Source: a virus | Lineage: Duplodnaviria; Caudoviricetes | Strand: one strand, 5' to 3' | IMG/VR virus record: IMGVR_UViG_3300032103_000031 | Location: 1 to 42,269 of that record | Length of the DNA: 42,269 nt | Shown: positions 1-42,269 of the stretch, in pieces | Numbering within the stretch: position 1 is the stretch's first letter | How the letters are laid out: each line of letters opens with the position of its first letter | Translations under genes and position numbers: made by a program | Notes under the pieces: generated by a model | The model's database searches: none | Seen by the model: the letters and a program-made list of their open reading frames with translations, nothing else | What the model was told of the DNA's origin: nothing

Positions 1-30
1 TGCATTGCAGTGCAGTGCAGTGCAGTGCAA
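1..30. repeat. Tandem TGCAG pentamer repeat at the left end
   Basis: tgcat-tgcag-tgcag-tgcag-tgcag-tgcaa read directly. Confidence 0.9.
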
Positions 31-100
31 CGACCGCAGTAGTAGAGACAGAGACGGGTAGGCGATGGAAGCGGCGGGGCGTCTGCGTTGCAGCCGCCCC

Positions 101-129
101 GCTTTACCGCTGCGCTTTACCGCTGCGCT
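101..129. repeat. 13-bp tandem direct repeat GCTTTACCGCTGC x2
   Basis: Copies at 101-113 and 114-126, followed by a partial gct. Confidence 0.85.
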
Positions 130-197
130 GTATTTGGGGATACGGCTAAGTGGCTGTTTTGGTTGGGGGTTTTAGTGGGTGTTGTATATTTATCATA

Positions 198-226
198 TTG
201 ACAAGATGCGCAGCATCCTTTAGGGT
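198..226 (+). promoter_or_regulatory. Sigma70-type promoter for the structural arm
   Basis: TTGACA (198-203), 17-nt spacer, TAGGGT (221-226); the spacer contains the inverted repeat GATGC-gca-GCATC. Confidence 0.6.
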
Positions 227-295
227 GGTGGGCGGGATAGATAATCGGAAGCGATAGCGCCGATTAGATTGCATATATAGAAAGAACCTGCCAAC

Positions 296-493
296 ATGCG
301 CCGCACACAAACACAGCCGCGCGTTCCAATAAGCCGCACAGCACTGCGTGATCTAGTAAACGCCGCAAGTCTTGTGCGCAGACGGCACGGTCTATATGAC
401 GCAGCACGTTGGCAGATGCGTCAAGATCAGCCTACAATGACACAACGGCAGCTAGACGCCTTAGCCGCCATAGCTAAAGGAGCACGATCATGA
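296..493 (+). CDS. Hypothetical basic protein, 65 aa
   Basis: First ORF after the promoter; ATGA overlap with the next gene. Confidence 0.6.
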   Translation: MRRTQTQPRVPISRTALRDLVNAASLVRRRHGLYDAARWQMRQDQPTMTQRQLDALAAIAKGARS

Positions 494-924
494 GCTTTGG
501 CCCGCCTGCTGTAACAGGATACAGCGCATTCTTTGATCCGACACTCGCGCGTCCTGGCAATGGCGCAGAAGTCAACTACAATGCAATGACGCGCTATGGT
601 CGTGAGAGTGTAGAACGTCTTGCGTCGTTCGCACTCTCTCGCAGCGGCTTCCGCGGTATGCGGCGTGCTATGCGTGTGCTGAATGGTGCTGCGCCGGGTG
701 CTGCTGCTGGTGAGACATACACACGTGTTACAGCAACTGCACCGTTCGAGCCTGTTGGTGGTCTGCGGCAGATGGAAGTTGTTGTAGCGAACAGTGGTAA
801 CACAACTGCGGCACAGCGTGACTATCTCAACAACTTCCTGATTGACATGCTGTTCAATCAGTCCCCTGCCGTCTATCCGCCGGACCTGTCTGGCAATGGC
901 GGTGGTGGTAAGGCTGGCGTCTAA
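490..924 (+). CDS. Hypothetical protein, possibly virion-associated
   Basis: SD AAAGGAG, 144 aa, coupled to its neighbours. Confidence 0.75.
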   Translation: MSFGPPAVTGYSAFFDPTLARPGNGAEVNYNAMTRYGRESVERLASFALSRSGFRGMRRAMRVLNGAAPGAAAGETYTRVTATAPFEPVGGLRQMEVVVANSGNTTAAQRDYLNNFLIDMLFNQSPAVYPPDLSGNGGGGKAGV

Positions 925-925
925 C

Positions 926-1828
926 ATGCCCGCTAACAACGAAGCGGCGTATGATCCGCAGTCCTTCGCACGTATGTCGCAGCAAGAGCAACTTGCTGCG
1001 GCAAACGCGCTCTTGCAGCAGATTGGCGCACCACGCACCGCAGAGAACCTAAACCGTGCGATGCTTGCATTGCATCGCGGCGAGAGTATGGAACCTGACC
1101 CGACGATGGAGCGTGCAGTTACACGCACGATGGGAGCTAGTCCTCCGCGTCGCCAGCAGTCACAAGCCGCTCCACAGCGTGGTGGCAGTAGTGAAGATGA
1201 GCGTCCTGACGGTAATCCGCCGCGTCCTGAGCAGCCGCCGCAGCAAGCTGCACAGGAAGATGAGCCTGTTGAGCAGAGCGTGCCTATGCGTAGTGGAACA
1301 ATGCCCGCACCGACGCAGGAATATGCTGGCCGTGCCCCGCCGCCTCCGTTCAACATGCCATCCCAAGCTGCTGTTGACGAGCATGTGCAACGTCTGCAAG
1401 CGAGTGGTAATGGGCAAGCTCGTAGCGTGTCTATTCCCATTCCCGCGGACTTGCTGCGTCGTGGGCTGATTGTAATGATGGGGCGCGGCATGTTGCGTGG
1501 TGGTGGTGATGATGCTGCGCGTATGCTGCCTGGACCTGCCGCACCGCCGCAGGTTGGTGGTCCTGGCAACATGCTCGCACTGCCCGCACCACAGCGCGCG
1601 CTTCCTGCACCGGCTGCTGCGGCTCCTGCGCAAGCTACACGCGGCCCACAGGACATTTCACATCTACCGCCTATGCAGCGTGCGGCTGCTATGGGTCCGG
1701 GTAGTGCGGCAGATGAAATCATGCAGAACTCTCGCCAACTGCGTGAAGGCTTGATCGCTCGCGCACGTAGGCGTGTGTCTGAAACATCTGGTCGGCGTCG
1801 TCGTAGTAATGCTGCGGACGATCAATGA
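926..1828 (+). CDS. Pro/Gln/Ala-rich low-complexity protein with an Arg-rich C-terminus
   Basis: ATG at 926 directly after the upstream stop (MPANNE...), in frame with the 842 ORF; ATGA overlap with the next gene. Confidence 0.7.
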   Translation: MPANNEAAYDPQSFARMSQQEQLAAANALLQQIGAPRTAENLNRAMLALHRGESMEPDPTMERAVTRTMGASPPRRQQSQAAPQRGGSSEDERPDGNPPRPEQPPQQAAQEDEPVEQSVPMRSGTMPAPTQEYAGRAPPPPFNMPSQAAVDEHVQRLQASGNGQARSVSIPIPADLLRRGLIVMMGRGMLRGGGDDAARMLPGPAAPPQVGGPGNMLALPAPQRALPAPAAAAPAQATRGPQDISHLPPMQRAAAMGPGSAADEIMQNSRQLREGLIARARRRVSETSGRRRRSNAADDQ

Positions 1829-2421
1829 CACGCAACCTGCCTGACGCAAATGCACCGTTGGTTGTGAGCGATGGCGTTGCTATTGCCCCAACTGCGTCGC
1901 ATGGCTTCGCACGCATTGAAGTGCCGAGCAACAGTAAGGCGCAGCGGCTTGTGACAGGCACACGTCGTAAGCTGCTAGACCTGCCATTGCCCACAAAGCA
2001 GATGAACAGCTTTGCAGTAGTGCTTGTTTACACTGCTAGTGGCTTGTCTGACAGTGAGATTGCTCTGGCCACCAAGCTGTCTATCGAGCAGATTGCACAC
2101 ATCCGTAAGCAGGCTGCGTATCAGCAGCTAGAAGAATACGTCACATCGGCTGTGATGGAGCAGTCTAAGAACGACGTTGCAGCTATCCTAGCCGAGAAGG
2201 AAGTCAAGGCTGCCGAGAAGATCGGTGATCTAGTCGAAAGCCTTGACGAGAAGGTTGCGCTCGCGGCATCGAAGGATATCCTCGACCGACGCGGTCATAC
2301 ACCGAAGCAGCAGATTGATCTGCGTGCTGAAATGCTCAACACATTCCGCATCGAGTATGTTGACAAGCGTGGTGAGCCGCCTGTGATTGATATGGAGGCA
2401 GATGATGGCAATAGTGCCTAA
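1825..2421 (+). CDS. Probable terminase small subunit
   Basis: HTH-like segment (GLSDSEIALATKLSIEQIAHIR) then helical region with DEKVALAASKDILDRRGH, typical of TerS; upstream of TerL. Confidence 0.65.
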   Translation: MTRNLPDANAPLVVSDGVAIAPTASHGFARIEVPSNSKAQRLVTGTRRKLLDLPLPTKQMNSFAVVLVYTASGLSDSEIALATKLSIEQIAHIRKQAAYQQLEEYVTSAVMEQSKNDVAAILAEKEVKAAEKIGDLVESLDEKVALAASKDILDRRGHTPKQQIDLRAEMLNTFRIEYVDKRGEPPVIDMEADDGNSA

Positions 2422-2623
2422 CTTGGCTGATCCGACAGCAGCAGTAGATTACACACTTGCTGGCATCAACCGCACAGTCACTAGCGGGCCTGTAGGATCG
2501 CTGACGCCTCTGTTCGTTGGCGAGCGTGTGCGCAATAGCACGGACAACTCTCGCTACATTGCTGTAGGGCTCACAAACACACATTGGCAGCTTGTGACTG
2601 CTGTTGACGGAACGCAGACATGA
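2405..2623 (+). CDS. Small hypothetical virion protein
   Basis: GGAGG SD at 2394-2398 before ATG 2405; ATGA overlap downstream. Confidence 0.7.
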   Translation: MAIVPNLADPTAAVDYTLAGINRTVTSGPVGSLTPLFVGERVRNSTDNSRYIAVGLTNTHWQLVTAVDGTQT

Positions 2624-2952
2624 TCAACTTTACAAAGGAGACGCTGCACTCCAAGGCCGAAGCGATCACCTGGGCGAATATGCCTGCCAATGAGCAGGGA
2701 CAGCCCTTCGCAGATTTCTTCGGTGATCGCAGCATGCAGGTTGAGGGTACGTTCGGTGGTGCGTCGGTGACAATCACAGGCAGCAACGATGGCGTCAACT
2801 ATCGCACACTGACTGATCCTCTAGGCAGTCCGCTGGTCATCACGTCTCCTGACATTGTGCAGGTGCTCGAAGCTGTACGCTATACGCGCCCTGAAACAAG
2901 CGGCGGCACTGGCGTAGCTGTCACAGTGTCCATGTTCATTCGGAGGCCGTGA
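2620..2952 (+). CDS. Hypothetical beta-rich virion protein
   Basis: 110 aa with QVEGTFGGASVTITGSNDGVNY, a beta-sandwich-type motif common in phage structural proteins. Confidence 0.7.
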   Translation: MINFTKETLHSKAEAITWANMPANEQGQPFADFFGDRSMQVEGTFGGASVTITGSNDGVNYRTLTDPLGSPLVITSPDIVQVLEAVRYTRPETSGGTGVAVTVSMFIRRP

Positions 2953-3446
2953 TGAACAGCGCGGAGAACCGCAAGCTCGTCAAGGCAATGCTTGCGCCAT
3001 ACAACATGCTCAAGCATCTTGAGGAAGTGTTTGCTGCTGCGGAGGCTGCGGAGCTTTCTCTGCCACAACTACGCAAGCAGATCAGCGATGCGCAGGAAGA
3101 GTTGGCACGTGAGAAGGCGAAGTGCGATGAGCAGTGTGCCGCTTACGCCAGTGACCTCGCGCGTGCCAAGCAGGATGTTGTTGACGGTATTGCAAAGCTT
3201 AACGTCGAGCATGATGCCGCAGTAGCTTCTGCACGCATCGAAGCTAGTCTGCTGCGTGAGAGCCATGTGCTTGAGCTTGCGTCGCTGAACGAAGCACACG
3301 TGGTTTCCAAGGCGCAGCTTGCTGATGAAATCACAATGCTGACGAATCAACGTGATGAGCTTGCGACTACAGTACGCTCGCTCGAAGCGAAGCAGCGTGC
3401 CGCAGAAGAAGCTCTTGCCTCGCTGCGTGCGAAGGTGACTTCGTAA
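2949..3446 (+). CDS. Coiled-coil hypothetical protein
   Basis: Ala/Glu/Leu heptad-rich, 165 aa; GGAGG SD; TAATG coupling to the next gene. Confidence 0.75.
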   Translation: MMNSAENRKLVKAMLAPYNMLKHLEEVFAAAEAAELSLPQLRKQISDAQEELAREKAKCDEQCAAYASDLARAKQDVVDGIAKLNVEHDAAVASARIEASLLRESHVLELASLNEAHVVSKAQLADEITMLTNQRDELATTVRSLEAKQRAAEEALASLRAKVTS

Positions 3447-3817
3447 TGGCGGCCTACCTAGATGATTGGGTGTTGGACAATGGTGTTGCTGCGTTGGTAG
3501 CAGACACCACGCACCTATACATCTGTAGTGCTGCGCCTACGACTTACACCGAGGCTACATCAACATATGCTCTTGGCTCTAAGACAGGACCAACCGTCAC
3601 TGGTCCATCTAATGGTTCAGTCAATGGGCGCCGTGCTATTGTCAGTGCCATCACGGATGGTGTTGTTGCGTCTGCTGGCACTGCATCGCACTTCGCATTG
3701 GTTGACAGTGTGAATAGCCGATTACTCGCAGCACAAGCGTTAAGCGCAACGCTCGCTGTGGATGTCGGGACATTCACGCTAACTTCCATCAGCATTACAA
3801 TCCCTGACGCAGTGTAG
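3446..3817 (+). CDS. Virion structural protein (fibre/decoration-associated type)
   Basis: Ala/Thr/Gly/Ser-rich with GTASHFALVD motif; coupled to its neighbours. Confidence 0.65.
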   Translation: MAAYLDDWVLDNGVAALVADTTHLYICSAAPTTYTEATSTYALGSKTGPTVTGPSNGSVNGRRAIVSAITDGVVASAGTASHFALVDSVNSRLLAAQALSATLAVDVGTFTLTSISITIPDAV

Positions 3818-3824
3818 GTGCATC

Positions 3825-4655
3825 ATGGCAATTACTACACGTGATCAGCTGATTGATGCCTTCACGAACAACTCGCAGCCGTTCTTGTTTGACAAGAGCG
3901 GTGTGGTGCTGTCTGCCCCTGGCCAAACCTTCTCATACTGGCTGACAAGTGGTGTGCCTACTGCCGGCGCGGTACCAGCAGCACCCGTGATTACTACAGG
4001 AGCAACTCCTGGCGCACTATCTGTAACCGCTTCACCTGGCGGAACACGCTTGCACCTTCTGCAAGCGACAATGTCCGCTTCGCAGTCACCCAGCAGCGCC
4101 GAGATACACGATCGCATGGCGCATATGGGCGGACTTTCTATGATTGTCACTACATCGCAGACTGTTGGCCTAGATTTGTCTACCATTGGGCTTCCGGCAG
4201 ATCGCATTGGTAGTGCTAACTACTCGGACGTTGAGTGGTGGCTTGAGATTTTCGCCAACGGCGGAGTTACGTCAACAGTTGCGACAGTGAACGTGACATT
4301 CAACGATGGCACATCGAACAACCTTAGTGGCATCACACTTGGCGCAACGCCGCGTTCTGGCCGCCTCTTTTCACTACAAGCAGCACGGCAAGCAAGTGAT
4401 GCAGGACGGTTTATTCGTGCAGTGAACAGTGTCACACTGAGCCTCAACACAAGTATCGCAGGCAACTTTGGCTTCTCTGCTACAAGGCGGCGTGCGCAGC
4501 TTAGTGTTCCTGTTGCTAGCAAGATCGAGGTGTTTGACTGGGCACAGCTTGGCATCCCATTCATTCATCCTGATGCATGCCTTATGCTCATTGTGCTCGC
4601 CACAACTACGTTAGGCCCAGTCGTGCGCATCAGTGGACGGCTAGGCTACAACTGA
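3825..4655 (+). CDS. Hypothetical virion protein
   Basis: 276 aa, beta-rich, SD AGGTG; TGATG coupling to the next gene. Confidence 0.75.
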   Translation: MAITTRDQLIDAFTNNSQPFLFDKSGVVLSAPGQTFSYWLTSGVPTAGAVPAAPVITTGATPGALSVTASPGGTRLHLLQATMSASQSPSSAEIHDRMAHMGGLSMIVTTSQTVGLDLSTIGLPADRIGSANYSDVEWWLEIFANGGVTSTVATVNVTFNDGTSNNLSGITLGATPRSGRLFSLQAARQASDAGRFIRAVNSVTLSLNTSIAGNFGFSATRRRAQLSVPVASKIEVFDWAQLGIPFIHPDACLMLIVLATTTLGPVVRISGRLGYN

Positions 4656-4990
4656 TGTTTCCAATTCAGCATCCAAATATTGACTACGCACGAAGACTGC
4701 GCGGTGGTGACGTATTTTGGTTTGACGAAGAAGCCAGCCAGACTGCGTGGCTGGACTTCTTCGGTGATGCGCCTGCGTCAACATTCGATCTTACCGCGCA
4801 GGACATTGCTACAGGTGCTCCAAGCATTACAATGCCCACAGTCGGGCAGCCAACTTCTACAGTTTACAACCTCACAGCTACGAACATCACAACAGGTGCG
4901 CCGACTGTATCTAGCCCGACGCTAGCGCAGTCAGGCGTACCAACCACACAGCCGGACTATATCATCACAGCCCGGCGTAGGCGGCGATAG
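4655..4990 (+). CDS. Thr-rich repeat protein with a poly-Arg tail
   Basis: ATG at 4655 overlaps the upstream TGA; two internal ~27-aa repeats (LTAxxIxTGAP). Confidence 0.65.
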   Translation: MFPIQHPNIDYARRLRGGDVFWFDEEASQTAWLDFFGDAPASTFDLTAQDIATGAPSITMPTVGQPTSTVYNLTATNITTGAPTVSSPTLAQSGVPTTQPDYIITARRRRR

Positions 4991-4999
4991 GAGTGCGGC

Positions 5000-5365
5000 A
5001 TGGACCCACGCAGTGAGAAGAACCTGACTGGTGTGCATCCTGACTTGGTACGTGTCATGCGAAAGGCACGCACCAAGATCGCGTTCATTGTAATCGAAGG
5101 ACTGCGCAGCAAGGAGCGGCAAGAGCAGCTTGTCCGCTCTGGTGCATCTCGCACAATGAACAGTCGGCATCTGACAGGACATGCTGTGGACGTGATGGCT
5201 CTTGTTAACGGTGAGGGCCGTTGGGACTGGCCGCTGTATGTCAAGATTGCATACGTGGTGAAGGAAGTTGCGCAGGAAGAGGGTGTTGCCATCGTGTGGG
5301 GCGGTGACTGGCGTAGATTCCGTGATGGTCCTCACTATGAGCTTGACCGCAAGGTGTATCCGTAG
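5000..5365 (+). CDS. Endolysin, M15-family (L-Ala-D-Glu-type) zinc peptidase
   Basis: EGLRS..RQ, SRHLTGHAVD, WGGDW and DGPHYEL motifs. Confidence 0.92.
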   Translation: MDPRSEKNLTGVHPDLVRVMRKARTKIAFIVIEGLRSKERQEQLVRSGASRTMNSRHLTGHAVDVMALVNGEGRWDWPLYVKIAYVVKEVAQEEGVAIVWGGDWRRFRDGPHYELDRKVYP

Positions 5366-5371
5366 GAGGGC

Positions 5372-5545
5372 ATGATGGACTGGTCAATGCTTGTTGGACC
5401 GATGGTTCGGCAGTTGGTGCAGTGGGGCGCTGGTGCGTTGCTTGGCGCTGGTGTTGTCACGCATAATGACGTTGCTGCCATCAGTGGTGCGATTGTGTCG
5501 CTCATCAACATCGGCTTCGTCATTCACGCCAGGACGCGCAAGTGA
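5372..5545 (+). CDS. Putative holin, 57 aa (absent from the ORF track)
   Basis: MMDWSMLVGPMVRQLVQWGAGALLGAGVVTHNDVAAISGAIVSLINIGFVIHARTRK: two hydrophobic segments, basic C-terminus, SD AGGAGG; fills the gap between endolysin and TerL. Confidence 0.75.
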   Translation: MMDWSMLVGPMVRQLVQWGAGALLGAGVVTHNDVAAISGAIVSLINIGFVIHARTRK

Positions 5546-7119
5546 CAAGCTACAGCTACAAGCTTATTGCGGGTAGTGCTGCTGACCGCTTCCATCAAAG
5601 CCGTGCGAAGGTGCGGCTTTATGGTGGAGGCTTTGCCAACGGTAAGACTACTGCACTTGTAGCTGAAACGCTGCGTGTAGCTATTGACTACCCAGGCTGC
5701 ACGATGCTGCTTGCGCGTGCGACGTATCCGAAGCTGAATAGCACGCTGCGTCGTGAGTTTATCAAGTGGTGTCCGAAGGACTGGATTAAGTCCTTTGACA
5801 AGACGAAGGAGAACACGTGCGTTCTCAAGAACGGCACCACTATTGACTTCCGCTACATCGAGCAGCAAGGCAGCGTCAACAACGACACAGGCGAGAGCAC
5901 ATCGAACCTGCTGTCGGCTAACTACGACTTCATTGCAATCGACCAGATTGACGATGTGCAGATCACGCATGAGGATTTCCTGCAACTGCTAGGTCGTCTG
6001 CGTGGCAATACACCGTATGCTGGTGAGGATCACACCATGCCGCGCACTGGTCCGCGCATGATGATCCTGTCTTGCAACCCTACTCTCGGTTGGCCGTTCA
6101 AGCGGCTTGTGAAGCCGGTGCATGACTTGCGCATGGGCAAGCACAATCCAGAGCTTATCTGTGAAGTTGACAGTGAAGGCAATCCTGTGCTTGTCAACGG
6201 ATTTCCTGTGCCGCTCATTGATGTATTTGAGGCAAGCACCTATGAGAACGCACAGAACCTCGAAGGCGATTACATCAAGCTGCTTGAAGCCACCTACCGT
6301 GGCAAGATGCGGGACAGGTATCTCCTGGGCAAGTGGGTGGCGTTTGATGGAGTTGTATATGAGGAGTTTGACGAAAACATCCACGTCGTGCCACACGACA
6401 CTCTTTGTCAATACATCGCCGAGCTTCGCTTGGAAGGGGAGCGACAGTGGCTTGTCGAAGGATACGACTTCGGCGTGACTGCGCCTAGCTGTTACCTGCT
6501 TGGGCTGACTGACAGTGAAGGGCGTGTGTTCCTGCTTGACGGCTTCTACGAGCCGAATGCTAGTATTGTGTGGCAAGCAGAGCAAATCAAGTCTGCGCGC
6601 AGTGAGCATCATCCGCCGTCCAACTGGATGGCACAGACACCGCCAGATATCTACGCTGATCCGCAGATTTTCAAGCGCACCAACGCAGGGCTTCGCACCA
6701 TCGGCAAGAGCGTGGCAGAGATGTTCCGTGAGGAAGGCATCTTCATGCAGCGGGGCAACAACAACATTATGAACGGCATTGTGAAGGTGAAGCAGTATCT
6801 TGTGCCACAACACAGCGTGCTCAATCCCTTCACACACGCATGGGGTTGTCCAAAGCTGTTCATCAGCGACAAGCTGACATGGTTCCGTGATGAGATTGCG
6901 ACGTATCGGTGGAAGCGCAGTCGTAGTGACGAAGCTGTGGACGCGCCTGTTGATGCGAAGAACCACGCGATGGACGCATTGAAATACATGCTGTCAAAGC
7001 AGCCGATGGTCGGCAAGTGGTTTGCGTCTCGTAGTGCCGCGCTGCCTCCTACGCTGCAACGCTGGAATGAGAGTGACCGAGCAGTGCGTGATGGGCGTCA
7101 TCACCGCTACGCATCGTGA
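5542..7119 (+). CDS. terL: Terminase large subunit
   Basis: Walker A GGFANGKT, Walker B-like FIAIDQ, motif III SCNP, RNase H-like GYDFG...ADP...NHAMDALKY. Confidence 0.95.
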   Translation: MTSYSYKLIAGSAADRFHQSRAKVRLYGGGFANGKTTALVAETLRVAIDYPGCTMLLARATYPKLNSTLRREFIKWCPKDWIKSFDKTKENTCVLKNGTTIDFRYIEQQGSVNNDTGESTSNLLSANYDFIAIDQIDDVQITHEDFLQLLGRLRGNTPYAGEDHTMPRTGPRMMILSCNPTLGWPFKRLVKPVHDLRMGKHNPELICEVDSEGNPVLVNGFPVPLIDVFEASTYENAQNLEGDYIKLLEATYRGKMRDRYLLGKWVAFDGVVYEEFDENIHVVPHDTLCQYIAELRLEGERQWLVEGYDFGVTAPSCYLLGLTDSEGRVFLLDGFYEPNASIVWQAEQIKSARSEHHPPSNWMAQTPPDIYADPQIFKRTNAGLRTIGKSVAEMFREEGIFMQRGNNNIMNGIVKVKQYLVPQHSVLNPFTHAWGCPKLFISDKLTWFRDEIATYRWKRSRSDEAVDAPVDAKNHAMDALKYMLSKQPMVGKWFASRSAALPPTLQRWNESDRAVRDGRHHRYAS

Positions 7120-7130
7120 AGGACAATACA

Positions 7131-9305
7131 ATGAGCGATACTACCGAAAACGTGCCACAGCCGATTGCGCGGATGCTTGACGAAGAAGCACCAATCGCTC
7201 CGGCTGACACTAACGCACCTATGTATCGGATTGATCCGACAAGCAAGGTGCCCGTCAGTAAGCACTACGGCAAGCTGTGGGATAGTCGGCTCACGGCTGC
7301 AATGGCTGCGCGCAAGGTGCATGTAGATGCGTGGGATGAGGCAATCCGCTATTACAACCACTCGCAGCTTGAATACCGCGAAGGTGGGCGCGACAACCAG
7401 AGCGGCAACCGCTACTTCTCGCGTAGGCGCAACAATCAGTGGTCCGAGACGGAGAACATCGTCTATGCGAACACGCGCGCCATCATGCCCGCACTCTACG
7501 CGAAGAACCCGCAAGCGGAGTTTAGCACGCCAGACGACGAGCGTAAGCCTTTCGTGCAGATGGTTGAAGATTTGGTCAACGCACTTGCGCCTATGGCTCA
7601 TGCACCTGGGCTGAACCTCAAGGTTCATGCGAAGCAAGCTGTGCTTGCTGCGGAGCTTTGCAATCTCGGCTGGCTTGAATACGGTTATGTGGACCGTGGG
7701 CAGTCTATGATTGCCGCGCAGGAGCAGATTGACGCGCTTGGCAAAGAGCTTGAAGAGGCCAAGGACAGCAAGACACTGCGCGAAGTCGAAGGCAAGTTGA
7801 TGGCGATGGAAGAAACACTTGCCATCCTCACACCGCCTGGACCGTTTGTGCGCTATCGTGCGCCGCATGACGTTGTATGTGACGCCAACGCTGTGTTGCC
7901 TGACTTTTCCGATGCGCAATGGATTGCGATTGCAGAAGTCTATCCGACAGACTACCTAAACGCTCGCTTCGGTGAGCGTGATGAAGATGGACGCATCAAG
8001 TCTCTCTACCAGCCGACGCATGTGCTGTCCGCTGGCGAGAGTGGCGAGGATGATATCAAGAACTTCAAGCTGTTCAAGACAGATGCAGAAGCGTCTGAAT
8101 ACGGCTACAAGAACCGTGAGGCGTTGCAGAAGGCGTATCGCACAAAGTGCTGGCGCATCTGGGACAAGATCACACGTCGTGTATTCCTCTACGCCGACAA
8201 CAAGTGGGATTGGCCTGTTTGGGTGGAGACTGATCCGTATGGCTTGCCGGGCTTCTTTCCGATGCGGGCGCTATACTTCAACACAGCACCGCTTGGCGCG
8301 TATGCACGCAGCAATGTCACGTATTACCTGGACCAGCAAGATGGCATCAATGAAATCCACGATGAGTTTCGTCGTGCTAGGCAAGATATCAAAGAGAATG
8401 TCCTGTTCGATGACGAGTTTGATCGTGACACAGTAGAGAAGTGGCTCAGGGGGGCTGCACCGTCTGCGCATGGTGTGAAGGTGCCAGAGGGTAAGACACT
8501 CAAGGACATGATCCTTGAGAAGCCCAATGCAATGCTGCGTGCGCTGCCCCTGTTCGACGCACAGCGGCTGATGCAGTCTATTGACCGCATCAGCGGCGTG
8601 AGCGATGTGCTACGCAACGTCCAGTTTAAAACCAACACAACGAACAAAGCAATCGAAAACTACAACAGCAGCACCGCAATGCGGCTGGATGAGAAGATTG
8701 ATGCTATCGAGGATGCGCTTGGTAATGTGCTATACGGCATTGGCTTTCTGTGCGCACGCTTCATGCCGCCGGAAGAGGTCGTCAGCCTTATTGGCACAGC
8801 ACGTGCCGGTGAGTGGACCAACTACGATGCGGCACAGCTTCGCATGATGTTCCGCTGCACCGCTGTTGGCGGCTCGACGCAGAAGCCCACAAGCGCAGCG
8901 AAGAAGCAACAGGCACTAGAAATGGCACGCTTGCTAATGCAAGCTGCACAGTTTGCACCTGGCACTTCTATCGAGACTATGATGACGCTGTTCGATGACG
9001 CATTTGACGAGCTTACGCTCCCTGACAACTGGGCAGAGCGTGTTGCAGAAGAGAGTAAGGCATCGCAGCGTCGTGGCAGCAGCGATGTAGGTGCGCAAGA
9101 AGGCGGTGCTGCTGGTGCAGGTGCAGGTGTTCCCGGCGCGCAGGGCGCGGGAGTGTCTGTGGAAGAGATTGCTGCGGCAGTTGATGCACTGCCGCCAGCC
9201 GCAAAGATTGCCCTGGGCCGTGCAATGGCGCAGGGCGTTCCCATCGCAGAGGCTTTGCCGGAAGTCCTGCGTGCTGTGCAAACAACCGGCGAAACGCTAC
9301 AGTAA
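7131..9305 (+). CDS. Portal protein
   Basis: ~724-aa helical protein right after TerL; IDRISGVSDVLR motif typical of podoviral portals; alternative GTG start at 7116. Confidence 0.85.
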   Translation: MSDTTENVPQPIARMLDEEAPIAPADTNAPMYRIDPTSKVPVSKHYGKLWDSRLTAAMAARKVHVDAWDEAIRYYNHSQLEYREGGRDNQSGNRYFSRRRNNQWSETENIVYANTRAIMPALYAKNPQAEFSTPDDERKPFVQMVEDLVNALAPMAHAPGLNLKVHAKQAVLAAELCNLGWLEYGYVDRGQSMIAAQEQIDALGKELEEAKDSKTLREVEGKLMAMEETLAILTPPGPFVRYRAPHDVVCDANAVLPDFSDAQWIAIAEVYPTDYLNARFGERDEDGRIKSLYQPTHVLSAGESGEDDIKNFKLFKTDAEASEYGYKNREALQKAYRTKCWRIWDKITRRVFLYADNKWDWPVWVETDPYGLPGFFPMRALYFNTAPLGAYARSNVTYYLDQQDGINEIHDEFRRARQDIKENVLFDDEFDRDTVEKWLRGAAPSAHGVKVPEGKTLKDMILEKPNAMLRALPLFDAQRLMQSIDRISGVSDVLRNVQFKTNTTNKAIENYNSSTAMRLDEKIDAIEDALGNVLYGIGFLCARFMPPEEVVSLIGTARAGEWTNYDAAQLRMMFRCTAVGGSTQKPTSAAKKQQALEMARLLMQAAQFAPGTSIETMMTLFDDAFDELTLPDNWAERVAEESKASQRRGSSDVGAQEGGAAGAGAGVPGAQGAGVSVEEIAAAVDALPPAAKIALGRAMAQGVPIAEALPEVLRAVQTTGETLQ

Positions 9306-9317
9306 AGGAGCATTACA

Positions 9318-10391
9318 ATGCCTGGACCTCGTGACGCGAGCGGTATCGAGAGCAAGATTGACGACCTGTTTGACACTGCGGACAACCCGCAGGAGAGCAG
9401 CAATGAGCAACAGACTACGGAGCCGACCGTTGAAGGTGCGGAAGGCACACAGCAGCGACCGACTGCAAAGGCGAACACTGCTGACGGACAGCCTGACGCC
9501 AACGCTGGCGAAGGCGGTGAGCGTAAGCCTAGCCCGCAACAGCGACCCAACAACGGGCAAGGTGCGCAGCAGCAAACACCGCCGCAGCGTCGTCTGCCTG
9601 CCAACAATCAGGGAGACCTGATTGATCCGAACAACGGCAACGTCATTGCACGCGCGGGCAATGAGCGTCGCTACTACGAAGCTGCGCGTAATGCGCAGAC
9701 AGAAGTGATGCGTGTGCGCACAGAGCTTGATCGCACGACTGCGCAGCTTGAAGCATTCCGTGAAGCTGCCGTGCTTCCGCAGCAGCTTGGACTACAGCCC
9801 GCAGAAGTCAGCACTGCAATGCAGTTTATGGCGCACTGGAAGAAAAATCCAGTCGAGGCGGCCACAAAGGTCTTGACAGAGCTTCGGGCTATGGGGTATG
9901 AAGTAGATGGCCTTGGCGCGTCGGTGGACATGGGCGCGCTCAAGAAGATGGTGAACGATGCTGTTGCACCGTTCCAGCAAGACCGTGAAGCTGCTGCGCG
10001 TGAAGCAGAAGTTGCGCAGACAGTTGATCGCGAGTTGAACAACCTGTATCGCGCTTTCCCTTGGGCGCAAGGTCAGCAGCAGGAGCTTATGAACCTGCTT
10101 GATGCTGACAAGACCCTCACGCTTCGTGAGGCTGCACTCATGCTGCAAAGCTACGCGCTGCAACATGGGTATGACCTGAACCAGTCGCTTGCGGAACAAG
10201 CACTGGCACAGCAGAACGGGAACAAGCAGCCGCAGCGTCCTAGCAACGCTCGCGTTCCTGCACCGTCTCCGACCGGCGATGCGCCCATTGTGCCGCGTCG
10301 TCCTGGCACTGCTACTGGTCACGAGCGTCGCAATCGAGACATTGTGCTTGAAGCGATGCGCGAAGCTGGCCTCAACATCGAACAACTGTGA
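9318..10391 (+). CDS. Capsid scaffolding protein
   Basis: Acidic/Gln-rich disordered N-terminus plus coiled coil; lies between portal and capsid. Confidence 0.75.
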   Translation: MPGPRDASGIESKIDDLFDTADNPQESSNEQQTTEPTVEGAEGTQQRPTAKANTADGQPDANAGEGGERKPSPQQRPNNGQGAQQQTPPQRRLPANNQGDLIDPNNGNVIARAGNERRYYEAARNAQTEVMRVRTELDRTTAQLEAFREAAVLPQQLGLQPAEVSTAMQFMAHWKKNPVEAATKVLTELRAMGYEVDGLGASVDMGALKKMVNDAVAPFQQDREAAAREAEVAQTVDRELNNLYRAFPWAQGQQQELMNLLDADKTLTLREAALMLQSYALQHGYDLNQSLAEQALAQQNGNKQPQRPSNARVPAPSPTGDAPIVPRRPGTATGHERRNRDIVLEAMREAGLNIEQL

Positions 10392-10400
10392 GGGATTACA

Positions 10401-11390
10401 ATGGCTATCAGCACACAATATGCGTCGCCTGGAACGATTGATACAATCGTCCATTCGATGCTGGACAAGTCTCGTCGCAAGCTCATCATGGCGTCCATCA
10501 AGTCCAACGTGCTTGTTGCATGGGCTATGGCGACAGACAAGGTGGAGCTTGAGAATGGTGGTGCGAACATCACCAATCCGCTGACTGTTGGGCGCAACCC
10601 CAACATCACGTCCTACCAGTATATGAACGAGCTTCCCGTTGCGCAGACCAACGAGTTTACGACCGTTGGCTACGGGTGGTCGCGCGTTGCTGGCACACTC
10701 ATCATTTCCGATCAGGAAGTGGATGAGAACACTGGCGAAGCTGCACTGTTCAAGCTGCTCAATGCGAAGCTTGACGTGCTTGAGGCAAGCATCAAGGAGA
10801 AGTTCTCCGAATACCTCTATGGTGCTGGCGCTGGCACAGACCCGCTTGGCCTCGCTGCGCTGATTGCGGATGATCCGACAACTGGTGTTCTTGGCGGGCT
10901 GAACCGCGCGCTGGAACAGCAGTGGCGCACATCGGCGTATCAGTTTGCTGGTGCGCTTGATCCCACGAACATCGAAGAAGCCTTCGATGACGTGCTGCTT
11001 GACCTCAAGCTCAAGAGTGAAAAGCCTGACGTTATCATCGCTGGACGCAACATTCTGCGCATCTACCGTCAGGCTGTGCGTGACAAGGTGATGATCCATC
11101 TGGATCAGTCCAACAAGGGCAAGGGCATGTATGACCTTGGCTTTGAAGGCGTCACCCACAACGGCATCCCGATGATCTTTGATGAAGATTGCGGTGTGAA
11201 CCGTGCATACTTCATCAACAGCAGCTACATGCGCACCCACATCCTCAAGAATGTGAACATGCGTGTGAAGGACTTGACTGCGCCTTGGACAGTGGATGCC
11301 ACCGGCAAGCGTGTGGTGTGGCAGGGTAACTTCTGCAACTGGCGCTGCTTCCGCACCCATGCGGTGCTGCGCAATGGCGCTACGGGGTGA
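10401..11390 (+). CDS. Major capsid protein
   Basis: 329 aa after the scaffold; HK97-fold-like pattern (LYGAG..DPLGLAALI, GFEGVTHNGIPMIFD). Confidence 0.88.
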   Translation: MAISTQYASPGTIDTIVHSMLDKSRRKLIMASIKSNVLVAWAMATDKVELENGGANITNPLTVGRNPNITSYQYMNELPVAQTNEFTTVGYGWSRVAGTLIISDQEVDENTGEAALFKLLNAKLDVLEASIKEKFSEYLYGAGAGTDPLGLAALIADDPTTGVLGGLNRALEQQWRTSAYQFAGALDPTNIEEAFDDVLLDLKLKSEKPDVIIAGRNILRIYRQAVRDKVMIHLDQSNKGKGMYDLGFEGVTHNGIPMIFDEDCGVNRAYFINSSYMRTHILKNVNMRVKDLTAPWTVDATGKRVVWQGNFCNWRCFRTHAVLRNGATG

Positions 11391-11761
11391 CGGACATGGC
11401 AGAGAACAGGGCACCGCGCTTCCAGATTGAAGTGGTCCATAACCGCAAGATCACCGAGACTGTGCGCAAGCGCAATCTGCACAAGAATGATGTGGAGAGT
11501 GAGTATCACGGCGCCAACTTCGTTGAGGAAGTTGTGACGCGCACTGTGCCAGAGAGCTACATGGTGTATTTCCCTAGCGGGCATTCACTGTGGTTCGAGA
11601 CGAAGGCACAGATGGCGCAAGCTGGACTTGTCGAGGGCAGCGACTTTGAGGTTGACCTTGACACTGGACTGCCTGTTGATCCCAAGACAGTCATCAACCT
11701 CAAGGCGCATGTCGAGAAGAACACTCGCCGTGCTAGCCGCCAATTTCGGATGGAGGCGTAA
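11387..11761 (+). CDS. Hypothetical protein
   Basis: GTGA overlap with the capsid stop; 124 aa (alternative ATG at 11396). Confidence 0.7.
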   Translation: MTDMAENRAPRFQIEVVHNRKITETVRKRNLHKNDVESEYHGANFVEEVVTRTVPESYMVYFPSGHSLWFETKAQMAQAGLVEGSDFEVDLDTGLPVDPKTVINLKAHVEKNTRRASRQFRMEA

Positions 11762-11764
11762 GTC

Positions 11765-12436
11765 ATGGTGCGTCGGTATGCTTCGTTCTTCCCGCAGCGT
11801 GTCAATCTGCGTGTTCCCGCGATGGAATACGCCAATGGTATTGACGGGGATGACGTGGTGGTGGCGGAGTATGGTGCTCCGGCTGCCGCCAACAACACGG
11901 CGCTGCTTGTTGCACAGTCCATTGCGACAGCGGGTGGCACAGCGGTTCTCGCTGGCACCTACACAGGCAGCGAAACGCAGATGGCGCGATGGGGGCGCGG
12001 CATTCGTGCCGTTGCGTCTGCCGCGTCCACATCTGTCCTGACAATCACGGGGCGTGACTATCTTGGTCAGCGCATGATCGAACAGATCACGCTGAGCGGC
12101 GCAACCCCTGTGCTTGGTGTCAAGGCGTTTCGCTATGTGGATCGTATTGACTGGACTGCCACAGCTGGTGTGTCAGTGGACGTTGGTCTCACTAACGTGC
12201 TTGGCGTGCCTTGGCGCTTCCGTGCGCTGGTGAATGAGATCAAGAACGGTGCGCCTTCTGCGAACGCGGGCACATTCGTTGCTGGTCTTGCGGCGAACCT
12301 CACACCTTCCGCCACCAACGCTGACACTCGCGGGACGTATCTGCCTGTGGTGGTAGTGCCTGATGGCGTCAATACGTTCGAGGTGCGGTATATCGCCGAC
12401 AACTCGAACCTGCACGGTGCGAGGCAGTTTGCCTAA
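11765..12436 (+). CDS. Virion structural protein (possible capsid decoration)
   Basis: GGAGG SD; Ala/Gly/Thr-rich; last gene before the terminator of the capsid unit. Confidence 0.65.
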   Translation: MVRRYASFFPQRVNLRVPAMEYANGIDGDDVVVAEYGAPAAANNTALLVAQSIATAGGTAVLAGTYTGSETQMARWGRGIRAVASAASTSVLTITGRDYLGQRMIEQITLSGATPVLGVKAFRYVDRIDWTATAGVSVDVGLTNVLGVPWRFRALVNEIKNGAPSANAGTFVAGLAANLTPSATNADTRGTYLPVVVVPDGVNTFEVRYIADNSNLHGARQFA

Positions 12437-12463
12437 CGTGCAGCCCTTGCTGTAGCGAAACTT

Positions 12464-12496
12464 GGCACGCCATTGACAACAGTGGCGTGTCCTTTT
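12464..12496 (+). terminator. Rho-independent terminator after the capsid module
   Basis: GGCACGCCATTG-acaa-CAGTGGCGTGTC stem followed by cTTTT. Confidence 0.7.
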
Positions 12497-12515
12497 GTGC
12501 AAGGAGTTAGGCGTA

Positions 12516-13208
12516 GTGGCATTCAATACCTTGACTGACCTGATCCGTAAGACGACTGTGCGGCTGCGCATGGTCAGCGGACAGGGCACACAGCTATATG
12601 CAGAGGATGCCATTGCATTGATGCTTGAAGAGGCGTATGAGATGGTCCGCGAGCAACGCTGGTGGGATCATCTGATGCGTTGGGAAACGCGGCAGCTTGA
12701 TGGCACAACAGGGCAGATCACGCAGCCGATTGTGGGCGCACGCGGCGGATGGCACGATGTGCAGCACATCTTCATTGGCAGCAACAACCTGCCGCTGCCG
12801 ATTGTGTCGCAGGATATCAACCCGTATAGGTTGACTGACACCAATCCACGCTACGTTGAGCCGCTGTATGTCAGCGATGACACCGGCAACATCTTCCGCA
12901 TCTGGCCGCGCAACGCAGTGACGACAACCGACCGTCCGCTGCGCATTCGTGTGCGGCTAGACCCTGCGGATATCTTCACTGACCCTAGCGTTGTTGTCCC
13001 GTTCGATGTGACATGTCTAGTCAACGGTGCGGCATACAAGTATGCGGCTGACGATGGCACGAACCCTGCGCAGGTTGCGTCCTTGCAGACAGCGTTTGAG
13101 GCTCGCCTCAAGCAGTTGCAGCGTAATCACGACAATGCAGTGATCCAGCTTGATCCACGCATGACAAGTCCTATTGGACAGACAGAGTGGCTTGAGGATT
13201 GGCGATGA
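12516..13208 (+). CDS. Tail adaptor (tail tubular protein A-like)
   Basis: GTG start after AAGGAG; ~230 aa, position before the nozzle gene. Confidence 0.65.
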   Translation: MAFNTLTDLIRKTTVRLRMVSGQGTQLYAEDAIALMLEEAYEMVREQRWWDHLMRWETRQLDGTTGQITQPIVGARGGWHDVQHIFIGSNNLPLPIVSQDINPYRLTDTNPRYVEPLYVSDDTGNIFRIWPRNAVTTTDRPLRIRVRLDPADIFTDPSVVVPFDVTCLVNGAAYKYAADDGTNPAQVASLQTAFEARLKQLQRNHDNAVIQLDPRMTSPIGQTEWLEDWR

Positions 13209-14926
13209 GGCGAGGCATCCTCTCGCAGCGGCTACCCGCTGTCAATGCAATGCAGGTCAGCGAGGCTCGTGAGTTTCGCGGTGGGCTGAACACGTTTGAC
13301 ACACCGCTGAACCTTAGCTCTCGCTACCTGACAGAAGCACGCAACGTGTATCCAGACACGAACGGTCGGCTGCGTCTGCGGTATGGCACGTCGCTGTTCG
13401 CTGACGTGACTGGCCTGATGGATGAAATCATCGCGCTGGAATACTTCAACACCGCGCTGATTGCGGTCGCCAAGGATGGGCGCATTGTGAGCATTAACGC
13501 ATCTGGCGTTGTCACGATGCGATGGAACACGACTATTGCAAACAGCCGACCTGGATCGCCTCCTGGCTGGTCCACAGGGCTGACGTTTGTAAGCTTCGCG
13601 CAGTTTGCAGGTAGCCTCGTCATCTGCAATGGCGTGGACAAGCCGCTCATCATGGATGCAGCATACACAGTTAACTACCTTGCTGACGCTGGCACAGGTA
13701 GCAACGTCAATGTGCCACGTGCGAAGTATTGTGTGACGCACAACAACTATCTAGTCCTCGCATCCACACCGGCGGTAGTTGGTCCGCCTGCGCTAGCTGC
13801 GGATCGCACTACGCTATTCATTGGAATGAAGGGCACGGCGGGCACATTTGTTGGTGATCCCGGTATTGACAATGATGCAGTCAACTTCGTCACCAATACT
13901 TACGTCAACCGTGGCAGCCCTGATATCACGGGGCTTGGCAGCTTCCGTGATAGGTTAATCGTGTCCTTCGCGGAGACGCTGCTGGCTATCCAGCTTGGTA
14001 ACTACGACAGCGCCAACAAGCATGTGCCGCGTGTCGAGGACGTGATTGAGAACCACGGCAGCATCAGCCATCGGTGCATTGTGCCGCTTGGTGATGACAT
14101 TCTATTCCTTGACCAAGCGGGCATGGCGTCGGTGCAGCGTGCGCTGATTACAGCTACATTGTCTCCTGTGCGCGAGAGCACGCTGATTGGCACAGATATC
14201 CAAGCAGCGATGCAGCCGTTCACCCCTGCGCAGCTAGAGCAGCATGTGTTCGCTGTGCATGACCGCATTGCGCAGCACATCCTGTTCTTCATCCCTAAGT
14301 CGGATACGGTAACGCCGATAACGGATAACAATGTGTTTGTGTATTGCTTTGATCGCTCGCAGCGGTTCCGCGCATGGACGCGGTTTGACCAGATGGCGTA
14401 TCGCTGCGGCACACGCACGACAGAGGGGCGTATCTTCCTTGCAGCGGGGTTGAAGGTTTACTTCTACCACAACCAGTATAACCCGCTTTATAACGACTAC
14501 GCCATCGGTGGTCTGCAAAACTGGGACAGTGGGCAGCCTTGGGATGACAACCTTGGTTGGGAAGAGTTGTCGAACGCTGTAGGCACGCCAATCCCATACG
14601 CATTTGCGCTGCCCTGGACTGATATGCGTCAGACAGGGCGTGTGAAGGTGTCCAAATACATTGGCGTAACAGCAGAAGGTGCTGGCAACTTCACACTGCA
14701 GATGTTCATTGACGACTTCTCTTCGCCTGAAATGCAGATGACGTTTCAGATGACCAGTGAACCAGTCGGCACGAACATTGCAGTGCGTCCGGCAAACAAC
14801 AGCCAGCTATACGCTTGGCCACAGAAGTTTGAGCGTATGCGTCTGCGCGTAGAAGGAAGCAGCGATAGCTACATTGCCTTCGTAGCCATGCACCTGATGT
14901 TCCTAGTCGGCTCTATTCGGAGGTAG
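13205..14926 (+). CDS. Tail nozzle (tubular protein B / P22 gp10-like, beta-propeller)
   Basis: N-terminal FRGGLNT...ARNVYPD..GRLRLRYGT pattern; ~573 aa, beta-rich. Confidence 0.75.
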   Translation: MRRGILSQRLPAVNAMQVSEAREFRGGLNTFDTPLNLSSRYLTEARNVYPDTNGRLRLRYGTSLFADVTGLMDEIIALEYFNTALIAVAKDGRIVSINASGVVTMRWNTTIANSRPGSPPGWSTGLTFVSFAQFAGSLVICNGVDKPLIMDAAYTVNYLADAGTGSNVNVPRAKYCVTHNNYLVLASTPAVVGPPALAADRTTLFIGMKGTAGTFVGDPGIDNDAVNFVTNTYVNRGSPDITGLGSFRDRLIVSFAETLLAIQLGNYDSANKHVPRVEDVIENHGSISHRCIVPLGDDILFLDQAGMASVQRALITATLSPVRESTLIGTDIQAAMQPFTPAQLEQHVFAVHDRIAQHILFFIPKSDTVTPITDNNVFVYCFDRSQRFRAWTRFDQMAYRCGTRTTEGRIFLAAGLKVYFYHNQYNPLYNDYAIGGLQNWDSGQPWDDNLGWEELSNAVGTPIPYAFALPWTDMRQTGRVKVSKYIGVTAEGAGNFTLQMFIDDFSSPEMQMTFQMTSEPVGTNIAVRPANNSQLYAWPQKFERMRLRVEGSSDSYIAFVAMHLMFLVGSIRR

Positions 14927-16926
14927 TGATGACAAGCGCCGTCAATCCTGACTTTATCACTACCGCTCCGGTCAGCAAGACCGGGATGCGCAACCAGCTT
15001 GGTATTATTCGTGACGAGCTTACTGCGCTGCAAGCGGGGTTGGACCAGATCGGCGTGTCGTTCACGCAGACGGGGACAGGCGCGCGTGCGCGAGCAATCA
15101 GCGATAAGCTGCGAGAGACTGCGCTTAGTGCGGGCGACTTCACTGGTGCAGATGCGTCTGGCGTCAGTGACACGACAACGTGCTTGCAGAACCTATTTAA
15201 TGCCGCAGCGTCGCAGGGGCGGTATGCGCTGATCCCCGAAGGGCTGTGGCGTGTCAATACGCCCATCGTCCTACCAGAGAACGCTGCTGGCCTCATCATG
15301 CTTGGTCGCATCGTGTATCACGGCACCGGCATTGCATTGACGATTGGCGGCAGCAGCACGACGCGAGTGCAGTTTAAGAAGTATGTTGGCATTCATGTGC
15401 AGCGCAACACACAGTCTGACTGGTCCAGCGAAGCAGAGATTGGAGTGCTTGCTCGGAACCTGGATAACTGCGTGCTTGAAGTGCTGCGCATCGCTAACTT
15501 CACTATTGGCTTGCGCACGCTAGGCAGCGGTCCCAACGGCTTTGAGGACAGCAACATCTTCCTCGGTCGGCTGGTGAACAACCGCATTGGCCTAGACGTT
15601 CGTGCAGCAAATGCGGCTAGCTGGAACAACGCGAACCGCTACTTTGGTGGCCACTTTGCCAACGATAGCGCTGTGAACCCCACACAGAATCGCTACGGTG
15701 TGCGATTCTCGAATGACCCTGGCGGCTACGAGCTACACAACGCACATGCGTTCTATGCACCTAGCTTCGAGCTACAGCGTCAGGGTGATCCTGCAACAGT
15801 CGAAGCTGTGCCGTTTCTTGTAGGCACTAATGGGCGTGCACTGCAAGCACACGATATCCGCATGGAAGCATGCAGCCGACAGGTCGCCATTCACGAAGCC
15901 GGGTTCAGTGACGCGCATTACAATGTTGCTTTTGTTGGCACATACGGCAACCAAGGATCCGAGGTAGCATACCGCAGCACAGCCACACGTGCGGGCGGCA
16001 CAGTCACTCCCATGCACCAAGCCATTGCCGCGCAGAACGCTATGCGACTGCTTGCTGGGGACGGCAATGTGCGTAGGCGCGCGTTCAAAGACACGCGCGT
16101 AAGCAGCACAGGCATCGGCTTCGATGAAATGTGCGTGCTGTCTAGCAACCCTACTGGACCGCCGACAACGCTCAATGGCTTCTGCTTCGGTGGGCTATCG
16201 TCCATCGGACTGCAACCTGGCCACGTGCAGTTGCCAACCAGCCGTGCGCTAGCGTATGTCGTTGACTGCTCCATCTGCAAGGACTTCTACCTTGCAGTGG
16301 ACGGTGACAACATGCGTCCCGTGCTGATGCAGTTTGACGCTGCGGAGAACCTGCTGCAAGACACAGTGCCGCTGTATCTGTCCAACGCGAACGTCAACTG
16401 GAACCCTGCTGGCACCGCATACTGGTGGGAAATGAGCGCCAACTTGGACGAGACAACGGGTGGCGAGCCGCTGAACAGGCTACAGCGCGTCACGTTCCAT
16501 CCGAATGCGCGCTTTGGTGTCATTGGTGTGCGGGGCGGCGATAGCGTGACGCCAACCAACAACCGGCTGCGTGGGTTCCGCATTTACACCAACAACGCAT
16601 ATGCTCCGCGTGTGCTGTTCGGCGCAGATCGTCTGTGGGGTGAGCGTGAGCTTCGCACGGAGGTTACATGGAACGTCCCCGCGCTGACTGCCGGTGCCAT
16701 TGCGCAGATTGATGTGACGCTCGCCGGCGTGCGTGGTGGCGATCTGCTGCGTGTTGGTCATGACAAGGACAGTGGCTTCCAGAACGGTGGTGTTGTGTTC
16801 CACGCATCGCAAGGTGGCACAGGTTCTACGAACCAAGTCCGCGTGACTGCGCAGAACATCAGCGGCGGTAGCATCACGGTAGGCAACGGGACACTTCATG
16901 TCAGCGCAATGAAACCGCGGCTGTAG
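14926..16926 (+). CDS. Tailspike / receptor-binding protein with a pectin-lyase-like beta-helix
   Basis: N-terminal anchor and coiled coil, then GADASGVSDTTTCLQNLFN...LIPEGLW beta-helix cap motif and an Asn/Gly-rich body. Confidence 0.8.
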   Translation: MMTSAVNPDFITTAPVSKTGMRNQLGIIRDELTALQAGLDQIGVSFTQTGTGARARAISDKLRETALSAGDFTGADASGVSDTTTCLQNLFNAAASQGRYALIPEGLWRVNTPIVLPENAAGLIMLGRIVYHGTGIALTIGGSSTTRVQFKKYVGIHVQRNTQSDWSSEAEIGVLARNLDNCVLEVLRIANFTIGLRTLGSGPNGFEDSNIFLGRLVNNRIGLDVRAANAASWNNANRYFGGHFANDSAVNPTQNRYGVRFSNDPGGYELHNAHAFYAPSFELQRQGDPATVEAVPFLVGTNGRALQAHDIRMEACSRQVAIHEAGFSDAHYNVAFVGTYGNQGSEVAYRSTATRAGGTVTPMHQAIAAQNAMRLLAGDGNVRRRAFKDTRVSSTGIGFDEMCVLSSNPTGPPTTLNGFCFGGLSSIGLQPGHVQLPTSRALAYVVDCSICKDFYLAVDGDNMRPVLMQFDAAENLLQDTVPLYLSNANVNWNPAGTAYWWEMSANLDETTGGEPLNRLQRVTFHPNARFGVIGVRGGDSVTPTNNRLRGFRIYTNNAYAPRVLFGADRLWGERELRTEVTWNVPALTAGAIAQIDVTLAGVRGGDLLRVGHDKDSGFQNGGVVFHASQGGTGSTNQVRVTAQNISGGSITVGNGTLHVSAMKPRL

Positions 16927-16936
16927 GAGCATTACA

Positions 16937-17176
16937 ATGGAAGGAGCTAATATGCCTACGGTGCTTGTGCGTATCATCGAAAGCAGCCCACTAATCGTGT
17001 TGATCCTTGTCGCGGGTTATGGGGCAATGGCGAAGTTTGTCAATGGGCTGCTTGTGCGCATTGACACCAAGGATGCGGAGCTTCTCAAGATCAGCCGTGA
17101 GATGATCGTGGCGGTGAAAGACGTAGAGCACGCAGTTGATCGTCTGACGGATACTGTCAAGGAACGGCGGGACTAA
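16937..17176 (+). CDS. Small membrane protein (one TM segment plus coiled coil)
   Basis: PLIVLILVAGYGAMAKFV hydrophobic segment; SD AGGAG. Confidence 0.7.
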   Translation: MEGANMPTVLVRIIESSPLIVLILVAGYGAMAKFVNGLLVRIDTKDAELLKISREMIVAVKDVEHAVDRLTDTVKERRD

Positions 17177-17184
17177 CTTTTCTC

Positions 17185-17212
17185 TTGACAGCCTATCCCA
17201 ATAGGATATAAT
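17185..17212 (+). promoter_or_regulatory. Consensus sigma70 promoter inside the structural arm
   Basis: TTGACA (17185-17190), 16 nt, TATAAT (17207-17212); spacer inverted repeat CCTAT-ccca-ATAGG. Confidence 0.8.
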
Positions 17213-17228
17213 CGGCCGGAGGCCGCAG

Positions 17229-17690
17229 ATGATACGTATTCGACGCTACGCACGCGATGATCGCAACCAAGTGATGCAACTGTGCGAACAGATGCACGCA
17301 GAAAGCCGATACTCGCATCTGACGTTCAGCGAAGAGACAGTCTGCGACTTCATTGATCAGCACGTGACAGGTGTTAGCATCCAAGCATTCGTGGCGAACC
17401 ACAACAAAGCAGGTGTCGTTGGCTTTGTGTGCATGTCGCTCATGCCATACATCTTCACTCCTGGCAATACAGCCATTGACCTGGCTCTCTATGTGAAGCC
17501 AGCGTATCGCAACACTCTCGCATTTGCAGGACTTGTCCGTGCGGGTGAGCGGTGGGCGATAGACAACGGCGCGCATAGCGTCATGTTCGGTGTGAGTGCT
17601 CCGTCTGATGTGCAGAAGGCTTGTCGGGCATACCGCAAGCTTGGCTACAAGGATTGGGGCGTCATTCTTCGCAAGGAGACAGGTCAATGA
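17229..17690 (+). CDS. GNAT-family acetyltransferase-like protein
   Basis: MIRIRRY..DD start, VVGFV, LYVKPAYRN, YRKLGY motifs; located before the ejection proteins. Confidence 0.85.
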   Translation: MIRIRRYARDDRNQVMQLCEQMHAESRYSHLTFSEETVCDFIDQHVTGVSIQAFVANHNKAGVVGFVCMSLMPYIFTPGNTAIDLALYVKPAYRNTLAFAGLVRAGERWAIDNGAHSVMFGVSAPSDVQKACRAYRKLGYKDWGVILRKETGQ

Positions 17691-18619
17691 GCTTTGGTGG
17701 AGGTCGTAGCTCCGCTCCGCCTGACAACTCGCTACAGGTGGAGCGTGAGAAGCGTGAAGAGCGTGAGCAGAACCGCATTCGGGAAGAGGAACGCAGTGCG
17801 CGTGACCTTGAGAACCGACGCAACACGTTCAACAACACGCTGAACAGCGCAATCACAGGCTTCCGCAACACTGCGCGGGGCAACATTGAAAGCCGTGGGC
17901 TGGATTGGAACCAGTATAGCGGTCTGATTGAGCGTGCAATCACTAACACACGCGGTCGGATCGCTGACTTGGACCCTAATCCGGGGCAGTATTTCAATGA
18001 TGACCTGATTGACAGCACGCTGAACCGTGAGCAGTCGGCACGTAGGGACCGCAACATGCGCGCGATCCGTCAGACGTTCCAGCCGAACGCAGAAGTGTCG
18101 CTGTTTGCAGACACAATGGACGATCCGTTCATTGAGAGTGTCATCACACGCCAGCGCGGTGAGGCGATGACTTCACTGGACAACGCACGGCGCCGTGGGA
18201 ACCTAGATGATCGTGGCTACGAAGCAGCACTTGCACGTCTTGGGGAACAAGAGCGTGCTGCACGTGCCGAAGCCAACACCATTGGCAGCACTGTGCTGGC
18301 TGACTACCGCAATCAGCTTCGTGGCGTGGCGGATCAGGCAAAAGAAGCTGCCGGTGGCTACATGCTCGGTGACAACTTTGACGCCGGCACATATCGCAAC
18401 CGCTGGAACAGTTTGACGCAAGACTTCAACAACCGACTTGAAGGCGATGTGCTAGGTAGGCTGTCTGGTGAGACGTTCTTCGACCTGGGTGATATCATAA
18501 CACGCGGTGGAGTGGCACAAGGCGCCGTGAACCCACGCACAGGCACACTAGATGCGATGGCAGAGCGTGATCGTGTGCGTAACACAGACCGCGGTGTTGG
18601 CGGTCAGGGGGTGTTCTAA
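17687..18619 (+). CDS. Internal virion / ejection protein
   Basis: Start MSFGGG at 17687 (SD AAGGAG, ATGA overlap); helical, Arg/Asn-rich. Confidence 0.7.
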   Translation: MSFGGGRSSAPPDNSLQVEREKREEREQNRIREEERSARDLENRRNTFNNTLNSAITGFRNTARGNIESRGLDWNQYSGLIERAITNTRGRIADLDPNPGQYFNDDLIDSTLNREQSARRDRNMRAIRQTFQPNAEVSLFADTMDDPFIESVITRQRGEAMTSLDNARRRGNLDDRGYEAALARLGEQERAARAEANTIGSTVLADYRNQLRGVADQAKEAAGGYMLGDNFDAGTYRNRWNSLTQDFNNRLEGDVLGRLSGETFFDLGDIITRGGVAQGAVNPRTGTLDAMAERDRVRNTDRGVGGQGVF

Positions 18620-19590
18620 TGGTTCTTCCCCTGATTGGTCTTGGCCTGTCGGCTGCGGGCGCAGTCGGCGGCCTGATGAGCGCACGTGCTGGTGCTGACG
18701 CCGCAGCTACGTCCAATGACATTGCAATGCGCAACTACTTGCAGCAACGGCGTCTCGCCATGCTGCAAGAAGAGATGGCGCAAGCGGGCACAGTCAACGC
18801 ACGTGGTGACAGGACGCAGTATGTCCCCGGTGTCGGGTGGGTTGAGCGTCCAAGCGAGCGCACACGCAGCATCATTGACGCGAGTGACAACGAAGAGCGT
18901 CTGCGCCTTGCGTTGGATGCTCCACGAAGCCGCGCGCGCCGAGAAGACAACGCCGTTCGCCAGCGTCGTGAGGGACAAGTTGCTGATAGCATCCTCGCAG
19001 GGCTGAATGTTGGGCGTGAAACGCCAGATGAGCTTCGTGCGGCGCTGATTGAGCGCAATATCGCACGTGCGGTGTCTGGTGCGGACGATATGCGTCGCCG
19101 CATTGGAATGCAGGGGCTGCGCACGGGCCAGATGAGCGAGCAGACGCTTGCGCAGCTTGGCCGCAATCGCATTGCTGATCGCCGCACCGCGATTGCCGAG
19201 GCACGTGTGGATGCTCCTGAAATGTTCCAAGAGCGCCGCGCCAATCGCGTCAATCCACGCCTCAATCAATACAATGTGATGGCTTCTCGCGCCTCTGCAC
19301 CGGATGACGTGCCGTATCAGCCTACGCAGCTTGCGGAGAACCTTGCTGGTGTGCTGCGCAGTCGCATGAACATGGCACCACAGGCCATTGGCAGTGCGAT
19401 GAACGTTGACACGCCACGCATCCAGTCCACAGAGAGCCGTATGCCTGTTGCGCTTGACAGCCTTGGGCAGTTTCTGCGTAGCGCAGGAACGCAGGGCCAG
19501 CGGAACAACTGGTGGGGCTTGGGCGGGGGATCGCGCACAGCAGGTAATGCTGACTGGCGTGGCAGTGTTGCCCCCAACGTGTTCTTCTAA
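18619..19590 (+). CDS. Internal virion / ejection protein
   Basis: Gly/Ala hydrophobic N-terminus (LIGLGLSAAGAVGGLMS) typical of P22 gp7/T7 gp14-like proteins. Confidence 0.72.
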   Translation: MVLPLIGLGLSAAGAVGGLMSARAGADAAATSNDIAMRNYLQQRRLAMLQEEMAQAGTVNARGDRTQYVPGVGWVERPSERTRSIIDASDNEERLRLALDAPRSRARREDNAVRQRREGQVADSILAGLNVGRETPDELRAALIERNIARAVSGADDMRRRIGMQGLRTGQMSEQTLAQLGRNRIADRRTAIAEARVDAPEMFQERRANRVNPRLNQYNVMASRASAPDDVPYQPTQLAENLAGVLRSRMNMAPQAIGSAMNVDTPRIQSTESRMPVALDSLGQFLRSAGTQGQRNNWWGLGGGSRTAGNADWRGSVAPNVFF

Positions 19591-19602
19591 GGGAGCATTG
19601 CA

Positions 19603-20565
19603 ATGGTTGGCTCCTATTCACTGACAGTCACACGTCCTACACGCATCGGACGGCTGACACCACCCCATGCGGATGGTGTTCGTGCAGCAGAAGCACGTGA
19701 ACAAGCATTGACGCTGGCAATGGCTGGTCCTGGTGCGAACCAGATGATCGGCTATCGCCTCGGCGCACAGCTTGACCGTGAGCAAGCACGTGATGACTAC
19801 AATCTCGCCATGCAGGAACATGATCGCACACTTGCTGAAATGCGTGAACAGGACATGGCACGCAGGGCAGAAGAGTTGCGGGATCAGCGTAATCATGCGC
19901 TGCGCACAGCGGCTATCAATAATCCTGGCGGCGCTGCGGTGTCTGGTGACGAAGAAGTGTATCGCCTCGTCACGCCAGAGTTTCGTGAGCTTGAGCGTCG
20001 TCGGCGCGAGGCAGACATTGAGCGACTGAACCGAGTTGGTCAGCCACGCGGTGGCAGTGGTTCTGCCGATCCTGTGCTGCGCCCTGGCGAAGTGCTGCGC
20101 AACCGCACGGCTGTTGAACGGCAGTTTGAGACCGCCGAAGCCAACGTGCAGCGCGCATTTGTGCAGCGTGAGGCTGCGCTGCGCCGCCAGTTGCAGAATG
20201 CTGCTACACGCGCAGAGCGTGAAGCTGTCCAGCGAGAGCTTGACGGACTGGCAGCGCAACGTGATACGGCGATTGGTCAGCTTCGTGAGCGCCGCAATCA
20301 GACGCTACAGGGCTTGCCTAGCCTCGGCCCTGACGGGCGCATTGTAATGCCGGGAGCTACTGCGCAGCCAACTCCGCAGACGCCAACGCCAGCGCAGCCT
20401 ACACCTGCACAGCCTACACCCTCTCCTGCGCCAACAACGCTGACGCCACAGCAGCAAACGCTGCTGAACCAGGCACGTCAGGCGCTGCGCGAAGGTCGTC
20501 AGCGTGCTGGTGTCGAGAACATCCTGCGACAGAATGGCATTGATCCGGGGCTGCTGAACCAATGA
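19603..20565 (+). CDS. Internal virion / ejection protein
   Basis: Coiled coil plus Pro/Thr/Gln linker; synteny. Confidence 0.68.
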   Translation: MVGSYSLTVTRPTRIGRLTPPHADGVRAAEAREQALTLAMAGPGANQMIGYRLGAQLDREQARDDYNLAMQEHDRTLAEMREQDMARRAEELRDQRNHALRTAAINNPGGAAVSGDEEVYRLVTPEFRELERRRREADIERLNRVGQPRGGSGSADPVLRPGEVLRNRTAVERQFETAEANVQRAFVQREAALRRQLQNAATRAEREAVQRELDGLAAQRDTAIGQLRERRNQTLQGLPSLGPDGRIVMPGATAQPTPQTPTPAQPTPAQPTPSPAPTTLTPQQQTLLNQARQALREGRQRAGVENILRQNGIDPGLLNQ

Positions 20566-23500
20566 GCGACAATCCGTTTGCCAACGTGCCGATGGCATCG
20601 CCGTTTGACGGTGTGCCCATGGACCAGCCTGTGCGCCCCAACTTCTTTCAGCGCAATGTGCCGCTTGCGCTGCGTGACATTACGCGCGGCATCATGTCTG
20701 TGCCTGTAGATGCAGCACGTCTTGCGGGCTTCTTCGGCGCAGAAGGTGCGGGACGTTGGGGCGAAGGTGCTACCAACTGGCTGAACCGCAATGTCGCACC
20801 AGAAGCTACGTTTGCGAACGAACCTGGGCGTGCTGCACTACAGTTTGGTGCTCCGGCGCTCATTCCAATGACGTGGGCAGCCACACCACTGCGTGCGGCT
20901 GGTGCTGGTGCGGCTCGTGCTGTGTTGCCAACTGCTGTAACGAACAGCCCAACTGCCGCTGCGGTTGGTGCGGGCGCACTGCGTGCGGCAGAGTTGGCAC
21001 TGCCCGGTGCAGCGCCATACACACTGGCGAACGTCGCAGCCAACGCTGGTGTGGGCATTGGCGTCGGCTATGGTGTAGAGCGGCTGACGGATGAAGCCGA
21101 ACGTCAGCGCAGCTTGCGCGAACAGGGCGGCGGTCGTCCGCTAGGCACTGCGGAGGCTGCTGCGCTAGGTGAAGGCACGCCGTTCGATGCAGTGCCTGTT
21201 GAGCGTAGCGTTGCAGAGCGAGTGACTGACTGGTTGCCATACGTAGTCGGTGGGCTTGGCGTGCTGTCCGTTGGCGCTGGTGCGCGTGCCGCCGCACGTA
21301 TGCAGCGCGCAGCTAATGACGCCAATACTGGTGGCCTTGTGCAGCCCGGCACGCCTACATCGCTTGCGCCAACAAGTGCGGTTGGTGAGCAGGTAGAGGC
21401 TGGCCTGTTCCAGCAGCAGCAAATCCTGTTCAACCGTGCAGAGCAGGCTGTCCGTGATGGCACGATGAGCCGTAGGGATGCGGATGACTTCGTGAATACG
21501 GTCATCACGCATTCCAATGAGAGCATCAACAGTGATGTGCTGCGTGAGTTTTGGCGCACAGGCAATCTGCCCGGCGGTCGCCACACAGAAGCGCCAGAGC
21601 GTATGGCATTCGACATTGCGCAGCTTTCGCCGGACCAGCGTAGGCTGTTCAACGACTTGATGGCCGCTGCGGATGAGACTGACGTGCGCATTGACGCACT
21701 GCGCAACGGCAAGTTTCGCACAGGCCATCCTGGACAGGCACAACGCACATCGCTGTGGGATAAGACGGACGCTGACTTGAAGCGTGCGATTGCTGCTGGC
21801 CGTGCCGATCCTGCTGTTGCGCAGCTAGAGACACGCTACCGCACAATCAACAATGCAATCCTCGACTATGGGCAGCGTCAAGGCATCTGGTCTGCGGATG
21901 AGGTCGCACGTATGCGTGCGTCTGGTCCTAACTATATGCACCGCTTGGTTGCTGAGCTTCGCCTTGAGCGGGATACTAGTGGTTCTGGCACACCAATCAC
22001 ACAAGGCACAGAGAACAACTCACCACTGACGAAGCGTGCGCGTGAGGAATACGCTGGTTCTATCCGTGCGCAAGACCCTGTAATGGCAATGGAAGATGGC
22101 ATCCGTCAGACGCTAGACTACATTCGTCGCAACGAGAGCATCAAAAACGCCGCACTGAACCTCGGCAATCGAGGTATGCTTGGCATCGGCAAAGTGCTGC
22201 CGGATCGCCCCGGTGTGCGCACTGCTGACAACATGGTGCCAGTGAAATTTCGCTACAACGGGGATCGTTACATCCTTGAGCTTGATCCGACGATCAGTGC
22301 GGGGCTGCTGCCGTATCCTCGTGCGTTTATTCCAATCATCAACGGTGCGCGTATTCTGGAACAGAAGCTTACCACAGGCCCACTAGGCACAATGCTTGGC
22401 AACATCCAGGCACCGCTTAGCGCGTTCATGGGCACGTTCGCTGCAATGGCGAATGCACCGAGGAATATGCGACTAGGCTATGTGGACAAGATCGTGCATC
22501 ACTATACAGGAGGCCGGGTCAATCTGCGTGCTATGGGCATAGCTGATCCAACGTTCATCGCCCAAGTTATTGCCGCATTCATCCGTGATGTATCTGATCA
22601 CACAGCTGATGTGCTTGGTCGCTCCCTACAGCGGTCTATCACGTCTGGCGGCATGGCTGCGCGTCTCGTTGACATACTAGGCGCTGGACGCGCGCAGAAG
22701 ATGGCTGATGCATTCACAAGGCATTATACTAACAGTGACCTGCATCGTATGCGCCGTGAAGGTCTGCACGCACAGGGCTTGTCCTACGCTGCGGAAGGTG
22801 GCGGGTTGACTGACTTTGGTGCGCGTCTGTCGAACCTGTCACAGATCAGCCCAGAGTATGCAGCAAGTATGCCATACGGCGGCTTCGCTAAGTCTGTGAC
22901 AGATATCAAGGACATGCGCACGCTGCGTGAATACATGGCGGTGCAGTCTGCTGGTGTAGGCGGTGTTGGCATCGGCAAGTATGCACGTCGTGCTTGGAAC
23001 GGCTACGCCAAGCTGCTGGACATGCTTGCCAACGCGCCACAGAGCGCCATGTATCGTGCGAACAAGGGCAACAAGGACATGACAGAGCGGGCCATCATTG
23101 GTGTTGCGCGGTCTGTCACAGGCGACCCGTCACAGTATGGTGGTAATCGTGTAGCACAGGGCATTCTGTCTGCGGTGCCGTTCGGCAACATTACAGTGCA
23201 AGCAGGGCACCAAGCATATCGCGCCATGCGCCGTGAGCCTGTAGCGTGGACTATGCGTGTCGGTAGCATTGGCACGATGCTCTCGTTGACTATGCTATGG
23301 AGCGCAATCAACGCAGATGAAGCTGCCATCGCAGAAGGCCGTGAGCCGTCTGCCGTAGCTCATATGCTAACGCGCGATAGCCGTGACGCTGCGGCTGCAT
23401 TCCGCTTCTACCTGCCGGGGCTGACAGGAGAGGAGGGTATTCGTATTCCTGTTGAGCAGTCTCTTGCGCCGTTCTTCTCGGGCATCCTAGGCATGATCCA

Positions 23501-24458
23501 GGAAGGCTTCAACGTCACTGACCCACAGTTTTTCACAGAACGCTTCGCACCGCTGCGGGATAGCATTCATCGGTTCATCGAGGATGGCAACAGCAACAGG
23601 CTGCGCGCAGCTATCGGGCTTGCTGGTGCCGATGTGTCTTTGCCCGGCATCCTTGACGCTGGTGCGCGACTGCTGACTGGCAATACAATCGAGAATGCTG
23701 CGTCGTTTGCTACAGGACCTCGCATCAATCCTGTGCCGGACGCTGACGGCTTCGAGAGGACATTGATTAACAATGATGTAGTAGATCGCTACACAGCTAC
23801 GGTGCTGGAAACCGCACTAGGCTTCGGCGGCAGTGCGCTCCTGGACCTGCTGCGCACATTCGGCTTCGCTAAGCGTGAGACAGGACGCACAAGCGACGCT
23901 CTTGGCGCAGTCGCCGAGCAGTATTCGCTGAACCTGTCTGGTGCCGCACGTATCGCTGGCCCAGCATTGTGGGGACAAGAGCGGCGGCTGCGCAACACGG
24001 ACGCTGTAGGCGAACAAGTCCGTGAAGCAGAGCAGAAGATCAACGAAATCCGCCGCAATCTAGCGCAGGTGCGCGCAGATCGTGGCAGCATCGGTGGTCA
24101 ACGCAATCTGCGTGAGGCAGAGTTTGGGGGAGGGCGTGCTGGTGTCCCGGAGGACATTCGTGGCGTGGTAATGAGCTTCAATCGGCTTGGCCGAGTGATT
24201 GACGACTTGCAGGAACAGCGTCGTCGTGCCCAGGAAACACTGCGCAGCTACAATAGCTCACCACAGCTTCGTGCTGATCCGTCTCGTTTGCGCACGCTGA
24301 CAAACGAGCAAGCACTAGAAGTGCGTAGGATCAACGCGGAGATACTCTCTCGCATCAATGAAGTAGAAGCCGACCTGTCGGCAGAGACAGGTCGGCGCAT
24401 TCGACTGACAGACCTTGATCCGCTGCGTGGGCTGGACCAGTTTCAGCCCATTCAGTAG
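20562..24458 (+). CDS. Large internal virion / DNA ejection protein
   Basis: 1298 aa, Ala/Gly-rich helical, NPF/SPFD N-terminus; last gene of the structural arm. Confidence 0.75.
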   Translation: MSDNPFANVPMASPFDGVPMDQPVRPNFFQRNVPLALRDITRGIMSVPVDAARLAGFFGAEGAGRWGEGATNWLNRNVAPEATFANEPGRAALQFGAPALIPMTWAATPLRAAGAGAARAVLPTAVTNSPTAAAVGAGALRAAELALPGAAPYTLANVAANAGVGIGVGYGVERLTDEAERQRSLREQGGGRPLGTAEAAALGEGTPFDAVPVERSVAERVTDWLPYVVGGLGVLSVGAGARAAARMQRAANDANTGGLVQPGTPTSLAPTSAVGEQVEAGLFQQQQILFNRAEQAVRDGTMSRRDADDFVNTVITHSNESINSDVLREFWRTGNLPGGRHTEAPERMAFDIAQLSPDQRRLFNDLMAAADETDVRIDALRNGKFRTGHPGQAQRTSLWDKTDADLKRAIAAGRADPAVAQLETRYRTINNAILDYGQRQGIWSADEVARMRASGPNYMHRLVAELRLERDTSGSGTPITQGTENNSPLTKRAREEYAGSIRAQDPVMAMEDGIRQTLDYIRRNESIKNAALNLGNRGMLGIGKVLPDRPGVRTADNMVPVKFRYNGDRYILELDPTISAGLLPYPRAFIPIINGARILEQKLTTGPLGTMLGNIQAPLSAFMGTFAAMANAPRNMRLGYVDKIVHHYTGGRVNLRAMGIADPTFIAQVIAAFIRDVSDHTADVLGRSLQRSITSGGMAARLVDILGAGRAQKMADAFTRHYTNSDLHRMRREGLHAQGLSYAAEGGGLTDFGARLSNLSQISPEYAASMPYGGFAKSVTDIKDMRTLREYMAVQSAGVGGVGIGKYARRAWNGYAKLLDMLANAPQSAMYRANKGNKDMTERAIIGVARSVTGDPSQYGGNRVAQGILSAVPFGNITVQAGHQAYRAMRREPVAWTMRVGSIGTMLSLTMLWSAINADEAAIAEGREPSAVAHMLTRDSRDAAAAFRFYLPGLTGEEGIRIPVEQSLAPFFSGILGMIQEGFNVTDPQFFTERFAPLRDSIHRFIEDGNSNRLRAAIGLAGADVSLPGILDAGARLLTGNTIENAASFATGPRINPVPDADGFERTLINNDVVDRYTATVLETALGFGGSALLDLLRTFGFAKRETGRTSDALGAVAEQYSLNLSGAARIAGPALWGQERRLRNTDAVGEQVREAEQKINEIRRNLAQVRADRGSIGGQRNLREAEFGGGRAGVPEDIRGVVMSFNRLGRVIDDLQEQRRRAQETLRSYNSSPQLRADPSRLRTLTNEQALEVRRINAEILSRINEVEADLSAETGRRIRLTDLDPLRGLDQFQPIQ

Positions 24459-24652
24459 TCAATGCCCTTTTTGTCTAAGAACCACTTGGCGATGTGCAGG
24501 TCTTGGTAGTCCTCATCTACCTCGACTGCATCGCCATCTTCGATCACAGAGAGCGGCACCCACCGCTCCTGTGTGTCATCCTTGACAAGCAGCTTCGCCG
24601 CCTTGTCTGTAACCTTGTCAACGATGGCTTCGACCACAGCATACTTACTCAT
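24452..24652 (-). CDS. Small acidic hypothetical protein
   Basis: 66 aa (TDKA...WVPLSVI...WF); SD AGGAG; overlaps the helicase stop. Confidence 0.7.
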   Translation of the reverse strand: MSKYAVVEAIVDKVTDKAAKLLVKDDTQERWVPLSVIEDGDAVEVDEDYQDLHIAKWFLDKKGIDY

Positions 24653-25901
24653 CGGTCAGCTTCTCCTGTAGCAACTGGTTGAGGTTGCGCAGCATCAACT
24701 TGTTTGTGCCACGCCACACCGTTTTCTTACGCCCACTTGTTGGCACTTCAAACCGCTGCACCATTTCCAACTCGTGCATTGTATTGAGCGCGTATTCCAA
24801 CTCTCGTGTGCGTATCTGGCTGCGTGTCTTGAACAGTAGCTCACTTTGTGTGATGCCTAGCTCACCAGCCTCAAGCAGCACACGCCGCAGCTTGTCCAGT
24901 CCAGCGACAAGGCGCACACTCTCACGCTGACTGCCGAACAGTGCCGCAGCAGACTGCTTGTGGTGCGCGATAATCTTGATCGCGTGCCCCATGTGGTGGT
25001 GGTCAATCTGCCAGCTATTGTCATTGGCCGCCAGCAGTGCGGCTAGTCGGAGGATGTGATGATCCTCTCGTGCCTCGAAGCTGGCAATGAATGGATCACC
25101 GCCATCGCTCTCTCGGCGTCCTTCATACCAGCGCACAAACCTAGCTTTGGCGCTATCAGTGAGAGATATGCCCTTGGACGCCCAACGCTCGGACTGTGCG
25201 CGAATACGTAGCAGGTCGCTAGCAAGCTCATCCACGCTGATGCTTCCAGCATCTTCGGGCCAAGCGACAAGTCGCTTACGCTTCTCTTCAATGATGAAGA
25301 GGCAACGGCTAGTGAACCCGCCTTCAACAACATCGGGGTTGATAGCGCGCACCAACCAGCTAGGAGTGGAAGCGGCTGCGAAGGTGATGCACGCATTGCG
25401 GATGACGCGAGGGCCAGATGACAGTCGGCTGTAGTCTCGGAGTGTTGGACAATCATAGAGGTCTGTGAGTAGTCCTGGCATTGCAACGGTGTATTGCTCT
25501 TTACCAAGGAACGTGACCAACTCACTAACGATGATGCCAGCCATTGCGTCTCGACCATCACCAGATCGCAAGGCAAGCTGTTCAACAAGCTTTTCAGGTG
25601 TTGTTGATCCTGTGACTGTAAGAGCGGACAGGTCAAATCCAGCCGCTCGATATACAGCTTCGCACATGCGAATAGCTGTTGACTTGCGTGTTGTTCCTGC
25701 ATCTGCGCACAGCACCATGTAAAGGTTGAGGAACACAGGAGCCTTAGGCCGGTTGACTACAATCCTCCGGCCAATGGCATTCGACAGCAGCCACAGCCCA
25801 CACCAGAAGTCATAGGCCAGTGGCGTTTCCAGTGGAGCCATGTATTGCAGATAGCGATGAAGGAACGTGCCTTCCTTCACTGCATCACGGAACATGCTCA
25901 T
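24645..25901 (-). CDS. DUF3987/YfjI-like AAA+ replicative helicase with a C-terminal winged helix
   Basis: NLYMVLCADAGTTRKSTAI P-loop variant, SELVTFL, LTDLYD, GGFTSR arginine finger; start MSMF at 25901 after GAGGGG. Confidence 0.75.
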   Translation of the reverse strand: MSMFRDAVKEGTFLHRYLQYMAPLETPLAYDFWCGLWLLSNAIGRRIVVNRPKAPVFLNLYMVLCADAGTTRKSTAIRMCEAVYRAAGFDLSALTVTGSTTPEKLVEQLALRSGDGRDAMAGIIVSELVTFLGKEQYTVAMPGLLTDLYDCPTLRDYSRLSSGPRVIRNACITFAAASTPSWLVRAINPDVVEGGFTSRCLFIIEEKRKRLVAWPEDAGSISVDELASDLLRIRAQSERWASKGISLTDSAKARFVRWYEGRRESDGGDPFIASFEAREDHHILRLAALLAANDNSWQIDHHHMGHAIKIIAHHKQSAAALFGSQRESVRLVAGLDKLRRVLLEAGELGITQSELLFKTRSQIRTRELEYALNTMHELEMVQRFEVPTSGRKKTVWRGTNKLMLRNLNQLLQEKLTDE

Positions 25902-26167
25902 GTGCCATCCCCTCGGTCCATGTTGCACGGCAGACATGCCATGCGCAGGTTAGACCGTGCGTTGCGTCCTCCACGTGAGACAGGCACGATGTGGTCTATC
26001 GTAGCATGCCGCAGTGGTGTGTCCATGCCGCAGATCGCGCAGAAGCCGCACTGGTCAATCCACAGGGATTGCTTGATGTGCCTACGCCAAGAGGACTGCA
26101 TACCACGTGTCCCCTTGGCGCTGCTAGGCGAGCGTCGCTTCTTGCCCATCAGTCGTAGTCTGTCCAC
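25898..26167 (-). CDS. HNH endonuclease
   Basis: CAICG...TIDHIVPVSRGG.N..SNLRMACLPCN. Confidence 0.9.
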   Translation of the reverse strand: MDRLRLMGKKRRSPSSAKGTRGMQSSWRRHIKQSLWIDQCGFCAICGMDTPLRHATIDHIVPVSRGGRNARSNLRMACLPCNMDRGDGT

Positions 26168-26340
26168 GTCTCTTCACGTGGATACGACTTCATGCTGCCA
26201 TTGGCAACTGATACTCGTTCTCCGCGTTCGTATTCACGACGTTCTGCGTGCAGCCGCTCTAGCCCCTGGCTGTTGACGCGCAACACACGTGTCTGCACAG
26301 GCTTGCGCTGCATGTAGTCATCACGCTTCTTGTCCGTCAT
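26149..26340 (-). CDS. Hypothetical protein
   Basis: 63 aa, SD GGGAG, fills the gap after the polymerase. Confidence 0.6.
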   Translation of the reverse strand: MTDKKRDDYMQRKPVQTRVLRVNSQGLERLHAERREYERGERVSVANGSMKSYPREETWTDYD

Positions 26341-26352
26341 TCTAATCTCTCC

Positions 26353-27186
26353 CTACGCAAACTTGAGCTTCTTCATGTTGGACCACCGATGAACACCGCC
26401 CTCATCTGGATAAGATACCTTGAAGTCCGCAGGAATGATGAGCGGATCACCGTGGATGATGAGGGGTGCTTCTGCATACTTGCGCATGATGTGCGCCACA
26501 TGCGGCACGTCTCGCTCTCGACACATGGCAGTCAAGCTGTCATGGTTGTTGAACGGGATGCGTGCATACATAGGCCACTTGTCGTCCTCTTGTGACTTCC
26601 ACTGGACGCCGCACACGAAGTCACCAAGCGTTGACTGCGGCTTGAATGCAATGATGCTGTCCATCAGACTGTCATCAATGCGTGAGCCGAGAAACTCCAT
26701 GCGTCGGCCAAGGCATGTGTAGAGCGCGCGGTGTTCATAGACCTCGCGGATGATCGTGTCCCACCACCGCTTCAACTCTGGCGTGGCTCGATGGTAAGCG
26801 TCGTAAGCCAGTTGAGCTTGTGCAAGGGACATTCCAGTGACTGCTGCCAATCGGGCAGCTTGCATTCGGTAGTTAAGGCCGTGTCGGCATCGCTTGCTGA
26901 TGCCGCGGAGTGAGAGACTTCCGATAGGATGCTCTGGTGTGGCGTTTCCAGCATCATAGTAGTCAAACGTCGGAACGCTGTCATATGGCACTTTGAACAT
27001 TTCACTTGCAAGCGCAATGTGAGCATCGTAGGTGCCGGGGTTCTTTCTCGCACGTTCAAACTGCTCCTTCCAGCTATTGATCTTCCCTTCCCATCCGACG
27101 ATGCGCGCTTCTGCTTGCGCACCGTCGAAGTAAACGTAGCATAGACTTTCTTCCTTACCGCGCTTTAGGCTCGGTGTAGCCAGCAT
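26353..27186 (-). CDS. Family A DNA polymerase, C-terminal part (motifs A, B, C)
   Basis: Motif A YFDGAQAEAR, motif B RGISKRCRHGLNY, motif C NNHDSL; SD GGAGGA before ATG 27186. Confidence 0.9.
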   Translation of the reverse strand: MLATPSLKRGKEESLCYVYFDGAQAEARIVGWEGKINSWKEQFERARKNPGTYDAHIALASEMFKVPYDSVPTFDYYDAGNATPEHPIGSLSLRGISKRCRHGLNYRMQAARLAAVTGMSLAQAQLAYDAYHRATPELKRWWDTIIREVYEHRALYTCLGRRMEFLGSRIDDSLMDSIIAFKPQSTLGDFVCGVQWKSQEDDKWPMYARIPFNNHDSLTAMCRERDVPHVAHIMRKYAEAPLIIHGDPLIIPADFKVSYPDEGGVHRWSNMKKLKFA

Positions 27187-27301
27187 ACGGTCCTCCAAAG
27201 ATGCACATATGGTTCGCGTGGTCGTATCGGCACTTCTCACACACTGCACACTTGCAGGGCGTAAGCTGTGCTTCTAGGCGGATACCTTTCTGATCATTCA
27301 T
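27155..27301 (-). CDS. Hidden 48-aa Cys-rich protein inside the polA interruption
   Basis: MNDQKGIRLEAQLTPCKCAVCEKCRYDHANHMCIFGGPYAGYTEPKAR; AGGA upstream; spans the insert in the third frame. Confidence 0.55.
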   Translation of the reverse strand: MNDQKGIRLEAQLTPCKCAVCEKCRYDHANHMCIFGGPYAGYTEPKAR

Positions 27302-28976
27302 TGAAGTGTATCCTGTCCGCGATGAACATGCCTCGTAGCCGTTCTGGCTGGTTCTGTAGGTTCATGCCGCTGCCCCACAACGTGCTGCTGCTGGACAAGC
27401 GGCCCGGCACAAACTGTGTGCCAAACTGCTTGTAGTCGCTGCGCATTCGCCCGTCAGGATCAATGTCCGCTTCGATATACGTGGACAGCAGCTTATGCTG
27501 TTCCTTGTATTCGTTGAGGATGCCAAGCATCTTGCGTGCGGCTTCTGGTGTCCGTGGGCTTTCGATCATTGCATTGCGGTTCTCTTCATTCGTGCTAGTG
27601 TTCTTGCCAACAAGCCGTAGCTTCTGGAAGAACAACTCGGCAAGCTGCTTAGGCGACAGCGGGTTGGGGCTGATAGTCTCGTCATTTGCTGCAATGCGTG
27701 CGGCAACGACAAACTCTTCCCGCAGACGGTCCACATCACGGCCGAAGTCGTGCTGTAGCTGCTTGCGCATTGCAATGTCAATCTTGTTACCAAGCACCGT
27801 GGCTCCAACAAGATGTGGCTGCAAGCGCATCACATGTTCAGAGAAGAAGTCCCACATCTTCTGCTGCTTCAACTCCGCTTCAAGCCGGCGAGCAACCTCC
27901 CAAGTGATGCACACATCCTTGACGTTGTATTCCCAAAAGCTGCTGATATCGCCGCCCTCACGCCACGTGTCCTTCTCATCCTTGTAGAACGGATGCGTAG
28001 TGTATTGCGCTGTGAGGAAGCCAAGGTTATGTGGCCACGTCGGGTGGAGTGTGTGATGTGCAAGTAGTGTATCAATCCATAGCGGCCTAGCTTTGATGCG
28101 GTCCTTATACCAAAGCCATCCGCAGTCGAAGCCTCCATTCTGCGCGACCAACCGCACGCTCGCGTGACGGAGGACACGCTGAATGCTTCGTCGAACCCTG
28201 CTCTCATCAGCCAAAGACCAACGATTGTGTTCACGTCCACGGAAGTTGATGCACATGCCTTCGTGGGCATTGTTGGCGAATCCGACGCACGCTGTCTCAT
28301 TGGACACAACCTCCACGTCGAAGGACACCGGCAACGCTTCTTGGATCATCCTGTCACACCAGCGCACTGCCTCGTCTGGCGACGGATCGTAGAAGGCACG
28401 CACATCGTGCGGCTTCCAAACACCCCGCATCACCATGTCCAGCTTGCTTATGTCCAATCGGAAGATGGGTTCCAAGCTTGGCTTACGAAGGATGAGAGCG
28501 GGGTTGTTTGCAATGACAAAGCTGCGTTTGCCATCGCCCACGACCGAGCCACGCCACTTCTCGATACCGCTATCGCCAACCACAGCCTGCAATGCAATAT
28601 CCCCGAGGACAAGCACGTGCTTGCAGTTAGGCAACTGCGATAGCTCCCAATCAAGTAGTGCCTTCCAGTGGGATAGCTCATTGCGGCTCACACCCTTCTT
28701 GCTGGTCTGTGCATCGTCCACAAGCTGCTTCTTTACTACGTTGGTGATGTAGCAGTGCTGGCGGCGGATGCCAAACTTGGCGAGCACTTCCCACAGAAAC
28801 TTGCCGCTGCCGCCTACAAGTGGAGCGCGTAGCTCCACTTCACGAGGTCCGGGTGCTTCGCCTACGATGGCGAGGGCAGCATTGCAATCACCGTCAGCAA
28901 GGCAGTCCACAGACAGTCCCGCAGCCGATGCACGTTGCGCAAACTCCCTGTTCAGTTGTCCGATTGTTGTAGCCAT
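27294..28976 (-). CDS. Family A DNA polymerase, N-terminal part: UDG-like domain, 3'-5' exonuclease and thumb
   Basis: IVGEAPG..E...PLVG.SG, YITNVVK (family 4 UDG fold); FDVE, QNGGFD, YNVKD (Exo I-III); GRLSSS, NLQNQP; stops before motif A. Confidence 0.9.
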   Translation of the reverse strand: MATTIGQLNREFAQRASAAGLSVDCLADGDCNAALAIVGEAPGPREVELRAPLVGGSGKFLWEVLAKFGIRRQHCYITNVVKKQLVDDAQTSKKGVSRNELSHWKALLDWELSQLPNCKHVLVLGDIALQAVVGDSGIEKWRGSVVGDGKRSFVIANNPALILRKPSLEPIFRLDISKLDMVMRGVWKPHDVRAFYDPSPDEAVRWCDRMIQEALPVSFDVEVVSNETACVGFANNAHEGMCINFRGREHNRWSLADESRVRRSIQRVLRHASVRLVAQNGGFDCGWLWYKDRIKARPLWIDTLLAHHTLHPTWPHNLGFLTAQYTTHPFYKDEKDTWREGGDISSFWEYNVKDVCITWEVARRLEAELKQQKMWDFFSEHVMRLQPHLVGATVLGNKIDIAMRKQLQHDFGRDVDRLREEFVVAARIAANDETISPNPLSPKQLAELFFQKLRLVGKNTSTNEENRNAMIESPRTPEAARKMLGILNEYKEQHKLLSTYIEADIDPDGRMRSDYKQFGTQFVPGRLSSSSTLWGSGMNLQNQPERLRGMFIADRIHFNE

Positions 28977-29530
28977 GATCCCACCACCGCGTCCAGGCCA
29001 CGCTCGAAGTCTCGAACGCTGCCGTTGTTGAACATATCCACTTCTGTCACACCAGCATCCGGGCCGAATGTGATGTGACCGCGGCTGTCCTTGTCAAACG
29101 TCTTGCCCGCACGGTGCAGCCGCACAAGCAGTGTGTTCGCCGGACCAATGTAGTCAATCAGCGGCTTGGCTTCGTAGTCGAAGCCGCTATCGGAGCAGAT
29201 GAATACGTTGCTGACTGCGCGCCGCAACTTGCGCGCAGCAAGCTTGCCGAACACATGGAAGCCAAAGAACTCTTTGGCCCAATGCTCGGACAGGCTAATC
29301 TGCACATCACGGTAGCTGTAGTTGAACAGCAGTGGTGAGGGCGTGTCTTTCGTCGCTTCTAGCTCACGCACTTCTGCGTCCGTCAGATCAAAGAAGGCAC
29401 GCACGCCCTGCTTTAGCGGTGCGGACATTTTGAACATGATCGCGCCGTGCGTGCTCTTGTAAATATGTGATGCTGCGGTATCCTTGCCGCTGCGTGGGGG
29501 ACCGTTGAACAGGATAAGACGCTTTGGCAT
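28952..29530 (-). CDS. Deoxynucleoside monophosphate kinase
   Basis: NGPPRSGKDTAA P-loop, SAPLK, ICSDSGF..E; start MPKR at 29530. Confidence 0.85.
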   Translation of the reverse strand: MPKRLILFNGPPRSGKDTAASHIYKSTHGAIMFKMSAPLKQGVRAFFDLTDAEVRELEATKDTPSPLLFNYSYRDVQISLSEHWAKEFFGFHVFGKLAARKLRRAVSNVFICSDSGFDYEAKPLIDYIGPANTLLVRLHRAGKTFDKDSRGHITFGPDAGVTEVDMFNNGSVRDFERGLDAVVGSWLQQSDN

Positions 29531-29640
29531 TACAATGCTCCAATCAGCAGCGATGCAAGCTGCCACAGTGCGTATAGGACGGCGCCCACAACTGCCCATT
29601 CGAGCAGTCCAAGCAGCAGGATCAGCATTGCAAACTTCAT
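29530..29640 (-). CDS. 36-aa hydrophobic membrane peptide (absent from the ORF track)
   Basis: MKFAMLILLLGLLEWAVVGAVLYALWQLASLLIGAL; ATGA overlap with the helicase stop and TAATG overlap with the kinase start. Confidence 0.65.
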   Translation of the reverse strand: MKFAMLILLLGLLEWAVVGAVLYALWQLASLLIGAL

Positions 29641-30950
29641 TCCCCGAACACCCTTGGTTCCTTGGTTGTCACTGCCAACGATAGTGAGCGCATGTCGGCA
29701 ATCAACGTCACCTTGCGCCTCGCACGGGTGATAGCCGTGTAGAGGTTCTTGCGGTTCAGCATCTGCTGCACAGACTTGTTGATGACGTAGATGACATGCT
29801 CATACTCACTACCCTGCGCCTTGTGCGTAGTCAGCGTGTATGCCAGTTGCAGGTCAGCCTGGGGATACACCACCATTACCTTGCTGCTCCACACAACCTG
29901 CATGGCGGGTGGGATGCGGCAGATGCGATCCTCGAAATCAACGACCACTTCATGCAAGTCGCTGATTTCAATGACAGTGCCGACCTCACCATTGAACACA
30001 CCGAACGTGCCGTCCAGGCATTCAAGGTCATACCAGTTTTTGGTCATCACAACCTTGTCGCCAACACCAAGCCGCAAAGGTGGGTCATACTGCTTGCCCT
30101 GGAACGTGCGGCGAGGGACACCGACTGTCTCACGCGCATCGTCCATCAGCACTGTCTGCAACGTGCCGTTCAGCTTGAACGTGCCGATCCATGACTTATT
30201 GCTTGGAGTGAGTATCTGATTGCGCAGCGATGTGAAGTCATCGTTGCTCACGGCACGAAGCACAGCCTCTACAGGCTGGTCCGTGATAATCATTTCAAAG
30301 TCAGGCTTGCTCTGCGGACTGCTGCCTTTCAGCACACGCTCTGCGTTGGATAGAATGCCACTGTCGCCAGCTTGGCGGTGAACCTTGTTGAGAACCACAC
30401 CGTCAAAGCGAGCGAGTAGGTCTTGGAATGCTGTCGGCTTTGCAGCAACAGCCTGTATCTTCTCAATGGGAGGAAGCTGTTGCACGTCACCAAAGGCAAC
30501 AAGACGGCATCCTGGGGGAAACGCATCAAGCAGGTTGCGGTGTAACTCCTGATTGACCATTGCGTATTCATCAGCTAGCACCACGTCATGTGTGATGGGG
30601 TTCTCACGTGTGCGGCGAGGGAACGTGTCACCAAACGGCTTGCCCGTCTTGGGATTGATCTCTCGCGGCGCAGTGTATTCCAGCAGCATGTGGATCGTCT
30701 TGGCCGGGAAGCCTGTGGCTTCACGCACGCGGCGTGCTGCCTTGCCTGTTGGCGCTACAATGACAGGATCGTAGCCAGCTTCTTGCAGTGCTTCATACAC
30801 GAAACGCATGATTGTAGTCTTGCCGCTACCGGCCGGACCTGTGATAGCTGCGATGCGCCGCTTGTTGTCAAGCGCACGTTCAACGGCCACACGCTGCTGC
30901 TCGTCAAGCTGGTCAAGGGCCAGCTTTGGCTTCTCTGTCGTCTCGCTCAT
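29637..30950 (-). CDS. SF1B helicase, RecD/Dda-like
   Basis: TGPAGSGKTT, APTGKAA, DEYAMV, GDVQQLPP, HRQ, AYTLTTHKAQGSEY, LYTAITRAR. Confidence 0.93.
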   Translation of the reverse strand: MSETTEKPKLALDQLDEQQRVAVERALDNKRRIAAITGPAGSGKTTIMRFVYEALQEAGYDPVIVAPTGKAARRVREATGFPAKTIHMLLEYTAPREINPKTGKPFGDTFPRRTRENPITHDVVLADEYAMVNQELHRNLLDAFPPGCRLVAFGDVQQLPPIEKIQAVAAKPTAFQDLLARFDGVVLNKVHRQAGDSGILSNAERVLKGSSPQSKPDFEMIITDQPVEAVLRAVSNDDFTSLRNQILTPSNKSWIGTFKLNGTLQTVLMDDARETVGVPRRTFQGKQYDPPLRLGVGDKVVMTKNWYDLECLDGTFGVFNGEVGTVIEISDLHEVVVDFEDRICRIPPAMQVVWSSKVMVVYPQADLQLAYTLTTHKAQGSEYEHVIYVINKSVQQMLNRKNLYTAITRARRKVTLIADMRSLSLAVTTKEPRVFGE

Positions 30951-31207
30951 GGCGTGATATCCACATCCTTTCCAGTGTTCTGCTTATGCAGCGCGGCCGC
31001 ACCATACACACACAGCCAGCGCATTAGCTCGCCGCGTGTGATATTGTAATGTGCGGCTACATCGTTCAACAGCGCAAGGTCATCCTCGTGCATACGCACG
31101 GCTACGGCGCGCCCACTGCTGCGCAGACTACGAAGCCCACGGCGAAACTCTAGCTTGACAGGCAGCGGGACTGTAATGAATCGTAGCTCGGATACAATGC
31201 GCGACAT
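30947..31207 (-). CDS. Ribbon-helix-helix (CopG/Arc-like) DNA-binding protein
   Basis: VAVRMHEDDLALLNDVAAHYNITRGELMRWL fits the beta-alpha-alpha RHH pattern; ATG 31207 is downstream of the terminator. Confidence 0.65.
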   Translation of the reverse strand: MSRIVSELRFITVPLPVKLEFRRGLRSLRSSGRAVAVRMHEDDLALLNDVAAHYNITRGELMRWLCVYGAAALHKQNTGKDVDITP

Positions 31208-31225
31208 TGAGGATACCCTTACGGT

Positions 31226-31258
31226 AGAAAGAGAGGCGGCAGTGTTACCTGCCGCCTC
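31226..31258 (-). terminator. Rho-independent terminator
   Basis: GAGGCGGCAG-gtaaca-CTGCCGCCTC followed by TCTTTCT on the - strand. Confidence 0.75.
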
Positions 31259-31360
31259 AAATCCTGGTGATGCGTGGTCGCTACTCACACCGCTGCGGGG
31301 GCCTGTCAGCTAAGGCTGCCAGTGTTTTGTGCCCCACACCACCGTCAGGCTTGTAGCCTA

Positions 31361-31609
31361 TCAGGCCGCGCCCTTCTCGTCAACCTGCACAGTGTATTGC
31401 AGGAAGGCGCGCGGCTTGCCGCCCTTGAGGCTGCGCACAAGGGCCTGACCGCTCATCGTGAGCGTGTCAATATGCTCCTTGGCAGCATCCACCACTTCCT
31501 GCGGAGTGTCGGGCTTGAAGATCAGGAACGCGGTCTTGGGGCCAACGACCCGCTTGGGCTTGTCACCAGCGGCGGCGGGCTTGGTGGCCTTGGACTTCGT
31601 ATCGGACAT
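31361..31609 (-). CDS. Small Lys/Ala-rich protein, probably highly expressed
   Basis: 82 aa with its own promoter upstream and terminator downstream. Confidence 0.75.
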   Translation of the reverse strand: MSDTKSKATKPAAAGDKPKRVVGPKTAFLIFKPDTPQEVVDAAKEHIDTLTMSGQALVRSLKGGKPRAFLQYTVQVDEKGAA

Positions 31610-31656
31610 TGCAGTGTTCCCTTGCTGTAGCCCTTGGGGGCTTGGTTGGTAGGCGA

Positions 31657-31685
31657 ATACTCACACAGAACGCCTAGCGCGTCAA
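31657..31685 (-). promoter_or_regulatory. Putative sigma70-type promoter
   Basis: TTGACG-17 nt-GAGTAT upstream of the 31609 ORF. Confidence 0.45.
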
Positions 31686-31738
31686 GCGTCTAAGCGCACT
31701 AGCGACGGGATTTTTTACAATCCCGCCGCCATGCCAAA

Positions 31739-32158
31739 TCAGACAGCGCGCACAGGTGTCGCGCGAGCCTGAGGCATACCCTGGTAATCCTCATGCTCAA
31801 TCTTGAGGATCACTTCCTGACCGATGAAGTCAGTGGCGATGAGACGATTGGCGATGCTCACACCGTGCATCTCACCAAACTTCTTGAGCATCCACTTGTT
31901 GCGTGGCGTCTCCTTGAGGGAGATATACGACGACAGCGTTTCACCGTCAGGGTTGCCGTCAGTGTAGTCAGCGGGATACTGGTCCGCGCTAATGTGGTAA
32001 GTGACAGCGAGCATAGGATTGCCGCTGGCCTTGCTGACCTTCAACTCCGCGATGCGCACGGAGCCACGGTATTCACCGATGGGCAGCGGCTTGGGCTGCT
32101 CGGCATCACCGATGTTGGTCTGAAACTCATAGACACTTCCCAACTCTGACATATTCAT
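31739..32158 (-). CDS. DUF669-like single-stranded DNA-binding protein
   Basis: PLPIGEY, SKASGNPML, FIGQEV..KIEHEDYQG; synteny with the Sak4-like ATPase. Confidence 0.72.
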   Translation of the reverse strand: MNMSELGSVYEFQTNIGDAEQPKPLPIGEYRGSVRIAELKVSKASGNPMLAVTYHISADQYPADYTDGNPDGETLSSYISLKETPRNKWMLKKFGEMHGVSIANRLIATDFIGQEVILKIEHEDYQGMPQARATPVRAV

Positions 32159-32622
32159 GTCTCCTGCTTGCTGTAGCGTTTGAATGCTGCGTCATAACCT
32201 TCCGCCGCAGCTACGGCTTCGGCGTGTGTGGCGTATGTTCGATCGAAAATCACGCCCCCACGCTGAATAACCAAGCGAAACCTGTCGCCTCGTGGATACA
32301 CGAGCTTGGCGTAGTCGCATCTGTCACTGTTAAGTTGATTGTCAGAGCAACTAGCTACCCGAAGGTTTGCCTTGCGATTGTCCAAGCCATTGCGATTGAT
32401 GTGGTCAATAAGAACATCACCTGCCTGCATTACAACGCGGTGCATTAGCACGGTTGTAGGCTCACCTTCGTAAACTCCACTGGCTACTACATATCCATGC
32501 GGATGCAGTCGCCATGTGTAATTTAGAAGAAGCTGCAGGTCATCCTCATCATACAGCACACCTTGACTACGCAATGCTTCTAGACGCTGCTGGCGTCTAG
32601 CGGACAGTCGAGTATTATCCAT
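32155..32622 (-). CDS. Free-standing HNH homing endonuclease (HNH plus AP2-like C-terminus)
   Basis: MHRVVM...IDHINRNGLDNRKANLR; C-terminal TYATHAEAVAA; AT-richer codons than its neighbours. Confidence 0.85.
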   Translation of the reverse strand: MDNTRLSARRQQRLEALRSQGVLYDEDDLQLLLNYTWRLHPHGYVVASGVYEGEPTTVLMHRVVMQAGDVLIDHINRNGLDNRKANLRVASCSDNQLNSDRCDYAKLVYPRGDRFRLVIQRGGVIFDRTYATHAEAVAAAEGYDAAFKRYSKQET

Positions 32623-32646
32623 CCATTCATTACCTCCTTGGGCCAT

Positions 32647-32675
32647 GTTATGGACTAAAACTGACGGCTTGTCAA
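32647..32675 (-). promoter_or_regulatory. Sigma70-type promoter upstream of the HNH/SSB genes
   Basis: TTGACA-17 nt-CATAAC followed by SD AAGGAGG. Confidence 0.65.
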
Positions 32676-32711
32676 CCCACCAGCCCTAGTGATCCCGTAG
32701 GCCGTAGCCTA

Positions 32712-33011
32712 CTAGATATGGTGTGCGGGAGCCTCACAGGCATCCATCCGCACCTTCGTTGGCGCGATCATTGCATTGATCGCAGGACGCGCCTCGAAGA
32801 TGATTGCATCTGTCGCCATTGCGAGAAGCTGCACGGACAGTTGATGCACATACGTAGCATCATAGCCGATTAGACAGTCTCGCGCAAGTGACACTGCCTC
32901 GCGGGCCTTCTGCACATGCGCGAACGCACGTGTCATGTGCTTCTCGCAGTCAGCCAGCGCAGCAGCACGGTTCTGCCAGCCAGCAGACGGCTCTGGTGCG
33001 CTGCATGTCAC
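32712..33011 (-). CDS. Hypothetical helical protein
   Basis: Fills the gap downstream of the ATPase; start uncertain (GTG 33011 chosen to avoid a long overlap). Confidence 0.55.
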   Translation of the reverse strand: MTCSAPEPSAGWQNRAAALADCEKHMTRAFAHVQKAREAVSLARDCLIGYDATYVHQLSVQLLAMATDAIIFEARPAINAMIAPTKVRMDACEAPAHHI

Positions 33012-33021
33012 CGTGGCGTGT

Positions 33022-33834
33022 TCACTTCGGTAGCGGGACTTTGTTGAAGCCCGCTGATTGCCACGCTTCATACCACTGCGTGATGCCATCACCACTCTCC
33101 TTGTCTTGGTTGTAGGGCAGCACAAAGCTGGTCACGTTGTCAGGTGCTGTGAACATGCGTGTGCGCATAGGACGCTTGATGCCATGCGCACGAACATACA
33201 CACGACGTTCCTTACCTGTGTCCTCGATGTGCCAAATCTCGCTGATCTTTGCTGGCACAAGGTTCTTGCCCTGACCACCTAGGTTCAGCGTTATTTCATT
33301 GACGCGCCCATCATCGTCAAAGCTCTCTTGGTCATGCGCAGTCAGCACACAGTGTGCTTTACTGTCTGCACACACACGCATGACCATAGTAACGAAGTCC
33401 AGCAGCATAGCACTACGCACACCGTAGCCTGTCTGCCCTGGTGCCTCGATGCTGGCGACAAACTTGCCCACGTTGGCCTTGCCAGATGTGATGCCGTATT
33501 GCAATGCCATCTGGCCGAAGCTGGTCAAGCTGTCAACAACGACTGTGCCAAAGTTGCCAGACTGCACAAGCTTGAGCAAGTCACTCTCCATCACGCCACC
33601 CTGCTTGAAGGCTGCAAGCTGTGCAGACTTGTAAGCAGAGAAGTCAGCGACGAAGATATCCTCACTACGCCGCAGCGATGCAGTGCCCGCAGGGTCAAAC
33701 TGTAGCCAGAGCTTGCGCCCTGGTGCAGTAGATGCAAGCACTGTCTTGCCGCAGCCGGGCTTGCCCCAAAGCAGCATCGTCAGTAGCTCTTGACGGGCAA
33801 CAGTTGACTGGACTTCAACGCTTCCAAGTTTCAT
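33022..33834 (-). CDS. AAA (Sak4-like) ATPase / recombinase
   Basis: LLWGKPGCGKT, TVVVDSLT, VLTAH motifs; flanked by nuclease and SSB genes. Confidence 0.85.
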   Translation of the reverse strand: MKLGSVEVQSTVARQELLTMLLWGKPGCGKTVLASTAPGRKLWLQFDPAGTASLRRSEDIFVADFSAYKSAQLAAFKQGGVMESDLLKLVQSGNFGTVVVDSLTSFGQMALQYGITSGKANVGKFVASIEAPGQTGYGVRSAMLLDFVTMVMRVCADSKAHCVLTAHDQESFDDDGRVNEITLNLGGQGKNLVPAKISEIWHIEDTGKERRVYVRAHGIKRPMRTRMFTAPDNVTSFVLPYNQDKESGDGITQWYEAWQSAGFNKVPLPK

Positions 33835-34028
33835 GTCGTAGTCTTCTCTGGCACAATAGCCTTCTGCTGTGGATCGAAGCGTTGCGCGAATGCGTTGCCG
33901 TGTTCGTCAACAGTCTGCACTGTCAGGTTCACACGCTGACGCATTCGGGCAACCTCTCGCAGCCATGTGCGCATGGCGTAAGCCTCGTCCATGTAGAGAC
34001 GCCCATCTGCTGCGAGATAGCGCATCAC
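33831..34028 (-). CDS. Hypothetical protein
   Basis: Overlap-coupled at both ends. Confidence 0.65.
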   Translation of the reverse strand: MMRYLAADGRLYMDEAYAMRTWLREVARMRQRVNLTVQTVDEHGNAFAQRFDPQQKAIVPEKTTT

Positions 34029-34225
34029 TCTTCCCCTTCGTCCGTCGTCAACTCCTGGTTCACACGCTCGGCGACAGGTTCCTCACCCGGCAGCAGCGGC
34101 GCGAACGGAGCGATGCGCTTAATCACGTTGTCCATGCGGATGGTCAGCGTGTCAAGCTCGGCACGCATCTGATCGATGCTGTCCTGCACTTCCTTGATGG
34201 CGGCAGTCTGTTCGGCGTTGTTCAT
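34025..34225 (-). CDS. Small coiled-coil protein
   Basis: Start MNNAEQ at 34225 after AGGAG. Confidence 0.7.
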   Translation of the reverse strand: MNNAEQTAAIKEVQDSIDQMRAELDTLTIRMDNVIKRIAPFAPLLPGEEPVAERVNQELTTDEGEE

Positions 34226-34230
34226 TGTAA

Positions 34231-35295
34231 TCAGTCTCCTTGCTTCTCGTGTAGGGGGGACCATTCTTCCGTGACCATCTGTGTCAGCATATCCTTCTGT
34301 TCGTCAGTATCTGACGCACAGAAGGGGATCATGGAGCATGGCCGGAAGTAGCGGTTGCAGCTATGCGTGTGCCTTGGTGCGTTGAGGATATCTCCCTTGT
34401 GTGCGTCGTGAATGCCCTTAGTGTATTCTACCCATTGCAGCCAACGGGCCTTCATGTAGTCGGGCCTGTTGACTGCTTCGATGACAAGCCCATCTGTGGC
34501 ATACTTGGGCAGCGGGATTGCCAGCCCAAGCACAAGGCCACGTGTGATGTTCTCGCCAGCGAACAGTGAAGCTGCAACGGTGTAGCCGGTGACTTGATGC
34601 GACATGTCGAATGACATGCGCCAAGCCTCGTCTAGACGCGATGCAGTCTTGTTCTCTTGGATCAGCAGCGTAGGCTCGCCAGCCCTTGTATGATGCAGCC
34701 CGTCAACGCGGCCAGTGTAAAGGAACGGAGCAAGGCGCACGTTGTCGTGGTGTGGCTGCATGTGGATGGCGAACGGTATCTCAATGCCTACGTCAGCGGT
34801 GGGGTCCGCAGCGTCACGCACCCACACAGGGTAACGTGCGCTGTCCCAACGCTGCACGTAATACATGAGCGCAGTCTCCAAGTTGACATACGTGCGCCGC
34901 TTGTCATACGGGTCGTCAGTGAAGCCGCTGGTAGCGAAGCATTCTAGCGCGCAGTTGCGCATTGTAATGCTGGCGTCAGCCTCATTCCAGCCCGTGATGA
35001 TGCTCTGCCACCGCGCGTCGCCAAACAGACGCGCGCCGTGGTAGCGCATGTGGTCACGCATGTTCTGCGCCAAGCCAAGCTGGATGAGGCGGACTAGCGC
35101 AAAGCACTCATGCATTGCACTACCCGCTTCCAGCGCCATACTACGTCCACCACCCGGCATTGCCTTGTGCATGGTGTAGCGCATGATGCCCCATGTAGGA
35201 CACATGTTGATGGCGGATAGCTTGGTGTAGTCGAACGTAGGAAGTGCTGCGTCCTCTGCGTTAGCAAGACGCATGTCCACACGGGTCCACTTCAT
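34231..35295 (-). CDS. PD-(D/E)xK (RecB/Cas4-like) exonuclease
   Basis: CP...GSAMH, E, GRVD, ENKT, QVTGY and a C-terminal CNRYFRPCSMIPFC Cys cluster. Confidence 0.85.
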   Translation of the reverse strand: MKWTRVDMRLANAEDAALPTFDYTKLSAINMCPTWGIMRYTMHKAMPGGGRSMALEAGSAMHECFALVRLIQLGLAQNMRDHMRYHGARLFGDARWQSIITGWNEADASITMRNCALECFATSGFTDDPYDKRRTYVNLETALMYYVQRWDSARYPVWVRDAADPTADVGIEIPFAIHMQPHHDNVRLAPFLYTGRVDGLHHTRAGEPTLLIQENKTASRLDEAWRMSFDMSHQVTGYTVAASLFAGENITRGLVLGLAIPLPKYATDGLVIEAVNRPDYMKARWLQWVEYTKGIHDAHKGDILNAPRHTHSCNRYFRPCSMIPFCASDTDEQKDMLTQMVTEEWSPLHEKQGD

Positions 35296-35564
35296 GGCTC
35301 GTCAATCTCGCCAGTGACGGATGGATCGCTAGACACTTCCATGCCCATCGCCTTGAGCCGCTGTGCGTAGTCCTCGTTCTCCTTCATCTTCGCTAGCGCA
35401 GTGCTGTGTATCTGCATCATGCTAGCCATGTGGTCGAACATGGAAGCAAGCTGCCGGATCATCTGCCGTAGCGCATGGATATCCCCATTCATGCCAATGA
35501 GGATTTTGCCAAGCCTCGGATCAATGTCACCGCGTAGCTCGCGGATATCACGATCAGTTGGCAT
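35292..35564 (-). CDS. Hypothetical protein
   Basis: 90 aa, coupled to its neighbours. Confidence 0.7.
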   Translation of the reverse strand: MPTDRDIRELRGDIDPRLGKILIGMNGDIHALRQMIRQLASMFDHMASMMQIHSTALAKMKENEDYAQRLKAMGMEVSSDPSVTGEIDEP

Positions 35565-35976
35565 TGGTTGTATCCACCGCTTCGTCCAGCACTTGCAGCG
35601 ATGCGCGATGACAACGCAGCATGTGCTGTGCCATCATCCCAATGCCCATCACGAACACGTCCTCGGGGATGGCAATGCCACGGCCCGCTTGTGTGTCCTC
35701 TTCGTTGATGCCATTGCAGATAGACGCAATGACAGATGCCATTGTGGAGACGATGGTGACACGTGACATGGTGCCGTCAGTCAGCAGGTCCACGATCTGC
35801 CGTGTTACTTTCTCACTCTGGTTCTGATACTCTTCTGCGTGTTCACCTTGCGTCATGTGATGCAGCGTCTGCGCAGCAAACTGCTGTGCGTGAGCTACAT
35901 CCTGCATTTGCGCAGCGAACCGCTGCTTGAGCAGGGTCATGTCTGCTTGGGTCTTGCTATCTTGTTCTTCACTCAC
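35554..35976 (-). CDS. Hypothetical protein
   Basis: 140 aa, SD GGAG, GTGA overlap. Confidence 0.72.
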   Translation of the reverse strand: MSEEQDSKTQADMTLLKQRFAAQMQDVAHAQQFAAQTLHHMTQGEHAEEYQNQSEKVTRQIVDLLTDGTMSRVTIVSTMASVIASICNGINEEDTQAGRGIAIPEDVFVMGIGMMAQHMLRCHRASLQVLDEAVDTTNAN

Positions 35977-36233
35977 TGCCTATTCTCCACTATAAGACGC
36001 AGGGCTGCCAACGTAGCTGCACGCTTCTCAACCTTGTCCAGTGCCTTGTCAAGAGCAGCTAGCTCTTTCTCCATCATAGCACTTTCCTTGTCAATCTTCG
36101 CCGCAGTGCGCTCGTCCTGTGCCTTCTGTTTCAACGCGGTTGCTGCTTTGTGTGCTTCGACGGAAGCTAGTCGCCTACGCCGCACACCGTCAAGGAATGC
36201 CTCTTGTTCCTCTGGCGTCATTTCAATGAACAA
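35973..36233 (-). CDS. Coiled-coil hypothetical protein
   Basis: Lys/Ala/Glu-rich helix; start TTG 36233 or ATG 36221. Confidence 0.7.
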   Translation of the reverse strand: MFIEMTPEEQEAFLDGVRRRRLASVEAHKAATALKQKAQDERTAAKIDKESAMMEKELAALDKALDKVEKRAATLAALRLIVENRQ

Positions 36234-36259
36234 GCGCCTGTGGAACGGAGTGTCACCCC

Positions 36260-36505
36260 TTACTCCGTCATCATCTGCACGTATTGCTCTACCTCCTGCT
36301 TGGCCTCTGCGAGCGTGGGCTTAGTGCCACTGAACACTTGAGGCTTGGTGTGAACCTCCACATGCCAAGACCATGCACGATCCGCAGGGATGTATGTGAT
36401 GGTCCAGCGCACGTTACGCTTAGAACCAGTCAGGGTCTTGGGTTTGATGTTCAAATGCACTACGCTACCCATGCTGTTTGCGTTGTCCATACAAGCCAAC
36501 CACAC
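36260..36505 (-). CDS. Hypothetical protein
   Basis: The true start is probably one of the internal Met codons (MDN.. or MGS..). Confidence 0.65.
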   Translation of the reverse strand: MWLACMDNANSMGSVVHLNIKPKTLTGSKRNVRWTITYIPADRAWSWHVEVHTKPQVFSGTKPTLAEAKQEVEQYVQMMTE

Positions 36506-36659
36506 CGTTGGCTTCTAGCTGCTCTGCTGTGAACAGGAACGTGCTGTTGGGCTTGCCTTTGGTAAACTCATATTCAGGCCAAGACTTCGCATACATGCGC
36601 AGCGTCTTGTCTGCCCAGTCTCCATGCACGTTCGTCACCCATAAGGGTGCGTCACTCAT
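36465..36659 (-). CDS. Hypothetical protein
   Basis: 64 aa, ATGA overlap with the MazG stop. Confidence 0.65.
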   Translation of the reverse strand: MSDAPLWVTNVHGDWADKTLRMYAKSWPEYEFTKGKPNSTFLFTAEQLEANGVVGLYGQRKQHG

Positions 36660-37063
36660 GTCTCGAACCGTTCGATGTAGCGGTTCGCAAGCTTCACTAC
36701 ATTGTCTTGGAGGATTGCGCGCAGGTTCAGCCCGTAGGCGGACATGATGAGGAACAGATAGAAGAACGCATCACCGCACTCTTCACGGATGTTGTCCGGT
36801 CGAATGGGCTTGTTCTTGCCATACAGTTCCTTCTTGTAAGCATCAAGCAACTCAGCAGCTTCCGTTGCCAGGCCGATGCAGCCATGCAGTCCACGCTGGA
36901 AAGCATGACTCTTGCCTGTGAATGCGTCACTAGGCTCCGGCATCCAAGCCGGTGTGTTCTCCACGATGGCGTGGAAACGCTCATACGCTTCGAGCAGTTG
37001 CTCAAGCGTCATGTCCTTGGCGGTGTATGCAATGTCCACCGCTTCATCCTTACGCATCGTCAT
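36656..37063 (-). CDS. MazG-like nucleotide pyrophosphohydrolase
   Basis: LHGCIGLATEAAELLDAYKK...EECGDAFFY...NVVKLANRY (ExxE/EExxD). Confidence 0.88.
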   Translation of the reverse strand: MTMRKDEAVDIAYTAKDMTLEQLLEAYERFHAIVENTPAWMPEPSDAFTGKSHAFQRGLHGCIGLATEAAELLDAYKKELYGKNKPIRPDNIREECGDAFFYLFLIMSAYGLNLRAILQDNVVKLANRYIERFET

Positions 37064-37078
37064 TGTAATCCAATCCCC

Positions 37079-37339
37079 CTAGCAGTTGTGAACCACACGC
37101 GCATCACCTGCCTGTAGCGCGTAGAGCGCAGCTTCGTCGTATGACGAAGTAGGCAGTGTGACGCTGCGGCCGGTGAGCCGGCCACTCGCATCAAGCTCTG
37201 TCACCTTGACCTTGGTGCGTTGCTGCGTGAACACGTCCCACGGCTCAACGGTGCGGACGTGTTCGCACAGGACGAGAGCTTTGTCGTGCTGGTAAACTGC
37301 CTTGGGGCCTTCGCGTCGAATGCAATACACGTGTGTCAC
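37079..37339 (-). CDS. Hypothetical protein
   Basis: GTG 37339 after AGAGGAG; in frame with the 37462 ORF. Confidence 0.5.
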   Translation of the reverse strand: MTHVYCIRREGPKAVYQHDKALVLCEHVRTVEPWDVFTQQRTKVKVTELDASGRLTGRSVTLPTSSYDEAALYALQAGDARVVHNC

Positions 37340-37508
37340 GGTATATCCACTCCTCTGGCCGCGCAAGAGGCACGCACAGCATATGGTGCGCGCTATCCAA
37401 CACAGGTTGGATACGCTCGGCTGCTCGTTCACAAGCTGCCGGATTGAGGAAGTGTATGACACTTGGCTCGCTATTGCAAGCGAAGCAGTATATCAGCAGA
37501 ACCCACAT
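37245..37508 (-). CDS. Hypothetical protein with a hydrophobic N-terminus
   Basis: MWVLLIYCFAC.. after AAGGGAG; overlaps the next ORF by ~95 nt. Confidence 0.5.
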   Translation of the reverse strand: MWVLLIYCFACNSEPSVIHFLNPAACERAAERIQPVLDSAHHMLCVPLARPEEWIYRDTRVLHSTRRPQGSLPARQSSRPVRTRPHR

Positions 37509-37637
37509 TGCAATGGCGCTCCCTTGCTGCGCGGTGCTAGTCCACAACAAGAGAGCAGTGCGCAGCAGGTGCGCTGCGCACGTATCTGGATACCGTTGGA
37601 AGGAGGACGTCACCGCGGATAGTCGGTCAGTGTAATG

Positions 37638-38099
37638 CTACTTGAGCACCACACTGAAATGCGTCTGGAAGCCGTCGCCACCAAGCTTGCACTCGTCAAT
37701 GCGCTGCTTGGCCTCTTCGACAGAGAGCTTCGTCAACTTGACGAGCAGGTTGAGCACAGCTTCCTCTGACAGCCGACGTGGGTTGCTGCGGTTGTCAGCC
37801 GTGACGATTGCAGTGCTGCTGTCATGCACGATGTGCTTGCCCTTGACGTTGGGCACCTTCATGTTCAGCAGCACTTCCCCACGTGCGCGTTGGTAGCGTT
37901 CCTCGGCTGCGTCGCGCACAGCTTTGGCGACGTATAGCTCCTGCGCATGCGCCGCATCTTCGTCATTGGGGATCGGCAGTCGAACACCAACTGCCGTGCC
38001 GATGCGCTGGACGCATTCGCTGATCTTGAGCGGCACTTCGGCGGTGATCGGCGTGTCGTCGTCGGTGCGTGAGGCAGTGCCTCGTGCGGACTTGGACAT
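37638..38099 (-). CDS. Hypothetical protein
   Basis: 153 aa, SD GGAG. Confidence 0.75.
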   Translation of the reverse strand: MSKSARGTASRTDDDTPITAEVPLKISECVQRIGTAVGVRLPIPNDEDAAHAQELYVAKAVRDAAEERYQRARGEVLLNMKVPNVKGKHIVHDSSTAIVTADNRSNPRRLSEEAVLNLLVKLTKLSVEEAKQRIDECKLGGDGFQTHFSVVLK

Positions 38100-38128
38100 T
38101 GTATTGCTCCGTTGTTGCGTGATGCCTC

Positions 38129-38219
38129 TGCTTGGGGTTCGTCATCAACAACGACAAGGCATGTGGCTAAATCATGCCTCCCTCTCATACGTTAGCCAGA
38201 CGTATGATACCCCCAAGCA
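38129..38219 (-). ncRNA. Putative structured RNA: four-way junction with complementary loops
   Basis: 9-bp closing stem, 8-bp and 8-bp hairpins with loops CUGGCUA and AUUUAGCCA, and a 6-bp hairpin whose G-U pairs form only on the - strand. Confidence 0.6.
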
Positions 38220-38223
38220 AAGC

Positions 38224-38298
38224 TGGTGCCGGGTGCAGGACTTGAACCTGCGACCTTCGTATTACAAATACGCTGCACTACCGCTGTGCTAACCCGGC
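38224..38298 (-). tRNA. tRNA-Thr(UGU) with encoded CCA
   Basis: GCCGGGU/ACCCGGC acceptor, GCAC/GUGC D-arm, loop UU-UGU-AA, T-arm GCAGG-UUCAAGU-CCUGC, ACCA end; 75 nt. Confidence 0.93.
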
Positions 38299-38304
38299 AG
38301 TGTT

Positions 38305-38402
38305 ATTGCAGTGATGAGGACACATCCTCACGCTTGGCCGTCAGGAACTCTTCTACGCTGACGAAACATACGCCGCAGACGCCCGTAATCTGCCACTGCA
38401 AT
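38305..38402 (-). ncRNA. Putative structured RNA: four-way junction
   Basis: Closing stem AUUGCAGUG/CACUGCAAU enclosing three hairpins. Confidence 0.5.
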
Positions 38403-38412
38403 GACCTAGGCT

Positions 38413-38514
38413 GGTGTTGGCGGGTGGCGTGGGTGGCTACAACCCCTCGCAGCATGTGCTTGCACTACTGCTGCCCCACTTTAATCCCGCGCGGCTAACC
38501 ACGCCGCCAACACC
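38413..38514 (-). ncRNA. Putative rod-like structured RNA at the transcription start
   Basis: GGUGUUGGCGG/CCGCCAACACC 11-bp terminal stem, CGUGG/CCACG, inner GCAGCA/UGCUGC. Confidence 0.5.
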
Positions 38515-38546
38515 ATTATAGTAGCACAGGTGCGGGGGTATGTCAA
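38515..38546 (-). promoter_or_regulatory. Strong sigma70 promoter for the ncRNA/tRNA cassette
   Basis: TTGACA-17 nt-TACTAT(AAT) with an extended TG. Confidence 0.8.
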
Positions 38547-38881
38547 CCCAGGTCCGCGTTGCCGGTGCCATCCGCGATCATGGACCGCAACACAGCGATG
38601 TTGTGCTGCTGGCGGAAGGTGTTGATCCACGCATCGGCCAGCAGATGCAACTCCGCGCCCTTGAGGTCCGTGCCGATGCGCTTGTGGTAGGCGTAGATGC
38701 GCCACTTGCCGCCATCCGCAGCATCGTATTCGATGGTGATGGACGGGTAGTTGTCGCCGTTCTGTTCCAGCACCGCCTCGATGCGCTTGCGCACATCATT
38801 GCAATGCGCACGGATGCTGTGTTCGACGGCGAGGTTGGCGTCGTCAGCGCCCATCTGCTTGTAGTAGTCGTCCATTGTCAT
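38543..38881 (-). CDS. Hypothetical early protein
   Basis: Start MTMDDY after GAAGGA, downstream of the promoter at 38925-38956. Confidence 0.7.
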   Translation of the reverse strand: MTMDDYYKQMGADDANLAVEHSIRAHCNDVRKRIEAVLEQNGDNYPSITIEYDAADGGKWRIYAYHKRIGTDLKGAELHLLADAWINTFRQQHNIAVLRSMIADGTGNADLG

Positions 38882-38924
38882 CGGTCCTTCCATGATGCAG
38901 CGTGGGCCAATCCCGTGCTGCGAG

Positions 38925-38956
38925 ATTATACTAGCACAATGTGTGTGTTGTGTCAA
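38925..38956 (-). promoter_or_regulatory. Strong sigma70 promoter
   Basis: TTGACA-17 nt-TAGTAT(AAT); shares TGTGCTA(C/G)TATAAT with the 38515 promoter. Confidence 0.8.
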
Positions 38957-39165
38957 CCATCGTCGTGTGGCAAGCTTTGGCCACATGCAGCGCAGTGTTC
39001 ATCTTGCTCTTGCGGATACGGCCCCTTGGGATAGTCATCACTATTCCAAGAGCTTTCGTTGTCAGGGTCGTAGCCTTCTGGCAGTGGCAGAGAGTCGCAT
39101 ATACCTCTCGTGCACAGACTGCAATACACGTCGGCTTGGTAGATATAGATGCTTGCCATGATCAT
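38953..39165 (-). CDS. Small acidic Zn-finger-like protein
   Basis: YCSLC...HCAACG; SD AAAGGA. Confidence 0.7.
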   Translation of the reverse strand: MIMASIYIYQADVYCSLCTRGICDSLPLPEGYDPDNESSWNSDDYPKGPYPQEQDEHCAACGQSLPHDDG

Positions 39166-39398
39166 GTGTCCTTTTCTGTTGTTTTGTGTGCAGCGCCTTG
39201 CACACGCAGGATTGCAATGTCGCCGTCTGCGCTCTCCGTCACACGGTCTATCTGCCCTGTGTCATAGAGATACAGATACGTGTGATGCTTGGTGTGTGGT
39301 GTGCCGTGCAGCCACACAAGCCAACCGTCATCTACACGTCGCACATGCAGATGCTTGGTCGGCTGGATGGGGAAGTCAGCTATTGTATTGATAGCCAT
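39162..39398 (-). CDS. Hypothetical early protein
   Basis: Start MAINT at 39398; coupled downstream. Confidence 0.6.
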   Translation of the reverse strand: MAINTIADFPIQPTKHLHVRRVDDGWLVWLHGTPHTKHHTYLYLYDTGQIDRVTESADGDIAILRVQGAAHKTTEKDT

Positions 39399-39618
39399 GA
39401 CGCTCAAGCATCCTGCGTGCGGCGTCATCGGTGTAGCCACACTTGTTCAGGAAGTAGAGCGTCCTAAACTTGTAGTTGGCTGCACGGAACATGCGGATGC
39501 TGGCAACGAGTGTTAGCTCGATGCCAGTCATCACAGCTTCGTCGGCTGCTGTGTCAAGCAGCCGCTTGAACATGTCGGCAGTGGCCTCGAAGTGCCGTTG
39601 CTCGAACAGTGACGCCAT
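39376..39618 (-). CDS. Hypothetical early protein
   Basis: MASLFEQRHFEATA...NYKFRTLYFLNKCG; SD GGAGG. Confidence 0.7.
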   Translation of the reverse strand: MASLFEQRHFEATADMFKRLLDTAADEAVMTGIELTLVASIRMFRAANYKFRTLYFLNKCGYTDDAARRMLERHGYQYNS

Positions 39619-39623
39619 TGTGT

Positions 39624-39812
39624 CTAGTCCCTCCACACAGATGACTGTTGCACGGCATCAGGATGAACGCCATGCTTGTCCGCGAATGCGCGGATCGTAG
39701 TTGCCAGAAGCATATACACTTCTGACTTGTTCGGCCCGCCGAAGCTGTGTGTCGCTTGGCAGAACGTGCCGTCTGGTCCAGTGACCGTCAATGTAATGGT
39801 GACACAAGGCAT
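39624..39812 (-). CDS. Hypothetical early protein
   Basis: Start MPCVT after AAGGTG, downstream of the promoter at 39910. Confidence 0.55.
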   Translation of the reverse strand: MPCVTITLTVTGPDGTFCQATHSFGGPNKSEVYMLLATTIRAFADKHGVHPDAVQQSSVWRD

Positions 39813-39909
39813 GAGCTCTACACCTTCTTCCGCTTGTTGTTGTTGGCTACAGCATATTGCAATGCGCTGTTGTGCTGTTTGCAAAGCACCATGCCGTGTG
39901 AACAGTTGT

Positions 39910-39938
39910 GTTATACCACGGGCCGAAGGCTGTGTCAA
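39910..39938 (-). promoter_or_regulatory. Sigma70 promoter
   Basis: TTGACA-17 nt-TATAAC with an extended TG. Confidence 0.75.
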
Positions 39939-40163
39939 CTAGCCCCACGCGAAGGCCGCGCGCACTGTTTTGTGGAAGTCATGTGTCTCCACATGCTGCC
40001 ACTGTATGCTGCCATCCGGCATTGCAATGCGCTTGAACACACAATACGCGCAGTCATCGAAGCGGCTCTTGTGCTTGGCCGCAGCACGTGCGACTGCGCG
40101 TGTGTCGTATTGGAACATCTTGCCACTGTCTTGCGGTTGGATCATCCACTTCTTCGTGTGCAT
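39939..40163 (-). CDS. Hypothetical early protein
   Basis: Start MHTKKW after AAAGGA. Confidence 0.65.
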   Translation of the reverse strand: MHTKKWMIQPQDSGKMFQYDTRAVARAAAKHKSRFDDCAYCVFKRIAMPDGSIQWQHVETHDFHKTVRAAFAWG

Positions 40164-40215
40164 GTGTGCGTTCCTTTCTTTAATCGTGTGCGTGAGTGTC
40201 GCTTGCTTGTTAGCG

Positions 40216-40467
40216 TTAGGCTTCCGGCGCTTCACCCCGCGCATGGCGCGCCGGAAGTCCAGCATCCCGCGCCAATCCTAGCGCGTCACACTGTTCATCT
40301 ACCCACACGCGGGCCTGTTCCAGTGTGCGTCCGGTGAAGCCACGGCTACGTGCTGCGGCTAGGACGTTGCGGCGGTTGAAGCTAGGCACGGCAAGGTGTA
40401 GGTAAATGGATGAACGCAGCGCCATCCACGATGCGAGGACAACTTGGTGTCCAACAAGTGTGGTCAT
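40216..40467 (-). CDS. Hypothetical early protein
   Basis: Start MTTLVG after GGAG. Confidence 0.55.
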   Translation of the reverse strand: MTTLVGHQVVLASWMALRSSIYLHLAVPSFNRRNVLAAARSRGFTGRTLEQARVWVDEQCDALGLARDAGLPARHARGEAPEA

Positions 40468-40554
40468 GCGTGGTGTGCTCCATTGTAATACGGAGTGTTG
40501 CGGATACCACTTGACTCGGCCCTTCATGCCCGTATGTCAAGCAGCGGGTGGCAG

Positions 40555-40591
40555 AAAAGCGAAGGGCGGCAAGGGTTTCCCCGTGCCGCCC
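40555..40591 (-). terminator. Rho-independent terminator
   Basis: GGGCGGCAcGG-GAAA-type GC stem followed by TTCGCTTTT on the - strand. Confidence 0.65.
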
Positions 40592-40616
40592 CTGCTTGCT
40601 TGTTTGCTGCGCCTAG

Positions 40617-40856
40617 CTACGCGGCCTTGCGCTCCTTGCCGATGATCTTCAGCGCCTCACGCACACGCTTGGCGGTGTCGCCACGCCAATGCGTCATGTT
40701 GTTGAGGATGTAGAGCGCCTGCACTCGCGCCTCATCGCCAGTCATGTGGCGACCGGCCTTGGCGTAGTTGACGGCGTAGTTGAGCGCACGCTCATTGGAA
40801 TGCCGGATGATGGTGTCGCAGCACTCCGCGAACGACATGTGTGCGGTGTTCGTCAT
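40617..40856 (-). CDS. Hypothetical early protein
   Basis: 79 aa, SD AAGGAGG, motif QALYILNNMTHWRGDTAKRVREALK. Confidence 0.8.
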   Translation of the reverse strand: MTNTAHMSFAECCDTIIRHSNERALNYAVNYAKAGRHMTGDEARVQALYILNNMTHWRGDTAKRVREALKIIGKERKAA

Positions 40857-40886
40857 TGCAATGCAGCCTCCTTCGCTGCGATTAGA

Positions 40887-40915
40887 AGCATGGCACGTGT
40901 GCAGTGTTATGTCAA
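40887..40915 (-). promoter_or_regulatory. Sigma70-type promoter
   Basis: TTGACA-17 nt-CATGCT between the terminator and the 40856 ORF. Confidence 0.6.
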
Positions 40916-40963
40916 ACGCATGTGCAAGATGCGGCTGTCATTGCAATGCGCAACACTGCGGAC

Positions 40964-40998
40964 AAAAAGAAAGGGCGGGATGCTTTCGCACCCCGCCC
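40964..40998 (-). terminator. Rho-independent terminator
   Basis: GGGCGGGGTGC-GAAA-GCATCCCGCCC followed by TTTCTTTTT. Confidence 0.85.
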
Positions 40999-41004
40999 CG
41001 GTTG

Positions 41005-41979
41005 TCACGGCGTCGCACGCTTGGCGTTGGCTTCCGCCGCATCGCCATCCGCCTTGTTGGCGCGGGAGATGGCCCGCACCATCATGGCGCGAAGATGCAT
41101 GTTCGTGGCGATGCTGTCAAGCAACGTCTGCCACGCTTCCGCATCCTTGCCAGTCGGCTTGTGCTTGTAGTCATCCTTGCCAGCCGCCACGCTCACCACG
41201 TCCGCCGCATCGCTGAACAAAGGCGGGCGGTTGCCGGGCGAAGCGTTGCCCTGCTGCCGCTGCTGACCGGCTTCCGTGCTGCCCTGCTGCTGCCCGGCAT
41301 TGCCGCCGTTTGCATCCGTGCTGCTGCCCGGTTGCCGCGCCGCACGCTGAGACGTGCGCCCAAGCACCTTGTTGGCAGCTTCGATGCAGGCCTGCATGGT
41401 CGGCGAGATGCGGACCATCTCCATTTCCGCATCATCATCATCGTCCGCCTTGCGCGCCGCAACGTGCAACGCGCCCTTTGTGCGAACAAACGTGACGTGC
41501 GGCATGGTGCCTTGCCTGTTCGGCACCGCCTCCATGTTTTCCGGCAGGAACCACACGACCGGCAAGCGCCACGCATCATCGCGCCACGTTGCCGCGAAGC
41601 CGTGCTTGTCTTGCAGCACCGCGAATGCGCCTAAGAGGCTAACCGCCTTCGTGAACATTGCAGCAAGCGCGCGCCGTTCATCCCGCACCTTGGCAGCTTG
41701 TAGCGCCGTCTTACAAACTTCCACAGCGGAACGGATACCGTCCGCGTCACACTCCGCAAGCATCAAGATGCGTTCACGGATACTCTTTGTGGCTTCCTCA
41801 GACTTCGCCCATTGCAGCATGGCCACCACGGGAGCGCCAAAACGCTCTTCGTTGCCAAGCAGCATTGCCACATGGTGCGCGATGCGCGCCGCCTTGCCTT
41901 CCGCCGCATCGGCGGCGTTCAACGCATCCCGTCCCGCGTTCAAGAGCACGTTGACGGGATCATTCGTCTTGTTCGTCAT
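41005..41979 (-). CDS. First early protein, Ala-rich hypothetical
   Basis: Start MTNKTND after GAAGGA; ~324 aa; flanked by promoters and a terminator. Confidence 0.75.
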   Translation of the reverse strand: MTNKTNDPVNVLLNAGRDALNAADAAEGKAARIAHHVAMLLGNEERFGAPVVAMLQWAKSEEATKSIRERILMLAECDADGIRSAVEVCKTALQAAKVRDERRALAAMFTKAVSLLGAFAVLQDKHGFAATWRDDAWRLPVVWFLPENMEAVPNRQGTMPHVTFVRTKGALHVAARKADDDDDAEMEMVRISPTMQACIEAANKVLGRTSQRAARQPGSSTDANGGNAGQQQGSTEAGQQRQQGNASPGNRPPLFSDAADVVSVAAGKDDYKHKPTGKDAEAWQTLLDSIATNMHLRAMMVRAISRANKADGDAAEANAKRATP

Positions 41980-42034
41980 CACTCTACATCCTTCCGATGC
42001 ATGCACCGCGTGACGTGACAACGCGGGATGCGCT

Positions 42035-42129
42035 GCCATACGTCACGTGATGCGGTTGTCAAAGAGCGGTGCCAGCGAAGCGAACCGCGCCGACAACCGC
42101 AACGTAGGGACGTGCAACGGCTATGTCAA
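42035..42129 (-). promoter_or_regulatory. Tandem early sigma70-type promoters
   Basis: TTGACA-17-TACGTT (42129-42101) and TTGACA-16-TATGGC (42062-42035). Confidence 0.6.
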
Positions 42130-42269
42130 GCGGTGCGGTGCGCTGCATTGCAATGACAGCAGCAGCAAGCATCACAAGCACGTCATGCGCATACACGCAT
42201 AGCAATGCACAAGTAACAACAAGCAAGCGCACGCAACGACAGGCGACAACGGCAGCAACAAGCACAGCA

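Follow-up and report, generated by a model that had tools for sequence, protein, structure and literature searches.

A phage family A DNA polymerase gene divided just before motif A, very probably a two-gene enzyme produced by gene fission

In a virus of the Caudoviricetes, the family A DNA polymerase (PolA) is very probably a natural two-gene, likely heterodimeric enzyme whose break arose by gene fission. The window analyzed here is the whole 42,269-nucleotide stretch of virus record IMGVR_UViG_3300032103_000031. Its plus strand carries genes for terminase, a P22-like portal, and the major head protein, while its minus strand carries a replication block with a Sak4-like annealing protein, a RecD/Dda-like helicase, a dNMP kinase, PolA, HNH, and a DUF3987 primase/helicase. 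An earlier note, made from the sequence alone, described polA as interrupted just before motif A and proposed either programmed ribosomal bypassing or a natural two-subunit polymerase. All of the positions on which it relied hold: the end of the N half, its stop, the frame of motif A, the GGAGGA-ATG, and the position and fold of the hairpin. The features are given below in the 5' to 3' order of the minus strand.

27294..28976, minus strand: PolA N-terminal gene, 560 aa, with UDG-like domain, 3'-5' exonuclease, thumb, GRLSS and NLQN; stops short of motif A
28476..28892, minus strand: family 4 UDG-like domain, residues 29-167 (PF03167, E 1.7e-16)
27870..28343, minus strand: 3'-5' exonuclease domain, residues 212-369 (PF01612, E 1.5e-8)
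27297..27317, minus strand: new C-terminal tail DRIHFNE of the N chain; the DNA includes AGGA (27314-27311) and the ATG (27301) of the next gene
27280..27313, minus strand: hairpin over the N-half stop, covering the AGGA and ATG of the gap gene; not conserved
27155..27301, minus strand: Cys-rich cargo ORF, 48 aa (CKCAVCEKC...CIFGGPYAGY); its ATG overlaps the N-half stop and its end overlaps the C-half start
27274..27276, minus strand: TAG stop in the C-half frame, within the gap; the C frame opens only past this TAG
27184..27196, minus strand: Shine-Dalgarno-like GGAGGA (27196-27191) and the ATG (27186) of the C half
26353..27186, minus strand: PolA C-terminal gene, 277 aa, with leader MLATPSLKRGKEESL, motif A (Asp21), fingers with motif B (His at B3), and motif C (HD)
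27148..27153, minus strand: GAA-GAA, the Glu-Glu of the C-chain leader; E12 and E13 are invariant in nine of nine split C halves

The two genes together cover one polymerase. The N-half ORF ends in GMFIADRIHFNE, with GAA at 27299-27297 and TGA at 27296-27294, and the Pfam family PF00476 is matched at its positions 5-148 on the N half and 151-355 on the C half. The features of a UDG-fused family A polymerase are present: motifs A, B, and C, a Klenow-type fold, and an N-terminal UDG-like domain. Alignment to uninterrupted homologues places the cut just before the motif A strand, as the earlier note had it. The continuous relative L014 gives an AlphaFold model of pLDDT 92.8 that matches a Bacillus Pol I fragment (E 7e-29); in this model the FI bridge is joined to the motif A strand (541-548) by a loop of four residues (537-540), and it is there that the cut lies. 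The N half modeled alone has a pLDDT of 92.9, and its tail is coil with a mean pLDDT of 71 at residues 551-560. Since motifs A, B, and C lie on the C chain and the thumb and GRLSS on the N chain, the anatomy of PolA implies that neither chain should work alone. The N chain of 560 aa and the C chain of 277 aa, the latter from the ATG at 27186, would be translated separately and then assemble; judging from sequence, the chains likely associate non-covalently into one family A polymerase. The traits of a bicistronic polymerase are found here, namely two intact ORFs that cover the enzyme, a retained start for the C half, and an inherited break with purifying selection.

Family 4 UDG enzymes usually have the motif HPA. 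The window's UDG-like domain keeps GEAPG and has NNPA at the place of HPA (consensus TxNPA), and it is likely inactive. In motif B, position B3 is His (C-half His102, 26881-26883, minus strand) in all 76 aligned family members, split or not, and it aligns with Phe in the motif B of Taq. B3 corresponds to F762 in E. coli and F667 in Taq. His at this position may influence nucleotide selection. A literature search for His762 gave nothing relevant among the matches listed, and no mention of His turned up in PMC6302109, while the residues named at B3 in the available part of PMC10201439 are Phe, Tyr, and Leu only. The window does not have the Phe at B3 that characterizes the N4-like UDG-PolA group (cluster 17 of PMC10201439), and N4-like phage polymerases are about 23% identical to it.

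The polA break is genuine. Positions 26300-29000 are spanned without gaps by two contigs from two studies with 0 or 1 difference, although both contigs are possibly the source of the window DNA; divergent relatives with the same break are stronger proof than the contigs. The two runs that contain window DNA are labeled aquatic metagenome, and no RNA run is listed as containing it. Two metatranscriptomic-labeled runs have no contigs on the window stretch, which has no bearing on expression. Cultured phages give only distant matches, at 25-30% identity, with no close relative among them, and no prophage or host was found because none of the 113 pattern matches in GTDB genomes is a relative of the window. 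Promoter and terminator scans of 26000-29500 stay at shuffle level, and the gap has neither. An 18-nt stretch within the N-half gene (27763-27780) has a reversed match elsewhere on the same contigs, probably by chance. Free-standing HNH endonuclease genes lie in the replication block at 25898-26167 and 32155-32646 (minus strand), and one adjoins the C-half gene downstream.

Relatives of the window include both split and continuous polymerases. A first scan with the C half found 117 viral loci, of which 80 were kept: 13, the window's own sequence among them, are split at the same site, and the remaining 67 are continuous, most having a FIAD-x-G-type junction. Three scans together give 174 loci, with 31 split, 142 continuous, and one without a junction; this total includes repeats of the same contigs, and L128 and L163 were counted as continuous after reading. 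Distinct split junctions number 15, window included, 14 of them with both halves. The gaps of L005 and L006 are 99.9% alike and those of L002 and L101 91%, so the independent junctions are fewer than 15. Split relatives are 61-75% identical to the window in the N half and 73-83% in the C half. In five unsaturated pairs dN/dS is about 0.03-0.10 for both halves, while in window-to-relative comparisons synonymous sites are close to saturation. These ratios indicate that both halves are under purifying selection, including the thumb, GRLSS, and motifs A-C.

From the N-half stop to the Glu-Glu codons, the gaps range from 28 to 823 nt, and the frame offsets are 0, 1, and 2 in five, three, and six of 14 junctions. 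The gaps hold between one and three small ORFs whose starts and stops overlap; some of these ORFs are common to close relatives. An ATG stands at -5 from the N-half stop in 11 of 15 junctions, with tails ending in DD, DE, NE, ND, or NV; in the remaining four it lies 2-4 nt past the stop. Where the junction is filled, the ATG at -5 is the start of the first cargo gene. L083 has no gap gene: its N half ends in FITDKMMFND followed by the stop, and its C half, MINKPNIKRSVEETLYFVYFD, begins at an ATG five bases ahead of that stop. Two overlapping cistrons like those of L083 may have been the founding state, into whose coupling point small cargo genes would have entered, adopting the same ATG; L083 could instead have lost its cargo.

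In the window the 143-nt gap is filled by an ORF of 48 codons, which was missed in the earlier note. A free-standing homologue lies in an unrelated phage region (L177), with 19 of 38 residues identical (pairwise E 2e-9). The gap ORF belongs to no Pfam or PHROG family, a protein search finds only itself, and its Atlas matches are below 0.9. BLASTN of the window's gap against the other 13 gaps (E 1e-3) gives no matches. Among the relatives' gap ORFs, those at L010:2828-3046 and L011:3713-3973 comprise a weak WYL-domain match (phrog_3715) and a member of phrog_4837, and no endonuclease is present among the 12 gap ORFs scanned. The conservation of the N-chain tail would be due at least partly to its DNA also serving as the ribosome-binding site and start codon of the gap gene.

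Separate initiation of the C half at GGAGGA-ccgt-ATG, the second proposal of the earlier note, gains support from the relatives, as does the two-subunit PolA that it implies: an in-frame ATG lies 9-22 codons ahead of YFD in all 14 split junctions that have a C half. A clear Shine-Dalgarno sequence precedes this start in only some (window, L002, L101, L004, and L011), and split relatives without one would need translation to be coupled with that of the ORF upstream. A protein search with the alignment of split C halves found 192 proteins, 120 of them among the matches listed. Stand-alone C halves make up the top 28 clusters among those listed matches (120 of 192); they are 258-294 aa long and none of the 28 has an upstream FIA motif. 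Their starts are those called by the gene caller, some on short contigs. The leaders are EEQL in 10, EESL in nine, KEQL in four, EETL in two, and a near variant in three, and a Met lies at most 11 residues ahead of YFDG in nine of the 28 (for example, MKEQLVYVYFD). In four further clusters, P0052, P0064, P0073, and P0077, a Met likewise stands a few residues ahead of motif A, with leaders MTDQPVFI, MASDDKPVLI, MKDRPVFI, and MPKKERPVFI. They may represent another fission at this site, or else an insertion that carries an internal Met; all three loci retrieved with P0064 are continuous.

A plain frameshift is unable to join the halves because the TAG at 27276, which the earlier note likewise missed, closes the C-half frame. 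Programmed bypass from GAA 27299 to GAA 27153 or 27150, as a late addition to an inherited split and in this phage only, is a very improbable explanation, even though the observations behind it are accurate. The matched GAA codons do lie 146 and 149 nt from GAA 27299, the frame does resume at AAG-GAA-GAA, and the hairpin over the stop folds above shuffle level, with z from -2.5 to -3.2. The loop also accepts seven or eight extra residues in two of 79 continuous junctions. However, the signals of a T4 gene 60-type bypass are the window's own: the last sense codon recurs within 12 codons of YFD at a single junction of 14, and only one of 15 has a hairpin whose z is below -2. Farther matches are scattered (20 and 29 codons upstream in L002, 43 in L007, and at the start ATG 15 codons upstream in L009-L011). 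The landing GAA is part of the conserved Glu-Glu of the leader, while the relatives' tails end in DD, DE, ND, or NV rather than NE, and their gaps reach 823 nt in all three frames. The gap of the window encodes a protein with an outside homologue, and the C half has its own GGAGGA-ATG. Nor would the fused junction be near normal, as the earlier note expected, for the hop would put 29-30 residues between LQN and the Asp of motif A, where 77 of the 79 distinct uninterrupted junctions have 24; the other two have 31 and 32, and insertions in this loop are seen in the continuous relatives L039, P0088, and P0109. The hairpin itself (27313-27280) has a predicted energy of -9.1 kcal/mol, with z -2.5 for the exact 34 nt, which were chosen post hoc, z -1.6 for 56 nt, and z -3.2 against mononucleotide shuffles. 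Its 3' arm shows no conservation among relatives, and its fold is ordinary for this genome: 29% of 468 37-nt windows in the early region fold at least as well. Since the gap gene's AGGA and ATG lie within the hairpin, coupling would be its plainer role, if any; it may be incidental, or it may hide the gap gene's start until an upstream ribosome opens it. The break is common to related phages and the hop signals are not, so two separately made chains are likely.

Removal of the gap from RNA, by a self-splicing or other intron, has a similarly slight chance of being correct. No Rfam family reaches gathering level in 26900-27600, where one chance match has an E of 5.4, and in L083 the distance from the stop to the Glu-Glu codons is 28 nt, too small for a ribozyme. 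The established size of group I and group II introns exceeds what would fit there. The window's gap is unlike the other 13, and the gaps contain tightly packed coupled ORFs. What speaks for an intron is that phage polA often contains group I introns, according to the available part of PMC10580990. Joining of the chains after translation, by a split intein or the like, is the least credible of these alternatives and may be nearly dismissed: the tails are six to nine residues long, the leaders extend down to two or three residues ahead of (E/K)E(S/Q)L, neither half has a Hint domain in Pfam, and a terminal His-Asn motif is absent. The gene might also be broken or misassembled, or the halves might act apart, with the exonuclease used alone and replication left to a host polymerase. 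This too is hardly probable, given two contigs unchanged across the break, relatives that share it, and purifying selection on both halves.

The history of the split was traced in trees of the two halves, the C-half tree with 107 rows built by a quick method and the N-half tree with 24 chosen rows. In both, split forms group together inside continuous relatives, and the continuous L014 pairs with the split L012 (98/96). Strict monophyly of the split forms is rejected (AU p 0.011). With the pairing of L014 and L012, this rejection requires a reversion, a recombination, or a second fission. As L012 shares both the DRMxFD tail and the EESL leader, one fission followed by one return, by re-fusion or recombination, would explain the trees most simply; two separate fissions may be involved instead. 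At L014:3980-4010 (IMGVR_UViG_3300009154_000255) the continuous PolA reads FIADPKYVYVYFD, nested among split relatives, and is a candidate re-fusion or recombinant. More tentatively, and with rather low confidence in the whole, the clade may be a readable history of PolA becoming an obligate heterodimer, the new ends being a selected interface and the junction an entry point for genes. That history would run from the intact gene through the overlapped two-cistron form (L083) and the cargo-filled form to a single chain once more (L014). The motif A strand would be held in the palm by the (R/K)-hydrophobic-x-hydrophobic tail together with the (E/K)E(S/Q)L leader, and translation of the cargo gene would set the supply of the catalytic chain.

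Several known systems resemble the window's polymerase in part. The closest in position is that of the OM43 phages MEP401 and MEP402 and their group I relatives (Zobellviridae), in which a small unknown ORF separates two ORFs for the polymerase, a case where PMC10580990 leaves an intron open. In the MEP401 record (OP830906), gp13 ends in NLQN...LFLSRYGE before its stop, a 77-aa unknown ORF follows, and gp15 starts with MILNADAKALE at the motif A strand. PolA is thus cut at the same place as in the window, but in a distant lineage, with no UDG domain, an N half of 387 aa, and a tail and leader unlike the window's; MEP401 is not among the three phage records matched by the window's C half. Because its polymerase is distant and lacks the UDG domain, the fission in the window's clade is likely independent. 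In comparison with MEP401, the window's clade has a gap-free overlapped relative and 15 junctions, which favor fission. The S-SBP1-like, T7-type PolA (PMC10201439; also covered in bioRxiv 10.1101/325100 as an exonuclease/polymerase split) is likewise a family A fission with a new stop, an overlapping start, and a predicted heterodimer. Its cut lies between the exonuclease and polymerase domains, whereas the window's lies inside the polymerase domain, with the thumb and GRLSS on one side and motifs A-C on the other.

Split family B enzymes offer further parallels. The bicistronic gp43 of T4-like phages and the split PolB of Methanothermobacter (cited in PMC3061061) are made as independent subunits from genes whose spacing runs from 2 bp to 3 kb and whose intercistronic DNA is diverse, but they belong to family B, and the T4-like cut is at the finger tip (PMC3061061). 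The PhiKZ polymerase (bioRxiv 10.64898/2026.09.30.755723) is a stable two-chain enzyme split within the palm, although it has a B-family fold, is cut in a large insertion, and comes from a jumbo phage. In Aeh1 an essential enzyme is made in two pieces, NrdA-a and NrdA-b (PMC3045599), which have new tails at their termini and a gene lying between them; that gene encodes a homing endonuclease and the tails are proven essential, while in the window's clade the cargo varies and the role of the tails is putative. The split family B enzymes and Aeh1 NrdA show that two-chain enzymes of such a kind work. In T4 gene 60 (PMC7026636), the ribosome passes between matched GGA codons over 50 non-coding nt, a hop that needs a stem-loop at take-off and a signal in the nascent peptide. 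Only the window shares with it a stop inside a stem-loop after a codon that recurs downstream; its gap is a gene, and relatives do not share the signals. Searches of the open-access literature turned up neither a report of the split in the UDG-PolA clade nor any biochemical study of a PolA divided ahead of motif A, and a literature search on gp43A/gp43B was empty.

The break in the window is therefore not the rare recoding event that the earlier note had hoped for. The comparison, with its gap-free overlapped relative and its variable gene-filled gaps, settles that fission can account for breaks at this site, with no need of an intron or a hop. The loop ahead of motif A is permissive, has been cut repeatedly among family A polymerases, and lends itself to the engineering of split polymerases. 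Because close relatives have the enzyme as one chain, this natural two-chain PolA is a system in which assembly and tail function can be studied.

What the first reader, a model, noticed from the sequence alone, without database searches (positions are those of the whole stretch)
27155..27301. The polA insert is itself a hidden 48-aa Cys/His-rich gene
Seen: in the third frame an ATG overlapping the last polA-N codons opens MNDQKGIRLEAQLTPCKCAVCEKCRYDHANHMCIFGGPYAGYTEPKAR. Its TAA ends one base before the downstream GAA-GAA. ORF and interruption coincide almost exactly, its start codon lies within the hairpin, and its Gly-Gly codons supply the SD for the C-terminal polymerase half. CxCxxCxxC-x8-C suggests Zn or Fe-S binding. 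Inference: it may be a third polymerase subunit, a regulator coupling translation of the two halves, or a minimal mobile insert. The fused UDG domain lacks the Cys ligands of family 4 UDGs, so supply of a metal cluster in trans is a speculative possibility.
Basis: partly seen in the sequence, partly recalled or inferred. Interest (0 to 1): 0.7.

Follow-up and report, generated by a model that had tools for sequence, protein, structure and literature searches.

The report
Passenger cysteine miniprotein in split polymerase
The 48-amino-acid reading frame belongs to a widespread, unnamed family of small four-cysteine phage proteins that likely bind zinc, and here it fills a swappable gap between the two genes of a split DNA polymerase, so it is most likely a passenger and not a third polymerase subunit.

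Summary
The ORF is real. It is not polymerase-specific: it belongs to an unnamed phage miniprotein family, CxxCxxC-x7-14-C-x-[YF]-GGP-[YF]-x-G[YF] (18 unselected homologues; 37 other viral loci, none with polA nearby). It matches no Pfam, PHROG, NCBIfam or fold entry. The polA break is a clade trait: 29 of the 120 best PolA hits end at the same site. Ten other split loci with complete gaps carry 1-3 unrelated small genes there, none this one. The first gap gene starts at the same position in all clade loci, and each C-half has its own ATG, so two separately made chains are likely; they are predicted to assemble (0.86, best control 0.28). Third subunit, cluster supply to UDG, bypass, intron and autonomous mobile insert are unsupported. 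A PolA cut at this site with a small ORF is published (MEP401/402, PMC10580990), and this scan noted the architecture on other DNA (e1-10026854). New: the miniprotein family, evidence that the gap gene is interchangeable, and its GGP codons doubling as the C-half ribosome-binding site. Expression, metal and target are untested.

The parts
27155..27301 (-). 48-aa gene of the Cys4-GGP phage miniprotein family; current occupant of the polA gap
27176..27250 (-). conserved core CxxCxxC-x8-C-x-F-GGP-Y-x-GY (likely metal site)
27311..27314 (-). AGGA, SD-like site 9 nt before the ORF's ATG; it is the first codon of the polA-N tail, and AGG or AAGG stands at this place in all 11 clade loci
27280..27313 (-). 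predicted stem covering the ORF's SD and start; not above shuffles and not conserved
27294..28976 (-). PolA-N gene, 560 aa: cluster-less UDG-like domain, 3'-5' exonuclease, thumb and first palm strands, 6-residue tail
27191..27196 (-). GGAGGA: the ORF's Gly-Gly codons and the likely SD of PolA-C
26353..27186 (-). PolA-C gene, 277 aa from the ATG at 27186: short N-terminal extension, then motifs A, B and C; overlaps the ORF by 32 nt

Best explanation
The 48-aa ORF is a member of a widespread family of small four-cysteine phage proteins that likely bind one zinc ion and likely act as a dispensable accessory factor on some target other than the polymerase, and it fills an interchangeable slot between two genes whose products are predicted to assemble into the phage's only family A DNA polymerase.

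Steps. (1, shown) polA is cut in the loop before motif A in a whole clade, and the gap holds 1-3 varying small genes. (2, inferred from conserved SD and start positions) Ribosomes finishing PolA-N re-initiate at the overlapping ATG, using the AGGA in the PolA-N tail. (3, inferred) PolA-C starts at its own ATG; here the miniprotein's GGA-GGA codons act as its SD, so the three genes form one coupled chain. (4, predicted) PolA-N and PolA-C associate non-covalently, and the tails at the cut lie in the interface. (5, inferred) The miniprotein entered by recombination at translation-start boundaries, as other gap genes did, and is a passenger. Zinc about 0.65, Fe-S about 0.2 (judgement, untested).
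For: Family. The exhaustive phmmer search gave 20 hits at E<=0.001: self, 18 short homologues and one unrelated Cys-rich 653-aa protein, which I dropped. C18, C21, C24, C33, G37 and P38 are invariant in 19 of 19 and in 73 of 73 rows (the locus rows were picked by the motif, so that count is partly circular). Third codon positions of the motif vary freely.

Context. 0 of 37 other viral loci have a polA hit within up to 3 kb. 123 neighbour ORFs from 33 loci show no common neighbour: RNR, UvsX, PolB, terminase, capsid, integrase, tail fibre and others.

Slot. 8 of 44 non-self loci are split, and five more distinct ones came. Gaps in the clade run 267-856 nt against 176 here, and none of 10 complete gaps holds this family. 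The first gap ATG is 13 nt after the IAD codon in 11 of 11 clade loci. An in-frame PolA-C ATG is present in 10 of 10 complete clade loci, plus L039. In L050 and L064 it overlaps the gap gene's stop.

Both halves look functional. pN is 0.11-0.19 against pS 0.72-0.79 for four relatives, and there is no other polA in the 99%-complete record. The break is present in two DNA assemblies, which may be the source of this record.

Complex. Score 0.86, best of 3 controls 0.28; the mark was reached by 116 of 157 solved and 2 of 215 mismatched pairs. The runs agree in at least 95% of contacts, partner pLDDT is at least 87, and the interface includes N 548-559 and C 10-17. The pass may come from likeness to solved single-chain PolAs.
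Against: There is no expression, proteomic or metal data. The miniprotein's target is unknown, so 'passenger' rests on non-conservation, and a lineage-specific role at this locus is not excluded. Some PolA-C starts have a weak or no SD (L007, L050, L060) and would depend on coupling alone. Several family loci have short flanks, so a polA further away is not excluded. The model of the miniprotein is weak (pLDDT 66).
Confidence: 0.8

Rival explanations
1. The miniprotein is a third polymerase subunit, or supplies a metal cluster to the UDG domain.
For: It fills the gap tightly and is coupled to both halves. The UDG domain lacks Cys ligands.
Against: It is absent from 10 of 10 other complete split gaps. 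0 of 37 other family loci have polA in their flanks. Intact polymerases lack the same ligands without any such gene at the site (0 of 83 with CxxC).
Confidence: 0.05
2. One polymerase chain is made by ribosomal bypass from GAA before the stop to the downstream GAA (T4 gene 60 type), and the ORF is incidental or secondary.
For: In the window a GAA precedes the stop, GAA-GAA follows the insert, and a stem covers the stop.
Against: The codon before the stop is GAT, GAC, GAG or GTA in the 10 other clade loci. It encodes the same residue as the EE landing codons only in L050, though L002 and L041 have an in-frame GAT just before the C-half ATG. Gaps reach 856 nt and are filled with coupled genes. 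The stem is not conserved. Every complete locus has its own PolA-C ATG.
Confidence: 0.06
3. The insert is removed as an intron or as DNA, restoring one polA frame.
For: Phage polA genes often carry group I introns, and the MEP401 authors raised this for the same architecture (PMC10580990, Discussion read).
Against: The gap is wholly filled by overlapping coding frames. Rfam gave no relevant hit in 10 loci, only one chance lncRNA match at E 0.92. There are no boundary repeats in the window. The 3' boundary differs among loci, down to a 2-residue extension in L050.
Confidence: 0.04
4. The ORF is a dedicated regulator: its translation (Cys supply, metal-dependent pausing) sets PolA-C output through the embedded SD.
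For: The PolA-C SD and ATG sit inside the conserved GGP-Y codons. A stem covers the ORF's own start.
Against: GGP-[YF] is conserved as protein in loci without polA. 8 of 33 cores have GGAGG there, and only 2 of 33, self included, have SD plus ATG. So the overlap looks opportunistic. Other loci use unrelated genes.
Confidence: 0.07

Closest known systems
Split PolA of OM43 phages MEP401/MEP402 (PMC10580990; passages and Discussion read; OP830906 fetched)
   Same: The cut is at the same place: the N-gene ends just after RLSS..NLQN and the C-gene starts at the motif A strand. One small unknown ORF is tightly packed between them.
   Different: Zobellviridae, without the UDG domain. The gap ORF (77 aa, no Cys) is unrelated. 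The authors left an intron open. Here gap genes are shown to vary across a clade, and each C-half has its own start.
Split gene 43A/43B of Aeromonas phages 25 and 44RR; split nrdA of Aeh1 (PMC2988022, one passage read; PMC3045599, abstract only)
   Same: An essential gene in two pieces whose products co-purify and are active. In NrdA-a/b, tails gained at the cut are needed for activity.
   Different: These are a family B polymerase and an RNR, with an untranslated spacer or a homing endonuclease in the gap. Here the gap holds small non-nuclease genes, and the role of the tails is untested.
Exo|pol split PolA of S-SBP1/S-TIP37-like cyanophages, and cluster 17 UDG-PolA (PMC10201439 and PMC12695635, passages read)
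   Same: A family A polymerase as two genes predicted to reassemble, and UDG-PolA fusions with a degenerate UDG domain.
   Different: Those are cut between the exonuclease and polymerase domains, not inside the palm.
Cys4 structural zinc loops with CxxCxxC-x7-C spacing (alcohol dehydrogenase type; recalled, from no call)
   Same: Four Cys in near-identical spacing. One source auto-names a homologue 'Zn-dependent alcohol dehydrogenase' and another 'rubredoxin'.
   Different: This is a stand-alone protein of about 45-90 aa with a variable x7-14 spacer and a GGP-[YF]-x-G[YF] motif. It has no Pfam, PHROG, NCBIfam, PDB-sequence or fold match.

Membership tests
Cys4-GGP phage miniprotein family (defined here) | CxxCxxC-x7-14-C-x-[YF]-GGP-[YF]-x-G[YF] in a short stand-alone ORF | tested here: met
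Cys4-GGP phage miniprotein family (defined here) | metal binding by the four Cys | not testable with these tools
   inferred from invariance; model pLDDT 66
Genes-in-pieces split polymerase | two ORFs that together cover one PolA, with catalytic motifs kept and under purifying selection | tested here: met
Genes-in-pieces split polymerase | own start for the C-half | tested here: met
   in-frame ATG in 10 of 10 complete clade loci and L039; sequence evidence only
Genes-in-pieces split polymerase | non-covalent assembly into an active enzyme | tested here: inconclusive
   prediction passes (0.86 against 0.28) but may reflect likeness to solved PolAs; activity not testable here
Polymerase accessory subunit | co-occurrence with the polymerase | tested here: not met
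T4 gene 60-type bypass | conserved matched take-off and landing codons with a conserved stop hairpin | tested here: not met
Group I/II intron | ribozyme core in the insert | tested here: not met
   the gap is fully coding
MITE or IS-like minimal element | terminal inverted repeats or target duplication | tested here: not met
   none at 27100-27400 with seed 7 and minimum 9 nt
Ferredoxin-type 4Fe-4S motif CxxCxxCxxxC (recalled) | x3 spacing before the fourth Cys | tested here: not met
   spacer is 7-14 in 33 of 33 cores; another Fe-S binding mode is not excluded
Family 4 UDG with Fe-S cluster (ligand positions recalled) | N-terminal CxxC and KC ligand Cys | tested here: not met
   0 of 28 split and 0 of 83 intact have CxxC; no Cys at the KC position
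Known fold | structural match | tested here: inconclusive
   no Foldseek hit at E<=0.001; best VIA Z 2.1, rmsd 4.0, 43 aligned; weak model

The most novel reading that the evidence does not exclude
The gap in this polymerase is a translation-locked cargo slot. Any gene that plugs in at the fixed start is co-expressed with an essential enzyme, and it is hard to lose once it carries the start signal of the catalytic half. The present cargo belongs to an undescribed, widespread family of zinc miniproteins that phages use against a host function such as defence.
Probability: 0.2. Interest if true: 0.6.

Novelty: new member of a known kind. Interest (0 to 1): 0.35.

Why it matters
The finding shows that small ORFs inside PolAs cut before motif A can be interchangeable passengers, not introns or subunits, a point left open for MEP401/402. 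It defines a small phage protein family that Pfam, PHROGs and NCBIfam do not cover and that can be tested directly (synthesis, metal analysis, pull-down). It also marks a natural split site in family A polymerases that has been cut, filled and apparently rejoined several times. The more striking idea, a third metal-carrying subunit, does not hold.

Tried and rejected
Word-based search with the ORF alone found only itself; the family appeared only with the exhaustive search.

Family libraries: no hit for the ORF in Pfam, PHROGs or NCBIfam, and at most 1-2 members shared any weak family. The PDB sequence search gave only chance hits. ESM Atlas scores stayed under 0.9; Ral at 0.75 and YgbA at 0.76 are leads only. 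Fold searches gave nothing usable.

Cultured phages: tblastn of three members gave no real hit. The phage Summit hit is antisense to an annotated gene.

Prokaryote genomes: the profile scan of genome contigs did not run. A fixed x8 DNA pattern found 2 matches in 185,579 genomes; other spacers were not searched.

Expression: no RNA holder was listed, and two RNA-labelled runs laid nothing. This is no evidence either way.

Homing by the downstream HNH as the cause of the split: present in only 7 of the 12 split loci tabulated, all close kin, and several others end too early to tell; absent in L050, L062 and L064. Not general.

A first UDG regex missed 95 of 120 proteins and was replaced by an alignment.

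Paper searches for the family (small proteins + phage + zinc + CxxCxxC) found 0 papers. Two searches on His at PolA position 762 found nothing relevant. PMC8351571, 10.1101/325100 and 10.64898/2026.09.30.755723 were read as passages and add only that other split phage polymerases exist. No supplements were read; those of PMC10580990 and PMC10201439 may list further PolAs cut at this site.

Full report
Setting. The window is a 42-kb phage record, 99% complete by the tool's estimate, with terminase, portal and head genes. The replication module on the minus strand runs helicase, kinase, polA, a short HNH and a DUF3987 gene. polA is in two ORFs. PolA-N (28976-27294, 560 aa) has UDG, exonuclease and Pfam PolA positions 5-148; PolA-C has positions 151-355. 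It is the only polA in the record.

Observation. The 48-aa ORF, its overlap with the PolA-N stop, its end one base before GAA-GAA, and the GGAGGA before an ATG at 27186 are all as described. An open frame of this length is common (219 of 1024 off-frame windows), so the case for a gene rests on homology. The stem over the start is in the minimum-energy fold but is not above shuffles (z -1.15) and is not kept in relatives (z -2.26 to +1.56 in 11 loci).

The ORF is a member of a real family. Exhaustive phmmer gave 20 hits at E<=0.001: self, 18 proteins of 45-91 aa, and one unrelated Cys-rich 653-aa protein that I left out. All 19 share C18, C21, C24, C33, G37 and P38; the first Cys and the His residues are not conserved. 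A profile found 37 proteins at E<=0.01 among 147 candidates and 38 viral loci, self included. In 33 distinct cores the spacer is 7-14 residues and third codon positions vary freely, so the constraint is on the protein and not on an RNA (positions 1-2 were fixed by my selection). A fixed-spacer pattern found only 2 matches in 185,579 prokaryote genomes. No library names the family, and the weak model (pLDDT 66) has no fold match. Zinc binding is inferred from four invariant Cys in a spacing close to known structural zinc loops (recalled); the x3 spacing of the ferredoxin motif is not met.

The family is not tied to polA. None of 37 other loci has a polA hit in its flanks (some flanks are short). 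123 neighbour ORFs from 33 loci, four near-duplicates skipped, show no common partner; one member follows a family B polymerase, others RNR, UvsX, integrase or structural genes. The UDG argument fails too: 0 of 28 split and 0 of 83 intact relatives have the N-terminal CxxC, and none has the KC cysteine. Degenerate UDG domains on phage PolAs are described in PMC10201439 (passages read).

The gap is a clade-wide slot. Of 44 non-self loci, 8 are split at this site and 36 are intact. Pattern scans added L050, L051, L060, L062 and L064. At protein level 29 of the best 120 hits (of 731) end within 5-9 residues of the cut; 91 are intact, two with a loop about 27 residues longer there. The eleven distinct other split loci, ten with complete gaps, carry one to three small genes in changing combinations, none of this family. 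In 11 of 11 clade loci, window included, the first gap ATG lies 13 nt after the IAD codon, behind an AGG or AAGG that is also the first codon of the PolA-N tail. The conserved tail is therefore at least partly a translation-start signal read in another frame (inference). PolA-C has an in-frame ATG 21-60 nt before motif A in 10 of 10 complete clade loci, with an SD, a stop-start overlap, or both; in L007, L050 and L060 the SD is weak or absent. Repeats of the start region at gap-gene boundaries in L039 (40 nt, exact) and L062 (14 nt, 93%) suggest that genes enter at these boundaries. In the window the PolA-C SD is the family's Gly-Gly. Only 2 of 33 cores have both GGAGG and an ATG there, so this looks like co-option.

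How the enzyme is likely restored. Bypass needs matched codons. The codon before the stop differs across the clade, and gaps reach 856 nt. An intron needs a ribozyme core; there is no room for one and Rfam found none. Both halves are under purifying selection (pN 0.11-0.19, pS 0.72-0.79 against four relatives). The predicted complex of PolA-N 195-560 with PolA-C scored 0.86 against a best control of 0.28; 116 of 157 solved and 2 of 215 mismatched pairs reach the mark, the runs agree in at least 95% of contacts and partner pLDDT is at least 87. The tails at the cut are in the interface. Halves of a split gene tend to pass by likeness to solved structures, so this shows fit, not binding.

History. 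On N-half trees, split and intact forms interleave (quick tree, 60 rows, one short row dropped). In a 28-row subset that I chose after seeing that tree, the state changes at least 6 times on starred branches, and one clade of split forms is rejected (p-AU 3e-59; the group was defined by the trait, but the rows were not picked blind). Since the same tail recurs on distant branches, one split followed by re-fusion or recombination with intact alleles is likelier than many splits (inference). L039 is distant, has a different tail, and is probably a separate cut.

What is known. MEP401/402 have a PolA cut at the same site with a small unknown ORF, and the authors left an intron open (PMC10580990, passages and Discussion read; site checked). 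Split 43A/43B and Aeh1 NrdA show that such pieces assemble and work (PMC2988022, passage; PMC3045599, abstract). I found no paper on the miniprotein family in one search, which does not show that none exists.

Verdict. It is best read as a passenger of an unnamed Cys4 miniprotein family in a known kind of split polymerase (0.8). Third subunit 0.05, bypass 0.06, splicing 0.04, dedicated regulator 0.07. Interest 0.35.

Noticed in passing
window 26353-27186 (-), motif B: The residue at the Tyr/Phe/Leu position of motif B (E. coli 762, numbering recalled) is His here and in all 72 intact relatives that the regex matched (of 91). Two paper searches found nothing on it.
   Followed up: partly
L039:4584-4623 and 4784-4823: An exact 40-nt direct repeat (SD, ATG and first codons) heads both gap genes of a distant, probably separately split polA; both genes are Cys-rich.
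   Followed up: partly
window 25898-26167 (-); L001-L007: A short HNH gene follows polA-C in the window's subclade but not in L050, L062, L064 or the intact loci.
   Followed up: partly
P0059, P0076: Single-chain PolAs with a loop about 27 residues longer at the cut; P0076's loop ends resemble the tails of split forms, and P0059 is sister to a split form. Possible re-fusions.
   Followed up: partly
L007:4888-5052: A different Cys-rich, zinc-ribbon-like ORF is the last gap gene and also runs over the PolA-C start; no PHROG hit.
   Followed up: no
window 32155-32646 (-): A second HNH-like gene (163 aa) lies in the replication module, upstream of the helicase.
   Followed up: no
L105:474-4154: A Cys4-GGP family gene sits tightly between a family B polymerase and UvsX in a T4-like phage.
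   Followed up: no

What the first reader, a model, noticed from the sequence alone, without database searches (positions are those of the whole stretch)
38129..38219. Four-way-junction RNA with complementary kissing loops
Seen (- strand): UGCUUGGGG/CCCCAAGCA closes three hairpins, UCAUACGU-[CUGGCUA]-ACGUAUGA, GAGGCAUG-[AUUUAGCCA]-CAUGCCUU and UCGUUG-[UUGA]-UGACGA. Loops 1 and 2 are Watson-Crick complementary over 6 nt (UGGCUA/UAGCCA). The G-U pairs work only on the - strand, matching the promoter direction. Established: loop-loop pairing forms tertiary folds, or intermolecular rings as in phi29 pRNA. Inference: a compact tertiary RNA or a self-oligomerising RNA; no sequence relationship to pRNA is claimed.
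Basis: partly seen in the sequence, partly recalled or inferred. Interest (0 to 1): 0.75.

Follow-up and report, generated by a model that had tools for sequence, protein, structure and literature searches.

The report
Kissing-loop RNA behind a phage tRNA
Directly behind a tRNA gene of an uncultured phage, at a place where one relative has a second tRNA, lies a 97-base stretch predicted to fold into a four-armed RNA whose two loops are exact complements; it matches no RNA family searched here and is likely cut out as a compact, self-locked RNA that would serve as a decoy for a host RNA-binding protein, but neither its expression nor its job has been shown.

Summary
The fold is real: -38.8 kcal/mol, z -4.65. 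Its two open loops pair over 6 Watson-Crick bases, the only such case among 876 local four-way folds of this phage (random loops 0.2%).

It is the last of four structured RNAs behind a promoter, starting one base after tRNA-Thr. Relatives fill this slot with tRNA-Leu, a plain hairpin, other folded RNAs or nothing.

It is not a tRNA, not in Rfam and not a pRNA (the phage has a terminase). No homologue was found beyond near-identical copies of this phage, so covariation, the key test, could not be run. No RNA run holding it was listed.

Best reading (0.35): a processed, loop-locked monomer acting as a protein decoy.

The neighbour RNA1 carries nearly the same hexamer pair (post hoc p about 0.004, but 12 kcal/mol uphill). 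The scan noted RNAs of this general kind in other phage tRNA clusters before, none with look-alike sequence.

The parts
38518..38546 (-). sigma70-type promoter with extended -10 (TTGACA-17-TACTAT); predicted start about 38514-38511
   Evidence: a similar promoter stands at the same slot in L204, L409, L238 and L415
38412..38514 (-). RNA1: separate four-way fold with a long closing stem ending ACCA; contains UGGUUA and UAGCCA, nearly the hexamer pair of the finding
   Evidence: z -4.48; weak tRNA-model score 10.8 bits, equal to its reverse strand 10.1; hexamer test; a C-to-U variant in run X2 keeps the pair as G-U
38302..38404 (-). RNA2: weaker four-way fold, ends AACA just before the tRNA; no loop pair above 4 nt
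   Evidence: z -2.32, 4 of 200 shuffles as good
38224..38298 (-). tRNA-Thr(UGU) with encoded CCA
38126..38222 (-). RNA4, the finding: four-way junction; closing stem P1 9 bp (38219-38211/38137-38129), 12 bp when extended; begins one base after the tRNA CCA
38185..38207 (-). P2, 8 bp, loop CUGGCUA (38199-38193); pairing hexamer 38198-38193 at the 3' end of the loop
38156..38180 (-). P3, 8 bp, loop AUUUAGCCA (38172-38164); pairing hexamer 38169-38164 at the 3' end of the loop
38139..38155 (-). P4, 6 bp in two registers (0.73 and 0.24); no T-loop consensus
38107..38110 (-). Shine-Dalgarno-like GGAG of the next gene, outside the fold
   Evidence: sequence
37638..38099 (-). 153-aa ORF of no Pfam or PHROG family; its orthologues mark the slot in relatives

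Best explanation
A 97-base four-way fold with exactly complementary loops lies one base behind tRNA-Thr in a phage slot whose RNA content differs between relatives; it is likely co-transcribed, likely cut free during tRNA maturation, predicted to lock its two loops within one molecule, and would then act in trans as a nuclease-resistant decoy for a host RNA-binding or tRNA-attacking protein. Shown by sequence and calls: the secondary structure, the loop complement, the position and the variable slot. Inferred: transcription (0.9); a discrete RNA released by tRNA 3' processing and trimmed back to the 12-bp stem (0.6); the kiss in cis, stacked on P3/P4 with P2 bent about 80 degrees (0.65); the decoy role (about 0.5 given the rest).
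For: Fold and loop statistics.

The same junction occurs in T4, where the stable RNA D begins 1 nt after tRNA-Arg and RNA C 6 nt after RNA D. Both are expressed and of unknown function (passages of PMC9697503, and PMC12685909).

In L204 a similar promoter, tRNA-Thr and the orthologous ORF flank a tRNA-Leu(UAA) at this position. tRNA-Leu stands ahead of the orthologue in 9 further loci of one close group (L230, L231, L232, L234, L240, L241, L247, L249, L250; one extra ORF between in L230 and L241). Other folded RNAs lie in or near the slot in L415 (z -6.7), L419 (z -4.8) and L229 (z -3.3). So the slot carries interchangeable trans-acting RNA cargo.

Phage tRNAs can cancel tRNA-cleaving defences (abstract and opening of 10.1101/2023.03.15.532788). 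An intramolecular loop-loop helix of 5 bp locks the protein-free Bacillus SRP Alu RNA into a tRNA-like shape (passages of PMC4231752). A cis kiss is sterically possible (16 of 100 starts).
Against: No homologue was found, so there is no covariation. No terminator-like site or CCA marks a 3' end, so the RNA may stay attached to the mRNA. It lacks the T-loop, D-loop and acceptor end by which proteins recognise tRNA, and no partner protein is identified.

The cis geometry is narrow. It gave 0 of 86 and 0 of 40 feasible starts with the kiss stacked on P2, and 0 of 106 and 0 of 90 with arm 3 in the minor register stacked on P1. The closest complete relative (G003) has only a 31-nt hairpin in the slot.
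Confidence: 0.35

Rival explanations
1. Cis-acting 5' stabiliser: after the tRNA is cut out, the fold stays on the downstream mRNA as a 12-bp stem flush with the new 5' end, locked by the kiss, and slows 5'-dependent decay.
For: No terminator-like site before the ORF, whose start lies 29 nt after the 9-bp stem. The stem begins 1 nt after the tRNA. In G003, G046 and L238 a single hairpin stands between the promoter and the orthologous gene (z -6.1 in L409).
Against: A plain hairpin would do the job, and three arms plus a kiss are more than needed. In L204 and the L231 group the place holds a tRNA that is excised. L208 and L209 have no RNA there.
Confidence: 0.22
3. Remnant or remodelled tRNA-Leu without a function of its own; the loop complement is chance.
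For: Exact position of tRNA-Leu in L204. Weak alignment to that tRNA (z 2.2, 8 of 300 shuffles, one of 18 comparisons). Loop 2 contains U-UAG.
Against: A model built from 7 tRNA-Leu genes of related phage loci gives no full-length hit (best 5.2 bits on a fragment). The stems are longer and cleaner than in a tRNA, which decay does not produce. The kiss has a 0.2% chance.
Confidence: 0.1
4. Antisense regulator: loop 2 (UAGCCA) pairs with AUGGCUA gene starts, and loop 1 is a built-in target mimic.
For: 3 of 55 predicted gene starts of the window read AUGGCUA (capsid 10401, DNA polymerase 28976, ORF 39398), tied for the commonest start hexamer.
Against: Three other hexamers are equally common. Pairing stops at 6 bp because the A of AUG faces a C. 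11 of 80 related capsid genes start the same way, while no copy of this RNA turned up in the related records searched.
Confidence: 0.07
5. Riboswitch-like or ribozyme element: P4 swaps onto the leader of the next gene, or the docked four-way junction cleaves.
For: CGUUGUUG in P4 complements CAACAACG just 5' of the Shine-Dalgarno site. The arms have the stacking order of a docking four-way junction (recalled for the hairpin ribozyme).
Against: The swapped fold is 7.3 kcal/mol worse and P1 is 12 bp. There is no riboswitch or ribozyme match in Rfam at E up to 10, and no internal loops in the arms.
Confidence: 0.05

Closest known systems
T4 RNA C and RNA D (species 1 and 2 RNAs; NC_000866.4 70908-71171)
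   Same: Small non-tRNA RNAs directly behind a tRNA in a phage tRNA cluster. RNA C is predicted to have two arms with complementary tips (4 bp). Function unknown.
   Different: RNA C has a T-arm with a UUCGAAU loop and is 139 nt. The finding has no T-loop, a 6-bp kiss and no sequence similarity (31 of 300 shuffles as good).
Bacillus subtilis SRP Alu domain (PMC4231752, passages)
   Same: Two neighbouring hairpins locked by a 5-bp loop-loop helix, 5' and 3' ends clamped by a stem, protein-free and tRNA-like in shape.
   Different: The Alu domain has two three-way junctions, a UGU linker and helix 5 leading to the S domain. Here there is one four-way junction, a GAGG linker and a stand-alone 97-mer; no SRP match in Rfam.
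phi29 prohead RNA (PMC5066667, passages)
   Same: Two complementary loops on one small phage RNA that could link copies.
   Different: pRNA is a three-way junction known only from phi29-like motors, where it stands in for part of the large terminase. This phage has small and large terminase and a family A polymerase.
manA RNA (RF01745; 10.64898/2026.07.01.735769, parts 1-2 of 5)
   Same: Short phage-associated RNA; kissing loops.
   Different: manA has many more arms and two kinds of interface per monomer; no Rfam match here.
allo-tRNAs and polycistrons of irregular tRNAs (PMC5389517, passages)
   Same: Tandem irregular cloverleaf-like RNAs; some occur in phages.
   Different: Those keep a 12-bp acceptor branch, an anticodon arm and a T-arm. 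The finding has none of these.

Membership tests
tRNA / allo-tRNA / pseudo-tRNA-Leu | T-arm with T-loop consensus stacked on the acceptor stem | tested here: not met
   Third loop is GUU or UUGA; no hit with Rfam tRNA, ARAGORN or a clade tRNA-Leu model
tRNA / allo-tRNA / pseudo-tRNA-Leu | NCCA 3' end | tested here: not met
   The stem is followed by G-rich leader, no CCA
tRNA / allo-tRNA / pseudo-tRNA-Leu | Descent from the tRNA-Leu of the same slot | tested here: inconclusive
   Same position; alignment z 2.2, 8 of 300 shuffles, not significant over 18 comparisons
T4 RNA C / RNA D kind (non-tRNA RNAs of phage tRNA clusters) | Lies in a tRNA cluster directly behind a tRNA 3' end | tested here: met
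   1 nt after tRNA-Thr; T4 RNA D is 1 nt after tRNA-Arg
T4 RNA C / RNA D kind (non-tRNA RNAs of phage tRNA clusters) | Sequence or T-arm shared with RNA C or RNA D | tested here: not met
   31 and 13 of 300 shuffles align as well; no T-arm
T4 RNA C / RNA D kind (non-tRNA RNAs of phage tRNA clusters) | Accumulates as a discrete stable RNA | not testable with these tools
   Needs RNA reads or a Northern blot from infected cells
phi29 pRNA | phi29-type motor without a conventional terminase | tested here: not met
   Small terminase 1825-2421, large terminase 5542-7119, portal 7116-9305; PMC5066667 passages
phi29 pRNA | Three-way junction core | tested here: not met
   Four-way junction
phi29 pRNA | Intermolecular loop-loop pairing | tested here: inconclusive
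   The coarse model allows cis; the fully stacked form needs trans
SRP Alu domain | Loop-loop helix between two adjacent hairpins | tested here: met
   6 predicted pairs against 5 in B. subtilis
SRP Alu domain | UGU linker, helices 2 and 5, S domain | tested here: not met
   Linker is GAGG; no SRP match
Any Rfam 15 family (manA, C4, Y RNA, purine riboswitch, small ribozymes) | Score at the gathering threshold, or any hit at E up to 10 over the element | tested here: not met
   Only the tRNA reaches threshold; no hit overlaps 38126-38222
Antisense RNAs of the C4 type | Loop complements of useful length in target leaders | tested here: not met
   Only 6-nt matches at 3 of 55 starts, no enrichment; family definition recalled

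The most novel reading that the evidence does not exclude
RNA4 and RNA1 share one loop code (UGGYUA / UAGCCA) and co-assemble, hand in hand, into an RNA-only hetero-oligomer encoded by the tRNA operon of an ordinary terminase phage: a two-part RNA particle that traps a host defence factor, unrelated to DNA packaging.
Probability: 0.08. Interest if true: 0.8.

Novelty: new variant of a known kind. Interest (0 to 1): 0.42.

Why it matters
Small non-tRNA RNAs in phage tRNA clusters have had no known job since T4 RNA C and D. This one is small, almost perfectly paired and has a single 6-bp tertiary contact, so loop-swap experiments can decide cis against trans in one gel.

Its clade supplies a natural comparison: tRNA-Leu, a bare hairpin, other folded RNAs or nothing at the same slot. 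That makes it testable whether such RNAs stand in for a tRNA's anti-defence role.

The weakness is that it is known from one phage only, with no covariation and no expression data.

Tried and rejected
Homologue searches, all empty apart from near-identical copies of this phage (L001, 99.97% over 6459 bases):
- Loop-pair patterns in viral contigs: 120 stretches from 7 of 64 parts; 35 of 35; 45 of 45.
- One pattern in prokaryote genome contigs: 0.
- BLAST against phages and plasmids: only tRNA hits and short chance matches.
- A single-sequence covariance model over 100 loci, 80 virus records, 55 loci and the window.
- A hexamer pattern in 80 records: 4 records, no more than the reversed control.
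- A fold-and-kiss scan of 120 tRNA-Thr neighbourhoods: the phage itself plus two untidy folds, L390 and L401.
- The slot protein in genome contigs: none.
These searches are weak for a family with changed loops, because the model has one sequence and the patterns need exact letters.

Expression: no RNA holder listed. Contigs of runs X1 and X2 are identical over the element, and X3-X6 do not cover it. None of this bears on expression.

Rejected readings: degenerate tRNA-Leu; a switch onto the Shine-Dalgarno region; start-codon antisense; pRNA. A DNA-level palindrome is not favoured: both strands fold alike as DNA, and the element sits among RNA genes. The RNA2 / T4 RNA C alignment (1 of 300 shuffles, one of 18 comparisons) was not followed up.

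Literature searches listed no paper on this element. Most subscription papers are not in that library, and no supplements were read; the bioRxiv supplements of the manA preprint could bear on the comparison.

Full report
Setting. The window is a whole virus record of 42,269 bases. It encodes small and large terminase, portal, major head protein, a family A DNA polymerase in two ORFs, primase-helicase and a RecD-like helicase. Its capsid protein is 23-28% identical to the nearest named phages but has 414 relatives in uncultured viral contigs, of which the best 80 were kept. The host is unknown.

Observation. On the - strand, 38219-38129 folds as described: -38.8 kcal/mol, z -4.65, 0 of 200 shuffles. 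The closing stem extends to 12 bp, so the unit is 38222-38126 and starts one base after the CCA of tRNA-Thr. P1, P2 and P3 keep pairing probabilities of 0.99-1.00 within the whole 430-nt leader, and both loops are open. The loops pair over 6 Watson-Crick bases. Random 7- and 9-nt loops do so in 195 of 100,000 draws, and no other of 876 overlapping local four-way folds on either strand of the phage reaches 6. A looser descriptor that ignores folding matches 14 sites in the window, but only this one has two 8-bp stems. The + strand folds as significantly (z -5.62), so the strand is set by context.

Context. A consensus promoter at 38546-38518 is followed without gaps by RNA1 (four-way, z -4.48), RNA2 (four-way, z -2.32), tRNA-Thr(UGU), the finding and a 153-aa ORF of no family. 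Rfam recognises only the tRNA. No terminator-like site follows the finding.

The slot in relatives. Using the orthologue of the 153-aa gene as marker, the DNA in front of it differs by lineage:
- L204: a similar promoter, tRNA-Thr and then tRNA-Leu(UAA) where the finding stands.
- L230-L232, L234, L240, L241, L247, L249 and L250, one close group: a hairpin and tRNA-Leu, two of them with an extra ORF between.
- G003 (closest complete relative, capsid 84%), G046 and L238: the promoter and one hairpin.
- L415 and L419: three-way RNAs behind the promoter (z -6.7, -4.8). L229: a four-way RNA between tRNA-Thr and tRNA-Leu (z -3.3). None has a loop pair of 4 bases or more, and none matches Rfam.
- L208, L209, L416 and L417: no such RNA.
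The slot therefore takes interchangeable RNA cargo.

Is it a rebuilt tRNA-Leu? The position invites this, but a covariance model from 7 tRNA-Leu genes of related phage loci finds tRNA-Thr at 40.4 bits, RNA1 at 10.8 bits (its reverse strand 10.1) and only fragments of at most 5.2 bits in the finding. Direct alignment to the L204 tRNA is marginal (8 of 300 shuffles, one of 18 comparisons). There is no T-loop and no CCA. Descent from a tRNA is neither shown nor excluded; it does not work as one.

Homologues. None was found apart from near-identical copies of the same phage. The searches were three loop-pattern scans of viral contigs (checked), one of prokaryote genomes, BLAST of phages and plasmids, and a one-sequence covariance model over 100 and 55 loci and 80 virus records. 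The first scan covered only 7 of 64 parts. Covariation could not be tested. Two public DNA runs hold the element unchanged.

An echo in RNA1. RNA1 can be drawn with a 5-bp stem closing GUGGUUA and a 3-bp stem closing UUGUAGCCA: the same loop sizes, the same register and the same hexamers but for one change that leaves a G-U pair. Shuffles of the RNA1-RNA2 region give this in 175 of 40,000 cases, and both hexamers in order without stems in 1,928 of 40,000. Against it, the test was made after seeing the match, and forcing both hairpins costs 12.4 kcal/mol. I treat it as a lead only.

Cis or trans. In a coarse model of ideal A-form helices (constants recalled), a kiss stacked on both stems puts the ends of the 4-nt linker 59 A apart where 34.5 A is allowed, so that form needs two molecules. 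Within one molecule the kiss fits when stacked on P3/P4 with P2 bent by 68-94 degrees (16 of 100 starts). It does not fit when stacked on P2 (0 of 86, 0 of 40), or with the minor arm 3 register stacked on P1 (0 of 106, 0 of 90). The model is crude and the sampling small; it shows that both modes are open. A natural intramolecular loop-loop helix of 5 bp exists in the Bacillus SRP Alu domain (PMC4231752, passages). Intermolecular kisses build the manA cages (10.64898/2026.07.01.735769, parts 1-2 of 5).

Mechanism. I commit, at 0.35, to a processed, loop-locked monomer that acts in trans as a decoy for a host RNA-binding or tRNA-attacking protein. Position, fold and slot variability are shown; transcription, release, cis locking and the decoy role are inferred. 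The grounds are the T4 precedent of stable RNAs abutting tRNAs (passages), the exchange with tRNA genes, and the reported anti-defence use of phage tRNAs (abstract and opening of 10.1101/2023.03.15.532788). The main rival is a 5' stabiliser left on the downstream mRNA (0.22), supported by the missing terminator and the bare hairpin in G003. An oligomer follows (0.17). A switch onto the Shine-Dalgarno region is 7.3 kcal/mol uphill. Antisense pairing to AUGGCUA starts is not enriched (3 of 55).

Comparison and novelty. It works like an Alu-type or RNA C-type loop-locked small RNA, but fails membership of tRNA, allo-tRNA (PMC5389517, passages), pRNA (PMC5066667, passages), SRP Alu, T4 RNA C and every Rfam family. 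Five literature searches listed no description of it; no supplements were read. Earlier notes of this scan describe several kissing-loop RNAs in other phage tRNA clusters and none with look-alike sequence. They are unchecked leads, and the decoy and swappable-slot wording overlaps with them. Verdict: a real, uncatalogued variant of a known but unexplained kind, known from one phage. Interest 0.42.

Noticed in passing
window 38514-38412 (-): RNA1, a second uncatalogued four-way RNA at the promoter start. If transcription starts at 38511 it has an 8-bp terminal stem with a free ACCA end, like a tRNA acceptor. Weak tRNA-model score; one compatible C-to-U variant in run X2.
   Followed up: partly
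window 38404-38302 (-): RNA2, a third four-way fold (z -2.3) ending AACA. It aligns to T4 RNA C better than 299 of 300 shuffles (one of 18 comparisons).
   Followed up: partly
L415 (G035), reverse strand, about 768-885: 118-nt three-way RNA behind the slot promoter, z -6.7, with ACCUCC in or beside both loop regions, resembling an anti-Shine-Dalgarno word (motif recalled); no Rfam match.
   Followed up: partly
L419 (G028) about 1065-1290: 95-nt three-way RNA (z -4.8) followed by a hairpin with a CCUCCC loop behind the slot promoter.
   Followed up: partly
L229 (G032) about 1729-1855: 126-nt four-way RNA (z -3.3) between tRNA-Thr and tRNA-Leu, no Rfam match.
   Followed up: partly
L231 about 475-497, also L230, L232, L234, L240, L241, L247, L249, L250: A 10-bp hairpin just before tRNA-Leu contains the same UAGCCA/UGGCUA duplex as the kiss, as a nested stem followed by a short U-rich run (terminator-like). 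It may be chance.
   Followed up: no
window 37606-37598 (-): C/U-rich CCUCCUUCC in the gap behind the 153-aa ORF; a similar loop follows tRNA-Thr in L207.
   Followed up: no
window 28976-27294 and 27249-26353 (-): Family A DNA polymerase in two ORFs, the first with an N-terminal uracil-DNA glycosylase domain.
   Followed up: no
window gene starts, e.g. 7131, 9318, 10401, 34225, 37063, 38099: Several genes have ATTACA or AATACA directly before ATG, complementary to the anticodon loop of the phage's tRNA-Thr(UGU); not tested against chance.
   Followed up: no
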